A stretch of 64,000 nt of DNA, taken from contig PUNJ01000037.1 in the NCBI GenBank assembly GCA_003551705.1, forward strand, positions 2,605 to 66,604, given 5' to 3'. The DNA comes from Chloroflexota bacterium. Its GTDB lineage: Bacteria > Chloroflexota > Dehalococcoidia > UBA2247 > RBG-13-53-26. Shown piece after piece: positions 1 through 64,000 of the stretch (its first letter is position 1; every line of letters starts with the position of its first letter). A program made the translations under genes and the position numbers. The notes below the pieces were generated by a model. It was not told the origin of the DNA. It worked only from the letters and a program-made list of their open reading frames with translations, and ran no database searches.

Positions 1-323
1 GGTGTGAATGGTTTCGCCAGACAGCCTAGCGCGCCCATGTTTCGTGCCTTCTCTTCGTCGCCGGGAAGTATCGCTCCCGTCATGATCAGGACTTGAGTGT
101 GGCGCAGTTCTTGGTTGGCTTTGATGGCAGCAAGAATATCCCATCCACAGATCTTTGGGATCTTTACATCCAACAGGACAAGATCAGGAAGTTCCTGGCT
201 GGCAGATGCCAGAGCCTGTTCGCCGTCCTTGGCGACGACTACGTCATAACCTCTTGACACCAGGTCAGCCGTAACAAGTTTCTGTATCACGGGTTCATCG
301 TCGATAAGTAGTATGGTAGGCAC
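1..323 (-). CDS. Response regulator receiver protein (CheY-like), runs off the window edge
   Basis: Not in the ORF track; translated by hand from GTG at 323 (GGAGG SD at 330-334): MPTILLIDDEPVIQKLV...DLVLLDVKIP...LIMTG...LAKPFT. Acidic pair, phospho-Asp, Thr and KP motifs are present. Confidence 0.85.
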   Translation of the reverse strand, partial: MPTILLIDDEPVIQKLVTADLVSRGYDVVVAKDGEQALASASQELPDLVLLDVKIPKICGWDILAAIKANQELRHTQVLIMTGAILPGDEEKARNMGALGCLAKPFT

Positions 324-470
324 AAGAGACCTCCATGGCACGGACACTTCTTTGCCGTTGCCCTGATATGCTAAAAGAGTGAATCATTATCGATAATCTT
401 ATTTGCTGATCAGTTTATTTGTCAGCTACTAGAAGTTCAAAAAAGTGATACAAAAGGCTCAAGTTTCAGG

Positions 471-3400
471 TCAAGAGAGGGCTGCTTTCCCATCATTGGG
501 GTCCGGTCTCTTTCCCGCCAGCGCCCTATTGACTTCCTTTCTGAGTGAGATTGCATCGAATGGCTTGGTAATATGAGGTACGCCGATCTTTGCCAGGAAA
601 TCTCTGGTATCGGTGCCCATCACATCCCCGGTGATAAAGACTATCTGAGGCATATCCGGGCGTATGTTCCTGATCCTTTCGTGAAGCTCGGCACCACCTA
701 TATCCGGCAACTTGATATCGAGCATAACAAGGGAGTAAGGGCATTCTTCGAGGCGCATAATAGCTTCCCAGGCTGTGGCTGCTGTATCAACCTTGTGTCC
801 GTCAATAGCCAGAGCGCGACTCAGGAACTGCAACACAGACGGCTCGTCATCAACCACCAGGACTCTGGCAGGTTCCACCGATTCAGCACCGGCAGGGTGG
901 GTCTCGATATTATCTACCTCTTCGGCAAGTGAGCAGACTGGCAGTTCTACGACGAAAGTCGTTCCTTTGCCTGGTTGACTGTCCGCATAGATCCTGCCGC
1001 TGTGTTGTGTCACTATGGTGTGGCAGATGCTCAGGCCGAGACCGGTGCCCTGGCCAACCTCCCTTGTTGTGAAAAATGGGTCGAAAATCCGGTACAGGTT
1101 TTCCTGGGGAATACCCGGCCCATCATCCTCTACGGTGACCTTGATCATGCCTTTCTTGCATCCGGTCTTGATTGAGAGGCGTCCCTTGCCATGAGCGAGC
1201 TTCATCTCCGTTTCAGCGTTAATCAGGATGTTTAGAAACAGTTGCTGTAGCTGGCTGCTATCGGCCATGGTGCTCGGAAGATCGGGAGCCAGATGTTTCT
1301 CGACTTCTATCTTGTTGGTTTCCATTTCGTAGGCACGCAGATTCAGGTTTGTCTTAATGATGTCATTGATGTCTACCTGACGACGTTCGGGCTTCTGTTG
1401 CCTGGCGAAAGTCAGCAGACCTCTGACAATGCCGGCCACCCTTTGCGCACTCTCATTGATAATTTCAACCTCGGTACGAACATCATCCGGGAGTTCTCGC
1501 TGCATCAGCAATTGGGTAAACCCTACTACTCCCGTCAGAGGATTATTGATCTCGTGAGCGATGCCAGCTGCCATCATGCCTACGGTAGCAAGCCTGCTGG
1601 CAAGATGTGCTTTCTGCTCAAGTTCCTTTCGTTCAGCTTCTGATCGTTTGCGCTCTGTGATGTCCTGTAGCTGTACAAGATAGCCCTTCAGGGGCCCGCC
1701 TTCATGCAAGGTTAGTGGCGTTATCAGGGCATCTATATATAACCCCGTAGCCCGATCTTCCGTCCCGGTAATCCGCCTGCTCTCAATGATCAGTTCCGAC
1801 CTGGCTATCTCGCCTCGTTGAAGCTTGTTCTTGACCTGTTGCGGGATATTCGGGTCTTCAAAGAGTCCGTACCACTTGCCCAGGACTACACCGTCTTCTG
1901 CTTCCGAGAGGCCGAACATGCTGAAACAAGCCTTATTGGCGCCTATGAGCTTGCCTCGGGCATCTCGTATCTGAATCCCTATGGGAGACTCCGCATAGAT
2001 GCTCCGAAACCATCGCTCCTGTTCCTCCAAGGCCTTTTCCGTGTGCTTGAGTTCGGTTACGTCCATGAAGTTTCCAAGGGTGGCTCTTCTGCCCTGGTAT
2101 AGGATGGAGGTGACCGTTTCCATCACCCATTTGACCTTGCCGCTCTTAGTGACATATCGAAATTCGTACGGTGCGGCTCTCTTGCCCTTCAGCATTCTGA
2201 CGGCGTTTTTCTTGACCAGAGTTCGATCATCGGGGTAGACAACGCTCATGGACTCCATGCCGATAAGAGAACCATGGCGATAGCCCAGTAGTCTTTCGAA
2301 ACTCGCGTTGATGAAACGGAACTTGCCATCCTGCAAGATGTAAAGGCCTATTGGTGAACTGGTGAAGGCTGTGCTCAAGAGACCCTCTGCTTGTTTTCGC
2401 TGGGTTATGTCCCGAGCTACGCCCACCATGCCCGCAGTCCGGCCTTCGCTGTCGCGCAAGAACGATACCCGGACCTCTGCCCAGACGGTGTGTCCGTCTT
2501 TGTGGTTCATTTCCAACTCAATGATCCGGCCCTTGAGATGCCCTGGATAGTTGGCGAGATCCGTGCCAGCAAGGCCTGCCCGAGCCATCTGGACAGAGGC
2601 AGGGGTCAGGCTCTCTTCCATGGTGCGGTCCATGGCTTCTTCAACGCTGTAGCCGAGAAGCCGTGTAATGGATGGACTCAGGTAAGTGGGGCGCAGGGTT
2701 TCCAAATCAATCACCCATAGTACGTCGCCAACATTATCAGCCAGCAAGCGGTATCGTCTCTCGCTTTCCTGCAGGGCCTCCTCAGCTTTCTTGAGTTCAT
2801 GCACATCGATGAGGTTGCCGAGTGCAGCTCTTCTGCCCTGATACACTATTGACGTTACCGTTCCCATAGCCCACCTGAAGGAACCGTCCGCGGTCAGGTA
2901 CCTGAATTCGTACGGCGACGATGCTTGGCCTTTCAGCATGCTTATCGCCGCATCCCTGACCCCCTTCCTGTCGCTTGCCATCACGAATCTGGTCGGGTCC
3001 TTGCCCAGCAATTCATGTTGTCTCAGACCCAGAAACCTCTCCAGGCTGGAATTGACGGCGCGCAATTTACCGTCTTGGACTATATACATGCCTATGGGAG
3101 AACTCAGAAATGACGTTCTTAGAAGCTCTTCAGCCTGGTGTCTCTCGGTGACATCGCGTACCAGACCCAATATGGCCGGTCGGTCATCGTAGTTAATCAG
3201 GCCAGCGGAGACCTCAACCTCCTTAATGCTCTCATCTTTGCACAGTAACTGTGTTTCGAAGACAGGCGGCACCCTCTGTCCCGACATCCTTGTCTCGTAA
3301 AGCGTGGCTATCAGTTCTCTGCTGTCAGGGGCCACGAGTCCTGTAAAATTAGCGAGGCCGGTGATCTCTTCCGTTGAATAGCCTGAAATTTGAGCAAAAG

Positions 3401-4250
3401 CATTGTTTACAAACCTGTAGACCCCGTCCTGCACTATCAACAGACCGTCCCTGGCTTGTTCGACCAATGCCGCGTAATTGGCCTCCGATTTCCTAAGTTC
3501 TTCCTCTGTCCTCTTTCTGGCCCGGATCTCATTCCTTAGTTCACGATTGAGCTCTTTGAGCTGGGCCGTGCGGGTCTCGATTGTCTTCTCCATATTCGTT
3601 TGAACAGCACGTAGAGCTTCTTCGGCCTGGCGACGTTGAAGAGCTACAGCGGCTTGGCTCATGAATACTTCTACCATGCCTTTGTTCATGAGTTCCGTGC
3701 CCTTCTTCGTAAGAACGAATGCGCTTCCGAACACGCTGCCGTTGCAGGCGAATCCCATGGCGTACGTATTTCCTAGCTGCAATACGCTTTCCATCTCCAT
3801 GCACGTCTGCTGAGGCAGGCTGCCCGAAAAAAGCTGAAACAGACCGCCCGGCAAGTGTTCGACCCGGCCGCTGCTCAGCCCTGAACGTGCTTCGTCGCAG
3901 ATAGGGACGCTTAGTCCCAGCGGTTCCCTGCCCAAGATGGTCCTGAGCGTGTCTGAATGCTGATCAACGCCCAGCAGTCCCTGAAGGCAGAAGGATTGAC
4001 TGGTTTCGCTAAACGAAGAAACACCCACTATGTATCCTCCGGATACATCTTTGAGCCGTTGGGTGATAAATTGGTAGATATTACTGGTAGGGGGCAACTG
4101 CACAAAATCTACGGCTATCTGAGCCAGAATGGCCAGGTCTTCCTGCGTTCCTGCTACGCATAATTCTAGGTCGGCAATACGCTGTTTCAGGGCCTCGTAT
4201 TCAGATGACGCCTGATCCATTTCATCCTTTACCAGTCTCCTCTTTTCCAT
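471..4250 (-). CDS. Hybrid sensor histidine kinase (GAF-like, 5 PAS, HisKA, HATPase, C-terminal REC)
   Basis: H-box [10 protein letters not shown]-box NILINA, G boxes [36 protein letters not shown]; repeated PAS-PAC ends (RDVTER, RDITQR, QDITER). Confidence 0.93.
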
Positions 4251-4261
4251 GCTTGAGGAGG

Positions 4262-4290
4262 AATTTACTATTGCTGGGCCGGTAAGTCAA
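4262..4290 (-). promoter_or_regulatory. Sigma70-type promoter of the kinase
   Basis: Minus strand TTGACT-N17-TAAATT, 11 nt before the ATG; no SD. Confidence 0.55.
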
Positions 4291-4321
4291 TATGGTCCGG
4301 CAACGGTCGTGATAATGGAAG

Positions 4322-4918
4322 TCATGCTTGCGCGCCGCGGCTGTTGCACCTGAACGTCCTTACCAGATGCATCAACTTGCCTCTGGCGCGTTCCGCACTG
4401 ATATGGTTTCTTGACAGGCTGCTCAGAATGGCGCTTATCTCGATCTGCAGTCCTAATGCATCCAGCCAGTCCTTCTCCAGTATTCTGACCACAGGCGATT
4501 GCCGCCCTGACTCCAGTCCTGAGTTATAGTGCAGGTAATCAGCCAGGTCCCCTGCAGGCCCATCGAGGATTTGCCGTTGTGATTCTGTAAGAAGAGGACT
4601 TTCCAGTACTTTCTCGCAGAAATACAGGCGGCACTTGGCCGGCCGGTAGGCATAGATGGGGCAGCGTTCAAATTCCGGATGATAGAAGCCGCAGGCGATT
4701 CTTCGACAGCATGCCCCACCGCAATCTACGCATACCTGGGCAGCAACGGACTCGAGGGCCTTTATGGTCCTGAAGACTCGGGGACCGAGCAGGTATCGAC
4801 TTTCCCTTGCAGTGACAAAGACGGCCTTTCCCCGAGCCCTCATGCCACAGCTTGAGGTATTCGTGGTGGTGTGTGCTTCGCAGTCGATTTGGCTTATGCG
4901 CCCAGTATTGGGCCTCAT
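4322..4918 (-). CDS. YkgJ-like CxxCxxCC Zn/Fe-chelating domain protein
   Basis: CVDCGGACCRRIACGF...CPIYAYRPAKCRLYFC. Start moved to ATG 4918, 6 nt after an extended -10 TGtTATACT; ATG 4843 is an alternative. Confidence 0.6.
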   Translation of the reverse strand: MRPNTGRISQIDCEAHTTTNTSSCGMRARGKAVFVTARESRYLLGPRVFRTIKALESVAAQVCVDCGGACCRRIACGFYHPEFERCPIYAYRPAKCRLYFCEKVLESPLLTESQRQILDGPAGDLADYLHYNSGLESGRQSPVVRILEKDWLDALGLQIEISAILSSLSRNHISAERARGKLMHLVRTFRCNSRGAQA

Positions 4919-5053
4919 GAGGGGAGTATAACAAGACTTCCTGCGGAGGGAAAGAAATCGGACTTCCTGGGACAAGTTCCAAGTATGCCGGCAGGAAGCA
5001 GCCTTCGTACAGTAGCTGGTGCTCACTTCAAGCCCTTCCAGGTGGGACGCCGG

Positions 5054-6265
5054 CTATTTCTTCTTCTTGAGAGGACCGTCTGTATTACAGACGCACCTGA
5101 CACCGTCTTTGTCCATAGCGGCCACACAGCGGTTGCAGTGGTCGCAGTCTGATTGTGTCACCTCACCCCGCTGCATTTTATTAACGATATCCGGGTCCTT
5201 TATGATCGCTCTGCCGACCTGGACAAATTCGAAGCCCTCATTCATGGCCGTCTGCATGTTATCCAATGAGCAGATACCGCCAAGCAGGACCACGGGTATG
5301 TTGACGGCTGATAGTATCTGCCTGGCTCTATCCAGGAGAAACATGTCCTGATATTCATAATACTGGACCAGGAAGCTGCCGAAGAGGATAAGCCCGATTA
5401 TCTGTAAGGGGTTTTTCTGGTTGAAGGCCATCATCTTGATGGGCCGGTTGCCCCTTAGCATCATGAAGGGTGTCTTTGCGGTAAAACCGCAACTGGGTAT
5501 CAGGGCGCTGGCTCCGGCCTCCTCGAAGGCTTTGGCAACAACGACAGCATCCTCAATCTCGAGGGCATTCTTTATTCCATCGGTGGTGTTCATTTTGACG
5601 AAGATCGGGAAGTCTGGACCAACGGCTTCGCGAACATGCTGGACGACGGATTTAGGGAATCTTATCCGGTTCTCTAATGAACCGCCGTACTGGTCCTTGC
5701 GTTTATTGGTGTATGGTGAGAGGAACTGGCTGAGCAGGTAGCCATGTCCTGCATGGATTTCTATGGCGTCGAAACCTGCCTGGATGGCCATCTTGGCCGA
5801 CTGGCCGAACTGTTCTCTGACTTCGACGATATCCTGTTCATTCATCGGCCTGGGAAAGGACATCCGGTACGTGCAAAACTTGCGCGAGGCTCCTATGGGT
5901 TGATGGCCGATGGCAGATCTTGAGGCGAAGAAGCCGCAGTGTCCTAGCTGGACGGAGGCTGCACCGCCCTCTGCATGGATGGCGTCAGTGAGTCTCTTGA
6001 GGTCTGGCAGCACTTCCTGTCGCATCCAGAGTTCGTGACCATAGGCCCGGCCATCCCTGGCTACGGAGCAGTAGGCCACCGTGGTCATAGCAGTGCCACC
6101 TGCTGCTACCGCCCGGTGGTGCTCTATGAGTTCATTGGATACGCAACCTTCAGGACACATGCCTTCAAAACAGCCTGCCCTGATGATACGATTACGAAGT
6201 TGCAGGCTGCCGATCTTGGCAGGCATGAAGACCTTGCCGGTTTTGGCTTCGGCCTTTTGTGTCAT
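5054..6265 (-). CDS. NADH:flavin oxidoreductase (Old Yellow Enzyme family)
   Basis: LRNRII, QLGHCG, GFDAIEIHAGHGYLLSQFLSPYTNKRKDQYGGSLENR, C-terminal CDHCNRC. Confidence 0.92.
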   Translation of the reverse strand: MTQKAEAKTGKVFMPAKIGSLQLRNRIIRAGCFEGMCPEGCVSNELIEHHRAVAAGGTAMTTVAYCSVARDGRAYGHELWMRQEVLPDLKRLTDAIHAEGGAASVQLGHCGFFASRSAIGHQPIGASRKFCTYRMSFPRPMNEQDIVEVREQFGQSAKMAIQAGFDAIEIHAGHGYLLSQFLSPYTNKRKDQYGGSLENRIRFPKSVVQHVREAVGPDFPIFVKMNTTDGIKNALEIEDAVVVAKAFEEAGASALIPSCGFTAKTPFMMLRGNRPIKMMAFNQKNPLQIIGLILFGSFLVQYYEYQDMFLLDRARQILSAVNIPVVLLGGICSLDNMQTAMNEGFEFVQVGRAIIKDPDIVNKMQRGEVTQSDCDHCNRCVAAMDKDGVRCVCNTDGPLKKKK

Positions 6266-6585
6266 ATCTCCCCCCGTTTGGGCGTCCCGAGCATACTCAA
6301 GGCCTGGACGCTGACCACATTATATCGGATATCCGCAAGGGCCGCAAAAAGGGGAAACAGACCGGCAGGCCAGTCCTCCTCCATACTCGCCCATGGTTGA
6401 CAGCAGTGACAGGCTGGTACTATGATTTTGGTAGCATTCGTATGCGAGTCTCGATGCGGTCGAGAAAGGGCCTTCCAGGCTGCATTGGTCGGAATAATGT
6501 CCCCAGGGCTACCTAGGCGGATCCCACTCACGTCCAACGCTTGTAGCGTTCTGGGATAGCTTTGGCACCGGTTAAAGGAGGTCAT

Positions 6586-8064
6586 ATGGCACCCAAGTAT
6601 GATGCGATAATCATCGGGGCGGGGTACGGGGGCATCGTGTGCGGAGCACTGCTCTCGAAATGGGGCGTGAAGGTCCTCGTTTTGGACAAGAACAACCGGC
6701 CCGGCGGGAAGCAAATGCCATTCACCAAGAACGGTTTCAAGGGCGAGTGGTGGCCCACCTTCGGCATACCCCTGGAGCGAGGACCCTTCGTTGAAGCCTT
6801 TGCGGAGCTGGGGATCGAGTCCAATCTCAAGCTCATGCCAGGTTCTGCAGCCCTCATGTATAGACGACCCAGCGGGAAATGGGTTACCGCCGTCGATTCA
6901 CCCAAGTCCGAGATCGCCGACCCGACCGAAAACATGTTCAATGCCTGGCAGTTGAACGCAGAGGAACGCCAGACATCACTGCAAATCCTGGCCGAACTGG
7001 CGCTGATGTCACCTCAGGAACTGGATCCGCTCGATGACGTGCCCATCAAGGACTGGGTCGACAGTCACACTAACGTTCCCCCAGCTCTTCGCGGCTTCTT
7101 CGCTGTTCACGCCAACCTCATGGCCACCAACCTGTATGAACTTGTAGCGGCATCTGAAATGGCCAGAATAATGCAGATTTTCGCAGGGACCACCAAGAGC
7201 TATCCCAAGGGTGGTTACGGGCGGCTGATTATGGACCTGGTCAATTTCATCAAAGCGCATGGCGGCGATGTACAACTGCGGAGTCGAGTTGAACGCATCC
7301 TTGTCGAGGGTGGAAGAGCAGCAGGTGTAACTTGCAATGGCAAGGTTTTCAAAGCCCCCATCATTGTCAGCAATGCTGGAGTCCAGCCCACTGTCCTCAA
7401 GCTGCTGGGCGAAGAATACTTTGATAAGTTCTACGTGAATTATGTTAAGGAAATAGTGCCCAGCCTAGGTTTCACCTGTCAGAGATATGTCATGAGCAAG
7501 CCTGTACTGGAGCACGGGGTGTATATAGCCACTTCTGAGGACAGCTACATCGATGCCGCACGCCTCGACGATATGCATGCCGGCAAGTTCCCCGATGTCA
7601 TTTCGGTCTATGGCACCGTGCCTGCTCACTTCGATCCTGAAATGGCGCCTCCAGGCAAGCAGATGCTGCTCATAGGTACCTGGTGTTCTCCGGATCCTGC
7701 AGCCAGGGAGATCCGCGCACTGCAGAAGAAGGTGGATGAACAATTTGAGGAAATGCTTCCCGATGCTGCCCGGTTCGTGGAGACCAGGGAGGGTTACGTG
7801 GGTCCGGCCCATGTAGCGGCCATGAGCAGGGACCAGGTATTACCCGGGCTAGGCGGGGAAGCGGTAGGCCTTGCCGTGACAGTAGGATACTGCGGTAAGA
7901 ACAAGCCCAAGGCCAGGTCCCCGCTGCCCGGACTCTTTTTTGTCGGGCATGACGCAGGTGGTAGCGCTCTGGTTGGTACTCATCAGGCGGTCAGTTCGGG
8001 CATGAGAGTGGCACACCTGGTACGGAATTATTACTTCGAGCGAAAACTGGTTGAAAGGCTCTAG
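6586..8064 (+). CDS. FAD-dependent oxidoreductase, phytoene dehydrogenase-like (COG1233)
   Basis: DAIIIGAGYGG Rossmann motif, YPKGG, PLPGLFFVG; AAGGAGG SD before ATG 6586. Confidence 0.85.
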   Translation: MAPKYDAIIIGAGYGGIVCGALLSKWGVKVLVLDKNNRPGGKQMPFTKNGFKGEWWPTFGIPLERGPFVEAFAELGIESNLKLMPGSAALMYRRPSGKWVTAVDSPKSEIADPTENMFNAWQLNAEERQTSLQILAELALMSPQELDPLDDVPIKDWVDSHTNVPPALRGFFAVHANLMATNLYELVAASEMARIMQIFAGTTKSYPKGGYGRLIMDLVNFIKAHGGDVQLRSRVERILVEGGRAAGVTCNGKVFKAPIIVSNAGVQPTVLKLLGEEYFDKFYVNYVKEIVPSLGFTCQRYVMSKPVLEHGVYIATSEDSYIDAARLDDMHAGKFPDVISVYGTVPAHFDPEMAPPGKQMLLIGTWCSPDPAAREIRALQKKVDEQFEEMLPDAARFVETREGYVGPAHVAAMSRDQVLPGLGGEAVGLAVTVGYCGKNKPKARSPLPGLFFVGHDAGGSALVGTHQAVSSGMRVAHLVRNYYFERKLVERL

Positions 8065-8226
8065 GCAGAGGCATATCCCTTTAAGCTTTGCTCTCACCTT
8101 CTGGCAACTCCTTCGATACCGAAGGACAACCGCAAATGGTATGCGCGGTGCTAACCTTTATGTAATCAGACAATTGCATGCTATGCGCGGTTATACTGCC
8201 GGAATAGGAAGAAGGAGACAGTTAAG

Positions 8227-9456
8227 ATGACTATTAATCCGCTATCAGAGAAGGGCAGGCCAATTGAACAGCAAGTTAGCGCCTGGCCCAAAGTGAATGT
8301 TACCCCCTACAATAAGCGAGAAATTCACCCCTACACGAGGTCCCGGATCATCCTGATGAACGGGATCGAAGTTGAGGCCGTAATATTCAAGCATCAAGCG
8401 GCCAGACACACCAGTGACTTGGACATCAAAAGGGTTATTGCCCTAAGCCGGCACATAGAACAGCAACAGCAGAAGATGATCAACTGGCTGGTGCCTCACG
8501 ATGAGACCAGCCTCGAGGTTACCATTGGCTACGAGCAGGTAGCGGTGGACCTCACTGCCTATCTGGCGAGAACGGAACCGGACCCAAACGTGAAAGCCGC
8601 ACTCGACTTTGCTCTGCTGGAGGACTTTGACCATCTTTACCGCTATGCCAATTTGATGGAGATGACCGAAGGAAGGCAGGCTGAGGCTAACGTCCGTGAA
8701 TTGACCGAGATTATGCCTGGAAGGCCGACAGCGCTGGAGCACCGTCACCCCATGGACCTGATACGCATGCCCTATGATAATAAGACTGCAAACATACTGA
8801 CGAAGCTGCATGTACTGACCATCATCTCGGGCGAGCAACAGACCATGAATCTGTACATGAATATCGGTAATCGCGCAGAAAGCCCGCTGGCAAGGGGTCT
8901 CTACCTGGAGATTGGCCAGGTAGAAGAGCAGCATGTCAGTCATTATGAATCGCTTGCAGACCCTACTACGTCATGGTTTGAGATGTTGCTCCTCCATGAA
9001 TACAACGAGTGTTACATGTACTACTCATGCATGGAAACGGAAACAGACCCGCGGTTCAAGGATATGTGGCGAAGACACTTGGAGGATGAGATAACTCATC
9101 TTCACATTGCTGCCGAGTTGATGAAGAAACACGAAAAAAGAGACCCGGCAGACATCCTGCCGTCGCAATTTCCGGAACTAACCGTCTTTCAATCTAATCG
9201 TGACTATGTGCGACAGATACTGGGCACGCAGATCGACTTGACCTCACACAAGACTGACTTTATGCCTGTACAAGAACTCCCGGAAGATGCCCTGTATCCC
9301 AGTTTCCAGAAAACGGTTAACAGAGAAGGGGCTTTCAGCCAGCAGGTAATTGAGGAACATATAGGCCGTTTCGGGGCCGACTACCGGCATGAGATTGAAG
9401 GACCTCATCCCGACCGGAGGCTGCGTACTCGTGAAAAGGTAGCCATGCCCGTCTAG
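8227..9456 (+). CDS. Tandem ferritin-like four-helix-bundle protein
   Basis: Repeated helical Glu/His motifs EDFDH, EEQH, EITH plus EQVA/EQQT/EYNE; AAGGAG SD. Confidence 0.65.
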   Translation: MTINPLSEKGRPIEQQVSAWPKVNVTPYNKREIHPYTRSRIILMNGIEVEAVIFKHQAARHTSDLDIKRVIALSRHIEQQQQKMINWLVPHDETSLEVTIGYEQVAVDLTAYLARTEPDPNVKAALDFALLEDFDHLYRYANLMEMTEGRQAEANVRELTEIMPGRPTALEHRHPMDLIRMPYDNKTANILTKLHVLTIISGEQQTMNLYMNIGNRAESPLARGLYLEIGQVEEQHVSHYESLADPTTSWFEMLLLHEYNECYMYYSCMETETDPRFKDMWRRHLEDEITHLHIAAELMKKHEKRDPADILPSQFPELTVFQSNRDYVRQILGTQIDLTSHKTDFMPVQELPEDALYPSFQKTVNREGAFSQQVIEEHIGRFGADYRHEIEGPHPDRRLRTREKVAMPV

Positions 9457-9498
9457 GCTTGAGACTTTGCGAAGCCGGCGCCTGGCCGGTCTGAATCG

Positions 9499-9536
9499 GA
9501 ACACCCTCTCCCGGAGTCAGGAGAGGGTGTTTCTTT
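9499..9536 (+). terminator. Intrinsic terminator
   Basis: 13-bp stem gaacaccctctcc/ggagagggtgttt followed by cttt. Confidence 0.8.
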
Positions 9537-9579
9537 GCCGTGTTTGGACACACGCAGACGAAATGCGTACTCGAGTGTA

Positions 9580-9630
9580 TTGACATTTGTCACCCCAGGC
9601 CTTATATATGGTGAAAACCATATAAGGGCC
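9580..9630 (+). promoter_or_regulatory. Sigma70 promoter with overlapping inverted repeat (operator candidate)
   Basis: TTGACA(9580)-N17-TATATA; palindrome tatatggt-gaaa-accatata at 9605-9624. Confidence 0.55.
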
Positions 9631-9732
9631 GTAATCTCGACAACTGGCACATAAACAATTTCCATGCACAGGAGGACCTATTCGAGAAGTCTGATGTGGA
9701 CCTAAGAGAAATGAAATGAAAGGAGAGTTGAC

Positions 9733-10980
9733 ATGCCCCGAAGAGCTGCCAAGGTCATTGGCCTGATATTTATGGCCCTGACTCTAGTTGCGCTACCTGT
9801 TGTGGTGGGATGTGGGGACGATGCTGATGCCGACGCCCGGGTGACCATCGGCTTCCTGGGAGACTTTACCGGACCCGGTGCCGAGACTTGCATTCGCGTT
9901 GATAAGGGTATGCGAGACTTTCTGCGACATGCGAAAGAGCATGACCCTATTCCTGGCGTTGACCTAAGGGTGATCACTTACGATAGCCGTCTCGAATATT
10001 CCAGGGTTGTGCCTGGATATCTATGGCTGAAGGGCCAAGGTTCGGACATTATTCTCAATTTCAACGCAATGTATACCCCGATGTTGGTGGACAATCACCA
10101 AAGGGACGGTCTCGCGTCTTTCTGTTTCAACGCCATGCAAAGTACCATGGGTGAAGACTACATGTACAGCTTCAGTGTTGACTACATAACTGAAGGTGAG
10201 GCATCCATAGAATGGTTGGTACGGGACTGGGAAGAAAACGGAGAAGACCGGCCCATGAAATTGGGCTACGTGGGTTTAAGGGGTATGGTTTCTGATACGG
10301 AAATTGGAAACGTTATGAAGAACCTTGCAGAGACCACCTACAAAGGGCAGGTGGAATTCAACTGGCAGTCCGCCCCCTTGGGGACCACAACCTGGTCCAA
10401 CGAGATCAACAGACTGCGAGGCTCCGATGTCATCTTTCTTAACCTGGTCGGGCCTTCGCTGGCGAGCTTCCTGAATGAAGCCGTGGCCAGGGGATATGAA
10501 GGAGGATACCTCGGTAGCACCATATCGCTGATGGGCTTCTGGAGCTTGGTCAGGGGATCTGTGCCGCTGGACAAGATCGATGGAATCAGGGCCATTCACG
10601 CTCAGATGCTGTGGACTGACGGCACGGAGTTTATGGATGATGTGGAACATTGTCTGCAAACTTACCGGGCCCCTGCTGAGGCAGCAAATTTGAAGATGTG
10701 TACAAGCTATCCTTCGGGCTATCTATTTGCCTGGATGCTATATGAGACCGTCAAACTTGCAGCAGATAAGGTCGGGCCGGAAAATGTGGACAGCGAGGCC
10801 CTGAACCAGGCTCTGCAAGAGCTTGAGATGGATGTGGACGGCTGGGGCGAACCTTGGAAGGCATGCGAAGATACTAACGTCATGCACAGGACTTACCGTA
10901 TAATTGAATACGTGCACGATCAAGATGACTGGTTTGAAGTAGACGGCGGCGGCTGGTTCCTACCCGAAAACTTCAAGTAG
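9733..10980 (+). CDS. ABC-type substrate-binding lipoprotein (LivJ/Peripla_BP_6-like), no permease nearby
   Basis: Signal peptide ending VVVGC, IGFLGDFTGPGA, YDSRLE motifs. Confidence 0.82.
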   Translation: MPRRAAKVIGLIFMALTLVALPVVVGCGDDADADARVTIGFLGDFTGPGAETCIRVDKGMRDFLRHAKEHDPIPGVDLRVITYDSRLEYSRVVPGYLWLKGQGSDIILNFNAMYTPMLVDNHQRDGLASFCFNAMQSTMGEDYMYSFSVDYITEGEASIEWLVRDWEENGEDRPMKLGYVGLRGMVSDTEIGNVMKNLAETTYKGQVEFNWQSAPLGTTTWSNEINRLRGSDVIFLNLVGPSLASFLNEAVARGYEGGYLGSTISLMGFWSLVRGSVPLDKIDGIRAIHAQMLWTDGTEFMDDVEHCLQTYRAPAEAANLKMCTSYPSGYLFAWMLYETVKLAADKVGPENVDSEALNQALQELEMDVDGWGEPWKACEDTNVMHRTYRIIEYVHDQDDWFEVDGGGWFLPENFK

Positions 10981-11025
10981 TGTAGCAAGTGTGAAGGTCT
11001 GAAATCAGGCCATGGTATGATTTAG

Positions 11026-11056
11026 CCGGAAGCCTCTGCCGGACAGGGGCTTCCGG
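11026..11056. terminator. Hairpin between convergent genes
   Basis: ccggaagcctctg/caggggcttccgg stem. Confidence 0.6.
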
Positions 11057-11121
11057 TCATTGCCATGCAATGCCGGCCAGTGGCAACGGTTGGTGGAAGA
11101 AGATTACTGCAACTGCGGAAA

Positions 11122-11934
11122 CTAGTCCCCTGCCTTCAAGGCCCTGGCCTTGAACCAGGTATAGAAATAGCTTCCATCAGGCGGAATTCCCGTTAGAGCG
11201 AGGTCTCCAATCCCCTGCCGCCACGTTTCGGGGTCGACCAGGCCCAAGTCCATTGCCCGGTCTTTGGCGGTCTCTACCATGGGTACCATAATCTTGTTGA
11301 CCAAGCCGTCCAAGAGTTTGGGATCTCCGCCATCTGCGTAGATCCATCTTGGCGCAACATACTCAACGTGATAACCGGCCGTGTTCAACAGGGAGTAAAG
11401 CCGGCGGCCTATGAGAGGATCATGCCCTAGTTCAGCCTGGGCTTGGACCAGGCTTCTCCACACCTTAAGGGATGCCGGTGTTTCAGGGTGCCAGAACGCT
11501 GAAGCATGGTCGCCTTCAATGACGGTCAGGGTGCCCCCCACTCTTAGGACCTTCTTCAGGGATGCCAGGGCCTGGATTGGGCTGTCTATGTGTTCCAGTA
11601 CAAAACAAACGAAGACATGATCGAACTCACCGGCTGCAAACGGCAGGTTCAAGATGTCACATTCGAGGAAATGCACGTTAGTGAGGCCGTTCTCTCTTGC
11701 CAGTATCCGGGCCTTCGCAACCGAGTCAGCACAGAAGTCTATCGAAGTAATCTGAGTGCCGGGATTTCTTCTGGACAGCACGATAGTTTGGGCACCCACA
11801 CCGCAACCTGCTTCGAGGACTCTGCTCCCGGGTGGATAAGCGGTACCTCCATGCAGGAGTTCTTCCAGGATGTATGACTGGTCGTGCAGCCTTTGGTTTT
11901 CACGCGTGGTATATCCATGGACATACTTGGTCAT
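11122..11934 (-). CDS. Class I SAM-dependent methyltransferase
   Basis: RVLEAGCGVG motif I, FDHVFVCFVLEH, LRVGG. Confidence 0.9.
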   Translation of the reverse strand: MTKYVHGYTTRENQRLHDQSYILEELLHGGTAYPPGSRVLEAGCGVGAQTIVLSRRNPGTQITSIDFCADSVAKARILARENGLTNVHFLECDILNLPFAAGEFDHVFVCFVLEHIDSPIQALASLKKVLRVGGTLTVIEGDHASAFWHPETPASLKVWRSLVQAQAELGHDPLIGRRLYSLLNTAGYHVEYVAPRWIYADGGDPKLLDGLVNKIMVPMVETAKDRAMDLGLVDPETWRQGIGDLALTGIPPDGSYFYTWFKARALKAGD

Positions 11935-11977
11935 TTAAGCGAAGTCCCAGCAGGAAAGTTGCACGCTCATTTTGATT

Positions 11978-12448
11978 TCAAGGTTTGTTCCCATTGTATC
12001 GGCGAACGAATTGAGCAAATTCATGTGCCAGGGAGGTAAGGTCACTGAATAATGACAGGCCTGCTTCGCAGACGCCCCAGACCATCAGGTTGGGCCGGTG
12101 CAGATCGCTGCCCGGAAGTGGTTGAGCACGCATATCTGTGATCAATCCGAACAGCTTCTTGCTCTTGGCAAAGGCGTATCCTAATTCAACGCTGGTTCCA
12201 CTGTCTACGTCCTGTCCATCCAGCATGGCCACAACTACGGCGGCTGAGTCTACGCTTGCCATATCCGCGTCGAAGACTTCATGACGCGATGAATCTCCAT
12301 CTAACTCAGGCGTGTCTCGGTGAGGCAGGAAGAAGTCATTCACCGGGTCAAGTCCAGCGGCGACGGCCAGAGTTTCCACCATACTTTCCAAGAAGGCTTG
12401 TTCCGCCTTGGAGAACAAGGGGCCTGCAATATAGACCAGTTTGGACAT
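11978..12448 (-). CDS. Nucleoside 2-deoxyribosyltransferase / nucleotide N-glycosidase family
   Basis: VYIAGPLF, FLPH, DSGTSVELGYA (catalytic Glu), NLM. Confidence 0.85.
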   Translation of the reverse strand: MSKLVYIAGPLFSKAEQAFLESMVETLAVAAGLDPVNDFFLPHRDTPELDGDSSRHEVFDADMASVDSAAVVVAMLDGQDVDSGTSVELGYAFAKSKKLFGLITDMRAQPLPGSDLHRPNLMVWGVCEAGLSLFSDLTSLAHEFAQFVRRYNGNKP

Positions 12449-12773
12449 AATACACAACCGCAAGCAGCGCTGAAGCCATTATACCGTGCAAAGGTCTGGT
12501 CGACCAATAAACAGAGAAGCAGCCTTTGTTTTGTTTAAGAACTTTTCCTACATCTGCGAGGCGAGTCAGGGCATGGCTTGGTATCTATTTGGTTATGCGC
12601 ATATGGCTGTGCCAGCATAACTACAATTCTTATCTTGAATAACTACGTTGTGGTATTCCAACGAAGATATTCGTCCGATAGGATATGCACTAGCAGTTGG
12701 GCAATAATCTACCCGGTATAGCCAATGAGCTAGCACGGAAGTTGTGCTTCTGGACCAGGATGTGAGGTGTGGA

Positions 12774-14177
12774 ATGATTTCAAGCAGCATTAAGAACGAA
12801 GAAGTCCTTGCATTGGATGAAGAGGTGGAGGCTCCCGACAGTGTTGAAGAGGCCGACGAACCAACAGAGAGCGATGGCAAGACGGGCTCAGAGACCCTTG
12901 ACGACCTCGTTGGGCTCTATTTTGCCGAATCGGGACGGACTCCCCTACTCACTGCCGAGGAAGAAAAATGGCTCGGCATCCAGATTGAGGAAGGCAAGTA
13001 TTTGGAGCAGCACGAACGGACATGGGGCGACCTTCACGGCATCCCCGCAGCAGGTGGTTACCTCGTAAGAAGCATAGCTGAAGACTTCTGCCGGGAACCA
13101 TCGCTCTTTGATGCCTTGTGTCGCGACATCGAGCTGTCTGCTCAGGAAAACATTATCAACAAGACCAGCGATCCGGCCTTTCGTCAGGCCATTGATGGGC
13201 TGATCGATCCACAGATGTCAGGTCGTCTTGCCGAGATTACAGGTTTGAGCGAAGAGGATGCCGTCAACGCCCTGGTGAGATTATCCCTAGCCAGCCGGTT
13301 ACTGCCGTGGAGTTTGCTCCCTGGAGCGGGCGAATGCAGGTGCGTAAGAGATTTCTCCGAATTGCTGCATACTGAAACCATGGACCAGGTATTGCAGAAC
13401 ACGGCTGGCGAGCTTTGGCTGCATTTCGATCGGGTCAGAGAACGAGCCCATCGGGCGTCCAACCATCTGGTTGAGGCAAACCTTCGTTTGGTCATCAGCA
13501 TGGTCAAGAAAAGATACAGGTCCTATGGTGTCTCGTTTCTTGATCTCATCCAGGAAGGAAATATGGGGCTGATCCATGCAGTAAGTAAATTCGACCATCG
13601 GCGGGGTTACAAATTCAGTACTTATGCCACTTGGTGGATACGCCAGTCGATAAATCGGGCCATAGCCCAGCAATCACGAGTAGTGAGATTGCCTGTACAC
13701 ATGGCTGAGATCATGACCAAGCTGGCACGCGCTACACAGGTTTTGGGCCAGGAATTCGGTCGCCGGCCGACCACGGAAGAGCTTGCTTCGGAAATGGGAG
13801 TTCCATCCGATAAAGTGGACTGGGCCATGAAAGCCAGTATCGGCGAGCCCGTATCTCTTGAGACCATCGTCGGCAAGGACGGTGAGGGCAGCAAGCTGGA
13901 AGACCTTATTGAGGACAGGACAAGACTCTCGCCTGAAGATGAAGTGGCCGAAGCCACTCTAAGGGAAGTGGTCAGAAATGCTGTGTCGTCGCTGCCGCCC
14001 CGTGAATCCAAGATTATCGAACTCAGGTTCGGACTTGTTGACGGCCACAGTCGAACTCTTGAAGAGATAGGCGATGAGTTTGGCATAACGAGAGAGAGGG
14101 CACGGCAGATAGAGCGAGAGGCTCTCCGGAAATTGCGGCATCCCAGTCGTAGTCAGAGTCTGCGCACTTACCTGTAG
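12774..14177 (+). CDS. RpoD/RpoS-like sigma-70 factor lacking region 1.1 (group 2-like)
   Basis: Region 1.2 PLLTAEEE, region 2 EANLRLV..DLIQEGNMGL..GYKFSTYATWWIRQ, region 4 RTLEEIG..ITRERARQIE. Confidence 0.92.
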   Translation: MISSSIKNEEVLALDEEVEAPDSVEEADEPTESDGKTGSETLDDLVGLYFAESGRTPLLTAEEEKWLGIQIEEGKYLEQHERTWGDLHGIPAAGGYLVRSIAEDFCREPSLFDALCRDIELSAQENIINKTSDPAFRQAIDGLIDPQMSGRLAEITGLSEEDAVNALVRLSLASRLLPWSLLPGAGECRCVRDFSELLHTETMDQVLQNTAGELWLHFDRVRERAHRASNHLVEANLRLVISMVKKRYRSYGVSFLDLIQEGNMGLIHAVSKFDHRRGYKFSTYATWWIRQSINRAIAQQSRVVRLPVHMAEIMTKLARATQVLGQEFGRRPTTEELASEMGVPSDKVDWAMKASIGEPVSLETIVGKDGEGSKLEDLIEDRTRLSPEDEVAEATLREVVRNAVSSLPPRESKIIELRFGLVDGHSRTLEEIGDEFGITRERARQIEREALRKLRHPSRSQSLRTYL

Positions 14178-14213
14178 CAAGTTCGTCTTGGCTGGCTATA
14201 GAAAGGAGGACGA

Positions 14214-14663
14214 TTGTTTGAGACCATAATGGTCTGTCTCGACGGATCCAAACTATCAGAACAAGTATTACCCTACGCAAGTGAAATAGCTGCCCGGTTT
14301 GGCAGTAAGATCGTACTCTTTCGGGGTATTACCTATTTGCCCGGGATAACGGTTGAAACGGAGACTGAGGGAACTGCCACAGCGATAGAAGCATCAAGGC
14401 ATGAAGAAGAAGAAGCGAGGGAGGACCTGGCCCAGAAAGCTGCGCAGCTAGGCAAGCGAGGTCTCGAAGTGGAGGTAAGTACGGTGCGTGGAATTCCGGA
14501 GGAGGTTATCGTCGAGTTTGTCGAGACTATGTCTATCGACCTGATAGCGATGACCACTCACGGTCGTACCGGTGTCGGCCGGGCGTTCTATGGCAGTGTT
14601 GCCGACCATGTGGTGAGGAACGCGGCGCGGCCGGTGCTGATAATAAGACCCGTCAGCGCTTAG
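14214..14663 (+). CDS. Universal stress protein
   Basis: IMVCLDGS, IDLIAMTTHGRTG...GSVADHVVR..PVLII; AGGAGG SD. Confidence 0.92.
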   Translation: MFETIMVCLDGSKLSEQVLPYASEIAARFGSKIVLFRGITYLPGITVETETEGTATAIEASRHEEEEAREDLAQKAAQLGKRGLEVEVSTVRGIPEEVIVEFVETMSIDLIAMTTHGRTGVGRAFYGSVADHVVRNAARPVLIIRPVSA

Positions 14664-14814
14664 TATTTTCCAAGCTTCTTGCAGATAGCTCTTTTTACGT
14701 GTCCAAATACCAATTCCACGGTATTTGTTGGCAGGCGCCGTTAGGCTACCATCCAATCATCCAAGTTATAGGCTTCCGCCGGAGCTAACGTGTTCAGTGG
14801 AAAGCGAGAGGTAT

Positions 14815-17208
14815 ATGCAAACAAGAGCAGCGAGCATTAAATGGTTCGAAAAACTGGCAGTAAAGGACGTGCCCGATGTCGGGGGCAAGAACGCAGCTCT
14901 GGGTGAGATGATTCGAAGCTTGAAAAACAAGGGCATCCAAGTGCCTGACGGCTTTGCCACCACGGCTAGTGCTTACAGAGAGTTCGTGGAGGCCAACAAC
15001 CTGAAATCGCGCATGGAAGCGCTTCTTGAGGACCTGGAGCGGGGCAAGCAGCAATTAGCTTCTGTAGGCAGAGCGATACGACAACTCTTCCTGCAGTCCG
15101 AATTTCCCCACGAGACAGCGGAAGAGATTCGCCGTGCGTACCGTGAGTTGAGCAGGCAGTATGATGTCGATGAGGTTAGTGTAGCTGTCAGAAGCAGTGC
15201 TACGGCGGAAGACTTGCCCGATGCAAGCTTCGCCGGACAGCAAGAGACCTATTTGAACGTGATGGGGGAACAAGAACTACTGGAGGCTTGTCGAAAATGT
15301 TATGCCTCCCTCTTCACCGATCGAGCTATAGCGTATCGTACCGATAAGGGGTTTGATCACCTGGCGATTGCTCTGTCTGTCGGTGTCCAAAAAATGGTTC
15401 GCTCCGACATAGCCAGTTCCGGAGTGATATTCACCATAGACCCTGATACAGGCTTCCCTCGGGTCATTGTCATCAATTCCTCTTGGGGTTTGGGCGAAAG
15501 CGTAGTCCAGGGAGTTGTCAACCCTGATGAGTTCGTGGTCTTCAAACCATTGCTTGGCAACAGGAGCATTAAACCCATATTGGGCAAGACCTTGGGCACA
15601 AAGGAAACTAAGCTGATATATGCCGAAGCTGATGGTGCCAGGACGGTAAGAGTTGATACGCCGGAGCGGGAGAGCCTGGTCTTTTCTCTGGAAGATGACG
15701 AGGTAATGCAGTTGAGCCAATGGGCCTTTGACATAGAGGAGCACTTCAGCAGGCCGATGGATATCGAGTGGACCAAGGACGGTGAAACTGGAGAGTTGTT
15801 TATAGTGCAGGCTCGGCCTGAGACTGTCCAGTCTCGCAAGGGTTTGACCTCTCTCAAGACCTACGCGTTGAAAGAACGCGGGACAATCCTGGTAGAGGGC
15901 TTGAGCATTGGCAGCGCCATCACCGCCGCGAAGGCCAATGTTATAGAGAATGTCAAGGAAATCAACCGCTTTCAGGATGGAGCGATCTTGGTGACCAAGA
16001 TGACGGACCCTGACTGGGTCCCGATCATGAAACGTGCAGCGGGCATTATCACCGACTTGGGCGGGCGTACCTCTCATGCGGCCATCGTTAGCCGAGAACT
16101 GGGAATACCTGCCGTGGTGGGCACAGGTAATGCCGTCGAGGTTATTCAAGATGGTCAGGAAATAACCCTTTCGTGTGCTGAAGATGATGTAGGTCATGTC
16201 TATGATGGGATTCTGCCCTATCAGGAAACAGACGTGGACCTGACAGACTTGCCGGAAACACGGACCAAGATAATGCTGAACATAGCCAGTCCGGCAGGAG
16301 CCTTTGGTTGGTGGCGCCTGCCTGCAGAAGGTATAGGTTTGGCCCGCATGGAGTTCATAATCAATAACATCATCAAAGTCCATCCAATGGCGCTTATACG
16401 GTACCCTGACCTTAAGGACCGTGAAGCGGTGGAGGCGATTCGAGAGTTAAGCAAGAGCTATGAGGACAAGTCAGAGTATTTTGTGCACCTTCTTTCCGAC
16501 GGCATAGCCAAGATCGCGGCTGCCCAATATCCATATCCAGTTATCGTTCGTATGAGTGATTTCAAGACCAATGAGTATGCAAATCTTATTGGCGGAGAGG
16601 AGTTCGAACCCAAAGAGGAAAACCCCATGCTGGGCTTCCGTGGGGCCTCTCGTTATTACAGCGATCTCTACAAGGAAGGCTTTGCCCTGGAATGCAGGGC
16701 AATAAAGAGGGCTCGTGAAGAGATCGGTCTTAGCAACATACTGATCATGATTCCTTTTTGCAGGTCACCGGAGGAGGCCGACAAGGTCTTTGAAGTCTTG
16801 GAAGAAAATGGTCTAAGAAAGGGTGATAAGGGTCTGGAAGTATACGTAATGGCAGAAGTCCCGTCTAATATAACACTGGCGGACCAGTTCGCGACCAAGT
16901 TTGACGGCCTTTCCATTGGTTCCAACGATCTTACACAGTTGGTACTGGGAGTGGACAGAGATTCAGCACAACTTGCCGGGCTTTTCGACGAAAATCATGA
17001 AGCGATCAGAAGGACCGTCAGTCATTTGATAAAGGAAGCGCGCCGGTACGGGCGCAAGGTTGGGATATGCGGACAGGCACCCAGTGATTTCCCCGAGTTT
17101 GCGGTCTTCTTGGTGAAAGAAGGGATAGATTCCATCTCGTTGAATCCGGACACGGTAGTAAGTGCCAAACAACGCATAGCCCAGGCTGAAAAGGAAATGG
17201 GTAGGTGA
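14815..17208 (+). CDS. ppsA: Phosphoenolpyruvate synthase
   Basis: VGGKNA, VAVRSSATAEDLPDASFAGQQETYLN, GGRTSHAAIVSRELG (phospho-His), SIGSNDLTQL, GICGQAPSD. Confidence 0.96.
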   Translation: MQTRAASIKWFEKLAVKDVPDVGGKNAALGEMIRSLKNKGIQVPDGFATTASAYREFVEANNLKSRMEALLEDLERGKQQLASVGRAIRQLFLQSEFPHETAEEIRRAYRELSRQYDVDEVSVAVRSSATAEDLPDASFAGQQETYLNVMGEQELLEACRKCYASLFTDRAIAYRTDKGFDHLAIALSVGVQKMVRSDIASSGVIFTIDPDTGFPRVIVINSSWGLGESVVQGVVNPDEFVVFKPLLGNRSIKPILGKTLGTKETKLIYAEADGARTVRVDTPERESLVFSLEDDEVMQLSQWAFDIEEHFSRPMDIEWTKDGETGELFIVQARPETVQSRKGLTSLKTYALKERGTILVEGLSIGSAITAAKANVIENVKEINRFQDGAILVTKMTDPDWVPIMKRAAGIITDLGGRTSHAAIVSRELGIPAVVGTGNAVEVIQDGQEITLSCAEDDVGHVYDGILPYQETDVDLTDLPETRTKIMLNIASPAGAFGWWRLPAEGIGLARMEFIINNIIKVHPMALIRYPDLKDREAVEAIRELSKSYEDKSEYFVHLLSDGIAKIAAAQYPYPVIVRMSDFKTNEYANLIGGEEFEPKEENPMLGFRGASRYYSDLYKEGFALECRAIKRAREEIGLSNILIMIPFCRSPEEADKVFEVLEENGLRKGDKGLEVYVMAEVPSNITLADQFATKFDGLSIGSNDLTQLVLGVDRDSAQLAGLFDENHEAIRRTVSHLIKEARRYGRKVGICGQAPSDFPEFAVFLVKEGIDSISLNPDTVVSAKQRIAQAEKEMGR

Positions 17209-17243
17209 TCAGACAGACATCCCCGGTGCAGGAGGAGGACAAA

Positions 17244-17396
17244 ATGGATATCCAGGTAAGTGGTTTTGTTGCAGGAATAATAAGTGTGGTCGTGGGCATC
17301 GTAGTCATAATCTGGCCCAGATTTCTGGCCATAATCGTTGGTCTATACCTCATCGTTATCGGCGGCCTTGCCATCTGGAATTCAATTGGGGACTAA
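17244..17396 (+). CDS. Small two-TM membrane protein (DUF3096-like)
   Basis: GIVVIIWPRFLAIIVGLYLIVIG; strong GGAGGAGG SD. Confidence 0.75.
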   Translation: MDIQVSGFVAGIISVVVGIVVIIWPRFLAIIVGLYLIVIGGLAIWNSIGD

Positions 17397-17422
17397 GGGA
17401 CTGAAGGGGGAATGTATCTGTC

Positions 17423-18220
17423 ATGCCGAGGGCGTTCTGGAAAGGGGCTATTAGCTTTGGAATGGTGGTAATCCCGGTGAGGATGTACACGGCCACGCAA
17501 AGAAGCACGCCCAGCTTTCGCATTCTGCATGCCAAATGTCATACCCGGCCCCGGCAAGTCTGGTATTGTCCCGTGGATGACGAGTATTTCACGGTTAGAG
17601 AGACCGTGCGTGGGTATGAGTATACGCGAGATAGGTACGTGGTTATGACAGACGAAGATTTTGAAAAAGTGAGTCTGCCTTCGACCCATGCCATCGACAT
17701 CAAGGGGTTCGTAAAGTTTGACGAGATAGACCCTATATACTACTACGATACCCACTACTTGGAACCGGAGAAGCTGGGAATTAAGCCGTTCTCACTTCTG
17801 AGACAGGCGCTGCTGAATACCGCGCGGGTTGGTATCGCTAAGGTGACCTTCCAGAGGCGGGAGCACTTGACCTGTCTCAGGCCGGCAAACGGGACCTTGT
17901 ATTTACACACACTACATTACATAGATGAGTTACGCTCAAAAGTTGAATTAACCGAGGCAGCACAAGAGGCCGGCACGGAGGAATTGGAATTAGCCGCCTC
18001 GCTTGTAAACGCCATGGCCACAAGTTTTCGTCCCGAAGATCACAGGGATGAGTATAGTTTTGCCCTGCACCAGGTGATCGAAGCCAAGCTCAAGGGCGAG
18101 GAGTTCAAGGTGCCGCCGCCGGAAAAGGTTGAGATCCCAGACCTCATGAATGCCTTGCGGCGCAGCATAGAGGAAGCCGAGAAACGGGCTGCTGATAGGG
18201 AAACCACGCCGGCGAAGTAA
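17423..18220 (+). CDS. ku: NHEJ DNA end-binding protein Ku
   Basis: RAFWKGAISFGMVVIPV, VRGYE, IDPIYY, DLMNALRRS. Confidence 0.95.
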   Translation: MPRAFWKGAISFGMVVIPVRMYTATQRSTPSFRILHAKCHTRPRQVWYCPVDDEYFTVRETVRGYEYTRDRYVVMTDEDFEKVSLPSTHAIDIKGFVKFDEIDPIYYYDTHYLEPEKLGIKPFSLLRQALLNTARVGIAKVTFQRREHLTCLRPANGTLYLHTLHYIDELRSKVELTEAAQEAGTEELELAASLVNAMATSFRPEDHRDEYSFALHQVIEAKLKGEEFKVPPPEKVEIPDLMNALRRSIEEAEKRAADRETTPAK

Positions 18221-18246
18221 ATTGCTTCGAGTAAGGGAAGTGATCT

Positions 18247-19899
18247 ATGGGTCAAGAGCGTACCTCAGGTACAGAGCAGTACCGCGCCAGGCGTGACTTC
18301 GATCGTACTCCCGAACCAGTTCCTGAAGGTTCCGGGAGTGACCAAGGCCCGCTGATGTTCGTAGTCCACAAACATGCAGCACGCCGCCTCCACTTTGACT
18401 TCCGGCTTGAGGTGGATGGTGTTCTCAAATCTTGGGCCGTTCCCAGCGGTCCATCACGCGACCCAAAGGTCAAACGATTGGCCGTGATGGTGGAGGACCA
18501 TCCCTTGGAGTATGGCTCCTTCGAGGGTGTAATACCACTTGGTGAATATGGGGCGGGCTCAGTCATTGTCTGGGATCGGGGTACCTATTTTCCGGAAGAG
18601 AAGGGCGAACTCTTTTCTGAAGACCGGGACGAAGCCGAGGAGAGGATGAGGCGTGGGCTGGCAGAAGGCAAACTGTCCTTCTATCTGCGCGGCTCGAGAC
18701 TAAAGGGTTCCTGGACTCTGGTCCAAATGCGGACAAGGGGTGAGGCAAACTGGCTTCTCATAAAACACCATGACGATTTTGCCCGGGCAGGAGAAGATGC
18801 TCCTTACGAAAATACCTCTGTGGTGTCCGGGATGGATACTAATGATCTCAAGGCTAAGGGGTCCTCAAATCCCAAACATGTCGGCCTTGGTGAGATGAAA
18901 GGCGTGCGGCAAGCTGCCTTTCCTGGGACTGTTGCGCCGATGCGGGCAACACTGGTCGAGACACCGCCCTCGGGGCCAGGTTGGGCCATAGAACCCAAAC
19001 TTGACGGTTATCGCACTCTGGCTTGCATCCGGCAAGGAAAGGTCAAGTTGCTATCCCGGCGAGGTTTGGACACAACCGGCGATTACCCCCATGTAGTTGA
19101 GCACCTTCACCAGCAGCCCGTTTCTCAAATGGTGCTGGATGGGGAAATGGTGGCCCTGGATGAAGAAGGTGTGCCCGACTTCCAGCTCTTGCAGAGAAGC
19201 GCCGGACTTGCTGCAACAGGCAGCGAAGAGGTCTCTGCGGCCATAGTCTACTATGTTTTCGATATCCTCTACCTTGATGGCTACGATCTTACTGGTGTCC
19301 AGCTACAGGAGAGGCGAGAGATACTGGAGGAAGTGTTAGCGCCAACGGAGCGGGTAAGGTTGGTCGAACAGTTTACAGGAGATCCCAGGGCGGTATTTGA
19401 CAGTTTCAGGCACTTTGGGCTGGAGGGCATAATAGTCAAGAAGCAGGACAGTGTATACGAGAGCGGGCGAAGGTCCAGAAAATGGACCAAGCTTAAATCC
19501 ACGCTTAGTGAAGATTTTGTCGTAGGCGGGTTCACCCACGGCCTGGGTACGCGTGCTCATACCTTCGGGGCATTGCTGCTTGGGTACCACGACGATACCG
19601 GACACTTGCGATATGCGGGCAGTGTGGGTAGCGGCTTTGACGACTGTACACTGGCAGGTCTCCGAAAACGGCTTGATACCCTTATTGAACCACAACCGCC
19701 TTTCGGGCGAGTTCCCCCGGTACCGGGAGATAAGACCTGGGTGCGCCCTGAAATAGTCGTGGAAGTCAAATACAATCAGTGGACACGTGCCGGATACCTG
19801 CGCGCCCCCGTTTTCCTGCGTGTTCGAGATGACAAACAAGCAAGCGAGGTCCGCTTCGAAACACCTTCATCTCCAGTATCTGCAGCGAGATTTTTCTAA
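18247..19899 (+). CDS. ligD: LigD: 3'-phosphoesterase plus ATP-dependent ligase domains
   Basis: KHAARRLHFDFRLE..LKSWAVP..VEDHPLEY (PE); EPKLDGYR, LDGE, FDIL, EGIIVK, WTKLK, LRAPVF (ligase). Confidence 0.93.
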   Translation: MGQERTSGTEQYRARRDFDRTPEPVPEGSGSDQGPLMFVVHKHAARRLHFDFRLEVDGVLKSWAVPSGPSRDPKVKRLAVMVEDHPLEYGSFEGVIPLGEYGAGSVIVWDRGTYFPEEKGELFSEDRDEAEERMRRGLAEGKLSFYLRGSRLKGSWTLVQMRTRGEANWLLIKHHDDFARAGEDAPYENTSVVSGMDTNDLKAKGSSNPKHVGLGEMKGVRQAAFPGTVAPMRATLVETPPSGPGWAIEPKLDGYRTLACIRQGKVKLLSRRGLDTTGDYPHVVEHLHQQPVSQMVLDGEMVALDEEGVPDFQLLQRSAGLAATGSEEVSAAIVYYVFDILYLDGYDLTGVQLQERREILEEVLAPTERVRLVEQFTGDPRAVFDSFRHFGLEGIIVKKQDSVYESGRRSRKWTKLKSTLSEDFVVGGFTHGLGTRAHTFGALLLGYHDDTGHLRYAGSVGSGFDDCTLAGLRKRLDTLIEPQPPFGRVPPVPGDKTWVRPEIVVEVKYNQWTRAGYLRAPVFLRVRDDKQASEVRFETPSSPVSAARFF

Positions 19900-19908
19900 G
19901 GAGGCGGA

Positions 19909-21012
19909 ATGAATCCCGACGACACTCAAGTTGCGTCTATTCTGGATCAGCTTGCAGAACCTAGACGGAATCTCTTGTTGGAAGTTGAGGGTTGCCAGAT
20001 ATCCCTGAGCAATCTCGACAAGGAGTTCTGGCCAGCCAGGCATGGACCTCGACCTCTTACCAAGCGAGACTTGCTGGTCTATTTGACCCGCACGTCTGGA
20101 TGTCTTCTGCATCACCTTCGTGATCGCCCTTTGACGCTGACTCGCTATCCAGATGGTATGCACGGTGAGCACTTCTACCAAAAACATTGGAACCACAGCA
20201 TACCGGAGTTTGTAAATACTGTGGCTGTCTACTCAGAAAGCAAGGCCGAATTCCGGGACTATCTTCTCTGCAACAACCTGGCCACGCTGCTCTGGTTGGG
20301 ACAAATTGCCAACCTGGAATTTCACACGTGGTACTCGCGTATTAAGTCTGGAGCTGATGTTGAGATGGTCCTTGGTAAGGATGCCGAAGCAAATGATATT
20401 CTCAACTACCCAGATTTCATCGTGTTTGACCTGGACCCGTATATCTATTCCGGAGAAGAGGCTGAGGGGGATGAACCCCAGTTGAACCGCATTGCTTATG
20501 CCCGGACCTGCGAAGCTGCCCACCGGCTGAGACAGATACTCGACTCGTTAAGGATGTCTTCATTCGTGAAAACTTCGGGGCGCACCGGGCTCCACATATA
20601 CGTGCCCATAGTCAGGAGGTTTGATTTTGATGCGGTCCGGTCTGTTGCGGAGAACATTGGACGGGCACTCGTAGGGCTATACCCACAAGAAATCACCATG
20701 GAATGGTCCGTGGTGAAGCGCACCGGCAAGGTTTTCTTTGACTACAATCAGAATGTTCGTGGCAAGACGCTGGCTTCGGTATATTCGCCCCGACCTGCCC
20801 CTGACGGGGCTGTCTCCATGCCCTTACGCTGGGAAGACCTGGATACCGTATATCCCACGGACTTCACATTGCTGACGGTACCGGCAAGGTTGGAGGAGGT
20901 GGGGGACATATGGAGATACATCCTGGAACATCGTTGCAACCTGCAAGATCTGGCTGAGGCAGGCAGCCTTGACCGGTCAGGTTCGACAGCCGGTAGCCTG
21001 ATGAAGGAATAA
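19909..21012 (+). CDS. Stand-alone LigD polymerase (PolDom, AEP family)
   Basis: LSNLDK, RYPDG, FYQKH, FDLDP, KTSGRTGLH, FFDYNQN..YSPR. Confidence 0.93.
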   Translation: MNPDDTQVASILDQLAEPRRNLLLEVEGCQISLSNLDKEFWPARHGPRPLTKRDLLVYLTRTSGCLLHHLRDRPLTLTRYPDGMHGEHFYQKHWNHSIPEFVNTVAVYSESKAEFRDYLLCNNLATLLWLGQIANLEFHTWYSRIKSGADVEMVLGKDAEANDILNYPDFIVFDLDPYIYSGEEAEGDEPQLNRIAYARTCEAAHRLRQILDSLRMSSFVKTSGRTGLHIYVPIVRRFDFDAVRSVAENIGRALVGLYPQEITMEWSVVKRTGKVFFDYNQNVRGKTLASVYSPRPAPDGAVSMPLRWEDLDTVYPTDFTLLTVPARLEEVGDIWRYILEHRCNLQDLAEAGSLDRSGSTAGSLMKE

Positions 21013-21186
21013 CACTTTTCCCATATCATAATACCGCCATGTGGGTATACCGTTCAGGTCGGCCTGAGGAGTATTATTCCTGTGTCTGGGAATTCGTTTC
21101 CTATTTCACAAATGACTGGGCGTGGCAGTCTTATCACCCAACACCGGTGATTCGTGCACGTTGCCAGGCGAAGAAGGAGGCTATTC

Positions 21187-21615
21187 ATGGCGGAGAAAAT
21201 TAGTGAGCAGCAGATCAAAGAGCGGGAAATGCAGACCAGATTGGAGGAGATCCAGAAGACCGGCGAGGTCACGATCGACGGAAGAACGCGGATAGATGAA
21301 AAGGTAATAGGCGCCATTGCGGGATCGGCAGCCCGAGAAATAGAAGGCGTAGCAAAGTTGGGCAAGAGTTCCATACGCCGTACCATATCAGAGGCGGTTG
21401 GCGGAACAGAGAAGAGGGCTGAAGGCGTCCAGATCGAAGCGGGTGCCAAAGAGGCCATAATCGAACTCGATCTGCATGTGAAATATGGCTACAGTATACC
21501 GGACATAATCGTGGCAGCGAGAAAGAAGATGGCCTCGCGCGTGCTCGAGTACACGGGACTTTTTGCCAAAGAGATAAACATCCGAGTTGTGGGCTTGGAG
21601 TTCTCTGAATCATAA
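21187..21615 (+). CDS. Asp23/Gls24 envelope stress protein (copy 1)
   Basis: IDEKVIGAIAG..EIEGV..GVQIE..YGYSIP..YTGLFAKEINIRV. Confidence 0.88.
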   Translation: MAEKISEQQIKEREMQTRLEEIQKTGEVTIDGRTRIDEKVIGAIAGSAAREIEGVAKLGKSSIRRTISEAVGGTEKRAEGVQIEAGAKEAIIELDLHVKYGYSIPDIIVAARKKMASRVLEYTGLFAKEINIRVVGLEFSES

Positions 21616-21854
21616 CGGCGGTGAGACCATTTACATGGCAACACGAAGATGTCACCGTTTTGTAACCATTTGTACACCGATTTTATGATTTCGTCACGCA
21701 AGATCGGCTAACATTTATATTAGCGGACAGGGCTATGTGGTGGTTTAACCTGGAGTTGGTTTTCATAGTATCCCTGTTGGCATTTGGTTCTCCGACCGAG
21801 CCAGGCACTGCTCGCTGGGTCAGGAGGCTCAGAAAACGTAGAAGGAGGAGGGAA

Positions 21855-22295
21855 ATGGCTCAACAAAGATCCGAAGTGCGGTTTGAAGAAACTGAAATGA
21901 AGCAGAGGCTGGAAGAGATTAGCAAAGCTGGTGAGATGGAGGTCGGCGGCGAGACTCATATAGAGGATGACGTAATCGCCTCCATTGCCAGTATAGCGGC
22001 TAGCCAGGTGGAAGGGGTCTCCAGTTTGGGGAGAAGTTCGATAACGAGAAGTATTTCGGAGCGATTTGGCGCGGAGGGCAGGTCCAAGGGGGTCGAAGTC
22101 GAGGCTGGTAAGAAAGAGGCCATTATAGATCTTACTCTCAGGGTCATCTACGGCTTTAGCATCCCACAGATCGTCATCGATGTCCGCAAGAAGGTCGCTC
22201 AGGCCCTGTGGGACTACACTGGTCTTGTCGCAAGGGAGATCAACATCGAGATTGCCGACATCGAATTTCCGGAACGCGTGTCCAGGGTGGAATAG
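21855..22295 (+). CDS. Asp23/Gls24 envelope stress protein (copy 2)
   Basis: IEDDVIASIA..VEGV..GVEVE..YGFSIP..YTGLVAREINIEI; SD before ATG 21855. Confidence 0.88.
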   Translation: MAQQRSEVRFEETEMKQRLEEISKAGEMEVGGETHIEDDVIASIASIAASQVEGVSSLGRSSITRSISERFGAEGRSKGVEVEAGKKEAIIDLTLRVIYGFSIPQIVIDVRKKVAQALWDYTGLVAREINIEIADIEFPERVSRVE

Positions 22296-22481
22296 CCCCC
22301 TCTCTAGTACAAGATGTTTCGGACCTCAATAGCTCCAAAGCTGCCAATGCCAGTAGGGTGAGGATGTGAACGGGCGGTAGAACTGGCACTGGCAGCTTTT
22401 GCTTGTTCCGGGAACAGCAAACTGCCCAAGATTTGGCAAAGGCCTGCTCATTCATGAACCCCTCGCGAATTTGGACGAACC

Positions 22482-24599
22482 ATGAAGGATCTTAGGGTGG
22501 ACAAGATTCGAGATCGGGAAGGGAACCTTGTGCCGTTCGACTCTAGCAATGTTGAAAGGTCCATAAGACGCGCCCTTAAAGCAAATCGTATTTCCGGGGA
22601 AGAACTGGCAGCAAGCTTGACTCGACAGGTTGCCGGCATTTTGTCAGAGAGATTTCTTGACTCGCAACCGGGGATTGGCGATGTTCAGGAAGCCATCGTG
22701 CACGTCCTCAAAACTGAAGGTTACCCAGCAGCTGCCAAGACTTACCGGCTGTTTCGTGAACAACAGAAAGAGATCAGACAAGTCAAGGACATGATAGGGG
22801 TCCAGGACGATTTGAACCTGACCCCAAATGCACTGAAGGTGCTGGATAGGCGATATTTGTTGAGGGATGAGGCAGGCAACATCGCCGAGACTCCGGCGCA
22901 GATGCTGCAGCGTGTGGCCAAGGCGGTTGCCTCCGCCGAGGCGAAATTCGACTCTGAAGCAGACGTTGCCCGGTTTGAAGACGACTTCTTCCGGATGATG
23001 CGCGATTTTCATTTTCTTCCAAATTCGCCCACTTTGATGAATGCAGGCACGAGCATTGGCCAGCTCTCCGCTTGCTTCGTGCTCCCCATAGAAGACGATA
23101 TAGATGCCATCTTCGAGTCCATCAAGGATGCAGCCATCATCCACAAATCGGGGGGTGGAACAGGGTTTTCGTTCAGCCGGATCAGGCCGCGGGGGGACCT
23201 GGTCCGTAGCACCATGGGTGTCGCATCCGGCCCTGTCTCATTCTTGAGAGTTTTCGATCTTGCAACAGGTGTTATGAAACAAGGCGGCAGGCGTCGTGGA
23301 GCAAACATGGGTATCCTCAATGCAGACCATCCGGACATTAAAGAGTTTGTGCTGGCCAAACAGGACGAGAGCCTGCTTCCCAACTTCAATCTTTCTGTCG
23401 GAGTGAGTGACGAGTTTGTGGAGGCAGTGTCCAGAAAGCAAGTCCTGCCGCTCATCAATCCCAGGAACGGGCTGGAATGGGGCAGCATTAATGCAGAGGA
23501 ACTCATGAATCTAATTGTGACCAATACCTGGCACACTGGGGAACCAGGCTTGATTTTTCTCGACGCCTTGAACAGGCACAACCCGACGCCAAATCTTGGC
23601 AGATTGGAGGCAACCAATCCCTGTGGTGAGTTGCCACTCCTGCCATACGAGAGTTGTTGTCTTGGGTCTATAAATCTGGGCAGGATGACGCACGACCGTA
23701 CTATGGACTGGGACCGGTTCAAGAAGACTATACATCTCGGTGTCAGATTCCTTGACAACCTGATTGAAATAAACAACTATCCAATACCCAGCATAGGAGA
23801 GGCCACGCGAGCGAACAGGAAGATCGGCCTCGGAGTCATGGGTTTTGCGGATGCCTTGGTTGAAATGGGCATAGCTTACGGTTCGGAAGCCGGCCTTGAA
23901 ATGGCTGACCGCATAATGTCTTTCATGCTCGAGGAGGCTAGGCGTGCATCGACTGAGCTGGCTACTGAGCGAGGCGTATTCCCGAATTTCTTGGGCAGTA
24001 GTTATGATATAGGTTCGGCGCCCGGAATGAGGAATGCTTCGCTTCTGGCCATAGCTCCTACAGGCACCATAAGTATTCTGGCCAGGTGTTCGAGTGGCAT
24101 TGAACCCCTTTTCGCCCTGGTATTCTCACGCAAGGTCATGGATGGCACCACATTGATCGAGATCAATCCCCGTTTTCAGCAGACCGCCTGTGAGCGTGGG
24201 TTCTTCTCCAGGGATCTCATGGAAGAGGTAGCCAGACGTGGTACGGTAAAAGATATCGATGGAATTCCCGAGGATGTGCAACGTGTTTTTGTAACCGATT
24301 TTGATATAGCACGTGATTGGCACATCAGGATGCAGGCTGTGTTCCAGAAGTACGTGGATAATGCTGTAGCCAAGACAGTCAACCTACCGTCCGACGCGAC
24401 GCCTGCCGACATCAGGCATGTCTACAACCTTGCACACCAATTGGGGTGCAAAGGCGTGACTGTTTATCGCTATGGTAGCCGTGCCGAGCAGGTATTGTAT
24501 CTGGGAGGACATATTACCGATACGGGTGAGACCTACCCTTACGTTACAGCTGAGTCGGAATATGGGGGAGGTTTCCTTGCAGGTTGTTGCTATGCCTGA
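22482..24599 (+). CDS. nrdJ: Class II (adenosylcobalamin-dependent) ribonucleotide reductase with ATP-cone
   Basis: N-terminal ATP-cone (IRDREGNLVPFD), PNSPTLMNAG, LSACFV, ATNPCGE, IAPTGTIS; no C-terminal Tyr pair and no nrdB neighbour. Confidence 0.88.
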   Translation: MKDLRVDKIRDREGNLVPFDSSNVERSIRRALKANRISGEELAASLTRQVAGILSERFLDSQPGIGDVQEAIVHVLKTEGYPAAAKTYRLFREQQKEIRQVKDMIGVQDDLNLTPNALKVLDRRYLLRDEAGNIAETPAQMLQRVAKAVASAEAKFDSEADVARFEDDFFRMMRDFHFLPNSPTLMNAGTSIGQLSACFVLPIEDDIDAIFESIKDAAIIHKSGGGTGFSFSRIRPRGDLVRSTMGVASGPVSFLRVFDLATGVMKQGGRRRGANMGILNADHPDIKEFVLAKQDESLLPNFNLSVGVSDEFVEAVSRKQVLPLINPRNGLEWGSINAEELMNLIVTNTWHTGEPGLIFLDALNRHNPTPNLGRLEATNPCGELPLLPYESCCLGSINLGRMTHDRTMDWDRFKKTIHLGVRFLDNLIEINNYPIPSIGEATRANRKIGLGVMGFADALVEMGIAYGSEAGLEMADRIMSFMLEEARRASTELATERGVFPNFLGSSYDIGSAPGMRNASLLAIAPTGTISILARCSSGIEPLFALVFSRKVMDGTTLIEINPRFQQTACERGFFSRDLMEEVARRGTVKDIDGIPEDVQRVFVTDFDIARDWHIRMQAVFQKYVDNAVAKTVNLPSDATPADIRHVYNLAHQLGCKGVTVYRYGSRAEQVLYLGGHITDTGETYPYVTAESEYGGGFLAGCCYA

Positions 24600-24619
24600 A
24601 TCACACCAGGAGGATGAAG

Positions 24620-25780
24620 ATGAAGACCTTTTCGATTGAAGAATTAAGAACGCTGGTTGAGAAAGGCACTGGGCTTTGCACCTCCATCTACATGCCCACG
24701 CATCGTACAGGAGCTGAGTCGCGGCAGGACCCGACCAGGTTAAAGAACCTCCTACGGGAAGCAGAGAAACACCTTGTCGATAGAGGATTGCGTACGACCC
24801 AGGTCAGGGAGATGCTCGGTCCGGCTGAATCGCTGGTCAGGGACGACCTTTTCTGGCTGCACCAGTCGGACAGTCTTGCCGTTTTCATAGCTGAAGGGTT
24901 CTTCAGCTATTACCGGTTGCCGTTGGTCATTGATGAGCTGTCGCTGACTACAGATGGTTACTTTCACTTGAAGCCACTTTTGCCCATTTTTACCAACGGC
25001 CAGTACTATGTGCTGGCATTGAGTATGAAGCACGTCCGTTTGCTCCAGGCAACGCGTTTTAGTGTTACTGAAGTCAAGCTTGAGGATGATGTGCCCTTGA
25101 GCTTGGAGGAAGCCCTGAAGTATGACGATCCGGAGCGTCAAACGCAATTTCACACACCTCAGCCAGTCGGGTATCGGGGGGCGGAACAGGCAGCGGCATT
25201 TCACGGCCATGGAGTCGGCATAGACGATCGCAAGCCTGACATCATGCGTTTCTTTACGCTAGTTGATGCCGGGGTACGCCAACGCCTGAAAGATGAAAAG
25301 GCGCCTCTAATACTGGCGTGCGTGGACTACCTATATCCCCTTTATGCCAAGGTCAATGACTATCCGGGCTTGCTGGAGAGGTGGGTGCCGGGTAATCCCG
25401 ATGGTATAGGTACCCCGGAGTTACAGAAACGGTCCTGGCCTTTGGTGGAGACGCATTTCCAGCAGGCGCGCCAGTGGGCCATGGAGCGTTACTGGGACCT
25501 GGCTGGGACTGGGAGGACTTCCACGGACCTCGCGGAGATAGTGATAGCGGCTCATGGTGGCCGCATTGATGAACTCTTTGTGGCTCTGGAAGTAGAGCGA
25601 TGGGGCACTTATGACCCGGATACAGCCTCAGTAGAGGTCCACGGCGAAGCTATGCCCGTCCATAGGGATTTGCTGGACCTGGCTGCCATACAGACAATCC
25701 TTCACAACGGTAGTGTTTACGCCGTTTCTGGAGCAGGGATGCCGGACAAGTCGGACATGGTTGCCATATTCCGTTACTAA
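24620..25780 (+). CDS. Bacterial archaeo-eukaryotic release factor family 3/7 protein (Balon-like)
   Basis: SIYMPTHR..RLKNLL, FHLKPL, FHGHG, PLILA, GNPD, GRIDELFV, C-terminal AIFRY; no GGQ. Confidence 0.8.
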   Translation: MKTFSIEELRTLVEKGTGLCTSIYMPTHRTGAESRQDPTRLKNLLREAEKHLVDRGLRTTQVREMLGPAESLVRDDLFWLHQSDSLAVFIAEGFFSYYRLPLVIDELSLTTDGYFHLKPLLPIFTNGQYYVLALSMKHVRLLQATRFSVTEVKLEDDVPLSLEEALKYDDPERQTQFHTPQPVGYRGAEQAAAFHGHGVGIDDRKPDIMRFFTLVDAGVRQRLKDEKAPLILACVDYLYPLYAKVNDYPGLLERWVPGNPDGIGTPELQKRSWPLVETHFQQARQWAMERYWDLAGTGRTSTDLAEIVIAAHGGRIDELFVALEVERWGTYDPDTASVEVHGEAMPVHRDLLDLAAIQTILHNGSVYAVSGAGMPDKSDMVAIFRY

Positions 25781-25994
25781 CTGTACCATTCAAGAGTGAC
25801 TTCTTTGAACCTGCTTGCTCTTGATAACCACTTATTTCACGAGGAAATACCGATAACGGGCTATTTGATAATGGCGCGGCAAAGTTTATGATAACTTAGA
25901 AGTAAACCATTGTAATAACAGTAGTTTTGCTGGTGGTGGAAGAACCAGGAAAGGAAACTCCTGGTCAGGACTCTATAGCAGGGGGCGCGCAGGC

Positions 25995-26348
25995 ATGGTA
26001 GTTGTGACAAAGAAGGCAGCGGAGCTATTGAAACAGAAGCTGGTTGAGGTTTACATGCGAGCCGGAGGATTGGATAATATGGATATGGATCCTCATACTG
26101 CTCAGTCTGTCAAAGAGAAACTGGCCAAGAACTGGTCTGAAGCAGGGCTGGGTTTTCGCATGGTCCGTATTAGCAGTGACAATGGGGAACCTACTGTGAT
26201 CATGAACGTGGACGTGGCTAGAGAGGGTGACGTTATTACGCAACGGGAAGGCATAAATCTCTTTCTGGACTCGGCTAGCGCTAGTAGCATCGGAGACCGG
26301 GAACTGGACTATGTTGACGAACCGGAAGGTGATTTCGTTTTGCGGTAG
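25995..26348 (+). CDS. HesB/IscA-fold protein without cysteines
   Basis: VTKKAAE..GFRM..EGDVI..EGINLFLD..LDY pattern; zero Cys. Confidence 0.55.
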   Translation: MVVVTKKAAELLKQKLVEVYMRAGGLDNMDMDPHTAQSVKEKLAKNWSEAGLGFRMVRISSDNGEPTVIMNVDVAREGDVITQREGINLFLDSASASSIGDRELDYVDEPEGDFVLR

Positions 26349-26368
26349 GTATTTTTTCAAGAGGTGTT

Positions 26369-26587
26369 ATGGACATACGTTTCGGAGCACAAGTTGAGGA
26401 CAAAGAAGGACGGGGCCTTGGACCCGTCGGACACTTGGCGCGCAACCTGAGTACCGGTGAACTGAAGATGTTCATTGTGCGTAGAAGGGGAGAAAGCGAC
26501 CTCTTCATCTCCCCGGATGACGTCTCGGAAGCCACCGAAGACCGTGTCAAACTCAAGACTTCGCTGGAAGAACTCGAGAACAGGTAA
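26369..26587 (+). CDS. PRC-barrel domain protein
   Basis: GAQVEDKEGRGLGPV...DLFISPDDV..DRVKL; GAGG SD. Confidence 0.65.
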   Translation: MDIRFGAQVEDKEGRGLGPVGHLARNLSTGELKMFIVRRRGESDLFISPDDVSEATEDRVKLKTSLEELENR

Positions 26588-26801
26588 CCAGGAAAGAAAC
26601 AGAATACTGCTTCCTCCCCATTCATTGCTCCAGTGAAGCCCTCCCTTTCTGGGCTGGTGTTCATTTGACGGCTAGTCCGGTCAGGCCGGTGGTCCATGCA
26701 CACCCCTCACCTGATTAACCTCAGAGACGATGAAGGCACCGCAGGCTTGTTATGGTTCTCGTCCAGCAGCTATCATAGAAGCAGTTGCAGGGAGGGACCA
26801 A

Positions 26802-27920
26802 ATGACAGATCCTCGAACAGAGAAGCTGGCCGAAGTTCTTGTGGACTATTCTCTGGCAATCAAGCCAGGCCACAAGGTGGTCATTGATGGAAGCGTAACA
26901 GCGGCACCCCTAATGAGGGCGGCTTATGCACGCGTGCTTAGAGCTGGCGGTCACCCACTTCTGGATGTTGATCTGCCTGGAACGGACGAGTTATTCTACA
27001 AACTTGCCTCCGAAGAGCAACTGCGCCATATTCCGGAACCGGCAAAGCTGATAGTTGAGACCTTTGACGCGCGCATTGCCGTTATCTCCGAGGATAATAC
27101 CAAGTCGTTGAGCAACGTCGATCCTCAACGAATGTTGATTCGCCGGCAGGCGCGAACCGGACTCATGAAGACCTTCATGAGGAGATCGGCGGCCCGAGAG
27201 TTGCGATGGGTTGTGGTCCTGTACCCAACCAATGCCCATGCCCAGGATGCCGAGATGAGTATAACGGAATATGAAGACTTCGTCTTTCGCTCGTGCCTGC
27301 CTGACCTGCAGGACCCGGTGGGCTACTGGCAACGGTTTTCGACCTGGCAGCAGGCTATCATCAACTGGTTTCGGGGCAAAGATCGTGTACATGTAACCGC
27401 ACCTGGTACGGAGATCAGGTTCAGTATCGCCGGCCGGACATTTGAGAACTGTGATGGGCATCATAACCTGCCGGATGGGGAGATCTATACAGGCCCCATT
27501 GAGGACAGTGTAGAAGGCGAGGTCCATTTTTCCTACCCGGCCATCTATAGTGGACGTGAGGTTACCGGTATTCGTCTCTGGTTCGAAAAAGGCAGGGTTA
27601 TCCGGGCATCTGCCGACAAGAATGAGGAGTTCCTGCTAAGTGTGCTCGAAACGGATGAGGGGGCTCGCCGGGTGGGCGAATTTGCCCTAGGTACCAATCC
27701 GGGTATAGACCGGTTCACGCGGGAAATACTGTTCGATGAAAAAATAAACGGGAGCTTCCACCTAGCGCTTGGCGCCGGCTATCCGGAGACCGGCAGCAAG
27801 AATGAATCGGCTGTTCACTGGGATATGATATGTGATTTGCGGCAGGGCGGCGAAATACGAGTAGACGACCAGGTACTCTACCGGGATGGCAGGTTCGTCA
27901 TAGATTTGCCCGAGAGGTAG
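26802..27920 (+). CDS. Aminopeptidase, M29 (AmpS/AmpT) family
   Basis: NLPDGEIYT, GEFALG, LFDEKI..HLALG..Y..SAVHWD. Confidence 0.93.
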   Translation: MTDPRTEKLAEVLVDYSLAIKPGHKVVIDGSVTAAPLMRAAYARVLRAGGHPLLDVDLPGTDELFYKLASEEQLRHIPEPAKLIVETFDARIAVISEDNTKSLSNVDPQRMLIRRQARTGLMKTFMRRSAARELRWVVVLYPTNAHAQDAEMSITEYEDFVFRSCLPDLQDPVGYWQRFSTWQQAIINWFRGKDRVHVTAPGTEIRFSIAGRTFENCDGHHNLPDGEIYTGPIEDSVEGEVHFSYPAIYSGREVTGIRLWFEKGRVIRASADKNEEFLLSVLETDEGARRVGEFALGTNPGIDRFTREILFDEKINGSFHLALGAGYPETGSKNESAVHWDMICDLRQGGEIRVDDQVLYRDGRFVIDLPER

Positions 27921-28050
27921 AACTCCAATGGTGCCGGAGCCTTTCCCGCCCAGGTATGCAATTTTTTCCATCCCTCTGCAGGTGGCTCATTTATGGCCGA
28001 GTTATTTGCCGTCCACATCAAGGTTCTCTATCTGCCGCCCATGGATACCA

Positions 28051-28689
28051 CTAAACTCTCCCAGGACCAATGGGCATGGGCTTTGCCAGTACCAGGGTTA
28101 GGGCATTGCCGAGGACCAGTTCCTGCTTGATCTCGTGAAGGTTTCCCATATCCAGTATGAACTTGAGTCCGCCTTTGCGTTGATAGTCCCGGAAACAAAG
28201 GAAGTGTTGCCTGCCCGCGAGAAACTCTATGGTGACCGCCAGCCCTGCCGTCCACGTTTTGGGCATCGGAGCAGAATAGTCCATCAAGACCAGGAAACCA
28301 TCTTCACGGGTAACACGCCTGGCTTCAAGAACAAGTTGCTCCTGCAGCCATGGTGGTTTTTCGTGCAGTGCCAGGCAGATTGAAACAAAATCAAAACTCT
28401 CGTCTCTGAAGGGAAGGTGCCCGGCATTTGCTCGGCAGACCAATGTGTTGCTGACTGCTCCTGGTTGAACGCGACTGCGGGCTATGCGCAGCATCTGGGC
28501 GTTGATGTCTATCCCGGCAGCGTGCATTCCATGTTTCGCAAAGAACGCTAACTGTCCGCCGGTAGCGCAGCATATATCTAAAACAGTGGCTCCGGCTCGC
28601 ATGCCAGCAAAGCTGAGCAGGAAAGCCCGGATGCGCCGAAGGAGCCGGTCAATGACGGCAAAGTAGAATAGCGGGAACGGCGAAAGCAT
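28051..28689 (-). CDS. Class I SAM methyltransferase (UbiE-like)
   Basis: VLDICCATG, LPFRDESFD, LALHE. Confidence 0.85.
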   Translation of the reverse strand: MLSPFPLFYFAVIDRLLRRIRAFLLSFAGMRAGATVLDICCATGGQLAFFAKHGMHAAGIDINAQMLRIARSRVQPGAVSNTLVCRANAGHLPFRDESFDFVSICLALHEKPPWLQEQLVLEARRVTREDGFLVLMDYSAPMPKTWTAGLAVTIEFLAGRQHFLCFRDYQRKGGLKFILDMGNLHEIKQELVLGNALTLVLAKPMPIGPGRV

Positions 28690-28937
28690 GGGATGACGCT
28701 ACCATATAACAAGCACTACCTGCAAAGGGGTCTTACATGGCCAGCAATTGGATGAGCCAAAAGGTTCTTGCAGAAGATTCGAAAGACACAAGTCAAGAGC
28801 CGAAGGCCAATTGTGCCAGCTCATAGATTCGTGTCAACATGTGGATCAGGAAATGCAAATGGCGGTCTGGAATGAATGAGCCTGTAACTATAGTCTGCAA
28901 TGATGATGCATGTACAGACAACAGCCGGGGGGACGTT

Positions 28938-29297
28938 GTGAAGGTACTGATGATTGAGGACGAGATGGAAATCATTGAAAGCCTTTCTCTCGTTTTCCAG
29001 TTGCGTTGGCCTGGTACCACGTTGCTGTTCACACATCAGGGAAGAAGGGGAGTGGAAATGGTGAACAGCGAGGATCCGGATGTGGTGATACTGGACCTTG
29101 GTCTGCCTGATATTTGTGGATTGGAAGTTCTTCAACAGATTCGCTCCGTTTCATCCGTACCCGTTGTCATTCTGACGGCCATGTCAGAGGACTGGACCCG
29201 AGTGAAAGGACTGGAATACGGGGCTGATGCCTTCATGACCAAACCCTTCAAACAGTCGGAGTTGATGAACCGGCTCCAAACCCTGGCCCGTGGCTAA
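28938..29297 (+). CDS. Single-domain response regulator
   Basis: VLMIEDE, ILDLGLPD, ILTA, GADAFMTKPF; start placed at GTG 28938. Confidence 0.88.
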   Translation: MKVLMIEDEMEIIESLSLVFQLRWPGTTLLFTHQGRRGVEMVNSEDPDVVILDLGLPDICGLEVLQQIRSVSSVPVVILTAMSEDWTRVKGLEYGADAFMTKPFKQSELMNRLQTLARG

Positions 29298-29463
29298 TCC
29301 CCATCTCAGTCCCCGGCTGCGTACCTCATTGGCTTGCGCTATATAATCGCCTCTTGATCTATGGCAAGACCGCAATGTATCATGAAGTACGGACAGTCGC
29401 GCTGAAGAAAGACTGTCACCTCCTCCTCCAACTTTTTGCGAATAATCCAGCAGGATATCCCTG

Positions 29464-32199
29464 ATGTACAGGCGAGTAAACGTGAAACAAACCTTGGATA
29501 GTATTCAGGATTACCGGACCACTGTTATTCTAAGAGATGGATCGACTGTTCAAATACGCAGTCTCCAGCCGGATGATGAGGCGAAGCTGCATGCCCTCTT
29601 TTACCGGCTCAGCCCTCAGACCATCTACTTCCGGTTCCGCCGCTACATCGAGCACATGACAAGGGAAGAAATCAGATCTTTTGCCAACGTCGACCATTAC
29701 AACGACTTCGCCCTTGTAGCCACCATTGTTGAGGAACAGGAAGAGCGCGTCGTCGGTGTCGGGCGCGGTCACCGGTTGCCGGTGGGTAACGCTGCAACCG
29801 TCACGCTGCTGGTTGAGGATGCTCATCAGGGCAGGGGAATAGGTACTCACCTGCTTGAGCAACTGGCCTACCTTTCCATGAAGATGGGAATCCACCGGTT
29901 CGAAGCGGAGATACTGGCTGATAACGAGCAGGTCCTGAAGATGCTGAAATCGAGCGGCTTTCACATGGAACAGGAACTGGAATCCGGTATCTACCGGATA
30001 GTCATGCCTATTGGGGAGACTGCAGGTGTGGAGGAGCGGTCTGCCGAGCGCGAGAAGATCGCCACTATTGCCTCCCTCCGGGCCTTCTTGCGGCCCCGGT
30101 CAATAGCGGTCATCGGTGCCTCCAACAGGCAGGGCACTATTGGCAACAAGCTGTTTCGAAATATTTTGCAGCAAGGTTTCGGAGGCATAGTGTACCCGGT
30201 AAATCCCAGGACGGACGTGGTTGCTTCTGTGAGGACCTCCCCCTCCGTGCTGGACGTGCCTGGCGACGTTGACATGGCCGTGATCATTGTCCCTGCTCCG
30301 CTGGTCCATGACGTGGTCCAGCAATGCGGCCGGAAGGGCGTGCGGGCCCTTGTAGTCATTTCCGCAGGCTTTGCTGAGATTGGTGCTGAAGGCAAGGAAA
30401 GACAGGACATGGTCTTGGATACAGCTCGCAGCTATGGGATGAGAATAGTGGGCCCAAACTGTATGGGCATTATCAACACCGAACCCGATGTCAGTCTGAA
30501 TGCGACTTTTTCTTCCGTATTTCCCCCCTCAGGGAGCCTGGCCTTTGCCAGCCAGAGCGGCGCTCTGGGACTGGCCATTCTCGAGTATGCTCGGACCCTC
30601 AACATCGGCCTGTCCGCTTTCATAAGCATAGGCAACAGGGCTGACGTGTCCAGCAACGATTTGCTGCAGTACTGGGAAGAAGACCCGGCTACGAAGGTGA
30701 TCCTGCTTTACCTGGAATCCTTCGGCAATCCTCGCAAATTCGGCCGTGTGGCCCGGCAGGTATCTCAATCCAAACCCATTGTAGCGGTGAAGAGCGGGCG
30801 GACGACCGCAGGTTCACGGGCTGCTGCCTCACACACTGGGGCGCTGGTGACCGGTGAGGCCGCTTCGGAAGCCCTGTTCAAGCAGGCGGGTGTGGTGCGT
30901 GTGAATACGCTTGAGGAGCTTTTCGATGTAAGCAACCTGCTTCAGAACCAGCCACTACCCCCGGGCAGGAGGGTGGCCATTCTGACCAACGGTGGCGGAC
31001 CGGGCATCATGACCGCGGACGTCTGCGCCGCCAGGGGTCTGGAGGTGCCGCCGTTATCGGACGAGACTGTGGCAGCCATGCGCGAATTCCTTCCTGAGCA
31101 GGCCAGCACGGCGAACCCGGTGGATATGACGGCCGAAGCGACGGCCGAGCAATACCGGCGCTCGCTGGAAGTCCTGGCCGCCGACGATCATGTAGACATC
31201 GCCATCGTCATATTCATACCACCCATAGTCATTCAACCCGAAGCAGTGGCCGGAGCCATAAGAGAAGTGGCGCCGTTGTTCAGAGAGAGGGGTAAACCAC
31301 TGGTCGCCTCCTTCATGAGTTCCAAGGGAGCACCAGCCGACCTGGGTTCGGAAAGAGATGGTTATGTACCCAGCTATACCTTTCCGGAGTCCACCGCCGA
31401 TGCCCTCGCCGGCGCCTGTGAGTATAGTGAATGGCTCAGACGACCCAAGGGCACGATCCCTGAACTTCCGGATATCGACCGGGAGGCCGGTCGGGCCTTG
31501 ATAGACAAGGCCCTGGAGGGTGCCGAGGAAAGGCCGGTGTGGATGGACAGTCTGGATGCCGGGACCTTGTTGGCCTGCTACGGTCTGCGACTGGCACCAG
31601 CCAGGACGGCCGCCACCGCCTCCGAAGCATCCCGGGCGGCCAGTGAGATAGGTTTTCCCGTAGCTGTGAAACTGCTGTCGGAGTCCATTACCCACAAGAC
31701 CGATTACGGCGGCGTTGTGCTTGATCTGAGATCTACCAGGGAGGTCGAGGAGGCTTTTAACGGGATAAGGGCAAATCTGGCCGCCTTGGGGCTCGCAGCA
31801 GAGATGCAGGGCGTATCCGTACAAAAGATGGTGGCTACTGGGGTCGAGGTGATAGTCGGTATAACCCAGGACCCTTCTTTCGGGCCGCTGGTCCTTTTCG
31901 GAACAGGCGGCATATACACGGAACTGTTCAAAGATGTTACGTTCCAGATACACCCGCTGACTGATATAGCAGCCAAAGACATGGTCCGATCTGTGAAGTC
32001 GTGTCAACTGCTGGAAGGCTGGCGCGGTTCCAAGAGGTCTGATATCGAAGCTCTTGAAGACCTGTTGTTGAGAATATCCGCGCTGGTGGAGGATGTCCCA
32101 GAGATATTGGAACTTGACCTAAATCCCGTCAAGGTACTGGAAGCTGGAAAGGGATGCATGGTTGTGGACGTGCGCATCCGGCTATCCAGGTTGTCTTGA
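29464..32199 (+). CDS. GNAT-acyl-CoA synthetase (NDP-forming) fusion; type II Pat-like protein lysine acetyltransferase
   Basis: N-terminal GNAT (HQGRGIG), CoA-binding AVIGAS, GPNCMG, SQSG, SHTG, ATP-grasp HKTD..ELDLNP. Confidence 0.88.
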   Translation: MYRRVNVKQTLDSIQDYRTTVILRDGSTVQIRSLQPDDEAKLHALFYRLSPQTIYFRFRRYIEHMTREEIRSFANVDHYNDFALVATIVEEQEERVVGVGRGHRLPVGNAATVTLLVEDAHQGRGIGTHLLEQLAYLSMKMGIHRFEAEILADNEQVLKMLKSSGFHMEQELESGIYRIVMPIGETAGVEERSAEREKIATIASLRAFLRPRSIAVIGASNRQGTIGNKLFRNILQQGFGGIVYPVNPRTDVVASVRTSPSVLDVPGDVDMAVIIVPAPLVHDVVQQCGRKGVRALVVISAGFAEIGAEGKERQDMVLDTARSYGMRIVGPNCMGIINTEPDVSLNATFSSVFPPSGSLAFASQSGALGLAILEYARTLNIGLSAFISIGNRADVSSNDLLQYWEEDPATKVILLYLESFGNPRKFGRVARQVSQSKPIVAVKSGRTTAGSRAAASHTGALVTGEAASEALFKQAGVVRVNTLEELFDVSNLLQNQPLPPGRRVAILTNGGGPGIMTADVCAARGLEVPPLSDETVAAMREFLPEQASTANPVDMTAEATAEQYRRSLEVLAADDHVDIAIVIFIPPIVIQPEAVAGAIREVAPLFRERGKPLVASFMSSKGAPADLGSERDGYVPSYTFPESTADALAGACEYSEWLRRPKGTIPELPDIDREAGRALIDKALEGAEERPVWMDSLDAGTLLACYGLRLAPARTAATASEASRAASEIGFPVAVKLLSESITHKTDYGGVVLDLRSTREVEEAFNGIRANLAALGLAAEMQGVSVQKMVATGVEVIVGITQDPSFGPLVLFGTGGIYTELFKDVTFQIHPLTDIAAKDMVRSVKSCQLLEGWRGSKRSDIEALEDLLLRISALVEDVPEILELDLNPVKVLEAGKGCMVVDVRIRLSRLS

Positions 32200-32221
32200 G
32201 CACTGTGCCGAAACAAAGCAT

Positions 32222-32803
32222 ATGCCTTCCATAGTCGAGCAGACATTCACACAATGGACCGAAGGAAAGGGACCCCTGCAGGCCAGGATTCATGTTTACG
32301 AAGAGGTCAGGAACATACCGTACGCGGTCGTCCCTGGATTGAATAGCGCTGAGCATTACACCGGAATACTGGAGCATGGCAAAGGCTCCTGTATGCCCAA
32401 GCACCTGCTGCTCGGCCATATGTACGAAAGACTGGCCTTGATGGTTCTCTACGCGGTCTACCCTTTCAGATGGAGCGATGCTGGAGTGGACTATCCGCCA
32501 TCCATTCGGCTTTTGGCGGAGGAATTGCCCACGAGCTATCACCTTGCCTGCCGGGTCGATATCGCTGGTCGACTTGTCTTGGTCGATGCCACGTTGGATC
32601 CGGCGCTGGAGAAACTGGGTCTGCCGGTGAACAGGACGTGGGATGGTGAAAGCGACACCATCTTACCGGTGCAGCCGTGCGGGGAGGAGCAGCTATTTCA
32701 CACTTCAGAAGCTCGTCTTGCTGAAGTACCCAAGACGGATGAAAAATCGATGAAGTTCTACAATGAGCTTAATCGCTGGCTTGATCAAATCAGGCGACCT
32801 TGA
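32222..32803 (+). CDS. Transglutaminase-like protein
   Basis: Cys-His-Asp triad: GKGSCMPK, YHLA, VDAT. Confidence 0.7.
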   Translation: MPSIVEQTFTQWTEGKGPLQARIHVYEEVRNIPYAVVPGLNSAEHYTGILEHGKGSCMPKHLLLGHMYERLALMVLYAVYPFRWSDAGVDYPPSIRLLAEELPTSYHLACRVDIAGRLVLVDATLDPALEKLGLPVNRTWDGESDTILPVQPCGEEQLFHTSEARLAEVPKTDEKSMKFYNELNRWLDQIRRP

Positions 32804-32880
32804 GCGTGGTCGTGTTTGTGTGCGATTGACGTAACGTTTCTGGATAGCCGCGACATCGACAGGTTGAAAGGTAGAAAGCC

Positions 32881-33135
32881 TTGGCGAAGATAGTGCTGGA
32901 CTTGCACGAGATCTATAATAGAGGGTATGCAATCGATACCGAGCTCAATCGGGTAATAGCTGAAGCGGTCGAGAAGCGCATTCGTCTAGTTGAGATTATA
33001 CCGGGCAAGGGTTCAGGCCAGCTAAAGAAACGGGTGCTGCGATTCCTCACGCAGCCGGAGATAAGGAACCAGTACCACAGGATCGAGAAGGACGACAAGA
33101 ACTTCGGGCGCATCTTTGTACATTTCCGGCACTAG
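32881..33135 (+). CDS. Stand-alone Smr domain protein
   Basis: LDLH, IIPGKGSGQLK, NFG. Confidence 0.85.
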   Translation: MAKIVLDLHEIYNRGYAIDTELNRVIAEAVEKRIRLVEIIPGKGSGQLKKRVLRFLTQPEIRNQYHRIEKDDKNFGRIFVHFRH

Positions 33136-33181
33136 CCTGCCGGCACCCCGATATCGTGCAGGGAGCCTGTCTGGGGCTAGA

Positions 33182-33802
33182 ATGGCAAGCGTGACCATGT
33201 ACAGGAATTATGGCTCTGAACCTCAACATCTACGGCCCGCCGGGTTTCTGGTGGAGAACACCGGTCTTCTGCCGCGTGGCCGTGCTCTTGACGTTGCCAT
33301 GGGCAGGGGGAGAAACGCCATTTATCTGGCCCATATCGGTTTTGATGTGGAGGGCGTAGACTGCTCGGCGGAGGCGGTGCAAGAGGCCCTGGCCCGCGCT
33401 GGACAGGAAGGTGTGTCCATCAAGGCCTGGGTGGATGACCTGGAGAAAATACCTTACTTTGATGAGGAGACGTACGACCTTGTCATCTGTTTCAACTACC
33501 TCCAGAGATCCCTGATTCCCCAGATGAAGAACTGGGTAAGAACCGGGGGCATGGTAGTGTATGAAACCTACATCGTCGATCAGGCCCAGTTTGGCAGGCC
33601 GCGTAACCCAGACCACCTGCTCAGACACAATGAACTGCTGCACATGTTTTGTGACTTTCGCGTGCTGCGTTATCACGAAGGGGTCATCGACGGAAAGAGG
33701 GCTGTTGCGGGCATCGCAGCACAGAAGGTCCGGCTGCAGGCATCTCCAACCCCGCCTTGGGTTGATTGCCAGGTCCAGAACGGCGGTGGTCTCGAGATGT
33801 GA
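33182..33802 (+). CDS. SAM methyltransferase (TehB-like)
   Basis: ALDVAMGRGRNAIYLA, YDLVICFNYLQR; start uncertain (33182/33191/33197). Confidence 0.85.
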   Translation: MASVTMYRNYGSEPQHLRPAGFLVENTGLLPRGRALDVAMGRGRNAIYLAHIGFDVEGVDCSAEAVQEALARAGQEGVSIKAWVDDLEKIPYFDEETYDLVICFNYLQRSLIPQMKNWVRTGGMVVYETYIVDQAQFGRPRNPDHLLRHNELLHMFCDFRVLRYHEGVIDGKRAVAGIAAQKVRLQASPTPPWVDCQVQNGGGLEM

Positions 33803-33999
33803 GACAGGCCCCTCCCTGGTATTTTGAGCAGGTTCATGCATGTCTCAAATGGTGTTACAATGGGGCGGGCGGCCTGTGCAGCCAGGATGGAGAAAGATTT
33901 AAGGAACTGACCTTGGGCACCGGCCAGTGTAGCAGCCAGCCGTCGGGATGGTATCCGAGTGGAGCAAATGTGAAAGGAACAACCCAAAGGAGGTAACAA

Positions 34000-34848
34000 A
34001 TGTGGGATTGGTTCATGGAAACCGGTATTCGGGTGGTCGCCATCATTGCGGTGGCCGTCATTCTCTATATTCTTCTTGGGTTCCTGATACCCAATCTTGT
34101 CAAGCGAGTGGTGTCGCGGCGAATGGTTGGCGAACTGGAGGCCGAGATCAAGAAGAGAACGGAGACCCTGGCGGCCATCCTGGTCACCATGGCAGGGATC
34201 GTTCTATTTATTGTGGCTGTCTTGACCATTCTTCCGGAATTCGGCGTCAACATAACAACGCTGATAGCTGCCATCGGCGTCGGCGGTCTGGCCATCGCCT
34301 TTGCAGCACAGAATCTGGTCAGGGACTTCATCACCGGTTTCTTCATCCTGTTTGAGGACCAGTACAGGGTGGGCGACGTTGTAACCATTGCGGATACTAC
34401 CGGGACCGTGGAGGAGATCGGCCTGAGGCGTACGATTCTCAGGGACATAGATGCCAGAGTGCATTCCGTGCCCAATGGGAAGGTGGAAATCGCCACCAAC
34501 CTGACCAGAAAATTCGGACGGGTTAACTTGGACGTATCGGTTGCCCATGGAGAGAACCTGGACAGGGTGATTCCCGTGATCAATCGCGTCTGCCAGGAGA
34601 TGGCCGAGGATCCACTGTGGAAGGATGACTTCATATCTGTCCCTGCAGTCTTAAGAGTAGACAACCTGGGTGATTCTGGTATAGACATCAAGGTCCTCGG
34701 GGACACCAAACCGGTGCGCCAGTGGGCGGTAATGGGAGAACTGCGCTTGCGAATCAAACGGACCTTTGACAGCGAGGGCATAGAGATTCCCTGGCCGCAT
34801 ACCAAGGTGTTCTTCGGTAACCCGGTTTCCGTGTCGAGCATGAACTAG
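34000..34848 (+). CDS. mscS: Small-conductance mechanosensitive channel
   Basis: GLAIAFAAQNLVRDF, YRVGD, GTVEEIGLR, VPNG, GIEIPWP. Confidence 0.92.
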   Translation: MWDWFMETGIRVVAIIAVAVILYILLGFLIPNLVKRVVSRRMVGELEAEIKKRTETLAAILVTMAGIVLFIVAVLTILPEFGVNITTLIAAIGVGGLAIAFAAQNLVRDFITGFFILFEDQYRVGDVVTIADTTGTVEEIGLRRTILRDIDARVHSVPNGKVEIATNLTRKFGRVNLDVSVAHGENLDRVIPVINRVCQEMAEDPLWKDDFISVPAVLRVDNLGDSGIDIKVLGDTKPVRQWAVMGELRLRIKRTFDSEGIEIPWPHTKVFFGNPVSVSSMN

Positions 34849-34903
34849 GGTCGGGCAGCCGTAGCCTGGTGGGATCGGGCACTCCGTATCGCACCACCGA
34901 ATA

Positions 34904-35284
34904 CTAATGCCCATCATCGTCGACGGGTTCCGGAGTGCCCCTTTCCAGCTTCCTCTGAGCGCGCCTGCGCTTTGCCTTCAATCGCTTAATCTTTGCAGCC
35001 GGTGGCGGCTCCGTCTCAATGCGCGGCCTTTCAGGACGTGCCATTTCTTGAAGCTTCTCCCTCAACCTCTGAAAGGCTATTTCCCGGTTGAGGGCCTGAG
35101 AACGCCTTTCCGAAGCCACAACGGTGATGCCAGTGGGTACATGAGTGATACGTACTGCTGTATCCTTTTTGTCCCGCCTCTGCCCGCCTGGCCCGGAGGC
35201 GCGATATGTCTCGACGATAACCTCTTTGTCCAGCGCATTCGTTCCTGCCTGCGACTCGCCCTGATCAGGATGATCGTCACTCAT
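34904..35284 (-). CDS. RF-1 GGQ domain protein (ArfB/YaeJ-like peptidyl-tRNA hydrolase)
   Basis: RASGPGGQ..TAVRITH.PTGI..RSQ.LN plus basic tail KRLKAKRRRAQRK. Confidence 0.85.
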   Translation of the reverse strand: MSDDHPDQGESQAGTNALDKEVIVETYRASGPGGQRRDKKDTAVRITHVPTGITVVASERRSQALNREIAFQRLREKLQEMARPERPRIETEPPPAAKIKRLKAKRRRAQRKLERGTPEPVDDDGH

Positions 35285-35299
35285 TCCCGTGTCTTGCTC

Positions 35300-36250
35300 C
35301 TAATGCCTGCGCTTCCTGCTCGGTTTCCTGGGCTGAGGAGGGTACCCAAGCTCGCAATAGAGTGCATGCGGCTCGCAGCCGGCGCACTCAAGCTGCACGG
35401 TCATATGACAGATATTGTAGCGCTTCATCAGATTATCCTGAAGGTCCATTAATACCTGACTATGTTGGCTAAGCAAGGCATCGTCCACCAGCAGGTGGCA
35501 GCTTAACGCGTGCAGTTGCGGGGTCAGGCTCCATACGTGCAGATCATGCACATTTTGCGCCCGGCTCAAGTTCAGAATCGTTTTTACAAGCTCGTCAAGG
35601 TCAAGGTGCTTGGGGGTGGCTTCGAGCATGACATCTATGGCCTCCCTGGCTATGTGCCAGGCAGCAGCCAGGATTATCACCACGATGATCAGGCTGATAA
35701 CGGGGTCCAGCCAGAAGGCGTCTGTGAAGAATATGATAAGGCCTCCGGTTATAACACCGACTGAGGCCAGGGCATCACCGGCAGCGTGAAAGAAGGCGCT
35801 TCTTATGTTGAGGCTGTGCCTGGCCTGGGCCCGCAACCAGAAGATGACTACCATGTTGGCCAGAAGACCAGCCGATGCTGTAGCGAACATGATCAGGCTG
35901 TCTACTTCCCTGGGATCACGCAGCCGGTGATAGGCTTCATACAGGATCACGATCGCAATCAGGGCAATAAGCGCGGCATTTATGAGGGCGACCATGATGC
36001 CGATGCGATGGTAGCCATAGGTCATCCGGGCATCGGCGGGACGGCTGGCCTGTCTGATACCGTACCAACTCAGGGACAGTGCCAGCACATCTGTGAAGGC
36101 ATGCCCGGCATCGCTCAGAAGTGCCAAGCTGTTGGCTATCAGGCCGGCGATCAGCTCGGCCACCATGATACCGGCGCTGATGATGATGGCCAGCACCAGG
36201 CGGCGCGGCGATATGCGCCCTACATGACTGTGACCGTGCGGCTTATGCAT
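35300..36250 (-). CDS. Cation diffusion facilitator (CzcD/ZitB-like)
   Basis: His-rich N-terminus, SLALLSDAGHAFTD, TYGYHR, FHAAGD, VHDLHVW. Confidence 0.92.
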   Translation of the reverse strand: MHKPHGHSHVGRISPRRLVLAIIISAGIMVAELIAGLIANSLALLSDAGHAFTDVLALSLSWYGIRQASRPADARMTYGYHRIGIMVALINAALIALIAIVILYEAYHRLRDPREVDSLIMFATASAGLLANMVVIFWLRAQARHSLNIRSAFFHAAGDALASVGVITGGLIIFFTDAFWLDPVISLIIVVIILAAAWHIAREAIDVMLEATPKHLDLDELVKTILNLSRAQNVHDLHVWSLTPQLHALSCHLLVDDALLSQHSQVLMDLQDNLMKRYNICHMTVQLECAGCEPHALYCELGYPPQPRKPSRKRRH

Positions 36251-36429
36251 TGTTTTAAAAAGGTTTTGAATCAGGACCAAATATCCTAAACAATTATATA
36301 ACCGCCGAAATCGTGACGAGGTGCGCCGAGTTCCTCTCCGCCGGGTTGTGTTAACTCGTATCCAACGAATATAATCTTGGTAATGGTGCGCATCCGCCCC
36401 GCGCTTTTTCCGTCTCACCAAGGAGTGAA

Positions 36430-36987
36430 ATGCTTTCAAATGTGGACATCTGGCGACGGCTCAAGGAAGGAAGCATTGTGATCAAGCCCCTGCCGCGCAG
36501 GTCGAGCTTCGGCGGGGCATCCGTCGATCTGACCCTGGACAGTAACATAGCATTCTTCAACCCGTCGAAATGCGCCTATATAGACTATCGGCTGGTCAAA
36601 GAGGACCTCAACTACTTATCCAGCGTAACGGATCCTGTGCGGCTGTCTCCCGATGTCCCTCTGATACTGCATCCTGGAAGGGTTGTCATCTGCTCCACTA
36701 TTGAGTGGGTGGAGATACCCTCCGACCTTTGTGGGGAGCTGCAGGGAAGAAGCAGCCTGGCACGGGTGGGTGTATTGCCTCACACAGCAGGCAAGATAGA
36801 CCCCGGATGGAAGGGGAAGCTCATATTGGAAGTCAGCAATGTTGGAGAGATGCCAGTATCGGTTTATCCTGGTGAGGCGATATGCCAGATCATGTTCCAC
36901 GAACTGAGCACGCCGGCGGACCTGTCCTACGCCGGAGCCCGGTCAAGATATCAAGGCCAGATGGGCCCGGGGGTGGGGCAACAGTAG
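36430..36987 (+). CDS. dcd: dCTP deaminase
   Basis: ASVDLTL, GRSSLARVG, AGKIDPGWKG, LEVSN, YQGQ. Confidence 0.92.
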   Translation: MLSNVDIWRRLKEGSIVIKPLPRRSSFGGASVDLTLDSNIAFFNPSKCAYIDYRLVKEDLNYLSSVTDPVRLSPDVPLILHPGRVVICSTIEWVEIPSDLCGELQGRSSLARVGVLPHTAGKIDPGWKGKLILEVSNVGEMPVSVYPGEAICQIMFHELSTPADLSYAGARSRYQGQMGPGVGQQ

Positions 36988-37017
36988 TGATTCGACCATT
37001 TTGGCTTAGGCAGAGGC

Positions 37018-37476
37018 ATGGGTGAGTTGAGAGTTAAGCTGGTTCGCCCAGAAGCAAAACCGCCCGCCAGGATGACACCGGGGAGCGCCGGGCTGGACCT
37101 CTATTCGGCAGAGGACGTAGAAGTACCGCCCTGTCGCAGCCAGCCCGATGGCTGCGTAGATGTGGGCAGAGCTCTGGTACCGACCGGTATTGCCATCGAG
37201 GTGCCCGCCGGCACCGTAGGCCGCATTGGTTCTCGCTCAGGGCTATCGACAAAAATGAACATTGAGGTAGGCGCCGGCTGGATAGATTCTGATTACCGCG
37301 GAGAGGTGATGGTGGAGATCAAGAACCTCAGTTCAAAACCCTTTTCAGTTAAGCCGGGCGAGCGCATAGCCCAGCTTGTCATTATTCCTGTTGTGGACGT
37401 CGAAGTCAGGGTATTCTCCAGACTCGAGGATACCTCTCGCAGAGACGGCGGTTTTGGTTCCACCGGGATGCAATAG
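37018..37476 (+). CDS. dut: Trimeric dUTPase
   Basis: AGLDL, RSG, GWIDSDYRGE, RIAQL, RRDGGFGSTG. Confidence 0.95.
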   Translation: MGELRVKLVRPEAKPPARMTPGSAGLDLYSAEDVEVPPCRSQPDGCVDVGRALVPTGIAIEVPAGTVGRIGSRSGLSTKMNIEVGAGWIDSDYRGEVMVEIKNLSSKPFSVKPGERIAQLVIIPVVDVEVRVFSRLEDTSRRDGGFGSTGMQ

Positions 37477-37509
37477 TGTCAAATACGAATCGATAGAAGG
37501 TCTGCAATC

Positions 37510-38157
37510 ATGAAAATGACGATGCTTGACGCCAGGGATATTCAAGAGGCATGGTTCCGAGCACTGCGAGCCGTGATGGAAGACGGTTACGAGTACATTA
37601 TCGACCGCGGGAGCTTCGAGGGGCAGAAACGCAAGGAGCTTGACCTGGCGGTTATACAGATACACCAGCCCTATATCAGACCGCTGGTACCGGATACGCC
37701 CCGGGGCATAGCCCCGCCCACCACCATCGAGTATGTAGAGGCGTATCTGCCCTACCTGATGACCTCTCATAAGGAAGAGCACGAGGAATACACATATGGC
37801 GAGGACCTGGAGTCCCAGATACCCGAGGTTATCAGGATGTACAAGGAGGAGGGCGCCAATACAAACCAGGCCTACATGGCTGTTGGCAGCCGCGATTCCA
37901 TATTTCTGGAGGATCCCCCTTGCCTGAGAGGGATTCATACCAGGGTGCGCTATGGCAGATTGCATTTCGTGGTTTACTTCCGCTCATGGGACCTGTGGGG
38001 CGGCTTCCCCTCAAATCTGGCGGCCATACAGCTCTTGAAGGAGTACATGGCGGAGGAGATTGGGGTTGAGGACGGCGAATTGCTGTGCCTCAGCAGCGGC
38101 CTCCACCTTTATGAGCACACGTGGGAATGGGCCAAATCGGTCGTCCGTATGGACTAG
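37510..38157 (+). CDS. thyA: Short, archaeal/methanogen-type thymidylate synthase
   Basis: YTYG, DPPCL (catalytic Cys), FRSWD..GFPSN (Asn, dUMP-type), GLHLYE; only 215 aa. Confidence 0.8.
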   Translation: MKMTMLDARDIQEAWFRALRAVMEDGYEYIIDRGSFEGQKRKELDLAVIQIHQPYIRPLVPDTPRGIAPPTTIEYVEAYLPYLMTSHKEEHEEYTYGEDLESQIPEVIRMYKEEGANTNQAYMAVGSRDSIFLEDPPCLRGIHTRVRYGRLHFVVYFRSWDLWGGFPSNLAAIQLLKEYMAEEIGVEDGELLCLSSGLHLYEHTWEWAKSVVRMD

Positions 38158-38622
38158 CCCGGAGAGACCGCCCTCCGGCGGTCCATCCGGTGTATGCTAA
38201 AAGATGCTGCTCCGGAGGGCGGAACCACCCCACTCGGTGCCGCTTGGCGACATGTCTGCTGGAATGACAGTGCAAGCCACGCCGAAGTTTCTTGCGCCAT
38301 TCCGGTTCATGGTTCTGTGACAACGCCTCCTACTACGTACTCCAGCGAAACCTGTCTTTCTCCAAGATGGAGGGCCGGAGGGTAGTCTCCTGGGCAAGCA
38401 TATCTGGTGTTGGCCCTCGCTGTCACGGCATGCTGGGGGCACTTTCGGGAAGAGCGTTGTCCATCCATGCTGCGTTGACATGCAACCCAGCCCCCAAGTC
38501 TGCGCGGGTAACATTATTCACAGATCGCAGGAATAACGCCAAAATGAGCGTGCTGCCGGGCCGGACCGGCGTCTGGTTGGCAGCGTTACGTCGTATAATC
38601 AAAAGGGGAGGAGGTGGATGTT

Positions 38623-38874
38623 ATGGCAGGGATAAACGGTGAAGAGCTTGGTCCGGGTGACTACTTCGGTGACCTGTTATATTTGAATTTTGTCCCGGCT
38701 CCTGTTCATAGCCAGGAGCCGGTTGAGTGCCTGTACTGCCAGGCAAGGTTGTACGGGCCCACAGTGAGCCTTCAGTTGGAGAATACACGTTTCGGCCTGC
38801 ATTTGGACTGTGCCGAAGTCTTCGCAACTCATATCATTACAGCGGCACGCCAGGGCCGGGAACTCACATCGTGA
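38623..38874 (+). CDS. Small putative zinc-binding protein (CxxC...HxxC)
   Basis: CLYC and HLDC; strong GGAGGAGG SD and TATAAT at 38594. Confidence 0.6.
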   Translation: MAGINGEELGPGDYFGDLLYLNFVPAPVHSQEPVECLYCQARLYGPTVSLQLENTRFGLHLDCAEVFATHIITAARQGRELTS

Positions 38875-38951
38875 ATGGCCTAGTAAGACATAGATATGGG
38901 ACTGCAGGCGGTCCCCGTTCCAAATGGAGACCTCGAACGATGGTGTATCCT

Positions 38952-39389
38952 TTACCTGGATGTTCTCAAGAGAAGGACGTGTATACTGACACTCATGGCG
39001 ATGAGAAACAGGACAGCCCTGACCGGGACGTTGTCAATTACCACCAGGGCCGAATACGAAATGGTCGCCCAAAGCAAAAGAAGGGTGAAAAGTTTTAATC
39101 TCAAGGGGACTTCCCGTTTCTCAATATAATTGTCCAAATAGCGTCCAAATACTCGATTCGTCAGCAACCATCTATGGAACCTGTCAGAGCTGCGAGCATA
39201 GCAGGCAGCAGCTAGAAGCAGAAAGGGCGTGGTAGGTAGCAAGGGCAGGAATACGCCCAGAAGGCCAAGCCCCACGCAAGAGGTACCTGCAGCGATGAGC
39301 CCACCTCGTTTCAGCTTTCCCAGTGTTGCTTCCCTGCGGGTTGCGGTCCTGCCCGAGTTAACCCTGGACACATCCGTTGAAGTATTCAT
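38952..39389 (-). CDS. YbaN/DUF454 membrane protein
   Basis: LGVFLPLLPTTPFLLLAAACYARSS. Confidence 0.9.
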   Translation of the reverse strand: MNTSTDVSRVNSGRTATRREATLGKLKRGGLIAAGTSCVGLGLLGVFLPLLPTTPFLLLAAACYARSSDRFHRWLLTNRVFGRYLDNYIEKREVPLRLKLFTLLLLWATISYSALVVIDNVPVRAVLFLIAMSVSIHVLLLRTSR

Positions 39390-39445
39390 CTTGTCCGAAA
39401 TCCCAGCAATACGGCAGATAGACCTGGGGCATCCTGCCCGCCGGT

Positions 39446-40060
39446 CTAGGCCATTTCCAAGTGACAGGTATCGTTAAAGGTTATCAGCCGGTTTTCCTTT
39501 GGAGTCAGTTCAAGTATGCTGATGGAGCCGGGGTCCTGCCTAACACGCATAAGCTGTCCGGCTTCAATACTGAGAGCCCTGCAGATGATCATAAGGCAAA
39601 CAAACAGGTGTGACACGACAATGACCGTTTGATCGCCGTGCTTCTTCATGATCTCCTCGATCTGGGCCCAGGCCCGCGATTGCACTTTCTCCAGTGATTC
39701 CCCTCCGGGCAAGCAAAGTGTAACGTCGCCGGCGGCCCATTTATTCCAGAAGTCTCCATGCTTCTGGATGGTCTCGGTTCCCGTCAAGCCTTCCAGGTCA
39801 CCGGCATCTATCTCCACAAATTCCGGAACGATGAACAAGTCGATGCCGCAGTGGCGTGAAATGGGCTCGGCTGTGGCCAGGGCACGTTTGAGCGGACTGG
39901 AGTATACCGCGCTGGCTCCCAGGCCGGTAAGAGCTCGGGCTATAAGCTCAGCCTGGTCAAGGCCTGCCTGGCTCAGTATGATATCGCTGCGAGATCCCTG
40001 AATGATACCATCACGGTTGTAGCTGGTTTCACCGTGTCTTATCAGAACGAGTTTCATCAT
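39446..40060 (-). CDS. Histidine phosphatase family (CobC/GpmB-like)
   Basis: RHGET, SSPLKRA, EIDAG, GGES, VSH. Confidence 0.92.
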   Translation of the reverse strand: MMKLVLIRHGETSYNRDGIIQGSRSDIILSQAGLDQAELIARALTGLGASAVYSSPLKRALATAEPISRHCGIDLFIVPEFVEIDAGDLEGLTGTETIQKHGDFWNKWAAGDVTLCLPGGESLEKVQSRAWAQIEEIMKKHGDQTVIVVSHLFVCLMIICRALSIEAGQLMRVRQDPGSISILELTPKENRLITFNDTCHLEMA

Positions 40061-40701
40061 GCTCCAGCCAGTACCAGTCCGGTACGGTGAATTCTTGCAC
40101 TTCCCTCTAGACCAAGAGCGGATATTACCTGTTCCGGCCTTCCTGTGCCTCCAGGATCACAGCGTAAACGCATGCCGATCACGGCCAGGGAGGCTGTCTG
40201 GCTTATGTGGACGATATTCTTAATCTGGGCTCGCAAGTCATAGAAACGCGGGCCCGTGTCTCTGATATGTTGCCAAGGCAGGGACTCCTCCTGCAGCAGT
40301 TTGTTTATCACTGCTTCCAAATCTATCGGGCTTAAGCTGGTTTCGACCTCCACCCGGTAGTCGGCGAAGCGCAATAGCGACTGCAGAGACGGTCCGGTCA
40401 AGGCTACTTGTTCTACCTTTAGTATAGCCACACCGGCAGGCAAGTTGACGGTAACGGATTTCATGAAGAAGTGAGGGGAGACCGTTCTTCGCAAATGAAC
40501 GTCCATCAATTCGGCCTCACTGGTTACTCCGACAGGTAACGGGGCGCCCATAGATATTCGGGGATGAGGAGTAAATCCTTCAGAATGGGCGATAAGTATA
40601 CCGGCCCGTCGCAGGGTACGATCCCACATTCTCATCATGTCCAGGTGAGAAGTGAACTTGAGTTCGCTTGATCGGGAGAAGGTGACACGTAAGCGCTGCA
40701 T
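40057..40701 (-). CDS. TIGR03936/DUF2344 radical SAM-linked protein
   Basis: SHLD..RRAG..SEGFTPHP..LPVGVTSEAE, RPE; start ATG 40701. Confidence 0.85.
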   Translation of the reverse strand: MQRLRVTFSRSSELKFTSHLDMMRMWDRTLRRAGILIAHSEGFTPHPRISMGAPLPVGVTSEAELMDVHLRRTVSPHFFMKSVTVNLPAGVAILKVEQVALTGPSLQSLLRFADYRVEVETSLSPIDLEAVINKLLQEESLPWQHIRDTGPRFYDLRAQIKNIVHISQTASLAVIGMRLRCDPGGTGRPEQVISALGLEGSARIHRTGLVLAGA

Positions 40702-40707
40702 TTCTTG

Positions 40708-40775
40708 ATAATACCTTCGATTTCTTCTTACGGTCAACATAAGTCACTTGACTCCGGTTATTGTGGTAGTATACT
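40708..40775. promoter_or_regulatory. Back-to-back divergent sigma70 promoters
   Basis: Minus: TTGACC-N18-TATTAT-N6-ATG; plus: TTGACT-N16-TATACT-N9-ATG. Confidence 0.6.
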
Positions 40776-40784
40776 CGTAAGACG

Positions 40785-42923
40785 ATGGAAATCGCAGAAT
40801 TACTCGAGAAAGCGGCTACCTATCTGCCGAGCGAGAAGCTGGCCCTTGTGGAGGAAGCGCACAAATTTGCTTTGGAGGCGCACAAAGACCAGGTGCGGCA
40901 GTCTGGAGAACCCTATTTGCAGCATCCCTTGGAAGCTGCCTCGATTTTGACTGACCTTCGCCTGGATGTTACGTCACTGGCGGCTGCTTTGCTTCATGAC
41001 GTCTCTGAAGACTGCCATGTGACACAGGAACAAATATCCGAAAGCTTTGGGCCGGAGGTAGCTAAACTCGTAGATGGGGTAACCAAACTCGAGTACGTTT
41101 CATCACAGGTATCGGAAAGACCGGATGGTGTAGACCTGCAGTCGGAGAGTATGAGGAAGATGCTGGTCGCGATGGCGGAGGACCTGAGAGTGGTCTTCAT
41201 CAAGCTGGCCGATCGCCTGCATAATATGCGTACGCTGGACGCCCTTCCTCCGGCGAAAAGGCGGGCTATAGCTAAAGAGACCATGGAAGTATATGCGCCA
41301 TTGGCCCATCGTCTTGGCATCGTCAAGATACGTTCTCAGTTGGAAGATCTGGCGTTCCTGCATCTTGACCCCGTCAAGTTCCGCCATACGAGGCACCTGC
41401 TTGACAAGCAGCAACTGGAGTATGAGAAGCTCATTAACCTGGTCAGTAATAAGCTGGGTGTCGAACTTGAAAAGGCCAAACTGAAGACTACCATCTCGGG
41501 CCGGGCAAAGAGTATATTCAGCCTGTATCGCAAGATGTTGAAGTACAATGCTGAGGGCAAAGACCTGGGCGATATCCATGATATAATCGCGATCCGCGTA
41601 ATCACCGAGCACGAGGAAGACTGTTACCACGTGCTGGGAACTGTGCACAGCCTCTGGCATCCGCTCAGTGGTGAATTCAATGACTATATAGCTACACCCA
41701 AGCGAAACGGTTACCGGTCTCTTCACACGACGATAATCTGCAACGGTACTCCTATTGAGGTCCAGATACGGACCCAGGAAATGCATTATTCCTCTGAATA
41801 CGGCGTAGCTGCCCACTGGCGTTATAAGGAGGGCGTTAAGCAAGACCCATTCGAGCAGCGGATATCAGGTCTGCGGCAATTGCTGGAGTGGCACGAAGAA
41901 ATCAGCGGGACTCGCGAGTTTCTCGATTCCGTGCGCACTGATATCCTCCGTGACCAGGTCTTTGTTTACACACCCAAAGGTGAGATTAGGGATCTTCCCG
42001 CTGGCTCAACTGTGCTGGACTTTGCCTATAACATTCACACGGACCTGGGACATCGCTGTATTGGGGCCAAGGTCAATGGCAAACTGGTCCCGCTGGTGTA
42101 CCGGCTTCGAAATGGCGATACAGTATCTATCATGACTACTAAGGCGGAAAGGGGACCCAGCCGGGACTGGCTCAATCCAAACCTGGGCTACGTCAATACC
42201 TCACGGGCTCGCACCAGGATCCAACAGTGGTTCAGGAAGCAGGCCAAGTCCGAAAATATTGAGAAAGGCAAAGAGGTCTTTGAGAAGGAAGCTCGCAGGT
42301 TGGGCCTAAGCTTGACCAACCGGGAAGAGATTGCCGCTCTATTCGGTTACTCTGATCTGGATGATTTCTATGCTGCAATAGGCTATGGTGAGATAAGTGC
42401 CAGCCAGATCGTTACAAGGCTGGCCACACGGGAGGAGCAGCCCAAGGTTACCGGTCCTGTGCCGGCGAAGCCAGCAACGCCCTTGAGTATCAAAGTACTG
42501 GGTACAGGTGATCTTTTGACCCAACTGGCGCATTGTTGCAAGCCTTTGCCTGGAGACGAGATCATTGGCTATATAACTCGCAGCAGGGGTGTTACTGTAC
42601 ACCGCACTGACTGTCCCAACATTGCACGCGTCCAGCAAAAGGAGAGGCTGGTAAGTGTTGACTGGGGCCGGGTTGACCACCTATATCCTGTCACGGTCCG
42701 CATAGATGCATGGGACAGGGTGGGACTGCTGCGCGATATTAGCAGCACGGTGGCCGAAGAAGGGGTAAATATCAATCTGGTAAGGTCTGAACAGAATAGT
42801 GATAGCAGCAGTTGTGTTGTGCTTACATTACTGGTGAGGAGCATAAGCCAGCTTTCACGACTGCTGTACAAGCTGGAAGCCATAAACGGCGTGACAAACG
42901 TTATGCGGGGAGACACCGGCTAA
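40785..42923 (+). CDS. relA: Bifunctional (p)ppGpp synthetase/hydrolase Rel
   Basis: SGEPY..HP, LHD, KLADRLHNMRT, GRAK, NGYRSLHT, EVQIRT, TGS, CC zinc site, ACT. Confidence 0.96.
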   Translation: MEIAELLEKAATYLPSEKLALVEEAHKFALEAHKDQVRQSGEPYLQHPLEAASILTDLRLDVTSLAAALLHDVSEDCHVTQEQISESFGPEVAKLVDGVTKLEYVSSQVSERPDGVDLQSESMRKMLVAMAEDLRVVFIKLADRLHNMRTLDALPPAKRRAIAKETMEVYAPLAHRLGIVKIRSQLEDLAFLHLDPVKFRHTRHLLDKQQLEYEKLINLVSNKLGVELEKAKLKTTISGRAKSIFSLYRKMLKYNAEGKDLGDIHDIIAIRVITEHEEDCYHVLGTVHSLWHPLSGEFNDYIATPKRNGYRSLHTTIICNGTPIEVQIRTQEMHYSSEYGVAAHWRYKEGVKQDPFEQRISGLRQLLEWHEEISGTREFLDSVRTDILRDQVFVYTPKGEIRDLPAGSTVLDFAYNIHTDLGHRCIGAKVNGKLVPLVYRLRNGDTVSIMTTKAERGPSRDWLNPNLGYVNTSRARTRIQQWFRKQAKSENIEKGKEVFEKEARRLGLSLTNREEIAALFGYSDLDDFYAAIGYGEISASQIVTRLATREEQPKVTGPVPAKPATPLSIKVLGTGDLLTQLAHCCKPLPGDEIIGYITRSRGVTVHRTDCPNIARVQQKERLVSVDWGRVDHLYPVTVRIDAWDRVGLLRDISSTVAEEGVNINLVRSEQNSDSSSCVVLTLLVRSISQLSRLLYKLEAINGVTNVMRGDTG

Positions 42924-43025
42924 TAGTCTGGATGGCTCGTTATTTGTGCAAACCAGGCGAAACAGGTTAGAATGGTAAGCAATCCGGATCCCCAAGACTG
43001 GGGATTGCCGGTATAAGGAGGCAGG

Positions 43026-43274
43026 TTGGCTAAGCTAGCAAATGTGGAAAAGAGGCGATTGCGTAACAAGTCTGTGCGCAGCTACGTCAAGACGACATCG
43101 ACCAGGGCCTTGGATACCATAAAGAAGAACGAATTGGACCAGGCGAGTGAAGCTGTCACTTTGGCTGCTAGTGCTCTAGACAGAGCGGTCAAGAAGGGTG
43201 TCATACATCCCAATAAGGCAGCGCGCCGCAAGTCCCGCCTTATGAAGAAGCTGAACGAAGCTGCAAAGGGCTAA
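43026..43274 (+). CDS. rpsT: 30S ribosomal protein S20
   Basis: RRLRNKSVRS, LDRAVKKGVIHPNKAARRKSRL; TTG start with AAGGAGG SD. Confidence 0.95.
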   Translation: MAKLANVEKRRLRNKSVRSYVKTTSTRALDTIKKNELDQASEAVTLAASALDRAVKKGVIHPNKAARRKSRLMKKLNEAAKG

Positions 43275-43301
43275 GAAGTCGTGGAGCCCCGCAGTGTTCC
43301 C

Positions 43302-43331
43302 AAAATAACTATGGCCTTATTCAGGCCATAG
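43302..43331 (-). terminator. Intrinsic terminator with U-tract on the minus strand
   Basis: 9-bp stem ctatggcct/aggccatag; the minus strand continues ttattttg. It may also stop rpsT transcription. Confidence 0.6.
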
Positions 43332-43505
43332 GTTGGCATTTATGGATCTCTTCACCGGATACAATTTTACCGTAACGATTTCTTCATCGTATCAATTCTG
43401 GTCGTGTTCCGTCTCACGTAGTTTTCACGTTTGTCCCGTACTACAGTGACAACCACAGGCGTACTTTCCATTCTCTGCGATTACCGCTCCCCACACCTGG
43501 CGACC

Positions 43506-43740
43506 CAAGATTGGTAAGGTAAGCCTTTTGCCAAATGTGCCCCAAGCACTGTTGAATCTGATAGCTCTCAGACCTCATAATTCCCGGTCGGCCTGGGTCT
43601 GCTTTCACAGCCATGACATGGTGTCCGGAATTTCCCGAAATTATTGAGATGTTGCATGCTCCCTGGGTTGAGATGGCCATGAGCTTGACATACACTTGGG
43701 GTGGCCTTATATTGGCCGGGAAATGAAAGGACCAATCTTG
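43506..43740 (-). ncRNA. Candidate rod-shaped structured RNA (6S/SsrS-like)
   Basis: Nested helices about one axis, closed by a perfect 10-bp stem (see findings). Strand is inferred and no covariance model was run. Confidence 0.3.
43685..43713 (+). promoter_or_regulatory. Sigma70 promoter upstream of MBL hydrolase
   Basis: TTGACA-N17-TATATT. Confidence 0.6.
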
Positions 43741-43757
43741 CTGGTAAGGTATAACAA

Positions 43758-44372
43758 ATGCAGGTAAAGCGAGTGGAAACCGCGCCTTTCGGCACAAACG
43801 CCTATGTGATTATTTGTGAAGAGGAACATGAAAGCATTCTGATCGACGCTCCGGGCGAACCAGAGTTGCTCATGGCTGCTCTTGAAGGCACCAGGCCCAA
43901 GTATATCGTTATGACCCACGGACATGTAGACCATACTTTGGCTTTGAAGGATATAGCGACGACCTTGTCATTGCCGGTGGCCGTGCATTCCTCGGATGCA
44001 CCTTCATTGTCGGTGCCCGCCGCAGTCATGCTTGAAGACGGCGATATACTGGAGTTGGGAAAGGTCGATATCAGGGTCCTTCATACCCCGGGACACACAC
44101 CGGGCAGCATTTGTCTGCTGGCTGGAGGGCATTTGATCGCCGGCGACACCCTATTCCCCGGCGGGCCGGGCAAGACTGGTTCACCTTCAGATCTGCGGCT
44201 TTTGATTGATTCGCTGCGGTCGAAGATCATGGACCTGCCCGACGACACGGTAGTGCACCCCGGGCATGGAGAAGGCACCATTCTGGGCAAAGAGAAAGAG
44301 CAGTTCGCTAACTTCTTGTCGAGATCGCACGCTTCCGATCTCTGTGGTGATGTCCTCTGGCTGGAGCATTGA
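43758..44372 (+). CDS. MBL-fold metallo-hydrolase (glyoxalase II/YcbL-like)
   Basis: THGHVDH, HTPGHTPG, GDTLF, PGHG. Confidence 0.92.
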   Translation: MQVKRVETAPFGTNAYVIICEEEHESILIDAPGEPELLMAALEGTRPKYIVMTHGHVDHTLALKDIATTLSLPVAVHSSDAPSLSVPAAVMLEDGDILELGKVDIRVLHTPGHTPGSICLLAGGHLIAGDTLFPGGPGKTGSPSDLRLLIDSLRSKIMDLPDDTVVHPGHGEGTILGKEKEQFANFLSRSHASDLCGDVLWLEH

Positions 44373-44381
44373 ACGGAATCC

Positions 44382-45188
44382 CTACCACAGGTACTCTACC
44401 CGGTGAAACGCTTCACCGAATTCAAAGCCCTTGTTGCTAGCCATTTGCCTGTGCCGGTCTTCCAACCACTGCTGCATTTGATAGCCGTGAAACTCTGTAT
44501 CAAGGTTGCCCACCTGGCTCTTATGGCAGCGCAAGGCAGCCAGTTTGACTTCGAAGGTCTTGGTGATATCAATGCAGAAGTCGGGATCCTCAGAGGCCCA
44601 AAGCAGCGCCTCATCTACTTTGTGGGGTTGTAGCCCCTCCTCCAGCAGATCGGGGTAGGCCAGATGGTCTCTGGCAAAGGGGAAGATGGCGTCGAGGACC
44701 ACGGTCCCGGTTATGCGGTGATCGCGATGCCATAAATAGCGCCGGTACGGGTCTGCCGTGACTACCACAGTGGGCCGGTAGGTCCTTATCAGGCGGACAA
44801 GCAGTTTTCGGAAATCGGGAGTATCCTCCAGGGACTGGTCAGCATAGCCCAGAAAGACCACTTCCCTGACACCCAACATCCGGGCGGCTTGCAGCTGCTC
44901 CTCCTCGCGGATCCGGGCCAGATCATGAGGCTCAAGAGTCAGGTCCCTCGTTCCTTTGTCGCCGTTCGTACAGACCACATAGACAACCTGCCGGGCTTCA
45001 CGAGACCATTTGGCTACCGTGCCAGCGGCCCCGAACTCTGAATCGTCGGGGTGGGGGCTTATAACCATGGCGTAAAACGGTTCAGGAGGAGAGGGGGGCA
45101 GTCCTTCCGAGGCCGCGACCGTAAATGGTTCATTGGGTGTTTCTAAACCTTCTCCGGGAGATGGGCTGTACAATTTATAAGAACGCAC
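44382..45188 (-). CDS. PIG-L family deacetylase (MshB/BshB-like)
   Basis: SPHPDD, TNGDKG, REEE, HRDH, KLAALRCHKSQ. Confidence 0.88.
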   Translation of the reverse strand: MRSYKLYSPSPGEGLETPNEPFTVAASEGLPPSPPEPFYAMVISPHPDDSEFGAAGTVAKWSREARQVVYVVCTNGDKGTRDLTLEPHDLARIREEEQLQAARMLGVREVVFLGYADQSLEDTPDFRKLLVRLIRTYRPTVVVTADPYRRYLWHRDHRITGTVVLDAIFPFARDHLAYPDLLEEGLQPHKVDEALLWASEDPDFCIDITKTFEVKLAALRCHKSQVGNLDTEFHGYQMQQWLEDRHRQMASNKGFEFGEAFHRVEYLW

Positions 45189-45284
45189 CGTGGCAGGCCT
45201 CCTGATCCATCATTTATTATCTCTGGCCAAATTGTATTGCATGGAGCAAGCTGTTACAATTCCTTGCCGTTGACAGGTCTAATC

Positions 45285-46250
45285 ATGAACGAATCGATAT
45301 ACTTAGTCCGCAACTATCATAATAGTGATTTTGACGAGTATGTACGTTTGCAGGAGGAAGCCGAGCACCACGACAGAGTAGGCAGGTGTCTGGGCCGGAG
45401 ATTCCTGCTCGAACAGCTACATCGCCCCGGTTTCGTTCCCGAAGAACATTTGCTGGTAGCCGCCGGTAGCCAGCGGCTACTAGCCTATATTGATATTACT
45501 CTGGAAGAGGGCGTATCCAGGGTCGTTTTGGACTGCCTTGTGCACCCGGCCCATCGTAGAATGGGCCTGGGCACCAGACTTTTCAATCATGCCCTCGATT
45601 TTGCCAGGAAACTTGAGATTGGGTGGGCACAGGCAAATGTAGCCGATACCAATCACGGAGCCAGGATGTTCCTGGAGAACCTGGATTTCACTCCCGTCCG
45701 TGTCTATCTGGATATGCTACTGGGACCAGGTAGCGAAGTCTCTGTTCTCGGCGATACAGTAAATATTACGTTGCAGCATTTGCAGCCAGGGCAGGAAGAA
45801 GTCCTGATGCAAGTTCAGAATTGCGCTTTTCAAGAAAGCTGGGGATATAACCCGAATACCGTAATGACCATTTCACGCAGGCTGGAAATGAGTGACACTT
45901 CTCCGGAGCATGTGATACTGGCCGTATCAGGCGCGGAGGTGATGGGCTATTGCTGGACCACCGAAGTGACTGAGGAAATCGCCGACAAGAAAGGGCGGAT
46001 CTACATGCTAGGGGTGTGCCCGCGTTTCCGGGATAAGGGTCTCGGACGACATCTCCTCTTGGCCGGGCTCAGATATCTCAATAAGAGAGGTGTCAAGTCC
46101 GTTGAATTGACGGTCGATAGCCAGAACACGTCCGCGCGAAGGCTATATGATTCGGCAGGTTTCAAAATCGTCTCGGCAAGTTTGTGGTTTGAGAGGGATT
46201 TGAGAGGAGACGGGGTGCCTACACCGGCAAACCACTCGCCGGGCCGATGA
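45285..46250 (+). CDS. Tandem-GNAT acetyltransferase, MshD-like
   Basis: Two GNAT lobes (VHPAHRRMGLG; GYCWT..GRIYMLGVCPRFRDKGLG..LTVDSQN..ARRLY) resembling mycothiol synthase. Confidence 0.75.
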   Translation: MNESIYLVRNYHNSDFDEYVRLQEEAEHHDRVGRCLGRRFLLEQLHRPGFVPEEHLLVAAGSQRLLAYIDITLEEGVSRVVLDCLVHPAHRRMGLGTRLFNHALDFARKLEIGWAQANVADTNHGARMFLENLDFTPVRVYLDMLLGPGSEVSVLGDTVNITLQHLQPGQEEVLMQVQNCAFQESWGYNPNTVMTISRRLEMSDTSPEHVILAVSGAEVMGYCWTTEVTEEIADKKGRIYMLGVCPRFRDKGLGRHLLLAGLRYLNKRGVKSVELTVDSQNTSARRLYDSAGFKIVSASLWFERDLRGDGVPTPANHSPGR

Positions 46251-47439
46251 AAAGCATCTGCGTGTATAGCTGTTCCACAGACCTGGCGACGTTAGGCCAT
46301 CCAAACCTGGTGACCGAATCTCGAATCGAAGGTTCAAAGCCAGGCGACGACAATATGCGGTCGATGCCATCGGCAATCTCCGCCGGGTCATGGCCCACAA
46401 TGTAGCCGGTCCCTGGGGCGATGATATCCTCCATTCCACCCACTCTGGTGGCCACCACCGGTGTACCGCAGGCCAGGGACTCGAGGGCTACCAGGCCGAA
46501 GCTCTCATATAACGATGGCACGACACAGACGTCAGCGACTGCGTAGTACTGCGGTAAGTCCTCCTGCTTGACTCTGCCGCAGAAGTGTACTCTGTCCCCG
46601 ATTCCCAATTGCTCCGAAAGCTTGCCCAATCTTTGCATTTCCGGCTGACTTTGATCATCTCCACCCACAACCAGCAGGCAAATATCCCGGTTGCCCCGCA
46701 ACTGGGCGATCGCCTGGAAAAGATGGTCTATACCTTTAAGCCGTTCGATACGGCCCACGTAAAGGGCCACGCGGCGCCCGTTCAGCTCCAATTGTGTTTT
46801 GGCAGCCTGCTTGTTTGCCGGCATGAAAAGGTCCAGATTAACCCCGCAGGGAATGACACTGATGCGTCCGGGTGATGCTTCGTAGTAATCTTCCAGTTGC
46901 TGCTTCTCCCGTGCCGTTGCAGCTATTATGCGGTTGCATTCCTTCGCTAAACCCCGCTCTGTCTCTGTACGCAGTTCCGGCTCATCGTCGCATGCAGCCA
47001 CGGCGTTCTTGACGGCGCCCAGGGTGTGGAACATCGTTACGTGTGGCACCCGCCACCAGGGCCTAATAAGGTGTGCTGCCCAACCCGAGAGCCAGTAGTG
47101 GCTGTGGACAAGATCATACTCGAGGTCATTCGCCTTGCGAAATGATTCCAGTGCACATGTGAAATCGGCCAGGTACGAATAGACCACCAGCTTGTGTATG
47201 GCGCCCACCTCTCCTGCTCTCAGGTGGATGAGACGGGCTCCTTCGCCAATATGGACCACTTCCGGGTCGCGGGCGTCATGTGCGCGTGTATAAACGTCTA
47301 TCGTGTGCCCAAGGCGGCCCAACTGGGCTGCAAGCTCCCTGATATACACGTTCATTCCACCGGTATCACGGCTGCCCAGATCCCCCATGGGGCAGCTATG
47401 AGCGCTTATCATGGCTATTCGCAATTGCATGTCGGGCAT
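46219..47439 (-). CDS. GT4 glycosyltransferase, MshA-like
   Basis: AMISAHSCP..DTGGMNVY, HSHYWLSG, HTLGAVKN, ESFGLVALE: the MshA-subfamily signature. Confidence 0.85.
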   Translation of the reverse strand: MPDMQLRIAMISAHSCPMGDLGSRDTGGMNVYIRELAAQLGRLGHTIDVYTRAHDARDPEVVHIGEGARLIHLRAGEVGAIHKLVVYSYLADFTCALESFRKANDLEYDLVHSHYWLSGWAAHLIRPWWRVPHVTMFHTLGAVKNAVAACDDEPELRTETERGLAKECNRIIAATAREKQQLEDYYEASPGRISVIPCGVNLDLFMPANKQAAKTQLELNGRRVALYVGRIERLKGIDHLFQAIAQLRGNRDICLLVVGGDDQSQPEMQRLGKLSEQLGIGDRVHFCGRVKQEDLPQYYAVADVCVVPSLYESFGLVALESLACGTPVVATRVGGMEDIIAPGTGYIVGHDPAEIADGIDRILSSPGFEPSIRDSVTRFGWPNVARSVEQLYTQMLFIGPASGLPV

Positions 47440-47442
47440 GAT

Positions 47443-48486
47443 TCAGATGCCTCTCAGGCCTATGTGGCAACTGAAGATTGGAATCTCCATGGCGCCAAGC
47501 CTATATTTGTATATCTCGTCCCCCTTAAGGAAATCGAACGCCTTCTTGCCGCCCAGAATACTCTCCCTGATGCACAGTATCTTCGAAATCAGACCAACGC
47601 TGAGAGCGCTGTAACCAGGATCATACCCGCTGTTATACAAGTAGGTGGTATCCCCGTATTCGAAAAACATCACCGCGGCTACCGGCACTTCGTCTAGATT
47701 GAGCAGGCCAAAACGCACCAGGCCCATCTCGGACATGTTACATGTGAGACTCCGGAAGAAGGACTCCATTTGGGCTGTCATGAAGGCGTACTTTTGTGGG
47801 CGGCTCCGGCGGTGCAATTCCAGAAACAGATCAAGGGCTTCTGCCAGGTCGTCGCTTTTGGACGCTACGCGATAGTCAAGGCTGCCTGCCTCCTTAATGC
47901 GCCGCAACTTCCTTCTTACCTCACGACACTGTTTTGGTTCAAGACCGTCCAGGTATTCTTCCCACGAGGACGGCAAATCAAGGGGGAGAGATACGTCATC
48001 GATCCGGCAAGAACCGGTCACACCGGGTGTCTTGCATATACCGGCAAAGTTTTGCATCAGGGTTGAGTCCGGCCGGAGGCTTTCCATACGCAAGCTGTTC
48101 ACTTCTGTGGACATGAGATACTGGACCAGGATCTCGAAGAAGATACCTTCTTTGCCGGGCTCAATGACGAAATCCAGATAATCACAGACATCCGCGTCGC
48201 CCAGAAAAAGGGCATGAGCCCCTGACATTCGTAGAGGGGCGATGCCGATAATGTCTTCGTCTTCTCTGATGGCCAGGAGACGGATCTCGGCAGGTTTCGT
48301 GAAATGTCTGCACCAGGCGTCAATCCAGCCGGGAAGAATGAACACGTGTGCCCAGTTAAGGTCCTGCCGGGCTCCATATATGGTGTGAAGACCAGACAGG
48401 CTTTCCGCTGTGACGGAGTAGCTGGTACCGCAAAGTGTAGTCCGGTACAGGGTGCCGGTCTGTAGGGGGTACAGGGGACTAACCAA
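47443..48486 (-). CDS. CelD/BcsL-type GNAT (Acetyltransf_6)
   Basis: GIAPL, CDYLD, LPSSWEEYL..RRKLRR, YLYNSGYDP, FDFLKGDEIYKYRLG; TTG start at 48486 with GGAGG SD overlapping the upstream stop. Confidence 0.85.
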   Translation of the reverse strand: MVSPLYPLQTGTLYRTTLCGTSYSVTAESLSGLHTIYGARQDLNWAHVFILPGWIDAWCRHFTKPAEIRLLAIREDEDIIGIAPLRMSGAHALFLGDADVCDYLDFVIEPGKEGIFFEILVQYLMSTEVNSLRMESLRPDSTLMQNFAGICKTPGVTGSCRIDDVSLPLDLPSSWEEYLDGLEPKQCREVRRKLRRIKEAGSLDYRVASKSDDLAEALDLFLELHRRSRPQKYAFMTAQMESFFRSLTCNMSEMGLVRFGLLNLDEVPVAAVMFFEYGDTTYLYNSGYDPGYSALSVGLISKILCIRESILGGKKAFDFLKGDEIYKYRLGAMEIPIFSCHIGLRGI

Positions 48487-49069
48487 TAATGATTTCCTCC
48501 AAGGAGCGTTTAGGCACATGATGTACGTCCGATTCATCTCGCCAATATTTCACATCATGCGACGGCTCGACCGCATCGATAACCACGGTTTCCTTGGGCT
48601 TACCTAACGCCAAGACCAGGAGTATTTCGAAACGGTCTGGGATCTGCAGAGCGCGACGGAGGCCTTCCCTGTCTATGGATGCCATAACGCAGCCTCCAAG
48701 GCCGGCTTCCACCGCGCCAAGGAGAATGCTCTGGCAGGCAATACCGTGATCACAAGCGAAGCTGGGAGATATTTCTTTGTCACCAAGGATGATGATATAA
48801 GCCGATGGCCTTTCTCCCGCCTCGGGTCCCGCCCAGTCTTCCAGGTAAGCTGCCCAAGATAGATGAGAAAAAATGGAATTATTCTTTTCGGGCTCGCAAC
48901 TGAGGATATATTTCAAAGGCTGTCTATTGCCTGCGGAGGCCGATAATCTGGCAAGGTCCACCATGTCTCGGAGGACTTCTATCTCCACAGGACTCTCCTG
49001 GTGGAACCGTCTGTAACTACGGTTGCGTACCACCAAGTGCCTGACGATACTCCCTCTTTCACTATACAT
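48479..49069 (-). CDS. Nitroreductase family protein
   Basis: RNRSYRRF, SAGNRQPL, DHGIACQ, GLGGC, HVPKR. Confidence 0.9.
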   Translation of the reverse strand: MYSERGSIVRHLVVRNRSYRRFHQESPVEIEVLRDMVDLARLSASAGNRQPLKYILSCEPEKNNSIFSHLSWAAYLEDWAGPEAGERPSAYIIILGDKEISPSFACDHGIACQSILLGAVEAGLGGCVMASIDREGLRRALQIPDRFEILLVLALGKPKETVVIDAVEPSHDVKYWRDESDVHHVPKRSLEEIIIG

Positions 49070-49341
49070 TCACCTGCTCCTTCTTTTGTTTGAGCTTGGC
49101 ACCATCTCATAATTGCCGCTTCTACAATATTAACTGTTACTTGGCGTCTTGTGTCACAAATTGGAATAACCGGTTTGAGAGACGCTAACCTTGCCAGCCA
49201 CAATCATGACACGCCTATGTTCAGCGTATACCGGCGAAGCAACCAGCGATCGTTCCAATTGGCCATGTTGTTGCTCTGCGCTATTCTACCAGTTATGATT
49301 AGCTCTTGCATAACCGCGATATGTGGAAGGTAGGAACGCCG

Positions 49342-49378
49342 TGTCAACTTGACATCTGCATGACCGCATCCGTACTAT
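49342..49378 (+). promoter_or_regulatory. Sigma70 promoter with palindromic -35
   Basis: TGTCAA-C-TTGACA inverted repeat, then N18-TACTAT. Confidence 0.45.
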
Positions 49379-49453
49379 TCCTCTAGCGTCTTCCGGGGGT
49401 GAGGCGGTGTCGGTACAGCATAGCGGTCCGGGCAAGAAGGAGGTTCGTGTCCC

Positions 49454-51514
49454 ATGCCATCAGCCAAGAAGTTACTCAGTCCTGTGAGAATAGGCAACAT
49501 GGAGCTACGGAATCGTACTGTAATGTCTCCCATGACAACGCAGTATGCCAATCAGGACGAGAGCGTATCGGATAAGCTCAGGGAATACTACGTAGCTCGT
49601 TCCAGGGGTGGGGTCGGACTCATTACAGTTGAGGTCTGCACTGTAGACAAACCTCACCGTTATCAACCGCTATCTGTCGGCCTATGGGATGATAGCTTCA
49701 TCAGTGGCCATAAGGAATTGACCAAGGCCATACATGCTCATGGTGCTAAAGCAGTGCCACAGATATCCCATCCTGGGCCGGAATCGCTGGCTCCATTCTA
49801 CTATAAGGTTCCCAGCGTAGGCCCTTCAGAGGTCAAGTCCTGCATGACGCAGCAAGTCTGCCGGGAATTGAGCCTGGAGGAAATTCAGACGGTCATCGAG
49901 CAATACGGAGAGGCTGCCCGGAGGGCCAGGGAGGCCGGATATGACGGCATGGAATTACATGCAGCACACAGCTACATGCTGGCCGGGTCTTTTCTTTCGC
50001 CCCTTCGAAACAAGCGTACCGATGCTTACAATGGTTCTACCTTGGAAGGCCGTCTGAAGTTTGTATTGGAAGTTGTCCGGAGGATGAAGGCCAAGGCGGG
50101 TGAAGATTTTCCTCTTATCATTCGTATCTCCGGTGATGAAAGGGAGCCGGGTGGTCGCGACGTTGTTGATTCGCAGAAGATGGCCCCGATATTGGTTGAG
50201 GCGGGCGTTGACGCTTTTCATGTCTCGGGTGGTGTTATCGACCGGTACACCTCGGAAATCATCGCCGGTTCAAGCCATCCCAACGGGCTCAATGTTCCCG
50301 CTGCGGCTGCTATCAAGAAGGTCGTAAACGTACCGGTAATGGTGGTCGGCCGTATACATGACCCTTTGTACGCTGAAGAGATACTTCAGAAGGAAGAAGC
50401 TGATCTGATAGTGATGGGAAGACCAATGCTGGCTGATCCCGACCTTCCCCGTAAGGTGGCTGAGGGAAGCTTCGAGGATATACGCCAGTGCATTTCCTGT
50501 CAAAACTGCTTTGATTCATTGAATGATTTTGAGATGATGAGCTGTGCCGTCAACGCCATTACCGGACGCGAAGATGAATATAAGATGGACAAGACGGCCA
50601 AGCCCAAAAAAGTCATGGTAGTAGGCGCAGGTCCAGCGGGTATGGAAGCTGCCAGAGTGGCCGCCCTGCGCGGTCATCATGTATGGCTATATGACAGACA
50701 GCCCCTTTTGGGTGGTTCCCTCATGTTTGCCACAACGGTGCATCCTGACAATGACCCCTTCCTGGCTTACATAACTACCGCAGTCAGAAAGTTGCCCATT
50801 ACCCGCAGGCTGGGTACGGCGGTCACTCCTGCCATCGTCGAGGAGGCAAAACCTGACGCTGTCATAGTGGCGGTCGGTCCTGAATTGACCACTCCCCGCA
50901 TACCAGGGGACCAGCAACGGAATGTGTTCAGTGCTGCCGATTTCAAGCAGATGCTGGGCGGACGCTTGCAAGGTCCTGCGGCGGCAAAGCTGCCTATCTG
51001 GCAGAGACTGGGGTTGAGGCTGGGTATGCCGATTATTCGGCGTTTTCTGACCCCTGCACGTATCCGCCGTTTGACGCGGTACTGGATGCCGCTAGGAAAG
51101 AATGTAACCGTCATTGGCGGCGACTTGGCGGCCAGTGAGTTGGCTCTATTCGTTGGCGAAAGAGGCCGCAAGGTTACGCTGCTTACTCATGAAGCAAAAC
51201 TTGCTCCCGAGATAGGTTCCAAGCGCCGTAGTGAAATGTTGAAACATCTTGATCAGGCAGGAGTGATTGTACACAAGGAGGCGAAGTGTGAGGGAATAAC
51301 CCCTGAAGGTGTCACGTTAGTGAACAAAGAGGGTGCAAGAGAGACAGTCAGGTCCGATACGGTGGTAATTGCGGGCGAAGTCTCCCCGAATCTGGACCTG
51401 TACCATGCAATCGAGGAGAAAGTGCCCGAGGTGTACCTGGCTGGCGATTGTCGCGAACTAGGATTGATACGCAAAGCAACGGCCAATGCCATGGAAGTTG
51501 CTCACAAAATCTAA
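49454..51514 (+). CDS. OYE/4Fe-4S/FAD oxidoreductase (FadH/BaiCD-like), copy 1
   Basis: RGGVGLI, ELHAAHSYM, CISCQNC..C, VVGAGPAG. Confidence 0.9.
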   Translation: MPSAKKLLSPVRIGNMELRNRTVMSPMTTQYANQDESVSDKLREYYVARSRGGVGLITVEVCTVDKPHRYQPLSVGLWDDSFISGHKELTKAIHAHGAKAVPQISHPGPESLAPFYYKVPSVGPSEVKSCMTQQVCRELSLEEIQTVIEQYGEAARRAREAGYDGMELHAAHSYMLAGSFLSPLRNKRTDAYNGSTLEGRLKFVLEVVRRMKAKAGEDFPLIIRISGDEREPGGRDVVDSQKMAPILVEAGVDAFHVSGGVIDRYTSEIIAGSSHPNGLNVPAAAAIKKVVNVPVMVVGRIHDPLYAEEILQKEEADLIVMGRPMLADPDLPRKVAEGSFEDIRQCISCQNCFDSLNDFEMMSCAVNAITGREDEYKMDKTAKPKKVMVVGAGPAGMEAARVAALRGHHVWLYDRQPLLGGSLMFATTVHPDNDPFLAYITTAVRKLPITRRLGTAVTPAIVEEAKPDAVIVAVGPELTTPRIPGDQQRNVFSAADFKQMLGGRLQGPAAAKLPIWQRLGLRLGMPIIRRFLTPARIRRLTRYWMPLGKNVTVIGGDLAASELALFVGERGRKVTLLTHEAKLAPEIGSKRRSEMLKHLDQAGVIVHKEAKCEGITPEGVTLVNKEGARETVRSDTVVIAGEVSPNLDLYHAIEEKVPEVYLAGDCRELGLIRKATANAMEVAHKI

Positions 51515-51619
51515 GTTTAGATGTGCCAGATTCCTAAACTACCTGGTGCCATTCGGGCTTGTCCTGGCAGGACCTTCCGACGAGCTTGGGGTGGAACGGG
51601 GGGATTACCAAGGAGGTTT

Positions 51620-53623
51620 ATGAAATCATTGGAGAAGCTTTTCAGCCCCATCAGAATCGGCTCCATGGAAATGCGTAACCGGATTGCCATGGCGCCGATG
51701 GCTACGAATTACACGAACGAAGATGGCTCAATCTCAGACCAGATAAGAGATTATCTTGTCGCTCGTGCCAAGGGTGGTGCGGGACTTATCATACTTGAGG
51801 TCACCACAATAGATGGTACCTTCCCCTACGTGCCAAATACCATTGGGCTCTGGGACGACAAGCTGATTCCCAGCATGAAGGGGCTTGCTGATGCAATACA
51901 TGCCCAAGGGGCTAGAGTGGTCCCCCAGGTATCACACCCGGGACCTGAATCCGTTTGCTTCCTCTATGGCGTACAGGCAGTAGGACCTTCGATTATCATG
52001 TGTCCCAGCCACAAGCAGTCTTGCCGTGAACTTGATATCGGCGAGATCAAGGGCATCGTGGACCAGTTTGCCGAGGCCGCCCGAAGGGCCAAGGAGGCCG
52101 GTTGTGATGGGATCGAGCTTCATGCAGCGCACAGCTATATGCTGCTAGGCTCATTCTTATCGTCACTTAGGAACAGGAGAGGTGACGCTTATGGCGGCTC
52201 AATTGAGAACAGGCTCCGGCTGCCCATAGAGGTTTTAGAGGCCATTCGTGCCAAAGTCGGTCCTGAATTTCCCATTATCATGCGACTTTCCGGTGACGAA
52301 TTGACGCCCGGGGGTCGCGACATTGACGAAACGCTCTACATTGCTCCCATCCTGGCCGGGGCAGGCGTCAGCGCGTTTCACATCTCCAGTGGTACCTTTC
52401 CCTTCATGTCATGGCGTATTCTGCCGCCGACGGGGACACCCAGGGGCCTCAATGTGCGCTACGCGGCTGCAATCAAGGAGGTTGTGGATGTACCGGTACT
52501 TGCCGTGGGCAGGATAAACGATCCCAGATATGCGGAGCACGTACTGCAGCGTAATCACGCCGATGTCATTGTCATGGGAAGAGCACTATTGGCCGATCCC
52601 GAGTTGCCCAACAAGGCGGCTGAGGGCAGGTTCGATGATATAACCCCCTGCATTGGTTGCGGCCTCGGCTGCATAGCTGGCAGGGAGGGCGGCAGGCCCA
52701 TGACTTGCGTGATGAACCCGAGCGTAGGCCGCGAAGCAGAAATGGTCCTCAAACCGGCGGCCAAGGCCAAGAAGGTCATGGTAGCCGGCGGCGGGCCGGC
52801 CGGATTGGAGGCTGCCAGGGTGGCCTGCCAGCGTGGCCATCAGGTAACCCTGTTTGAAAAGAGCGGTAAACTGGGAGGTCAGTTGAACCTTGCTGCGGTC
52901 CCGCCCATGAAACAGGAGATTACCAAGGCTACGTGCTTTCTCTCCATGCAGGCCGAGAGAAATGGAGTCGAGCTCAGGCTAAATACGGCGGTCACACCGG
53001 AGCTTGTAAGAGAGATAAAACCCGATGCACTGATTATAGCCACGGGCGGTGAGGCCCTGGTTCCCAATATCCCTGGCATTAGTGGGTCCAAGGTGGTATC
53101 GGCGCACGATATCCTGTCAGGGAATGTGGTCGTGGATTCCTGCAAAGTGCTGGTACTGGGTGGCGGCATGGTTGGGCTGGAAGTCGCCGAGTTCCTGGCT
53201 GATCGAGGCGATAATCCCACGGTGGGCTGTACTGACGTAACCGTCCTGGAAATGCTGGACAACGTGGGCATGGACATGGTACCGGAGGGACGGTTCCTGC
53301 TCATGCAAAGGCTGCGAGAGAACGGTGTCAAGATACACACTTCCACGAAGGTCAAAGAGGTGCTGGAAGACGGTGTGCGTACAGTGAATACCATCAAGGA
53401 ACTGCAGCCCGACTGGACCATAATTTATAAGGAAGGGGACCAAGTGGGCGAGATCCGGGGTATGGACTCCATAGTTGTCGCCCTGGGGGCGAGTTCGGTT
53501 GAGGAATTGAGCAGCAAGCTGGATGGCAGTGTGGCTGAGGTTTACGTAATTGGTGATGCCAAACAGCCGAGAAAGGCATTGGAGGCAGTGGCTGAAGGCG
53601 CTGAAGCGGGCAGGCATATCTAG
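51620..53623 (+). CDS. OYE/4Fe-4S/FAD oxidoreductase (FadH/BaiCD-like), copy 2
   Basis: KGGAGLI, ELHAAHSYM, CIGCGLGC..C, AGGGPAG, GGGMVG; AAGGAGG SD before ATG 51620. Confidence 0.9.
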   Translation: MKSLEKLFSPIRIGSMEMRNRIAMAPMATNYTNEDGSISDQIRDYLVARAKGGAGLIILEVTTIDGTFPYVPNTIGLWDDKLIPSMKGLADAIHAQGARVVPQVSHPGPESVCFLYGVQAVGPSIIMCPSHKQSCRELDIGEIKGIVDQFAEAARRAKEAGCDGIELHAAHSYMLLGSFLSSLRNRRGDAYGGSIENRLRLPIEVLEAIRAKVGPEFPIIMRLSGDELTPGGRDIDETLYIAPILAGAGVSAFHISSGTFPFMSWRILPPTGTPRGLNVRYAAAIKEVVDVPVLAVGRINDPRYAEHVLQRNHADVIVMGRALLADPELPNKAAEGRFDDITPCIGCGLGCIAGREGGRPMTCVMNPSVGREAEMVLKPAAKAKKVMVAGGGPAGLEAARVACQRGHQVTLFEKSGKLGGQLNLAAVPPMKQEITKATCFLSMQAERNGVELRLNTAVTPELVREIKPDALIIATGGEALVPNIPGISGSKVVSAHDILSGNVVVDSCKVLVLGGGMVGLEVAEFLADRGDNPTVGCTDVTVLEMLDNVGMDMVPEGRFLLMQRLRENGVKIHTSTKVKEVLEDGVRTVNTIKELQPDWTIIYKEGDQVGEIRGMDSIVVALGASSVEELSSKLDGSVAEVYVIGDAKQPRKALEAVAEGAEAGRHI

Positions 53624-53677
53624 CTTGGTAATTGACAGTAATTCAGGTAAGAGGGCGTCTGACGGCGCCTCCTTGCT

Positions 53678-54157
53678 TTATATGGCCTTCGATGAAACCC
53701 TATTCTGACCGGACCAGATTAGCTCGATCATGATACCGCCCACCTTGTCCGTGTCCATGTAAGCGAAGGCGAATCCATCCTGGTTCCGGTATAAGACCGG
53801 CTGAAAACCTGCCCCGGCCATGCCTGCCAAGGCAGCCTCGAAGTCGTCAACCTGTATGCCCAGGTGATGAATCCCCTCTCCTTTGGCATCCAGGAACTCT
53901 GCATAGAGGTTGTTATCTCCCTCAAGAGGCTGGATCATTTCTATCTGCATTGCACCCGATTGCGCAAACCCAACCTTGATCTTCATATTGCCAGGTTTTC
54001 CCCGCAGGATGACACCATCCAGGTTCACGTCCAACATGGTAAAAGGTCCAATGCCAAAAGTGGAAGTGTAGTAGTCAGCCGTCTTCTGCAAGTCCCTGAC
54101 AACAATGCCTATCTGGCTCACGGGCGGCAAGTCCGTCTTCTCCAAGCCCGCCATCAT
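53678..54157 (-). CDS. VOC family protein (methylmalonyl-CoA epimerase/glyoxalase-like)
   Basis: QIGIVVRD, IEMIQP, GEGIHHLG, IELI. Confidence 0.85.
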   Translation of the reverse strand: MMAGLEKTDLPPVSQIGIVVRDLQKTADYYTSTFGIGPFTMLDVNLDGVILRGKPGNMKIKVGFAQSGAMQIEMIQPLEGDNNLYAEFLDAKGEGIHHLGIQVDDFEAALAGMAGAGFQPVLYRNQDGFAFAYMDTDKVGGIMIELIWSGQNRVSSKAI

Positions 54158-54215
54158 GTCTCCTCCTTGTGCCGATTAGCGGTGGTCCACAGTTCATTCG
54201 CCGCTTCTGCGGGAA

Positions 54216-56426
54216 CTAGGCTTTCTCTACTTGGACCAGAGTTGTATTGGAACAGAAGGCCCCTCCAGGGGAGTGTTCATCACGAGTCAGGATGTTGCAG
54301 CATCCACCCCTGTCCACCCCATTTTCGTCGAGATTGAACCAGGCACCCTGGGGAATATCGACAACCCCGGGCATCAAGCGGTTCGTTACTCTGGCAGGAA
54401 TGATCATCCTCCCTCGTCGATTGAAGACACTGACCATGTTCCCGTCGGCGATGCCCCTGGTCTGGGCGTCGATCGCGTTCATATAGATGGCTTGAGGTGT
54501 CACCTCCTGCAGCCAGGGTACGTTGTCGTACTGGGAGTGAGCGCGCCTTTTAGTATGGGTGGTTATGAGTTGCAGCGGGAACATGTGGGCCAGGGGATCG
54601 TTGCGGCTCTCCCAGGCCTCCAAATACTTGGGTACCGGCGGAATTTCCGGCTCCTGCATATCAGCCAATCGCTGGGAATATATCTCTATCTTGCCACTGG
54701 GCGTAGGGAATGGGTTATTGGCCGGGTCTTCTATCTGCTTGCTGAAGGCCACATGTGACTCAGGAAGCCTGAGCTTGTATATGCCATCGCGCTTGAAGGC
54801 ATCGTAGTCCTTTACATCCCGGCTCCCACCGACAATTTCCCGCAACAATTCGTCCTCGGTCCTGTCATTATATCCGTCCAAACCCATGTGCTGCGCCAGT
54901 TCCATGCAGAAATGTAGGTGGGACCTGGCCTCGCCCAGCGGTTCGCAGGCTTGGTTCATGTAACCATAGAAGGGAGTAGCGCCGTCCAGTGCAATGTCGT
55001 TTTTCTCCAGGGAGGTGACCGCCGGGAGCACGAGGTCGGCAAACCGGGCTCCCGGTGTCATGAATTGTTCGAAACAAACAATAAATTCCAGTTTCTGCAG
55101 TGCCTCGATACCCTTGTTCAGGTTCAGATACTGGTTGGGGTAGTGAGTATCCACTAAGTAGAGCAGCTTATAGTCCGTTGGATAGCCGCCGGCTTTGCCT
55201 CTGATTATGGCATCCGACATTTTAGCCGTGTTGATTTGCCCTCTTCGCATGGCGATACCGGGGCCGGGGAGGGAGTTCTTCCGGGTGGGGGCATCAATCT
55301 CCACGGGATTGCGAGGAGACTTCAAGCCGCGTCCCAGGCTGAAGTGAGAAGTGGGTCCTGCCGTCGGCCATGACCTGCCTCCGGAAGTGCCGCCGGGCCG
55401 GCCGATATTCCCTGTCATGGCCGCCAGGGTTATGGCAGCGCGATGGTACTGTTCCCCGTAGGCCGTTCTACCCGGCCCAATACCCGTTATCAAGGCAGCG
55501 GGCTTGGTGGTGGCATACTCTCTGGCCAGTCCAGCGATAACGGCAGCAGGCACCGATGTAATGGCCTCGGCCCAGGCAGGCGTTTTGGCGATGCCGTCCT
55601 CATTTCCGAGCACGTATTTCCTGAAACGGTCGAAGCCGAGGGTATAGTTATCCAGGAATTGTTGGTCCTGCAGACCGTCACTTATCATAACGTAAGCCAT
55701 GGCTATGAGCATAGCGGCGTCTGTGCCTGGCACTATTGGATGCCATTCATGAGCGAAGGTCGCCGCGGAGTCGGTGTAACGCGGATCAACGGAGATGATT
55801 CTTGCGCCTGCCTCCCTCGCTTGTGCCAGATACCAGGCAGTGTTCGTGTTTTGCACCGTGTTTGCCGGGTCCCAGCCCCACATTATGATCATCTTTGAGC
55901 TTAGGAAGTCGTCTCTGGTATTTCCAGTATCCACGGTGCCGAGGGTGGCCAGCTCAGCAAATAGACCGCCGTCGAAGGAAAAGGTACCCCACACATCTGA
56001 GCAACCGCCCAGCATGTTCAGGAGCCGGTAGTGGCATGTAGCGTTATGCAAGACAGAGGTATCGCCCCCGGACCATTTGAAGAGTATGGACTGTGGTCCA
56101 TAAGTGTCCCTGACACGGACCAGTTGTCCGGCCATGATATCGAGGGCTTCGTCCCAGCTAACCCTTTCAAATCGCCCGTCGCCCCTGGCACCGGCGCGTT
56201 TTACTGGATGGAGAAGCCGATCTGGTGAATACAGCCTTTGGCGGAAGGCGCGGCCACGGGCACACGCTCTGAATTGCGGTTCATCACCGTCGTCTGTCTC
56301 GATCCTAGAGACAGTCCCGTCCTTGACATGGACCTTCAGGAGACAACCGCCACCGCAGTGGCTCGCGTGTGTGGAGTATATGGCCCTGGAAATCGCCTTG
56401 TCCTGCTTTTGCTGGTTATTGCTCAT
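54216..56426 (-). CDS. Molybdopterin oxidoreductase catalytic subunit, DmsA-like, no Tat signal
   Basis: HASHCGGGC..ACARG, SWDEAL, PGTD, TPSGKIE, HSQ, GGCCN.LT. Confidence 0.9.
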   Translation of the reverse strand: MSNNQQKQDKAISRAIYSTHASHCGGGCLLKVHVKDGTVSRIETDDGDEPQFRACARGRAFRQRLYSPDRLLHPVKRAGARGDGRFERVSWDEALDIMAGQLVRVRDTYGPQSILFKWSGGDTSVLHNATCHYRLLNMLGGCSDVWGTFSFDGGLFAELATLGTVDTGNTRDDFLSSKMIIMWGWDPANTVQNTNTAWYLAQAREAGARIISVDPRYTDSAATFAHEWHPIVPGTDAAMLIAMAYVMISDGLQDQQFLDNYTLGFDRFRKYVLGNEDGIAKTPAWAEAITSVPAAVIAGLAREYATTKPAALITGIGPGRTAYGEQYHRAAITLAAMTGNIGRPGGTSGGRSWPTAGPTSHFSLGRGLKSPRNPVEIDAPTRKNSLPGPGIAMRRGQINTAKMSDAIIRGKAGGYPTDYKLLYLVDTHYPNQYLNLNKGIEALQKLEFIVCFEQFMTPGARFADLVLPAVTSLEKNDIALDGATPFYGYMNQACEPLGEARSHLHFCMELAQHMGLDGYNDRTEDELLREIVGGSRDVKDYDAFKRDGIYKLRLPESHVAFSKQIEDPANNPFPTPSGKIEIYSQRLADMQEPEIPPVPKYLEAWESRNDPLAHMFPLQLITTHTKRRAHSQYDNVPWLQEVTPQAIYMNAIDAQTRGIADGNMVSVFNRRGRMIIPARVTNRLMPGVVDIPQGAWFNLDENGVDRGGCCNILTRDEHSPGGAFCSNTTLVQVEKA

Positions 56427-56534
56427 ATCCCCTCCTGCAGCGAAACCGCAGCGTTCGCTGCCCGGTTGAGTAGTACATGCATAACCGGGTGACTGCTCCG
56501 GGCCCAGGCTTCAGACTCCTGTCCGGGGACCGGG

Positions 56535-57107
56535 CTATGCTTCTACAGACTGGGGTACGGACTTGGGTTTGGTTATCACTGCAGGTTGTACTTTGGAGTC
56601 ATAAACAAGCCCCACGGCGTGGTGCAGCTTGCCGTATTTGGTCTCCATTTCCTCCAAAGGTCCCGCATCCAGAGCACGCATTGGGCAGCCGGTGACGCAA
56701 ATCGGTTTCTTGCCTTCCGTCCAGCGTTCGAGGCAGAAATCGCATTTCTGCATGGTCGCAGCCTCTTCGGCACCGAACTGCGGGGCTTGGTATGGGCACG
56801 CTTCCAGGCATGACTGGCAGGAGTCCTTGCCCAGACATGCCTCTCGATTGACGATGACTATACCGTCCTCGGGGCGCTTGACTATGGCGTCGACCGGACA
56901 TGCGGTCACGCAGGCAGGCTCGGCGCAGTGATAGCAGGGAGCGGCCAGGAAAGCAACGAAGGGATTGGGGTACTTGCCTTTTTCGATGGTGGATACCCGG
57001 ACCCAATTAGCCGGCCCCGCTGGGATATCATGCCAGTCCTTGCAGGCTACGGCACAGGTGAAACAACCGGTACAACGGGTCTGATCGAAGTAGAAGGCTA
57101 GTTGCAT
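56535..57107 (-). CDS. DmsB-like 4x[4Fe-4S] subunit
   Basis: CTGCFTCAVAC, CYHCAEPACVTACP, CLGKDSCQSCLEACP, KCDFC..CVTGCP. Confidence 0.92.
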   Translation of the reverse strand: MQLAFYFDQTRCTGCFTCAVACKDWHDIPAGPANWVRVSTIEKGKYPNPFVAFLAAPCYHCAEPACVTACPVDAIVKRPEDGIVIVNREACLGKDSCQSCLEACPYQAPQFGAEEAATMQKCDFCLERWTEGKKPICVTGCPMRALDAGPLEEMETKYGKLHHAVGLVYDSKVQPAVITKPKSVPQSVEA

Positions 57108-57213
57108 GTTGTCCCTCCTTTTGGATACGCAATTCTATAGGAGTGGGCCTGACTTTTCAAATCTGGCCCAAGGCTGGAGACAAGTGTCATATTCTGGCAA
57201 TTTTCATTCGGTT

Positions 57214-57804
57214 TTACTCGAACCAGATTTCGGTAACGCCCCGGCGGATCATGTTAATGGCTATTGCGGCCAGCAGGAGGCTTATTATCTTGCCCAAGGC
57301 ATGTAGTCCGGGGGTACCCAGCAAACGGGCAATTCGGTTCGCCTGGGAGAACCCGGCCCAGGCAATCAGAAGGTTCAGGAGGTAAGCTATGATCACTACA
57401 AAGACGCCATAGAGTTCTATAAGCACAAGAATGGTTGTGAGGGTGGCGGGACCTGCTACGAGTGGCGTACCAATGGGGACTACACCCATTACATCGCCGG
57501 GTCCAACGTCGACTACGGATCCGGTTATGATATGCTTTATGGACAGAACGAGCAGGATGATGCCTCCGCCTACCAGGAAGTCAGCTGGCTCTATTCCAAG
57601 TACCGAAAAGATGAAAGAACCGAGTGCCAGAAAGCCCAGTCCCAAAGCGAAGGCAGTGATGAGAGCCAGGCGCAGAGTTCTTGCTCTCTCTCGCTCTTCT
57701 TCGTCCTTGGTCAGGGCAAGGATGAAGGGGATATTGCCAGGCACGTCCATGGCAACGAAAAGGGGTATAAAGGACAGTCCGATGTTGATAAAAAACTCGG
57801 TCAT
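57214..57804 (-). CDS. MarC family membrane protein
   Basis: PGNIPF, VGGGIILL, VVPIGTPLVAGPA. Confidence 0.9.
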   Translation of the reverse strand: MTEFFINIGLSFIPLFVAMDVPGNIPFILALTKDEEERERARTLRLALITAFALGLGFLALGSFIFSVLGIEPADFLVGGGIILLVLSIKHIITGSVVDVGPGDVMGVVPIGTPLVAGPATLTTILVLIELYGVFVVIIAYLLNLLIAWAGFSQANRIARLLGTPGLHALGKIISLLLAAIAINMIRRGVTEIWFE

Positions 57805-57931
57805 GGTAGCACCGGTTCCGGGGGGACTACAGTGTTATCTGGCTGGAAAACCCCCGGCTTACATGTGGAAATGTCCCCGTTTGTCCAGCAGCCTTGAGGA
57901 AGACGTTATTGAATCAACGCTGGCAGGGGTC

Positions 57932-58678
57932 TTATTGGTATTCGCCAGCCTCTTCCATCTGGGAGCGGGCTATTTCGATCCATTGCAGGTATTCGGTTAG
58001 AACACCTACCTCTCGAGATGCCTCGCAATCAACTGCGTACGGTTCCCCTATAAAGATTTTACCATAGTCTTCGACGGACCCCTCGGCAGGCTCGTTGATA
58101 CCCATGAACTTTTGCCGGCCGTCTATTATGCCCAGATCGAAGGGTAGCGTGAAATAGAGATCGGCGATGACCTTGTCCATCCCAAGGTTAATGAGAGGTT
58201 CCCAGGGAGTCCCATTATCTCCTCTATATTTGCTGATCGGGAGGAGGCCCAAGAGGTTTCTGACGGAAAAATTGCCTTGTCGTGAGAAGACCTTGAAAGG
58301 GGCGACCGATATCAGATAATCGCAGTAAAGCAGAACGTTTGGCAACCAGAACGTGGACATGGCAAAAGGCCGGGGCAAAGGGTTCTCTACTTCCACCAGA
58401 ACGCTGTCGTTACAGTCCAAGGTCAGGACCCTTGGAAAGTCATAGCTGAGGGCCCGGTAGAGCGGTTTCATCGGCTCCTGAAGGGGATTGCCTTCAAGGA
58501 GGATGATATCTGCCTCGCTGACTTTCCTTATCGAGGATATGACTCTCTGGAGGATATCCTTGCTAGTGGTAACTGGATAAGGATAAGCGTAACTGGCACA
58601 TGGCTTAATCAGAATACGTCTCGCCCATTTAATACGGGGGGGTGGTTCAAAAGTGAAATCTTCGGACCTGTAGATCAA
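57932..58678 (-). CDS. DUF362 domain protein
   Basis: ILIKP, VTT, LEG, ISVAPFK, RNLLG, IIDG, VDC. Confidence 0.7.
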   Translation of the reverse strand: MIYRSEDFTFEPPPRIKWARRILIKPCASYAYPYPVTTSKDILQRVISSIRKVSEADIILLEGNPLQEPMKPLYRALSYDFPRVLTLDCNDSVLVEVENPLPRPFAMSTFWLPNVLLYCDYLISVAPFKVFSRQGNFSVRNLLGLLPISKYRGDNGTPWEPLINLGMDKVIADLYFTLPFDLGIIDGRQKFMGINEPAEGSVEDYGKIFIGEPYAVDCEASREVGVLTEYLQWIEIARSQMEEAGEYQ

Positions 58679-59325
58679 CCTCTGCCTCTCTGTAGCGAAA
58701 TATGCATACTTTCAACTTCTTCGATGCCCGGCAATGAATAAACCAGGTCCAGCAGGGTATCGCGCAGTCTAAGCTGGGCATGCTCATCGATTGACACCGG
58801 GACACTGTTGACAGTCAGTTCCAATCGGTCAGCGCTAGGCCACAAAAGAGCGTTCTCCAACATGAAATCGACCAGGGCCTTCGTCTGATCAAAAGAAAAC
58901 TCGGGTACAGCCATGTTAAGAGGTTCGTCAGTAACGACTGCGAGCAATTCCTGGGAAGAGCAGGCAAGGCTGCCCGATTCCTTACGGTGGACCTCGATCT
59001 TAGGGAACCTGCCCTCCTTGTATCCCTCAAGAAGGACGAAGTCTGTGTCGTTGCAGGCGACATTTATTAGTTCTTCGAGATCGGTCTCGCGTGTCAATTG
59101 CTTAATGAGGGCCAGTTTATGGGGCGAACTCAAGAAAATTGTATCACTACCGGCTTCAGCAAATCGCCAGCTGTCTTTGCCAGCCTGGTCAATATCGAAC
59201 GTATGCCTGGTATGTTTAATAGTGGCTAGCCTGTAGCCCCTGCTCTTCAGTTCTTTGATTACTCTTTCGAGAAGTGTAGTCTTACCTGAATTGGAATGAC
59301 CGACAAAGGAAATAACGAGGGGCAA
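58675..59325 (-). CDS. mobB: Molybdopterin-guanine dinucleotide biosynthesis protein B
   Basis: GHSNSGKTT, IKH, GKDSWRF..AG, EGYK; TTG start with AAGGAGG SD. Confidence 0.9.
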   Translation of the reverse strand: MPLVISFVGHSNSGKTTLLERVIKELKSRGYRLATIKHTRHTFDIDQAGKDSWRFAEAGSDTIFLSSPHKLALIKQLTRETDLEELINVACNDTDFVLLEGYKEGRFPKIEVHRKESGSLACSSQELLAVVTDEPLNMAVPEFSFDQTKALVDFMLENALLWPSADRLELTVNSVPVSIDEHAQLRLRDTLLDLVYSLPGIEEVESMHISLQRGRG

Positions 59326-59713
59326 GAATACCTCCTTAAAGTATATTCTACCATCCCAGTCAATACGAATAAACGCCAACTATACTGCTGGGTACTGCCG
59401 TGGAGGCGCTAGCGTTAGAGCCGTATTGGGGCCTGCCTCAATGGACTGGGCGTGTTAGTACCTTGGAGTATGTCGGGCTTTCAGATAGCGACGTTTGACC
59501 TCAAGAGTATTGCTTGATAATCTTACTCGCAGCCACGACGAAGCATGTAAACGAATCTTGAAGGTACAGGGGCCTTGCCGGCAAATGCTCCGCATCTGTC
59601 CAGGTTTAGGTTCTCGGCCGGAATTCGTACACGGCAAAAGATCTTAATCAGGCTGGATGCGGTACAGATAGAACAGCGCATATTTCCGGCAGAAGAATGT
59701 AGGAGGAATGCAC

Positions 59714-60508
59714 ATGGTTCTCGATAGGTTTTCGCTCCATGGCAAGGTGGCTGTTGTCACTGGCGCTGGCAGGGGAATAGGAAAGGGAATAGCTCTGGCG
59801 TTTGCCGATGCCGGGGCCGATGTTGTATGTGTCTCGCGAACTACCAGCGAGATCGAGGCTGTGGCGGCTGAGATAAAGGACAGGGGGAGGAGGTCCCTAG
59901 CCGTAACGTGTGATGTTACAGATGGAGATCATGTGGAAAATATGGTGAAAGCTGCCGTACACGAGTTTGCTCGCATCGATATTTTGGTCAATAACGCGGG
60001 TGGTGCTTCCTACCGGCCGTCGATGCAATTGAGCCAGCGGGCCTTCGAGGCCATATTCCGTATCAATCTCCTGAGCGTGTTTCTTTGCTGCAAGGCGACG
60101 GCCAAGGTGATGATCGAGCAGAAATCCGGTGCCATAGTGAACATCTCTACTCGCGACTCGATCATACCCTGTCCCGGAATGCTGGCCTATGGTGCCGCTA
60201 AAGCAGGAGTTAATTCCCTTACCAGGACACTGGCCTGGGAACTCGCCCCTTATGTACGGGTGAACTGCATCTTACCCGGTGGCGTCCTGACGGAGGCCAG
60301 TGCTCCCCTGCTGGAGCCGGTGAAGGACAAGCTCATAGCCGGCACGCCGCGTGGTCGCATGGGAATCCCTCAGGACATCGCCTTGGCGGCATTATATCTG
60401 GCATCCCCGGCATCCGACTGGGTAACCGGCCGGATTTTTGAGATAGACGGCGGTATAGAGTTCGTTCACCTGGATGTCCAAGATATGATGAGTCCCCGGC
60501 AGACTTGA
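59714..60508 (+). CDS. Short-chain dehydrogenase/reductase
   Basis: TGAGRGIG, NNAG, YGAAK, VRVN, DGG. Confidence 0.93.
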   Translation: MVLDRFSLHGKVAVVTGAGRGIGKGIALAFADAGADVVCVSRTTSEIEAVAAEIKDRGRRSLAVTCDVTDGDHVENMVKAAVHEFARIDILVNNAGGASYRPSMQLSQRAFEAIFRINLLSVFLCCKATAKVMIEQKSGAIVNISTRDSIIPCPGMLAYGAAKAGVNSLTRTLAWELAPYVRVNCILPGGVLTEASAPLLEPVKDKLIAGTPRGRMGIPQDIALAALYLASPASDWVTGRIFEIDGGIEFVHLDVQDMMSPRQT

Positions 60509-60641
60509 GGTGCGTGATACGCTTGCCCCTTACATGGCCCTCTCTCCAACAGGAAGTTGACAGGTACGAACATGTGTCGCAAATTTACTGTTAATTGGCC
60601 TTATGTTACAATCGGACGATAGGCAGCAACGAGGACCAGCT

Positions 60642-62114
60642 TTGACCGGGTTAAGAGAAAGCTATGATGCTATTGTAGTAGGTGCGGGTATAGGTGGGCT
60701 CACCGCCGCCTCCCTGCTGGCCAAGAACAAGAAGAGTGTTCTCGTATTGGAGCAGGGAAGCAGGCCGGGAGGTTATTGCAGTTCCTTTGAAGACCGTGGT
60801 TGCACCTTCGACGTCGGCCTTAGTTACCTGCTCGGATGCGAGCTGGGTGGGGGCATCTATGAGATACTGGACGAATTGGGCCTAAGGGACTGCATAGAGT
60901 TTGTCCGCCTGCGCCCGGCCATTCGTATCATCGGCAACAACTACGATGTGAGTGTGGGCTCTGCTTCGGACCTGGCTGACACTCTGGTAGGCCTCTTTCC
61001 CATGGAGACGCCGTCCATACGGCAGTTCATGGGTGAATGCCGGGCCGTAGCTGATGAAACCAACTCGCTATCGAAGAAACTGCCTGACGCCATGGACCCG
61101 GGCTCAAGGACAGCCTTCAAGCTCTTCTCTTTTCTTCGTTACAGGCGGACCTGGCTATACGGCAGAAAATCTAGGCAGGAGGTAGTGGAGGGCTTCTTCA
61201 GGGATCCGACGTTGCGGGTTATAGTCCTCTCCATGCTGACCCATTTCGATCCGGGCGTCATGGCTCGCCTGTCAATGGCGGAACTGGGCACCAAGGAGGA
61301 TTTCTATTATCCGAAGGGCGGCGCCCAGAGTCTGGCAGAAGTGCTGGTTGATGGACTCAGGCGGTTCAAGGGCGAATTGGCCCTGGGAACCAGGGTGGAC
61401 AGGATCATGGTGAAGGACCACCGGGCTTGGGGTGTCACTCTACATGATGGGCGGCAGATCGAGGCAAGGTACGTAATATCGGACGCCGATGCCAAGAGGA
61501 CATATGTTAACCTGGTGGGTGAGGAACATCTGAAATCCAGGTTCAAGCGGAAACTGGAGCTTAGGCCCATATCCAGGTCGGGATTCATCGTGTCCCTGGG
61601 CGTCAGTCTCAATCTAAAAGCCATGGGTTTTGATGGAGCCAGTATAGTGTACAATCCGGTGGACGACATTGAGGAGCTCTATGGGGTGGACCCGTCTGTA
61701 TGCACACTTAATATCAATTTGCCTTCCATTAACGAGCCATGGCGGAGTTGGGGCAGTACAACAGCGGTCCAGATAAAGGCTGCATTGCCTTATAATGCTG
61801 TTGATGACTGGGCGAGTCATCAAGAAGAAGTGGCGGATGCTATGATAAAGTCCGCGGCAAACGTGATTCCTAATTTGGCCAAGCATGTAATAAGCAAACA
61901 TATCATGAGCCCTCCCGCTTTGGAGGAAGCAACGGGAAATAGCCAGGGAGCCGTTCTTGGCTGGTATCCGTATCCTGGAAAGCATAGGGAAAGTCATAAG
62001 ACGATAATTCGAAATCTGTACCAGGTGGGACAGTGGAGTTTGCCCGGTGGTGGCGTGCCCAGCGCTTTCATATCAGGCAGAAACGCTGCCCGGCTGGTAA
62101 TGAAGGGCAAGTAG
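60642..62114 (+). CDS. FAD-dependent oxidoreductase, phytoene dehydrogenase-like (COG1233)
   Basis: VVGAGIGG, PGG, FDVG, YPKGG, NLYQVG..PGGGV..SG. Confidence 0.85.
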   Translation: MTGLRESYDAIVVGAGIGGLTAASLLAKNKKSVLVLEQGSRPGGYCSSFEDRGCTFDVGLSYLLGCELGGGIYEILDELGLRDCIEFVRLRPAIRIIGNNYDVSVGSASDLADTLVGLFPMETPSIRQFMGECRAVADETNSLSKKLPDAMDPGSRTAFKLFSFLRYRRTWLYGRKSRQEVVEGFFRDPTLRVIVLSMLTHFDPGVMARLSMAELGTKEDFYYPKGGAQSLAEVLVDGLRRFKGELALGTRVDRIMVKDHRAWGVTLHDGRQIEARYVISDADAKRTYVNLVGEEHLKSRFKRKLELRPISRSGFIVSLGVSLNLKAMGFDGASIVYNPVDDIEELYGVDPSVCTLNINLPSINEPWRSWGSTTAVQIKAALPYNAVDDWASHQEEVADAMIKSAANVIPNLAKHVISKHIMSPPALEEATGNSQGAVLGWYPYPGKHRESHKTIIRNLYQVGQWSLPGGGVPSAFISGRNAARLVMKGK

Positions 62115-62132
62115 CAGGGAGGTTGACATACC

Positions 62133-62522
62133 ATGCCCATATATGAGTTTGGATGCAAGAGTTGTAAACGCAAGACATCTGTGTTCGTACGCAGTTTCTC
62201 GCCGCCGGCGCAGGTTGTATGTAGCAAGTGTGGTAACTCGGACACCGTGCGCATTTTTTCGACCTTTGCCAGGGTGAAAACCGACCAGGATGTTTACGAG
62301 AGTGTACTGGGCGACTCGCAACTGGTCAATCGTATGATGGCGAACGACCCCAGCGCTCTGGTAGAGTGGTCTCGCCGTATGGAGGGGTCCAGCATGGAGA
62401 AGGATTCCGAATACGGTGAAGTGCTTGAGAAGCTGCAGAGCGGCGAAGATTGGGGCAAGGTGGCTGGAGAGTTCCAGGAAAGTCATTTTGGTGGTGGGGA
62501 CGATTCCGGCATGGAGGACTGA
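62133..62522 (+). CDS. FmdB-family zinc-ribbon protein (copy 1)
   Basis: MPIYEFGCKSC..CSKCG..RIFS. Confidence 0.85.
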   Translation: MPIYEFGCKSCKRKTSVFVRSFSPPAQVVCSKCGNSDTVRIFSTFARVKTDQDVYESVLGDSQLVNRMMANDPSALVEWSRRMEGSSMEKDSEYGEVLEKLQSGEDWGKVAGEFQESHFGGGDDSGMED

Positions 62523-62528
62523 TACCTG

Positions 62529-62891
62529 ATGCCTGTTTATGAATACGTTTGCGGCCCCTGTCGCAAGAAGACCAGCGTTTTCGTCAGAAAGATCGGCGAT
62601 TCCGTCGAGCCTGCGTGCCCAACATGCGGGGGACGGGATATGACGCGCATCTTCTCCAGTTTCGCCTATCATAAGTCCATGGCCGCCATACATGAGCAAT
62701 CGGGTCCGCCTGATGCTGCCGGGCCTGATTACTATAAGGATCCCCGAAATATTGGCCGGTGGACCGAAAGGAAATTCCAGGACTTCGGCATGGAGGTGCC
62801 TTCCCAGGTACAGGAGATGATTCAATCAGCCCGAGAGGGCGAACTGCCCGGTCCTGTCAAGGACCTGCAGCCGGGACTGTCCGAGGTCTAG
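62529..62891 (+). CDS. FmdB-family zinc-ribbon protein (copy 2)
   Basis: MPVYEYVCGPC..CPTCG..RIFS. Confidence 0.85.
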   Translation: MPVYEYVCGPCRKKTSVFVRKIGDSVEPACPTCGGRDMTRIFSSFAYHKSMAAIHEQSGPPDAAGPDYYKDPRNIGRWTERKFQDFGMEVPSQVQEMIQSAREGELPGPVKDLQPGLSEV

Positions 62892-63941
62892 TTGCTGCGC
62901 ATAATCGATGCTAACTTGGACCGTGCTGGTGAAGGTTTGCGGGTGTTGGAGGACGTTGCACGTTTCCTGCTCGATGCCCCTGTTCTCAGCCGGCGACTGA
63001 AGGTGCTGAGGCACACCATTCTCAAGGGTTTCCGGTCCATGGAGGACCAGCTTCTGCGGGCTCGCAATGTGGAATCGGACACCGGTGCGTTTTCCCCATC
63101 GCCTGAAGGCACAAAGTACGAAGATGTCGTGGCCCTTGTCAAAGCTAATGGACGGCGCGTTCAGGAGTCGTTACGGGTACTCGAAGAATTGGCCAGGCTT
63201 GGAGGACCATCTTTGCCGTCTCCGCAGCAACTGGAGAAAGCCCGTTTCGAAACTTATGAACTCGAACAGGCAATCATTCTCGCTCTGTGGCGGGATGAGC
63301 GCCGGAAGGGCATGAATGGTCTCTATTTGGTACTGGATATCGCCTGTCTGCATGGGCGCGATCCTCTGGTGGTAGCGGAACAGGCCATCGCTGGCGGAGT
63401 CAGAGTGCTGCAACTTCGTGATAAGCTCTCCGGAAGAGGCGGTTTAATCGAACTAGCCCGCGGCCTGAAGGCCATATGCGAGCGGAACAATGTCCCCTTT
63501 ATTGTCAATGACTACGTAGACCTTGCTTTGGCTGTAGACGCTCACGGGGTGCATCTGGGCCAGGACGATTTTCCTGTCAGCGAAGCCCGGCGGTTGCTGC
63601 CTTCTGATCGATTGGTTGGGTGTTCAACAGGGTCTCTGGCTGAGGCTGAGAAAGCACAGGAACACGGTGCTGACTACATCGCCGCCGGAGCCGTTTTTCC
63701 AACAAAAACGAAAGATCGTGCGGTGTTGGGACTTGAGCGGCTTGGCGAAATAGCGGCTGGGGTGCGGGTGCCTGTGATCGGCATCGGCGGTATCAATGAA
63801 AACAATGTGCATTTGGCTATGGGTATGAATATAGCCGGTGTGGCAGTTATCAGTGCCATCCTTGAGGCGGCTGATACTGAAGAGGCGGCTCGAAGGCTTG
63901 CCGGAAAGATTGACCTCGGAGTGGGGAGAATGGAGAAATAG
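62892..63941 (+). CDS. thiE: Thiamine-phosphate synthase, long form with N-terminal helical (ThiD2) domain
   Basis: RIIDANLDRAGEGLRVLED; QLRDK, VND, GVHLGQDD, FPTKTK, IGGI. Confidence 0.92.
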   Translation: MLRIIDANLDRAGEGLRVLEDVARFLLDAPVLSRRLKVLRHTILKGFRSMEDQLLRARNVESDTGAFSPSPEGTKYEDVVALVKANGRRVQESLRVLEELARLGGPSLPSPQQLEKARFETYELEQAIILALWRDERRKGMNGLYLVLDIACLHGRDPLVVAEQAIAGGVRVLQLRDKLSGRGGLIELARGLKAICERNNVPFIVNDYVDLALAVDAHGVHLGQDDFPVSEARRLLPSDRLVGCSTGSLAEAEKAQEHGADYIAAGAVFPTKTKDRAVLGLERLGEIAAGVRVPVIGIGGINENNVHLAMGMNIAGVAVISAILEAADTEEAARRLAGKIDLGVGRMEK

Positions 63942-64000
63942 TTGCCAAGAACGACAGCAAACCTGGATGAGATAGCAGAGAAAATACGTAATGACTTCGC
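63942..64000 (+). CDS. Start of a truncated CDS, possibly translin-like
   Basis: GGAG SD plus TTG: MPRTTANLDEIAEKIRNDF...; only 19 codons are visible. Confidence 0.35.
   Translation, partial: MPRTTANLDEIAEKIRNDF

Follow-up and report, generated by a model that had tools for sequence, protein, structure and literature searches.

A Dehalococcoidia bacterium probably keeps the genes of a mycothiol-like pathway together, with a predicted Fem-type enzyme in the place of the cysteine ligase. The genes lie in the window, by which we mean the whole stretch of 64,000 nucleotides that was analyzed, and the original prediction had described six adjacent genes there as a mycothiol-like set outside Actinobacteria. 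Profile searches against Pfam and NCBIfam have recovered all six open reading frames at the positions and with the families named:

43758..44372, plus strand: short MBL-fold hydrolase, YcbL/GloC-like (type-II glyoxalase II; Lactamase_B, 75 bits)
44382..45188, minus strand: PIG-L/LmbE-family N-deacetylase, putatively in the MshB/BshB role (PF02585, 116 bits, cut-off 28.2)
45237..46250, plus strand: MshD-like tandem GNAT (TIGR03448, 110.6 bits, cut-off 163.1, model positions 10-290 of 294)
46219..47439, minus strand: MshA-like GT4 glycosyltransferase (TIGR03449, 338.3 bits, cut-off 462.5)
47443..48486, minus strand: Fem-like double-GNAT transferase (PF13480, 95 bits; database label 'CelD/BcsL')
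48479..49069, minus strand: nitroreductase-family flavoprotein (PF00881, 64.5 bits)

The spacing described at the outset is likewise accurate, as 3 nt separate the stop of the double-GNAT gene from the GT4 start, and the nitroreductase stop overlaps the double-GNAT start by 8 nt. The probable start codon is a TTG at 48486, with GGAGG 9 nt upstream, the alternatives being ATG codons at 48519 and 48537. Five of the six genes form one set, and the nitroreductase stands outside it: in the window it is co-transcribed and, with the 8-nt overlap, translationally coupled with the Fem-like gene; upstream of that gene it has been found in 2/70 related loci and in 0/20 of the loci spanning 20 kb, and it is not a conserved cluster member. 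The earlier reading as a whole has thus kept its conserved set, its Fem kinship and its failure to find mshC or bshC, and has lost the nitroreductase.

Gene linkage, distribution and ligase content

The conserved core is a three-gene operon of the Fem-like double-GNAT, the MshA-like GT4 and the PIG-L deacetylase, and this triad recurs across Chloroflexota. The GT4 comes immediately after the Fem-like gene, in the same orientation, in 29/29 loci; it does so in 17 of the 20 loci of 20 kb and in 70 of the 76 named Dehalococcoidia loci with room for it (four more place it 320-750 nt away), so that the neighborhood, whose conservation in this class had been put up for checking, is indeed conserved. 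The PIG-L gene comes directly after the GT4 in 12/20 of the 20-kb loci. Only the Fem-like/GT4 pair and PIG-L recur in the neighborhoods surveyed (19, 18 and 15 of 19 sources), and no recurrent transporter, flippase or membrane-protein family has been found in these 19 sources. In the 58 related loci whose downstream sequence runs to 3.4 kb or more, the GT4 is present in 56, PIG-L in 48, the MshD-like gene in 42 and the MBL gene in 38. The latter two are additions in the Dehalococcoidia sub-clade of the window, joining the triad in its nearest relatives; complete genomes of 1.4-1.9 Mb that carry the triad lack the MshD-like gene. Counted by genome, with related genomes being non-independent samples here as in the linkage counts, the Dehalococcoidia comprise 24 with GT4 and Fem-like gene, 0 with the GT4 alone, 5 with the Fem-like gene and a sub-threshold GT4, and 17 with neither. 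The clustering of the two genes exceeds chance.

Strong Fem-like matches occur in 81 of 401 Chloroflexota genomes, 74 of which have the GT4, a co-occurrence count that is partly circular because the threshold for 'strong' (E <=1e-35) was chosen after seeing which matches adjoin a GT4. MshC-like matches (truncated CysRS) occur in 80 of the 401, again with the GT4 in 74, and only six genomes hold both Fem-like and MshC-like genes. The two enzymes are largely alternative partners of one GT4 family. The six genomes with both, three of them with two GT4 matches, argue against a simple one-for-one replacement and hint at two separate products instead of a single exchanged step. A further 128 genomes have an MshA-like GT4 without a strong Fem-like or MshC-like match, and the GT4 family therefore probably has several roles.

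The own genome of the organism is an assembly of 2.81 Mb, 94.8% complete; its class includes wall-less bacteria. Profile searches have found neither MshC nor BshC in this genome, which extends the original claim beyond the window. The search for a second CysRS has returned a single full-length gene on another contig, the sole CysRS-like gene of the genome, scoring 527.6 bits on CysS against 325.7 on the MshC model. Neither gshA, gshB or other glutathione genes nor genes for any other known low-molecular-weight thiol have been found in this genome, and it has no match to the thiol-dependent enzyme families DinB_2 and MDMPI_N. MshC-like matches have been obtained in 0/46 Dehalococcoidia genomes, five other genomes with the triad hold one CysRS-like gene each, and FemAB (PF02388, E <=1e-20) has not been found in the 17 Dehalococcoidia genomes sampled (including G000). 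Inositol-1-phosphate synthase (Ino1), another gene proposed for a search, is encoded in the own genome; as 365/401 Chloroflexota genomes have it, its presence is non-discriminating, and nine of the 401 combine a Fem-like match of any strength with no Ino1 match.

Predicted functions of the cluster proteins

By predicted fold and profile, the double-GNAT groups with the FemABX/MprF/Sbb17 aminoacyl-tRNA transferases and not with acetyl-CoA GNATs. The AF2 model (pLDDT 95.2; lobes at about residues 20-170 and 203-343) is matched best by FemA (Z 21.4), by FemX (21.3), the comparison originally called for, and by Sbb17 with streptothrisamine (20.4; rmsd 3.5 Å, 274 residues), followed by FemX(Wv) (20.2), L-PGS (19.2) and MprF (18.2). 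Every match at a Z of at least 18 is an aminoacyl-tRNA transferase or a DUF2156-like protein; acetyl-CoA tandem GNATs rank lower (Z at most 15.6, rmsd >5.6 Å), MshD among them with 13.2, and Foldseek has ranked the relatives in the same order. The Pfam FemAB_like match is weak (E 0.005, below threshold), and hhalign has aligned the Fem-like family with 20 canonical FemAB (PF02388) proteins at 97.6% probability (E 3.7e-12, 271 columns). The likening of the 'CelD/BcsL' GNAT to FemABX in the original prediction is thus supported by both fold and profile.

According to the review PMC12945691, GNAT-fold aminoacyl-tRNA transferases are marked by a doubled GNAT domain, a basic helix that binds tRNA, and a catalytic Lys; the Lys is K305 in FemX, and in DhpH-C an aromatic residue precedes it. 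An amino sugar serves as acceptor for one such enzyme, Orf11, with Gly-tRNA as donor (PMC12945691). In the Fem-like family, the inter-lobe helix (residues 184-200) is basic, with a net charge of +2 to +7 (median +5) in 36 sequences, and the CoA loop [QR]xxGx[GA] is absent from the window protein and not conserved at beta4-alpha3 in 36 members. Y326-K327 is invariant within YKYxLGG, as is F-K within RFKxGxGG of Chloroflexota FemAB, and the two motifs, [YF]K..LGG and FK.G.GG, are alike in a by-eye comparison, the hhalign alignment ending at F319-F320, seven residues before K327. We propose that the protein is an aminoacyl-tRNA-dependent amide-forming enzyme.

The GT4 stands nearest to the MshA model, its next-best family reaching 134 bits (BshA 100, GlcNAc-phosphatidylglycerol synthase 80, PimB' ∼50), and no genome among the 401 Chloroflexota exceeds the MshA cut-off of 462.5, the highest score being 421 bits. 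The MshA-signature motifs quoted in the original prediction occur in the translation, where they line up with their counterparts in C. glutamicum MshA. Among solved structures, the protein is equally near cyanobacterial sucrose-phosphate synthase (TeSPS 6KIH, 252 bits) and MshA (CgMshA 3C48, 247 bits). K83, Y115, T139 and R157 align (HMMER, 3C48) with K78, Y110, T134 and R154 of CgMshA, which we take to be inositol-phosphate ligands. K83 and R157 align as well with R105 and R178 of TeSPS, which bind the acceptor phosphate (PMC7264703), and the site consequently points to a phosphorylated acceptor, not to inositol specifically. The PIG-L gene in the operon hints at a GlcNAc donor. The probable GT4 reaction is transfer of GlcNAc from UDP-GlcNAc to an acceptor bearing a phosphate, with inositol-1-phosphate as the leading guess.

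Among NCBIfam models, the PIG-L protein fits BshB1 best (113 bits, cut-off 182.5), with 46 bits on MshB (cut-off 224), and its PDB matches are an archaeal diacetylchitobiose deacetylase (133 bits), BshB (62-67) and MshB (33). The tandem GNAT, whose true start may be an internal ATG near 45285, is MshD-like, short of certified MshD membership; it has both CoA loops (RRMGLG at residue 107, RDKGLG at residue 265), matches 3TT2 (51.8 bits) and then M. tuberculosis MshD 2C27 (46.5 bits) in the PDB, and is proposed to be an acetyl-CoA-dependent N-acetyltransferase of the aminoacyl amine. In the MBL hydrolase the HxHxDH motif is visible; it scores 79 bits on GSH_gloB, under the cut-off of 200.8, and its nearest solved proteins are short glyoxalase II enzymes of the YcbL type, namely 7EV5 (90 bits) and the hydroxyacylglutathione hydrolase 2XF4 (88 bits). 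Its putative role is to hydrolyze thioesters of the product thiol, although it may have another role, e.g., that of the missing phosphatase.

Proposed pathway and alternative readings

With slightly better than even confidence, we favor a route that depends on tRNA and leads to an aminoacyl-GlcN-(inositol) conjugate, with the Fem-like enzyme replacing MshC/BshC; all its substrates, the tRNA dependence and the step order are what we infer from these data. The GT4 would use UDP-GlcNAc to attach GlcNAc to a phosphorylated acceptor (1L-myo-inositol-1-phosphate from Ino1 being the likeliest one), and a phosphatase would take off the phosphate. PIG-L would then strip the N-acetyl group from the GlcNAc glycoside and expose its 2-amine, to which the Fem-like enzyme would move an aminoacyl group from aminoacyl-tRNA, in place of the ATP-dependent MshC/BshC. 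The MshD-like enzyme would finally acetylate the new alpha-amine with acetyl-CoA, giving an N-acetyl-aminoacyl-GlcN-(inositol) conjugate. The analogy to mycothiol makes cysteine, delivered as Cys-tRNA, the foremost candidate amino acid.

The pathway might run as proposed with a non-cysteine amino acid and yield a non-thiol conjugate, e.g., a compatible solute or a signaling or storage compound, the MBL hydrolase then having the other role considered above; we regard this as possible, at somewhat less than one chance in three. The available part of PMC12945691 reports Gly, Ala, Ser, Leu or Lys as amino acids used by known GNAT-fold aminoacyl-tRNA transferases and names none that uses Cys, the genomes combining MshC-like with Fem-like and GT4 genes suggest distinct products, and the DinB_2 and MDMPI_N families are missing from the own genome. 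A thiol is argued for by the nearest solved MBL relatives, which are glyoxalases II and hydrolyze thiol esters, with the MBL gene kept in 38/58 loci, by mycothiol synthase as the second-best solved relative of the MshD-like enzyme, by the failure to find any other known low-molecular-weight thiol gene in the genome, and by the largely alternative partnership of Fem-like and MshC-like enzymes with the same GT4 family.

The two further readings depart from the proposed route at the double-GNAT or at the acceptor. An acyl-CoA- or acyl-ACP-dependent N-acyltransferase, re-acylating the deacetylated glucosamine amine with a non-acetyl group in the logic of LpxC/LpxD or NodB/NodA and giving an N-acyl-GlcN conjugate, appears unlikely. 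Pfam does count PF13480 among the acetyltransferases of the GNAT clan, NCBIfam names a single relative, the crotonyl transferase BspF (35 bits), and clear fold matches include MshD and the glucosamine N-acetyltransferase 5KF1 (Z 14.9); these CoA enzymes nevertheless trail the aminoacyl-tRNA transferases and DUF2156-like proteins, and the missing CoA pyrophosphate loop, the FemAB profile match and a conserved basic helix that suits RNA binding all count against it. We hold it more doubtful still that the target of the triad is a glycoconjugate of the membrane or envelope, such as a GlcN-phosphatidylinositol-like or other GlcN-lipid, which would then be aminoacylated as by MprF. PIG-L/GT4 pairs also initiate GPI-type anchors, the top fold matches include MprF-type lipid aminoacylases (Z 18-19), the database name of the family reads 'CelD/BcsL, cellulose biosynthesis', and the phosphate seen by the GT4 acceptor site could sit on a lipid head group. 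However, the GT4 scores far higher on the MshA model and on soluble-acceptor enzymes than on the PimB' and GlcNAc-phosphatidylglycerol synthase models, the neighborhoods of the 19 sources surveyed lack a recurrent transporter, flippase or membrane-protein family, and the MshD-like and glyoxalase-II-like companions of the sub-clade suit a soluble small molecule.

On the favored tRNA-dependent route, the product is probably an undescribed amino-acid-decorated glucosamine compound and possibly the protective thiol of the group to which the window organism belongs; a literature search has found no publication on such a Fem-like/GT4/PIG-L system.

Comparison with known systems

Mycothiol in Actinobacteria is made by Ino1, MshA, the MshA2 phosphatase, MshB, MshC and MshD. 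The chemical logic of four steps is common to it and the proposed route: the GT4 is nearest to the MshA family model and shares its motifs and phosphate-binding residues, the deacetylase is of the PIG-L family, the tandem GNAT spans the whole MshD model, and Ino1 is in the genome. Unlike in Actinobacteria, where the msh genes are scattered, the genes are clustered here, a Fem-type double-GNAT lies in the operon and no MshC has been found in the genome; moreover, all three Msh-like proteins score under the curated family cut-offs, and MshB is a more distant relative of the deacetylase than BshB and the archaeal chitobiose deacetylases are. Bacillithiol synthesis by BshA, BshB and BshC proceeds in the same order of GT4, PIG-L deacetylase and cysteine addition (the addition being proposed here), and BshB1 is the best model for the deacetylase; the GT4, however, fits MshA rather than BshA (338 versus 100 bits), BshC has not been found in the genome, and bacillithiol synthesis has no acetylation step, whereas an MshD-like gene is present here.

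With FemABX, and especially with Orf11/Sbb17 of streptothricin-type antibiotic pathways, the Fem-like enzyme shares the double-GNAT fold, the basic inter-lobe helix, the lack of a CoA loop and, matched by eye, a C-terminal aromatic-Lys motif; Sbb17 aminoacylates an amino-sugar amine, the very type of reaction that we propose. The identity is low (12-15%), the Fem-like enzyme belongs to PF13480 and not to PF02388, and its gene shares a core-genome operon with GT4 and deacetylase genes, outside peptidoglycan or antibiotic synthesis. The C-terminal domain of MprF-type aminoacyl-phosphatidylglycerol synthases is similarly close in fold (L-PGS, MprF) and has the donor that we propose for the Fem-like enzyme, an aminoacyl-tRNA, but the Fem-like enzyme appears to lack a flippase or membrane domain, and to judge from its partner genes the acceptor would be a sugar amine, not a lipid hydroxyl.

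The gene cluster and its conserved core

All six open reading frames of the original prediction have been recovered, each matching the family that had been named for it:

43758-44372, + strand, MBL-fold hydrolase (Lactamase_B, 75 bits)
44382-45188, - strand, PIG-L deacetylase (PIG-L, 116 bits; top NCBIfam model BshB1, 113 bits)
45237-46250, + strand, MshD-like tandem GNAT (MshD model over its full length, 110.6 bits; cut-off 163.1)
46219-47439, - strand, MshA-like GT4 (MshA model, 338 bits; cut-off 462.5; second family 134)
47443-48486, - strand, PF13480 double GNAT, "CelD/BcsL" in databases, here called Fem-like (PF13480, 95 bits)
48479-49069, - strand, nitroreductase (Nitroreductase, 64.5 bits)

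The tight arrangement described for these genes holds as well, with 3 nt from the Fem-like stop to the GT4 start and an 8-nt overlap between the nitroreductase stop and the Fem-like start, when the latter is placed at the TTG at 48486. This TTG, preceded by a GGAGG 9 nt upstream, is the most likely start; the GGAGG sits within the 3' end of the nitroreductase gene, to which the Fem-like gene is translationally coupled.

The motifs by which the GT4 had been likened to MshA are present in its translation and have aligned counterparts in C. glutamicum MshA (CgMshA). Its nearest solved relatives are T. elongatus sucrose-phosphate synthase (TeSPS, 252 bits) and CgMshA (247 bits), with BshA at 66 bits. 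K83 and R157 of the GT4 align with R105 and R178 of TeSPS and with K78 and R154 of CgMshA, which we take to be inositol-phosphate ligands, the alignment being what has been computed here. As R105 and R178 of TeSPS bind the acceptor phosphate (PMC7264703), the aligned residues argue that the GT4 would use a phosphorylated acceptor, for which inositol-1-phosphate is our best guess. Among solved relatives of the PIG-L protein, archaeal diacetylchitobiose deacetylases are nearest (133 bits), followed by BshB (62-67 bits) and MshB (33 bits); this kinship fits a putative GlcNAc-glycoside deacetylase and argues for GlcNAc as the GT4 donor. The top solved relatives of the MshD-like protein are a tandem GNAT from Sphaerobacter (51.8 bits) and MshD of M. 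tuberculosis (46.5 bits); for the MBL hydrolase they are glyoxalase II enzymes of the short YcbL type (88-90 bits).

Homologues of the PF13480 GNAT have been found in 158 of the 401 sampled Chloroflexota genomes. Within 1.5-kb flanks, 29 of 29 loci have an MshA-like GT4 as the next gene downstream, on the same strand, with a PIG-L fragment after it in 18; across 20 loci of 20 kb, GNAT and GT4 are adjacent in 17 and PIG-L is directly next in 12, and the three loci lacking the GT4 carry remoter GNAT homologues (30-36% identity). Clustering of the ORFs from 19 neighbourhoods has returned the GNAT (19/19), the GT4 (18) and PIG-L (15) as the only widely recurring families. A search with a 12-sequence alignment has provided 80 named Dehalococcoidia MAG loci, whose GNAT is 43-52% identical to that of the window. 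Conservation of the neighbourhood across the class is borne out by them: the GT4 lies at most 300 nt downstream of the GNAT in 70 of the 76 loci with room for it, and at 320-750 nt in four more. Where 3.4 kb or more of downstream sequence is available (58 loci), the GT4 occurs in 56, PIG-L in 48, the MshD-like GNAT in 42 and the MBL hydrolase in 38, and 33 loci reproduce the exact gene order and orientation of the window. The Fem-like, GT4 and PIG-L genes also occur in complete 1.4-1.9-Mb genomes of the class, small genomes in which no MshD-like tandem GNAT has been found. From the recurrence counts, the core of the cluster is this triad, which grows to five genes in the sub-clade of the window, with the nitroreductase as a local addition. 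Chance clustering has been rejected on the linkage counts, and the nitroreductase, originally counted as a member, has been rejected as part of the pathway because only 2 of 70 related loci have it upstream of the Fem-like gene.

Several features of these neighbourhoods have been recorded in passing. Ten of the 80 closest loci (L077, L089, L097, L124, L126, L127, L129, L135-L137) belong to MAGs whose labels name other phyla or orders (Pseudomonadota, Planctomycetaceae, Spirochaetota, Thermodesulfobacteriota, Aminicenantes, Syntrophobacterales, Desulfobacterales, delta proteobacterium), with Fem-like proteins 46-50% identical to the window's; mis-binning, mislabelling or transfer could account for these labels. 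Divergent from the nitroreductase, the window encodes two tandem FadH/OYE-type Fe-S flavoenzymes (49454-51514 and 51521-53623; 686 and 700 aa), the first with BaiCD-like and mycofactocin OYE_2-like top NCBIfam models, both below cut-off; a 40%-identical homologue is divergent from the Fem-like gene in genome G105 (L033:10537-12384) and in one of the 80 MAG loci. At 39446-40060 (- strand), ~6 kb from the GT4, the window has a gene of the histidine-phosphatase family that resembles PspA/CobC at scores below the cut-offs. The related entries are L151:4821-5708, L152:9304-10107 and L051:15801-16379, and in two f42-family genomes without Fem-like or MshC-like ligase the homologue is 1-1.3 kb away from the MshA-like GT4; on this thin basis the gene may be a candidate GlcNAc-Ins-P phosphatase. 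In a single case, genome G210, the gene immediately upstream of the Fem-like/GT4 pair encodes an Rrf2-family regulator (L049:10750-11286), a type that commonly senses redox, Fe-S or cysteine status. One DNA sequencing run contains the window and may be its source, and no RNA run is listed for it. No tRNA gene is present in the window. In small complete genomes (loci L035, L036, L039-L041), tRNA-Thr, tRNA-Tyr and tRNA-Thr directly follow the PIG-L gene of the triad and precede ORFs of 400, 83, 177, 140, 237, 179 and 126 aa, which resemble tuf-secE-nusG-rplKAJL by size and order; the tRNAs are therefore read as housekeeping synteny and have been set aside as a clue to the transferred amino acid.

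Ligase genes in the genome and across the phylum

No MshC had been visible in the window, and a search for it and for a second CysRS had been proposed. In the whole assembly (212 contigs totalling 2.81 Mb, with a completeness of 94.8%) the sole CysRS-like gene, on a contig other than the window's, is a full-length CysRS, which reaches 527.6 bits with the CysS model, spanning positions 1-465 of 466, against 325.7 bits with the MshC model. Five other operon-bearing genomes, four of them complete single contigs, have one CysRS-like match each and none above the MshC cut-off. The own-genome search has likewise given no match to BshC, nor to GshA, the GshB ATP-grasp domain or the thiol-dependent enzyme families DinB_2 and MDMPI_N. 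The inositol-1-phosphate synthase (Ino1) gene for which a search had been proposed is present, and its co-occurrence has been discarded as an acceptor test, since Ino1 is near-universal (365 of 401 phylum genomes, 46 of 46 in the class) and uninformative on the acceptor either way. On contig C198 (locus L002), a universal-stress-protein gene precedes Ino1 (931-2040), and a generic GT4 of no specific family (2062-3177) begins 21 nt after it; this second GT4 is possibly another user of inositol phosphate.

MshC-like hits have been counted with the MshC model at E <= 1e-112 and occur in 80 of 401 genomes (377-410 bits), with 0 of 46 in Dehalococcoidia. Those examined further include one of 388 residues, which scores 409.8 on MshC against 376 on CysS and is without the CysRS C-terminal part, and two that are 52-59% identical to it. 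The MshC-like proteins of loci L063-L066, L155 and L156 are truncated CysRS paralogues of ~390-420 aa with their best match on the MshC model, and in genome G171 a distance of 400 nt separates such a gene from that of a 468-aa pyridine-nucleotide-disulfide oxidoreductase (L156:8801-10207), possibly a disulfide reductase partner. Canonical-type mycothiol-like synthesis may accordingly exist in other Chloroflexota. The MshA model at E <= 1e-80 finds a GT4 in 270 of 401 genomes, none above its own cut-off.

Co-occurrence of the MshA-like GT4 with ligase-type genes in the sampled genomes. The strong Fem-like threshold was picked after hits beside the GT4 had been seen, the genomes are related and not independent, and six genomes flagged unpublished (G227, G145, G344, G272, G038, G173) are included.
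Strong Fem-like hit (E <= 1e-35): 81 genomes, 74 with the GT4
MshC-like hit: 80 genomes, 74 with the GT4
Strong Fem-like and MshC-like together: 6 genomes, 6 with the GT4
Any Fem-like hit (158 genomes) and MshC-like: 13 genomes
GT4 with neither strong Fem-like nor MshC-like: 128 genomes

Within Dehalococcoidia, GT4 and Fem-like genes occur together in 24 genomes and the GT4 alone in none; five genomes have a Fem-like gene with a sub-threshold GT4, two of them with a diverged adjacent GT4, and 17 have neither. The distribution fits two alternative partners of one GT4 family. This fit is qualified by the 128 genomes that have the GT4 and neither partner, and by the two GT4 matches seen in three of the six genomes that have both, a hint of two distinct products. 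Around the MshA-like GT4 of Fem-less genomes, and around MshC-like genes, the neighbourhoods contain no adjacent PIG-L, MshD-like or MBL gene, the genes there being scattered.

The Fem-like enzyme and the proposed product

An AlphaFold2 model of the Fem-like protein, built with 36 homologues (pLDDT 95.2, pTM 0.91), predicts two GNAT lobes with a helix at residues 184-200 between them. When the model is compared with 48,161 PDB representatives, S. aureus FemA (Z 21.4) and FemX (Z 21.3) rank top, in agreement with the FemABX resemblance originally proposed, followed by Sbb17, an aminoacyl-tRNA-dependent peptide synthase with bound streptothrisamine (Z 20.4, rmsd 3.5 A, 274 residues), W. viridescens FemX (20.2), L-PGS (19.2) and MprF (18.2); Foldseek gives the same order. 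The family profile has no meaningful match among PDB sequences (best E-value 0.57), and profile-profile alignment (hhalign) with 20 canonical FemAB proteins of other Chloroflexota gives 97.6% probability (E 3.7e-12) over 271 columns and both lobes. Hallmarks of GNAT-fold aminoacyl-tRNA transferases, as outlined in a 2026 review (PMC12945691), are a double-GNAT architecture, a basic helix that binds tRNA and a catalytic Lys, exemplified there by FemX K305 and by DhpH-C K329, which adjoins F328. The inter-lobe helix of the Fem-like family has a median net charge of +5, and its invariant Y326-K327 in YKYxLGG parallels the invariant F-K in RFKxGxGG of FemAB; K327 is assigned as the putative catalytic Lys by motif only, because the hhalign alignment ends seven residues short of it. 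In G040:C3:17390-18284, from a genome with an MshC-like hit, the Fem-like gene apparently falls into two neighbouring matches, one covering residues 47-261 and the other 267-341, and may be a decaying copy.

From these comparisons we consider it slightly favoured that the cluster makes an N-aminoacyl-GlcN conjugate on an aglycone derived from a phospho-acceptor, the Fem-like enzyme forming the amide from aminoacyl-tRNA. The aglycone would probably be inositol, and the conjugate would be N-acetylated in the window's sub-clade. The rival view of an acyl-CoA donor can draw on the acetyl-CoA tandem GNATs that also match the model, the best of them at Z <= 15.6 and rmsd >= 5.6 A and MshD at 13.2; the [QR]xxGx[GA] CoA loop, present in both halves of the MshD-like neighbour, is absent from the window's Fem-like protein, whose family conserves no such loop at the usual position. 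A membrane glycoconjugate as the product would sit with the L-PGS and MprF matches, and the MshA kinship of the GT4 speaks against it.

More tentatively, the tRNA-dependent conjugate could be a thiol, with Cys-tRNA rather than ATP-activated cysteine as the cysteine source of a mycothiol-type compound in Dehalococcoidia and many other Chloroflexota. The product would then be Cys-GlcN-inositol, N-acetylated where the MshD-like gene occurs, i.e., mycothiol or its des-acetyl form, and the Fem-type transferase would be a non-orthologous replacement of MshC and BshC. Indirect points for cysteine, with another amino acid as the remaining rival, are the glyoxalase-II-like and MshD-like neighbours, the lack of another thiol pathway found in the own genome and a Fem-like distribution largely alternative to that of the MshC-like ligase; the missing DinB_2 and MDMPI_N matches may be set on the side of a non-cysteine amino acid.

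Low-molecular-weight thiols such as glutathione, mycothiol and bacillithiol govern cellular redox chemistry, and Dehalococcoidia include organohalide-respiring bacteria used for bioremediation. Our literature search has found neither a report of the low-molecular-weight thiol of this class nor a publication on a tRNA-dependent mycothiol-like route or this cluster; unidentified thiols of Chloroflexus aurantiacus and other anaerobes are noted in a commentary (PMC6336425). If the thiol reading is true, it would identify the thiol of a major anaerobic lineage and provide the first tRNA-dependent step in redox-cofactor synthesis; a non-thiol product would still, as an aminoacyl-GlcN-inositol, represent a new metabolite class. 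Fem-like transfer would explain how genomes cope without MshC or BshC, and aminoacylation of a glucosamine glycoside would extend tRNA-dependent chemistry from walls, lipids and antibiotics to core cofactor or solute synthesis. The idea is directly testable; the cluster encodes small proteins, for which compact folds are predicted at high confidence. A direct precedent for the proposed reaction is Orf11, described in PMC12945691, an enzyme that uses Gly-tRNA to aminoacylate the amino sugar streptothrisamine.
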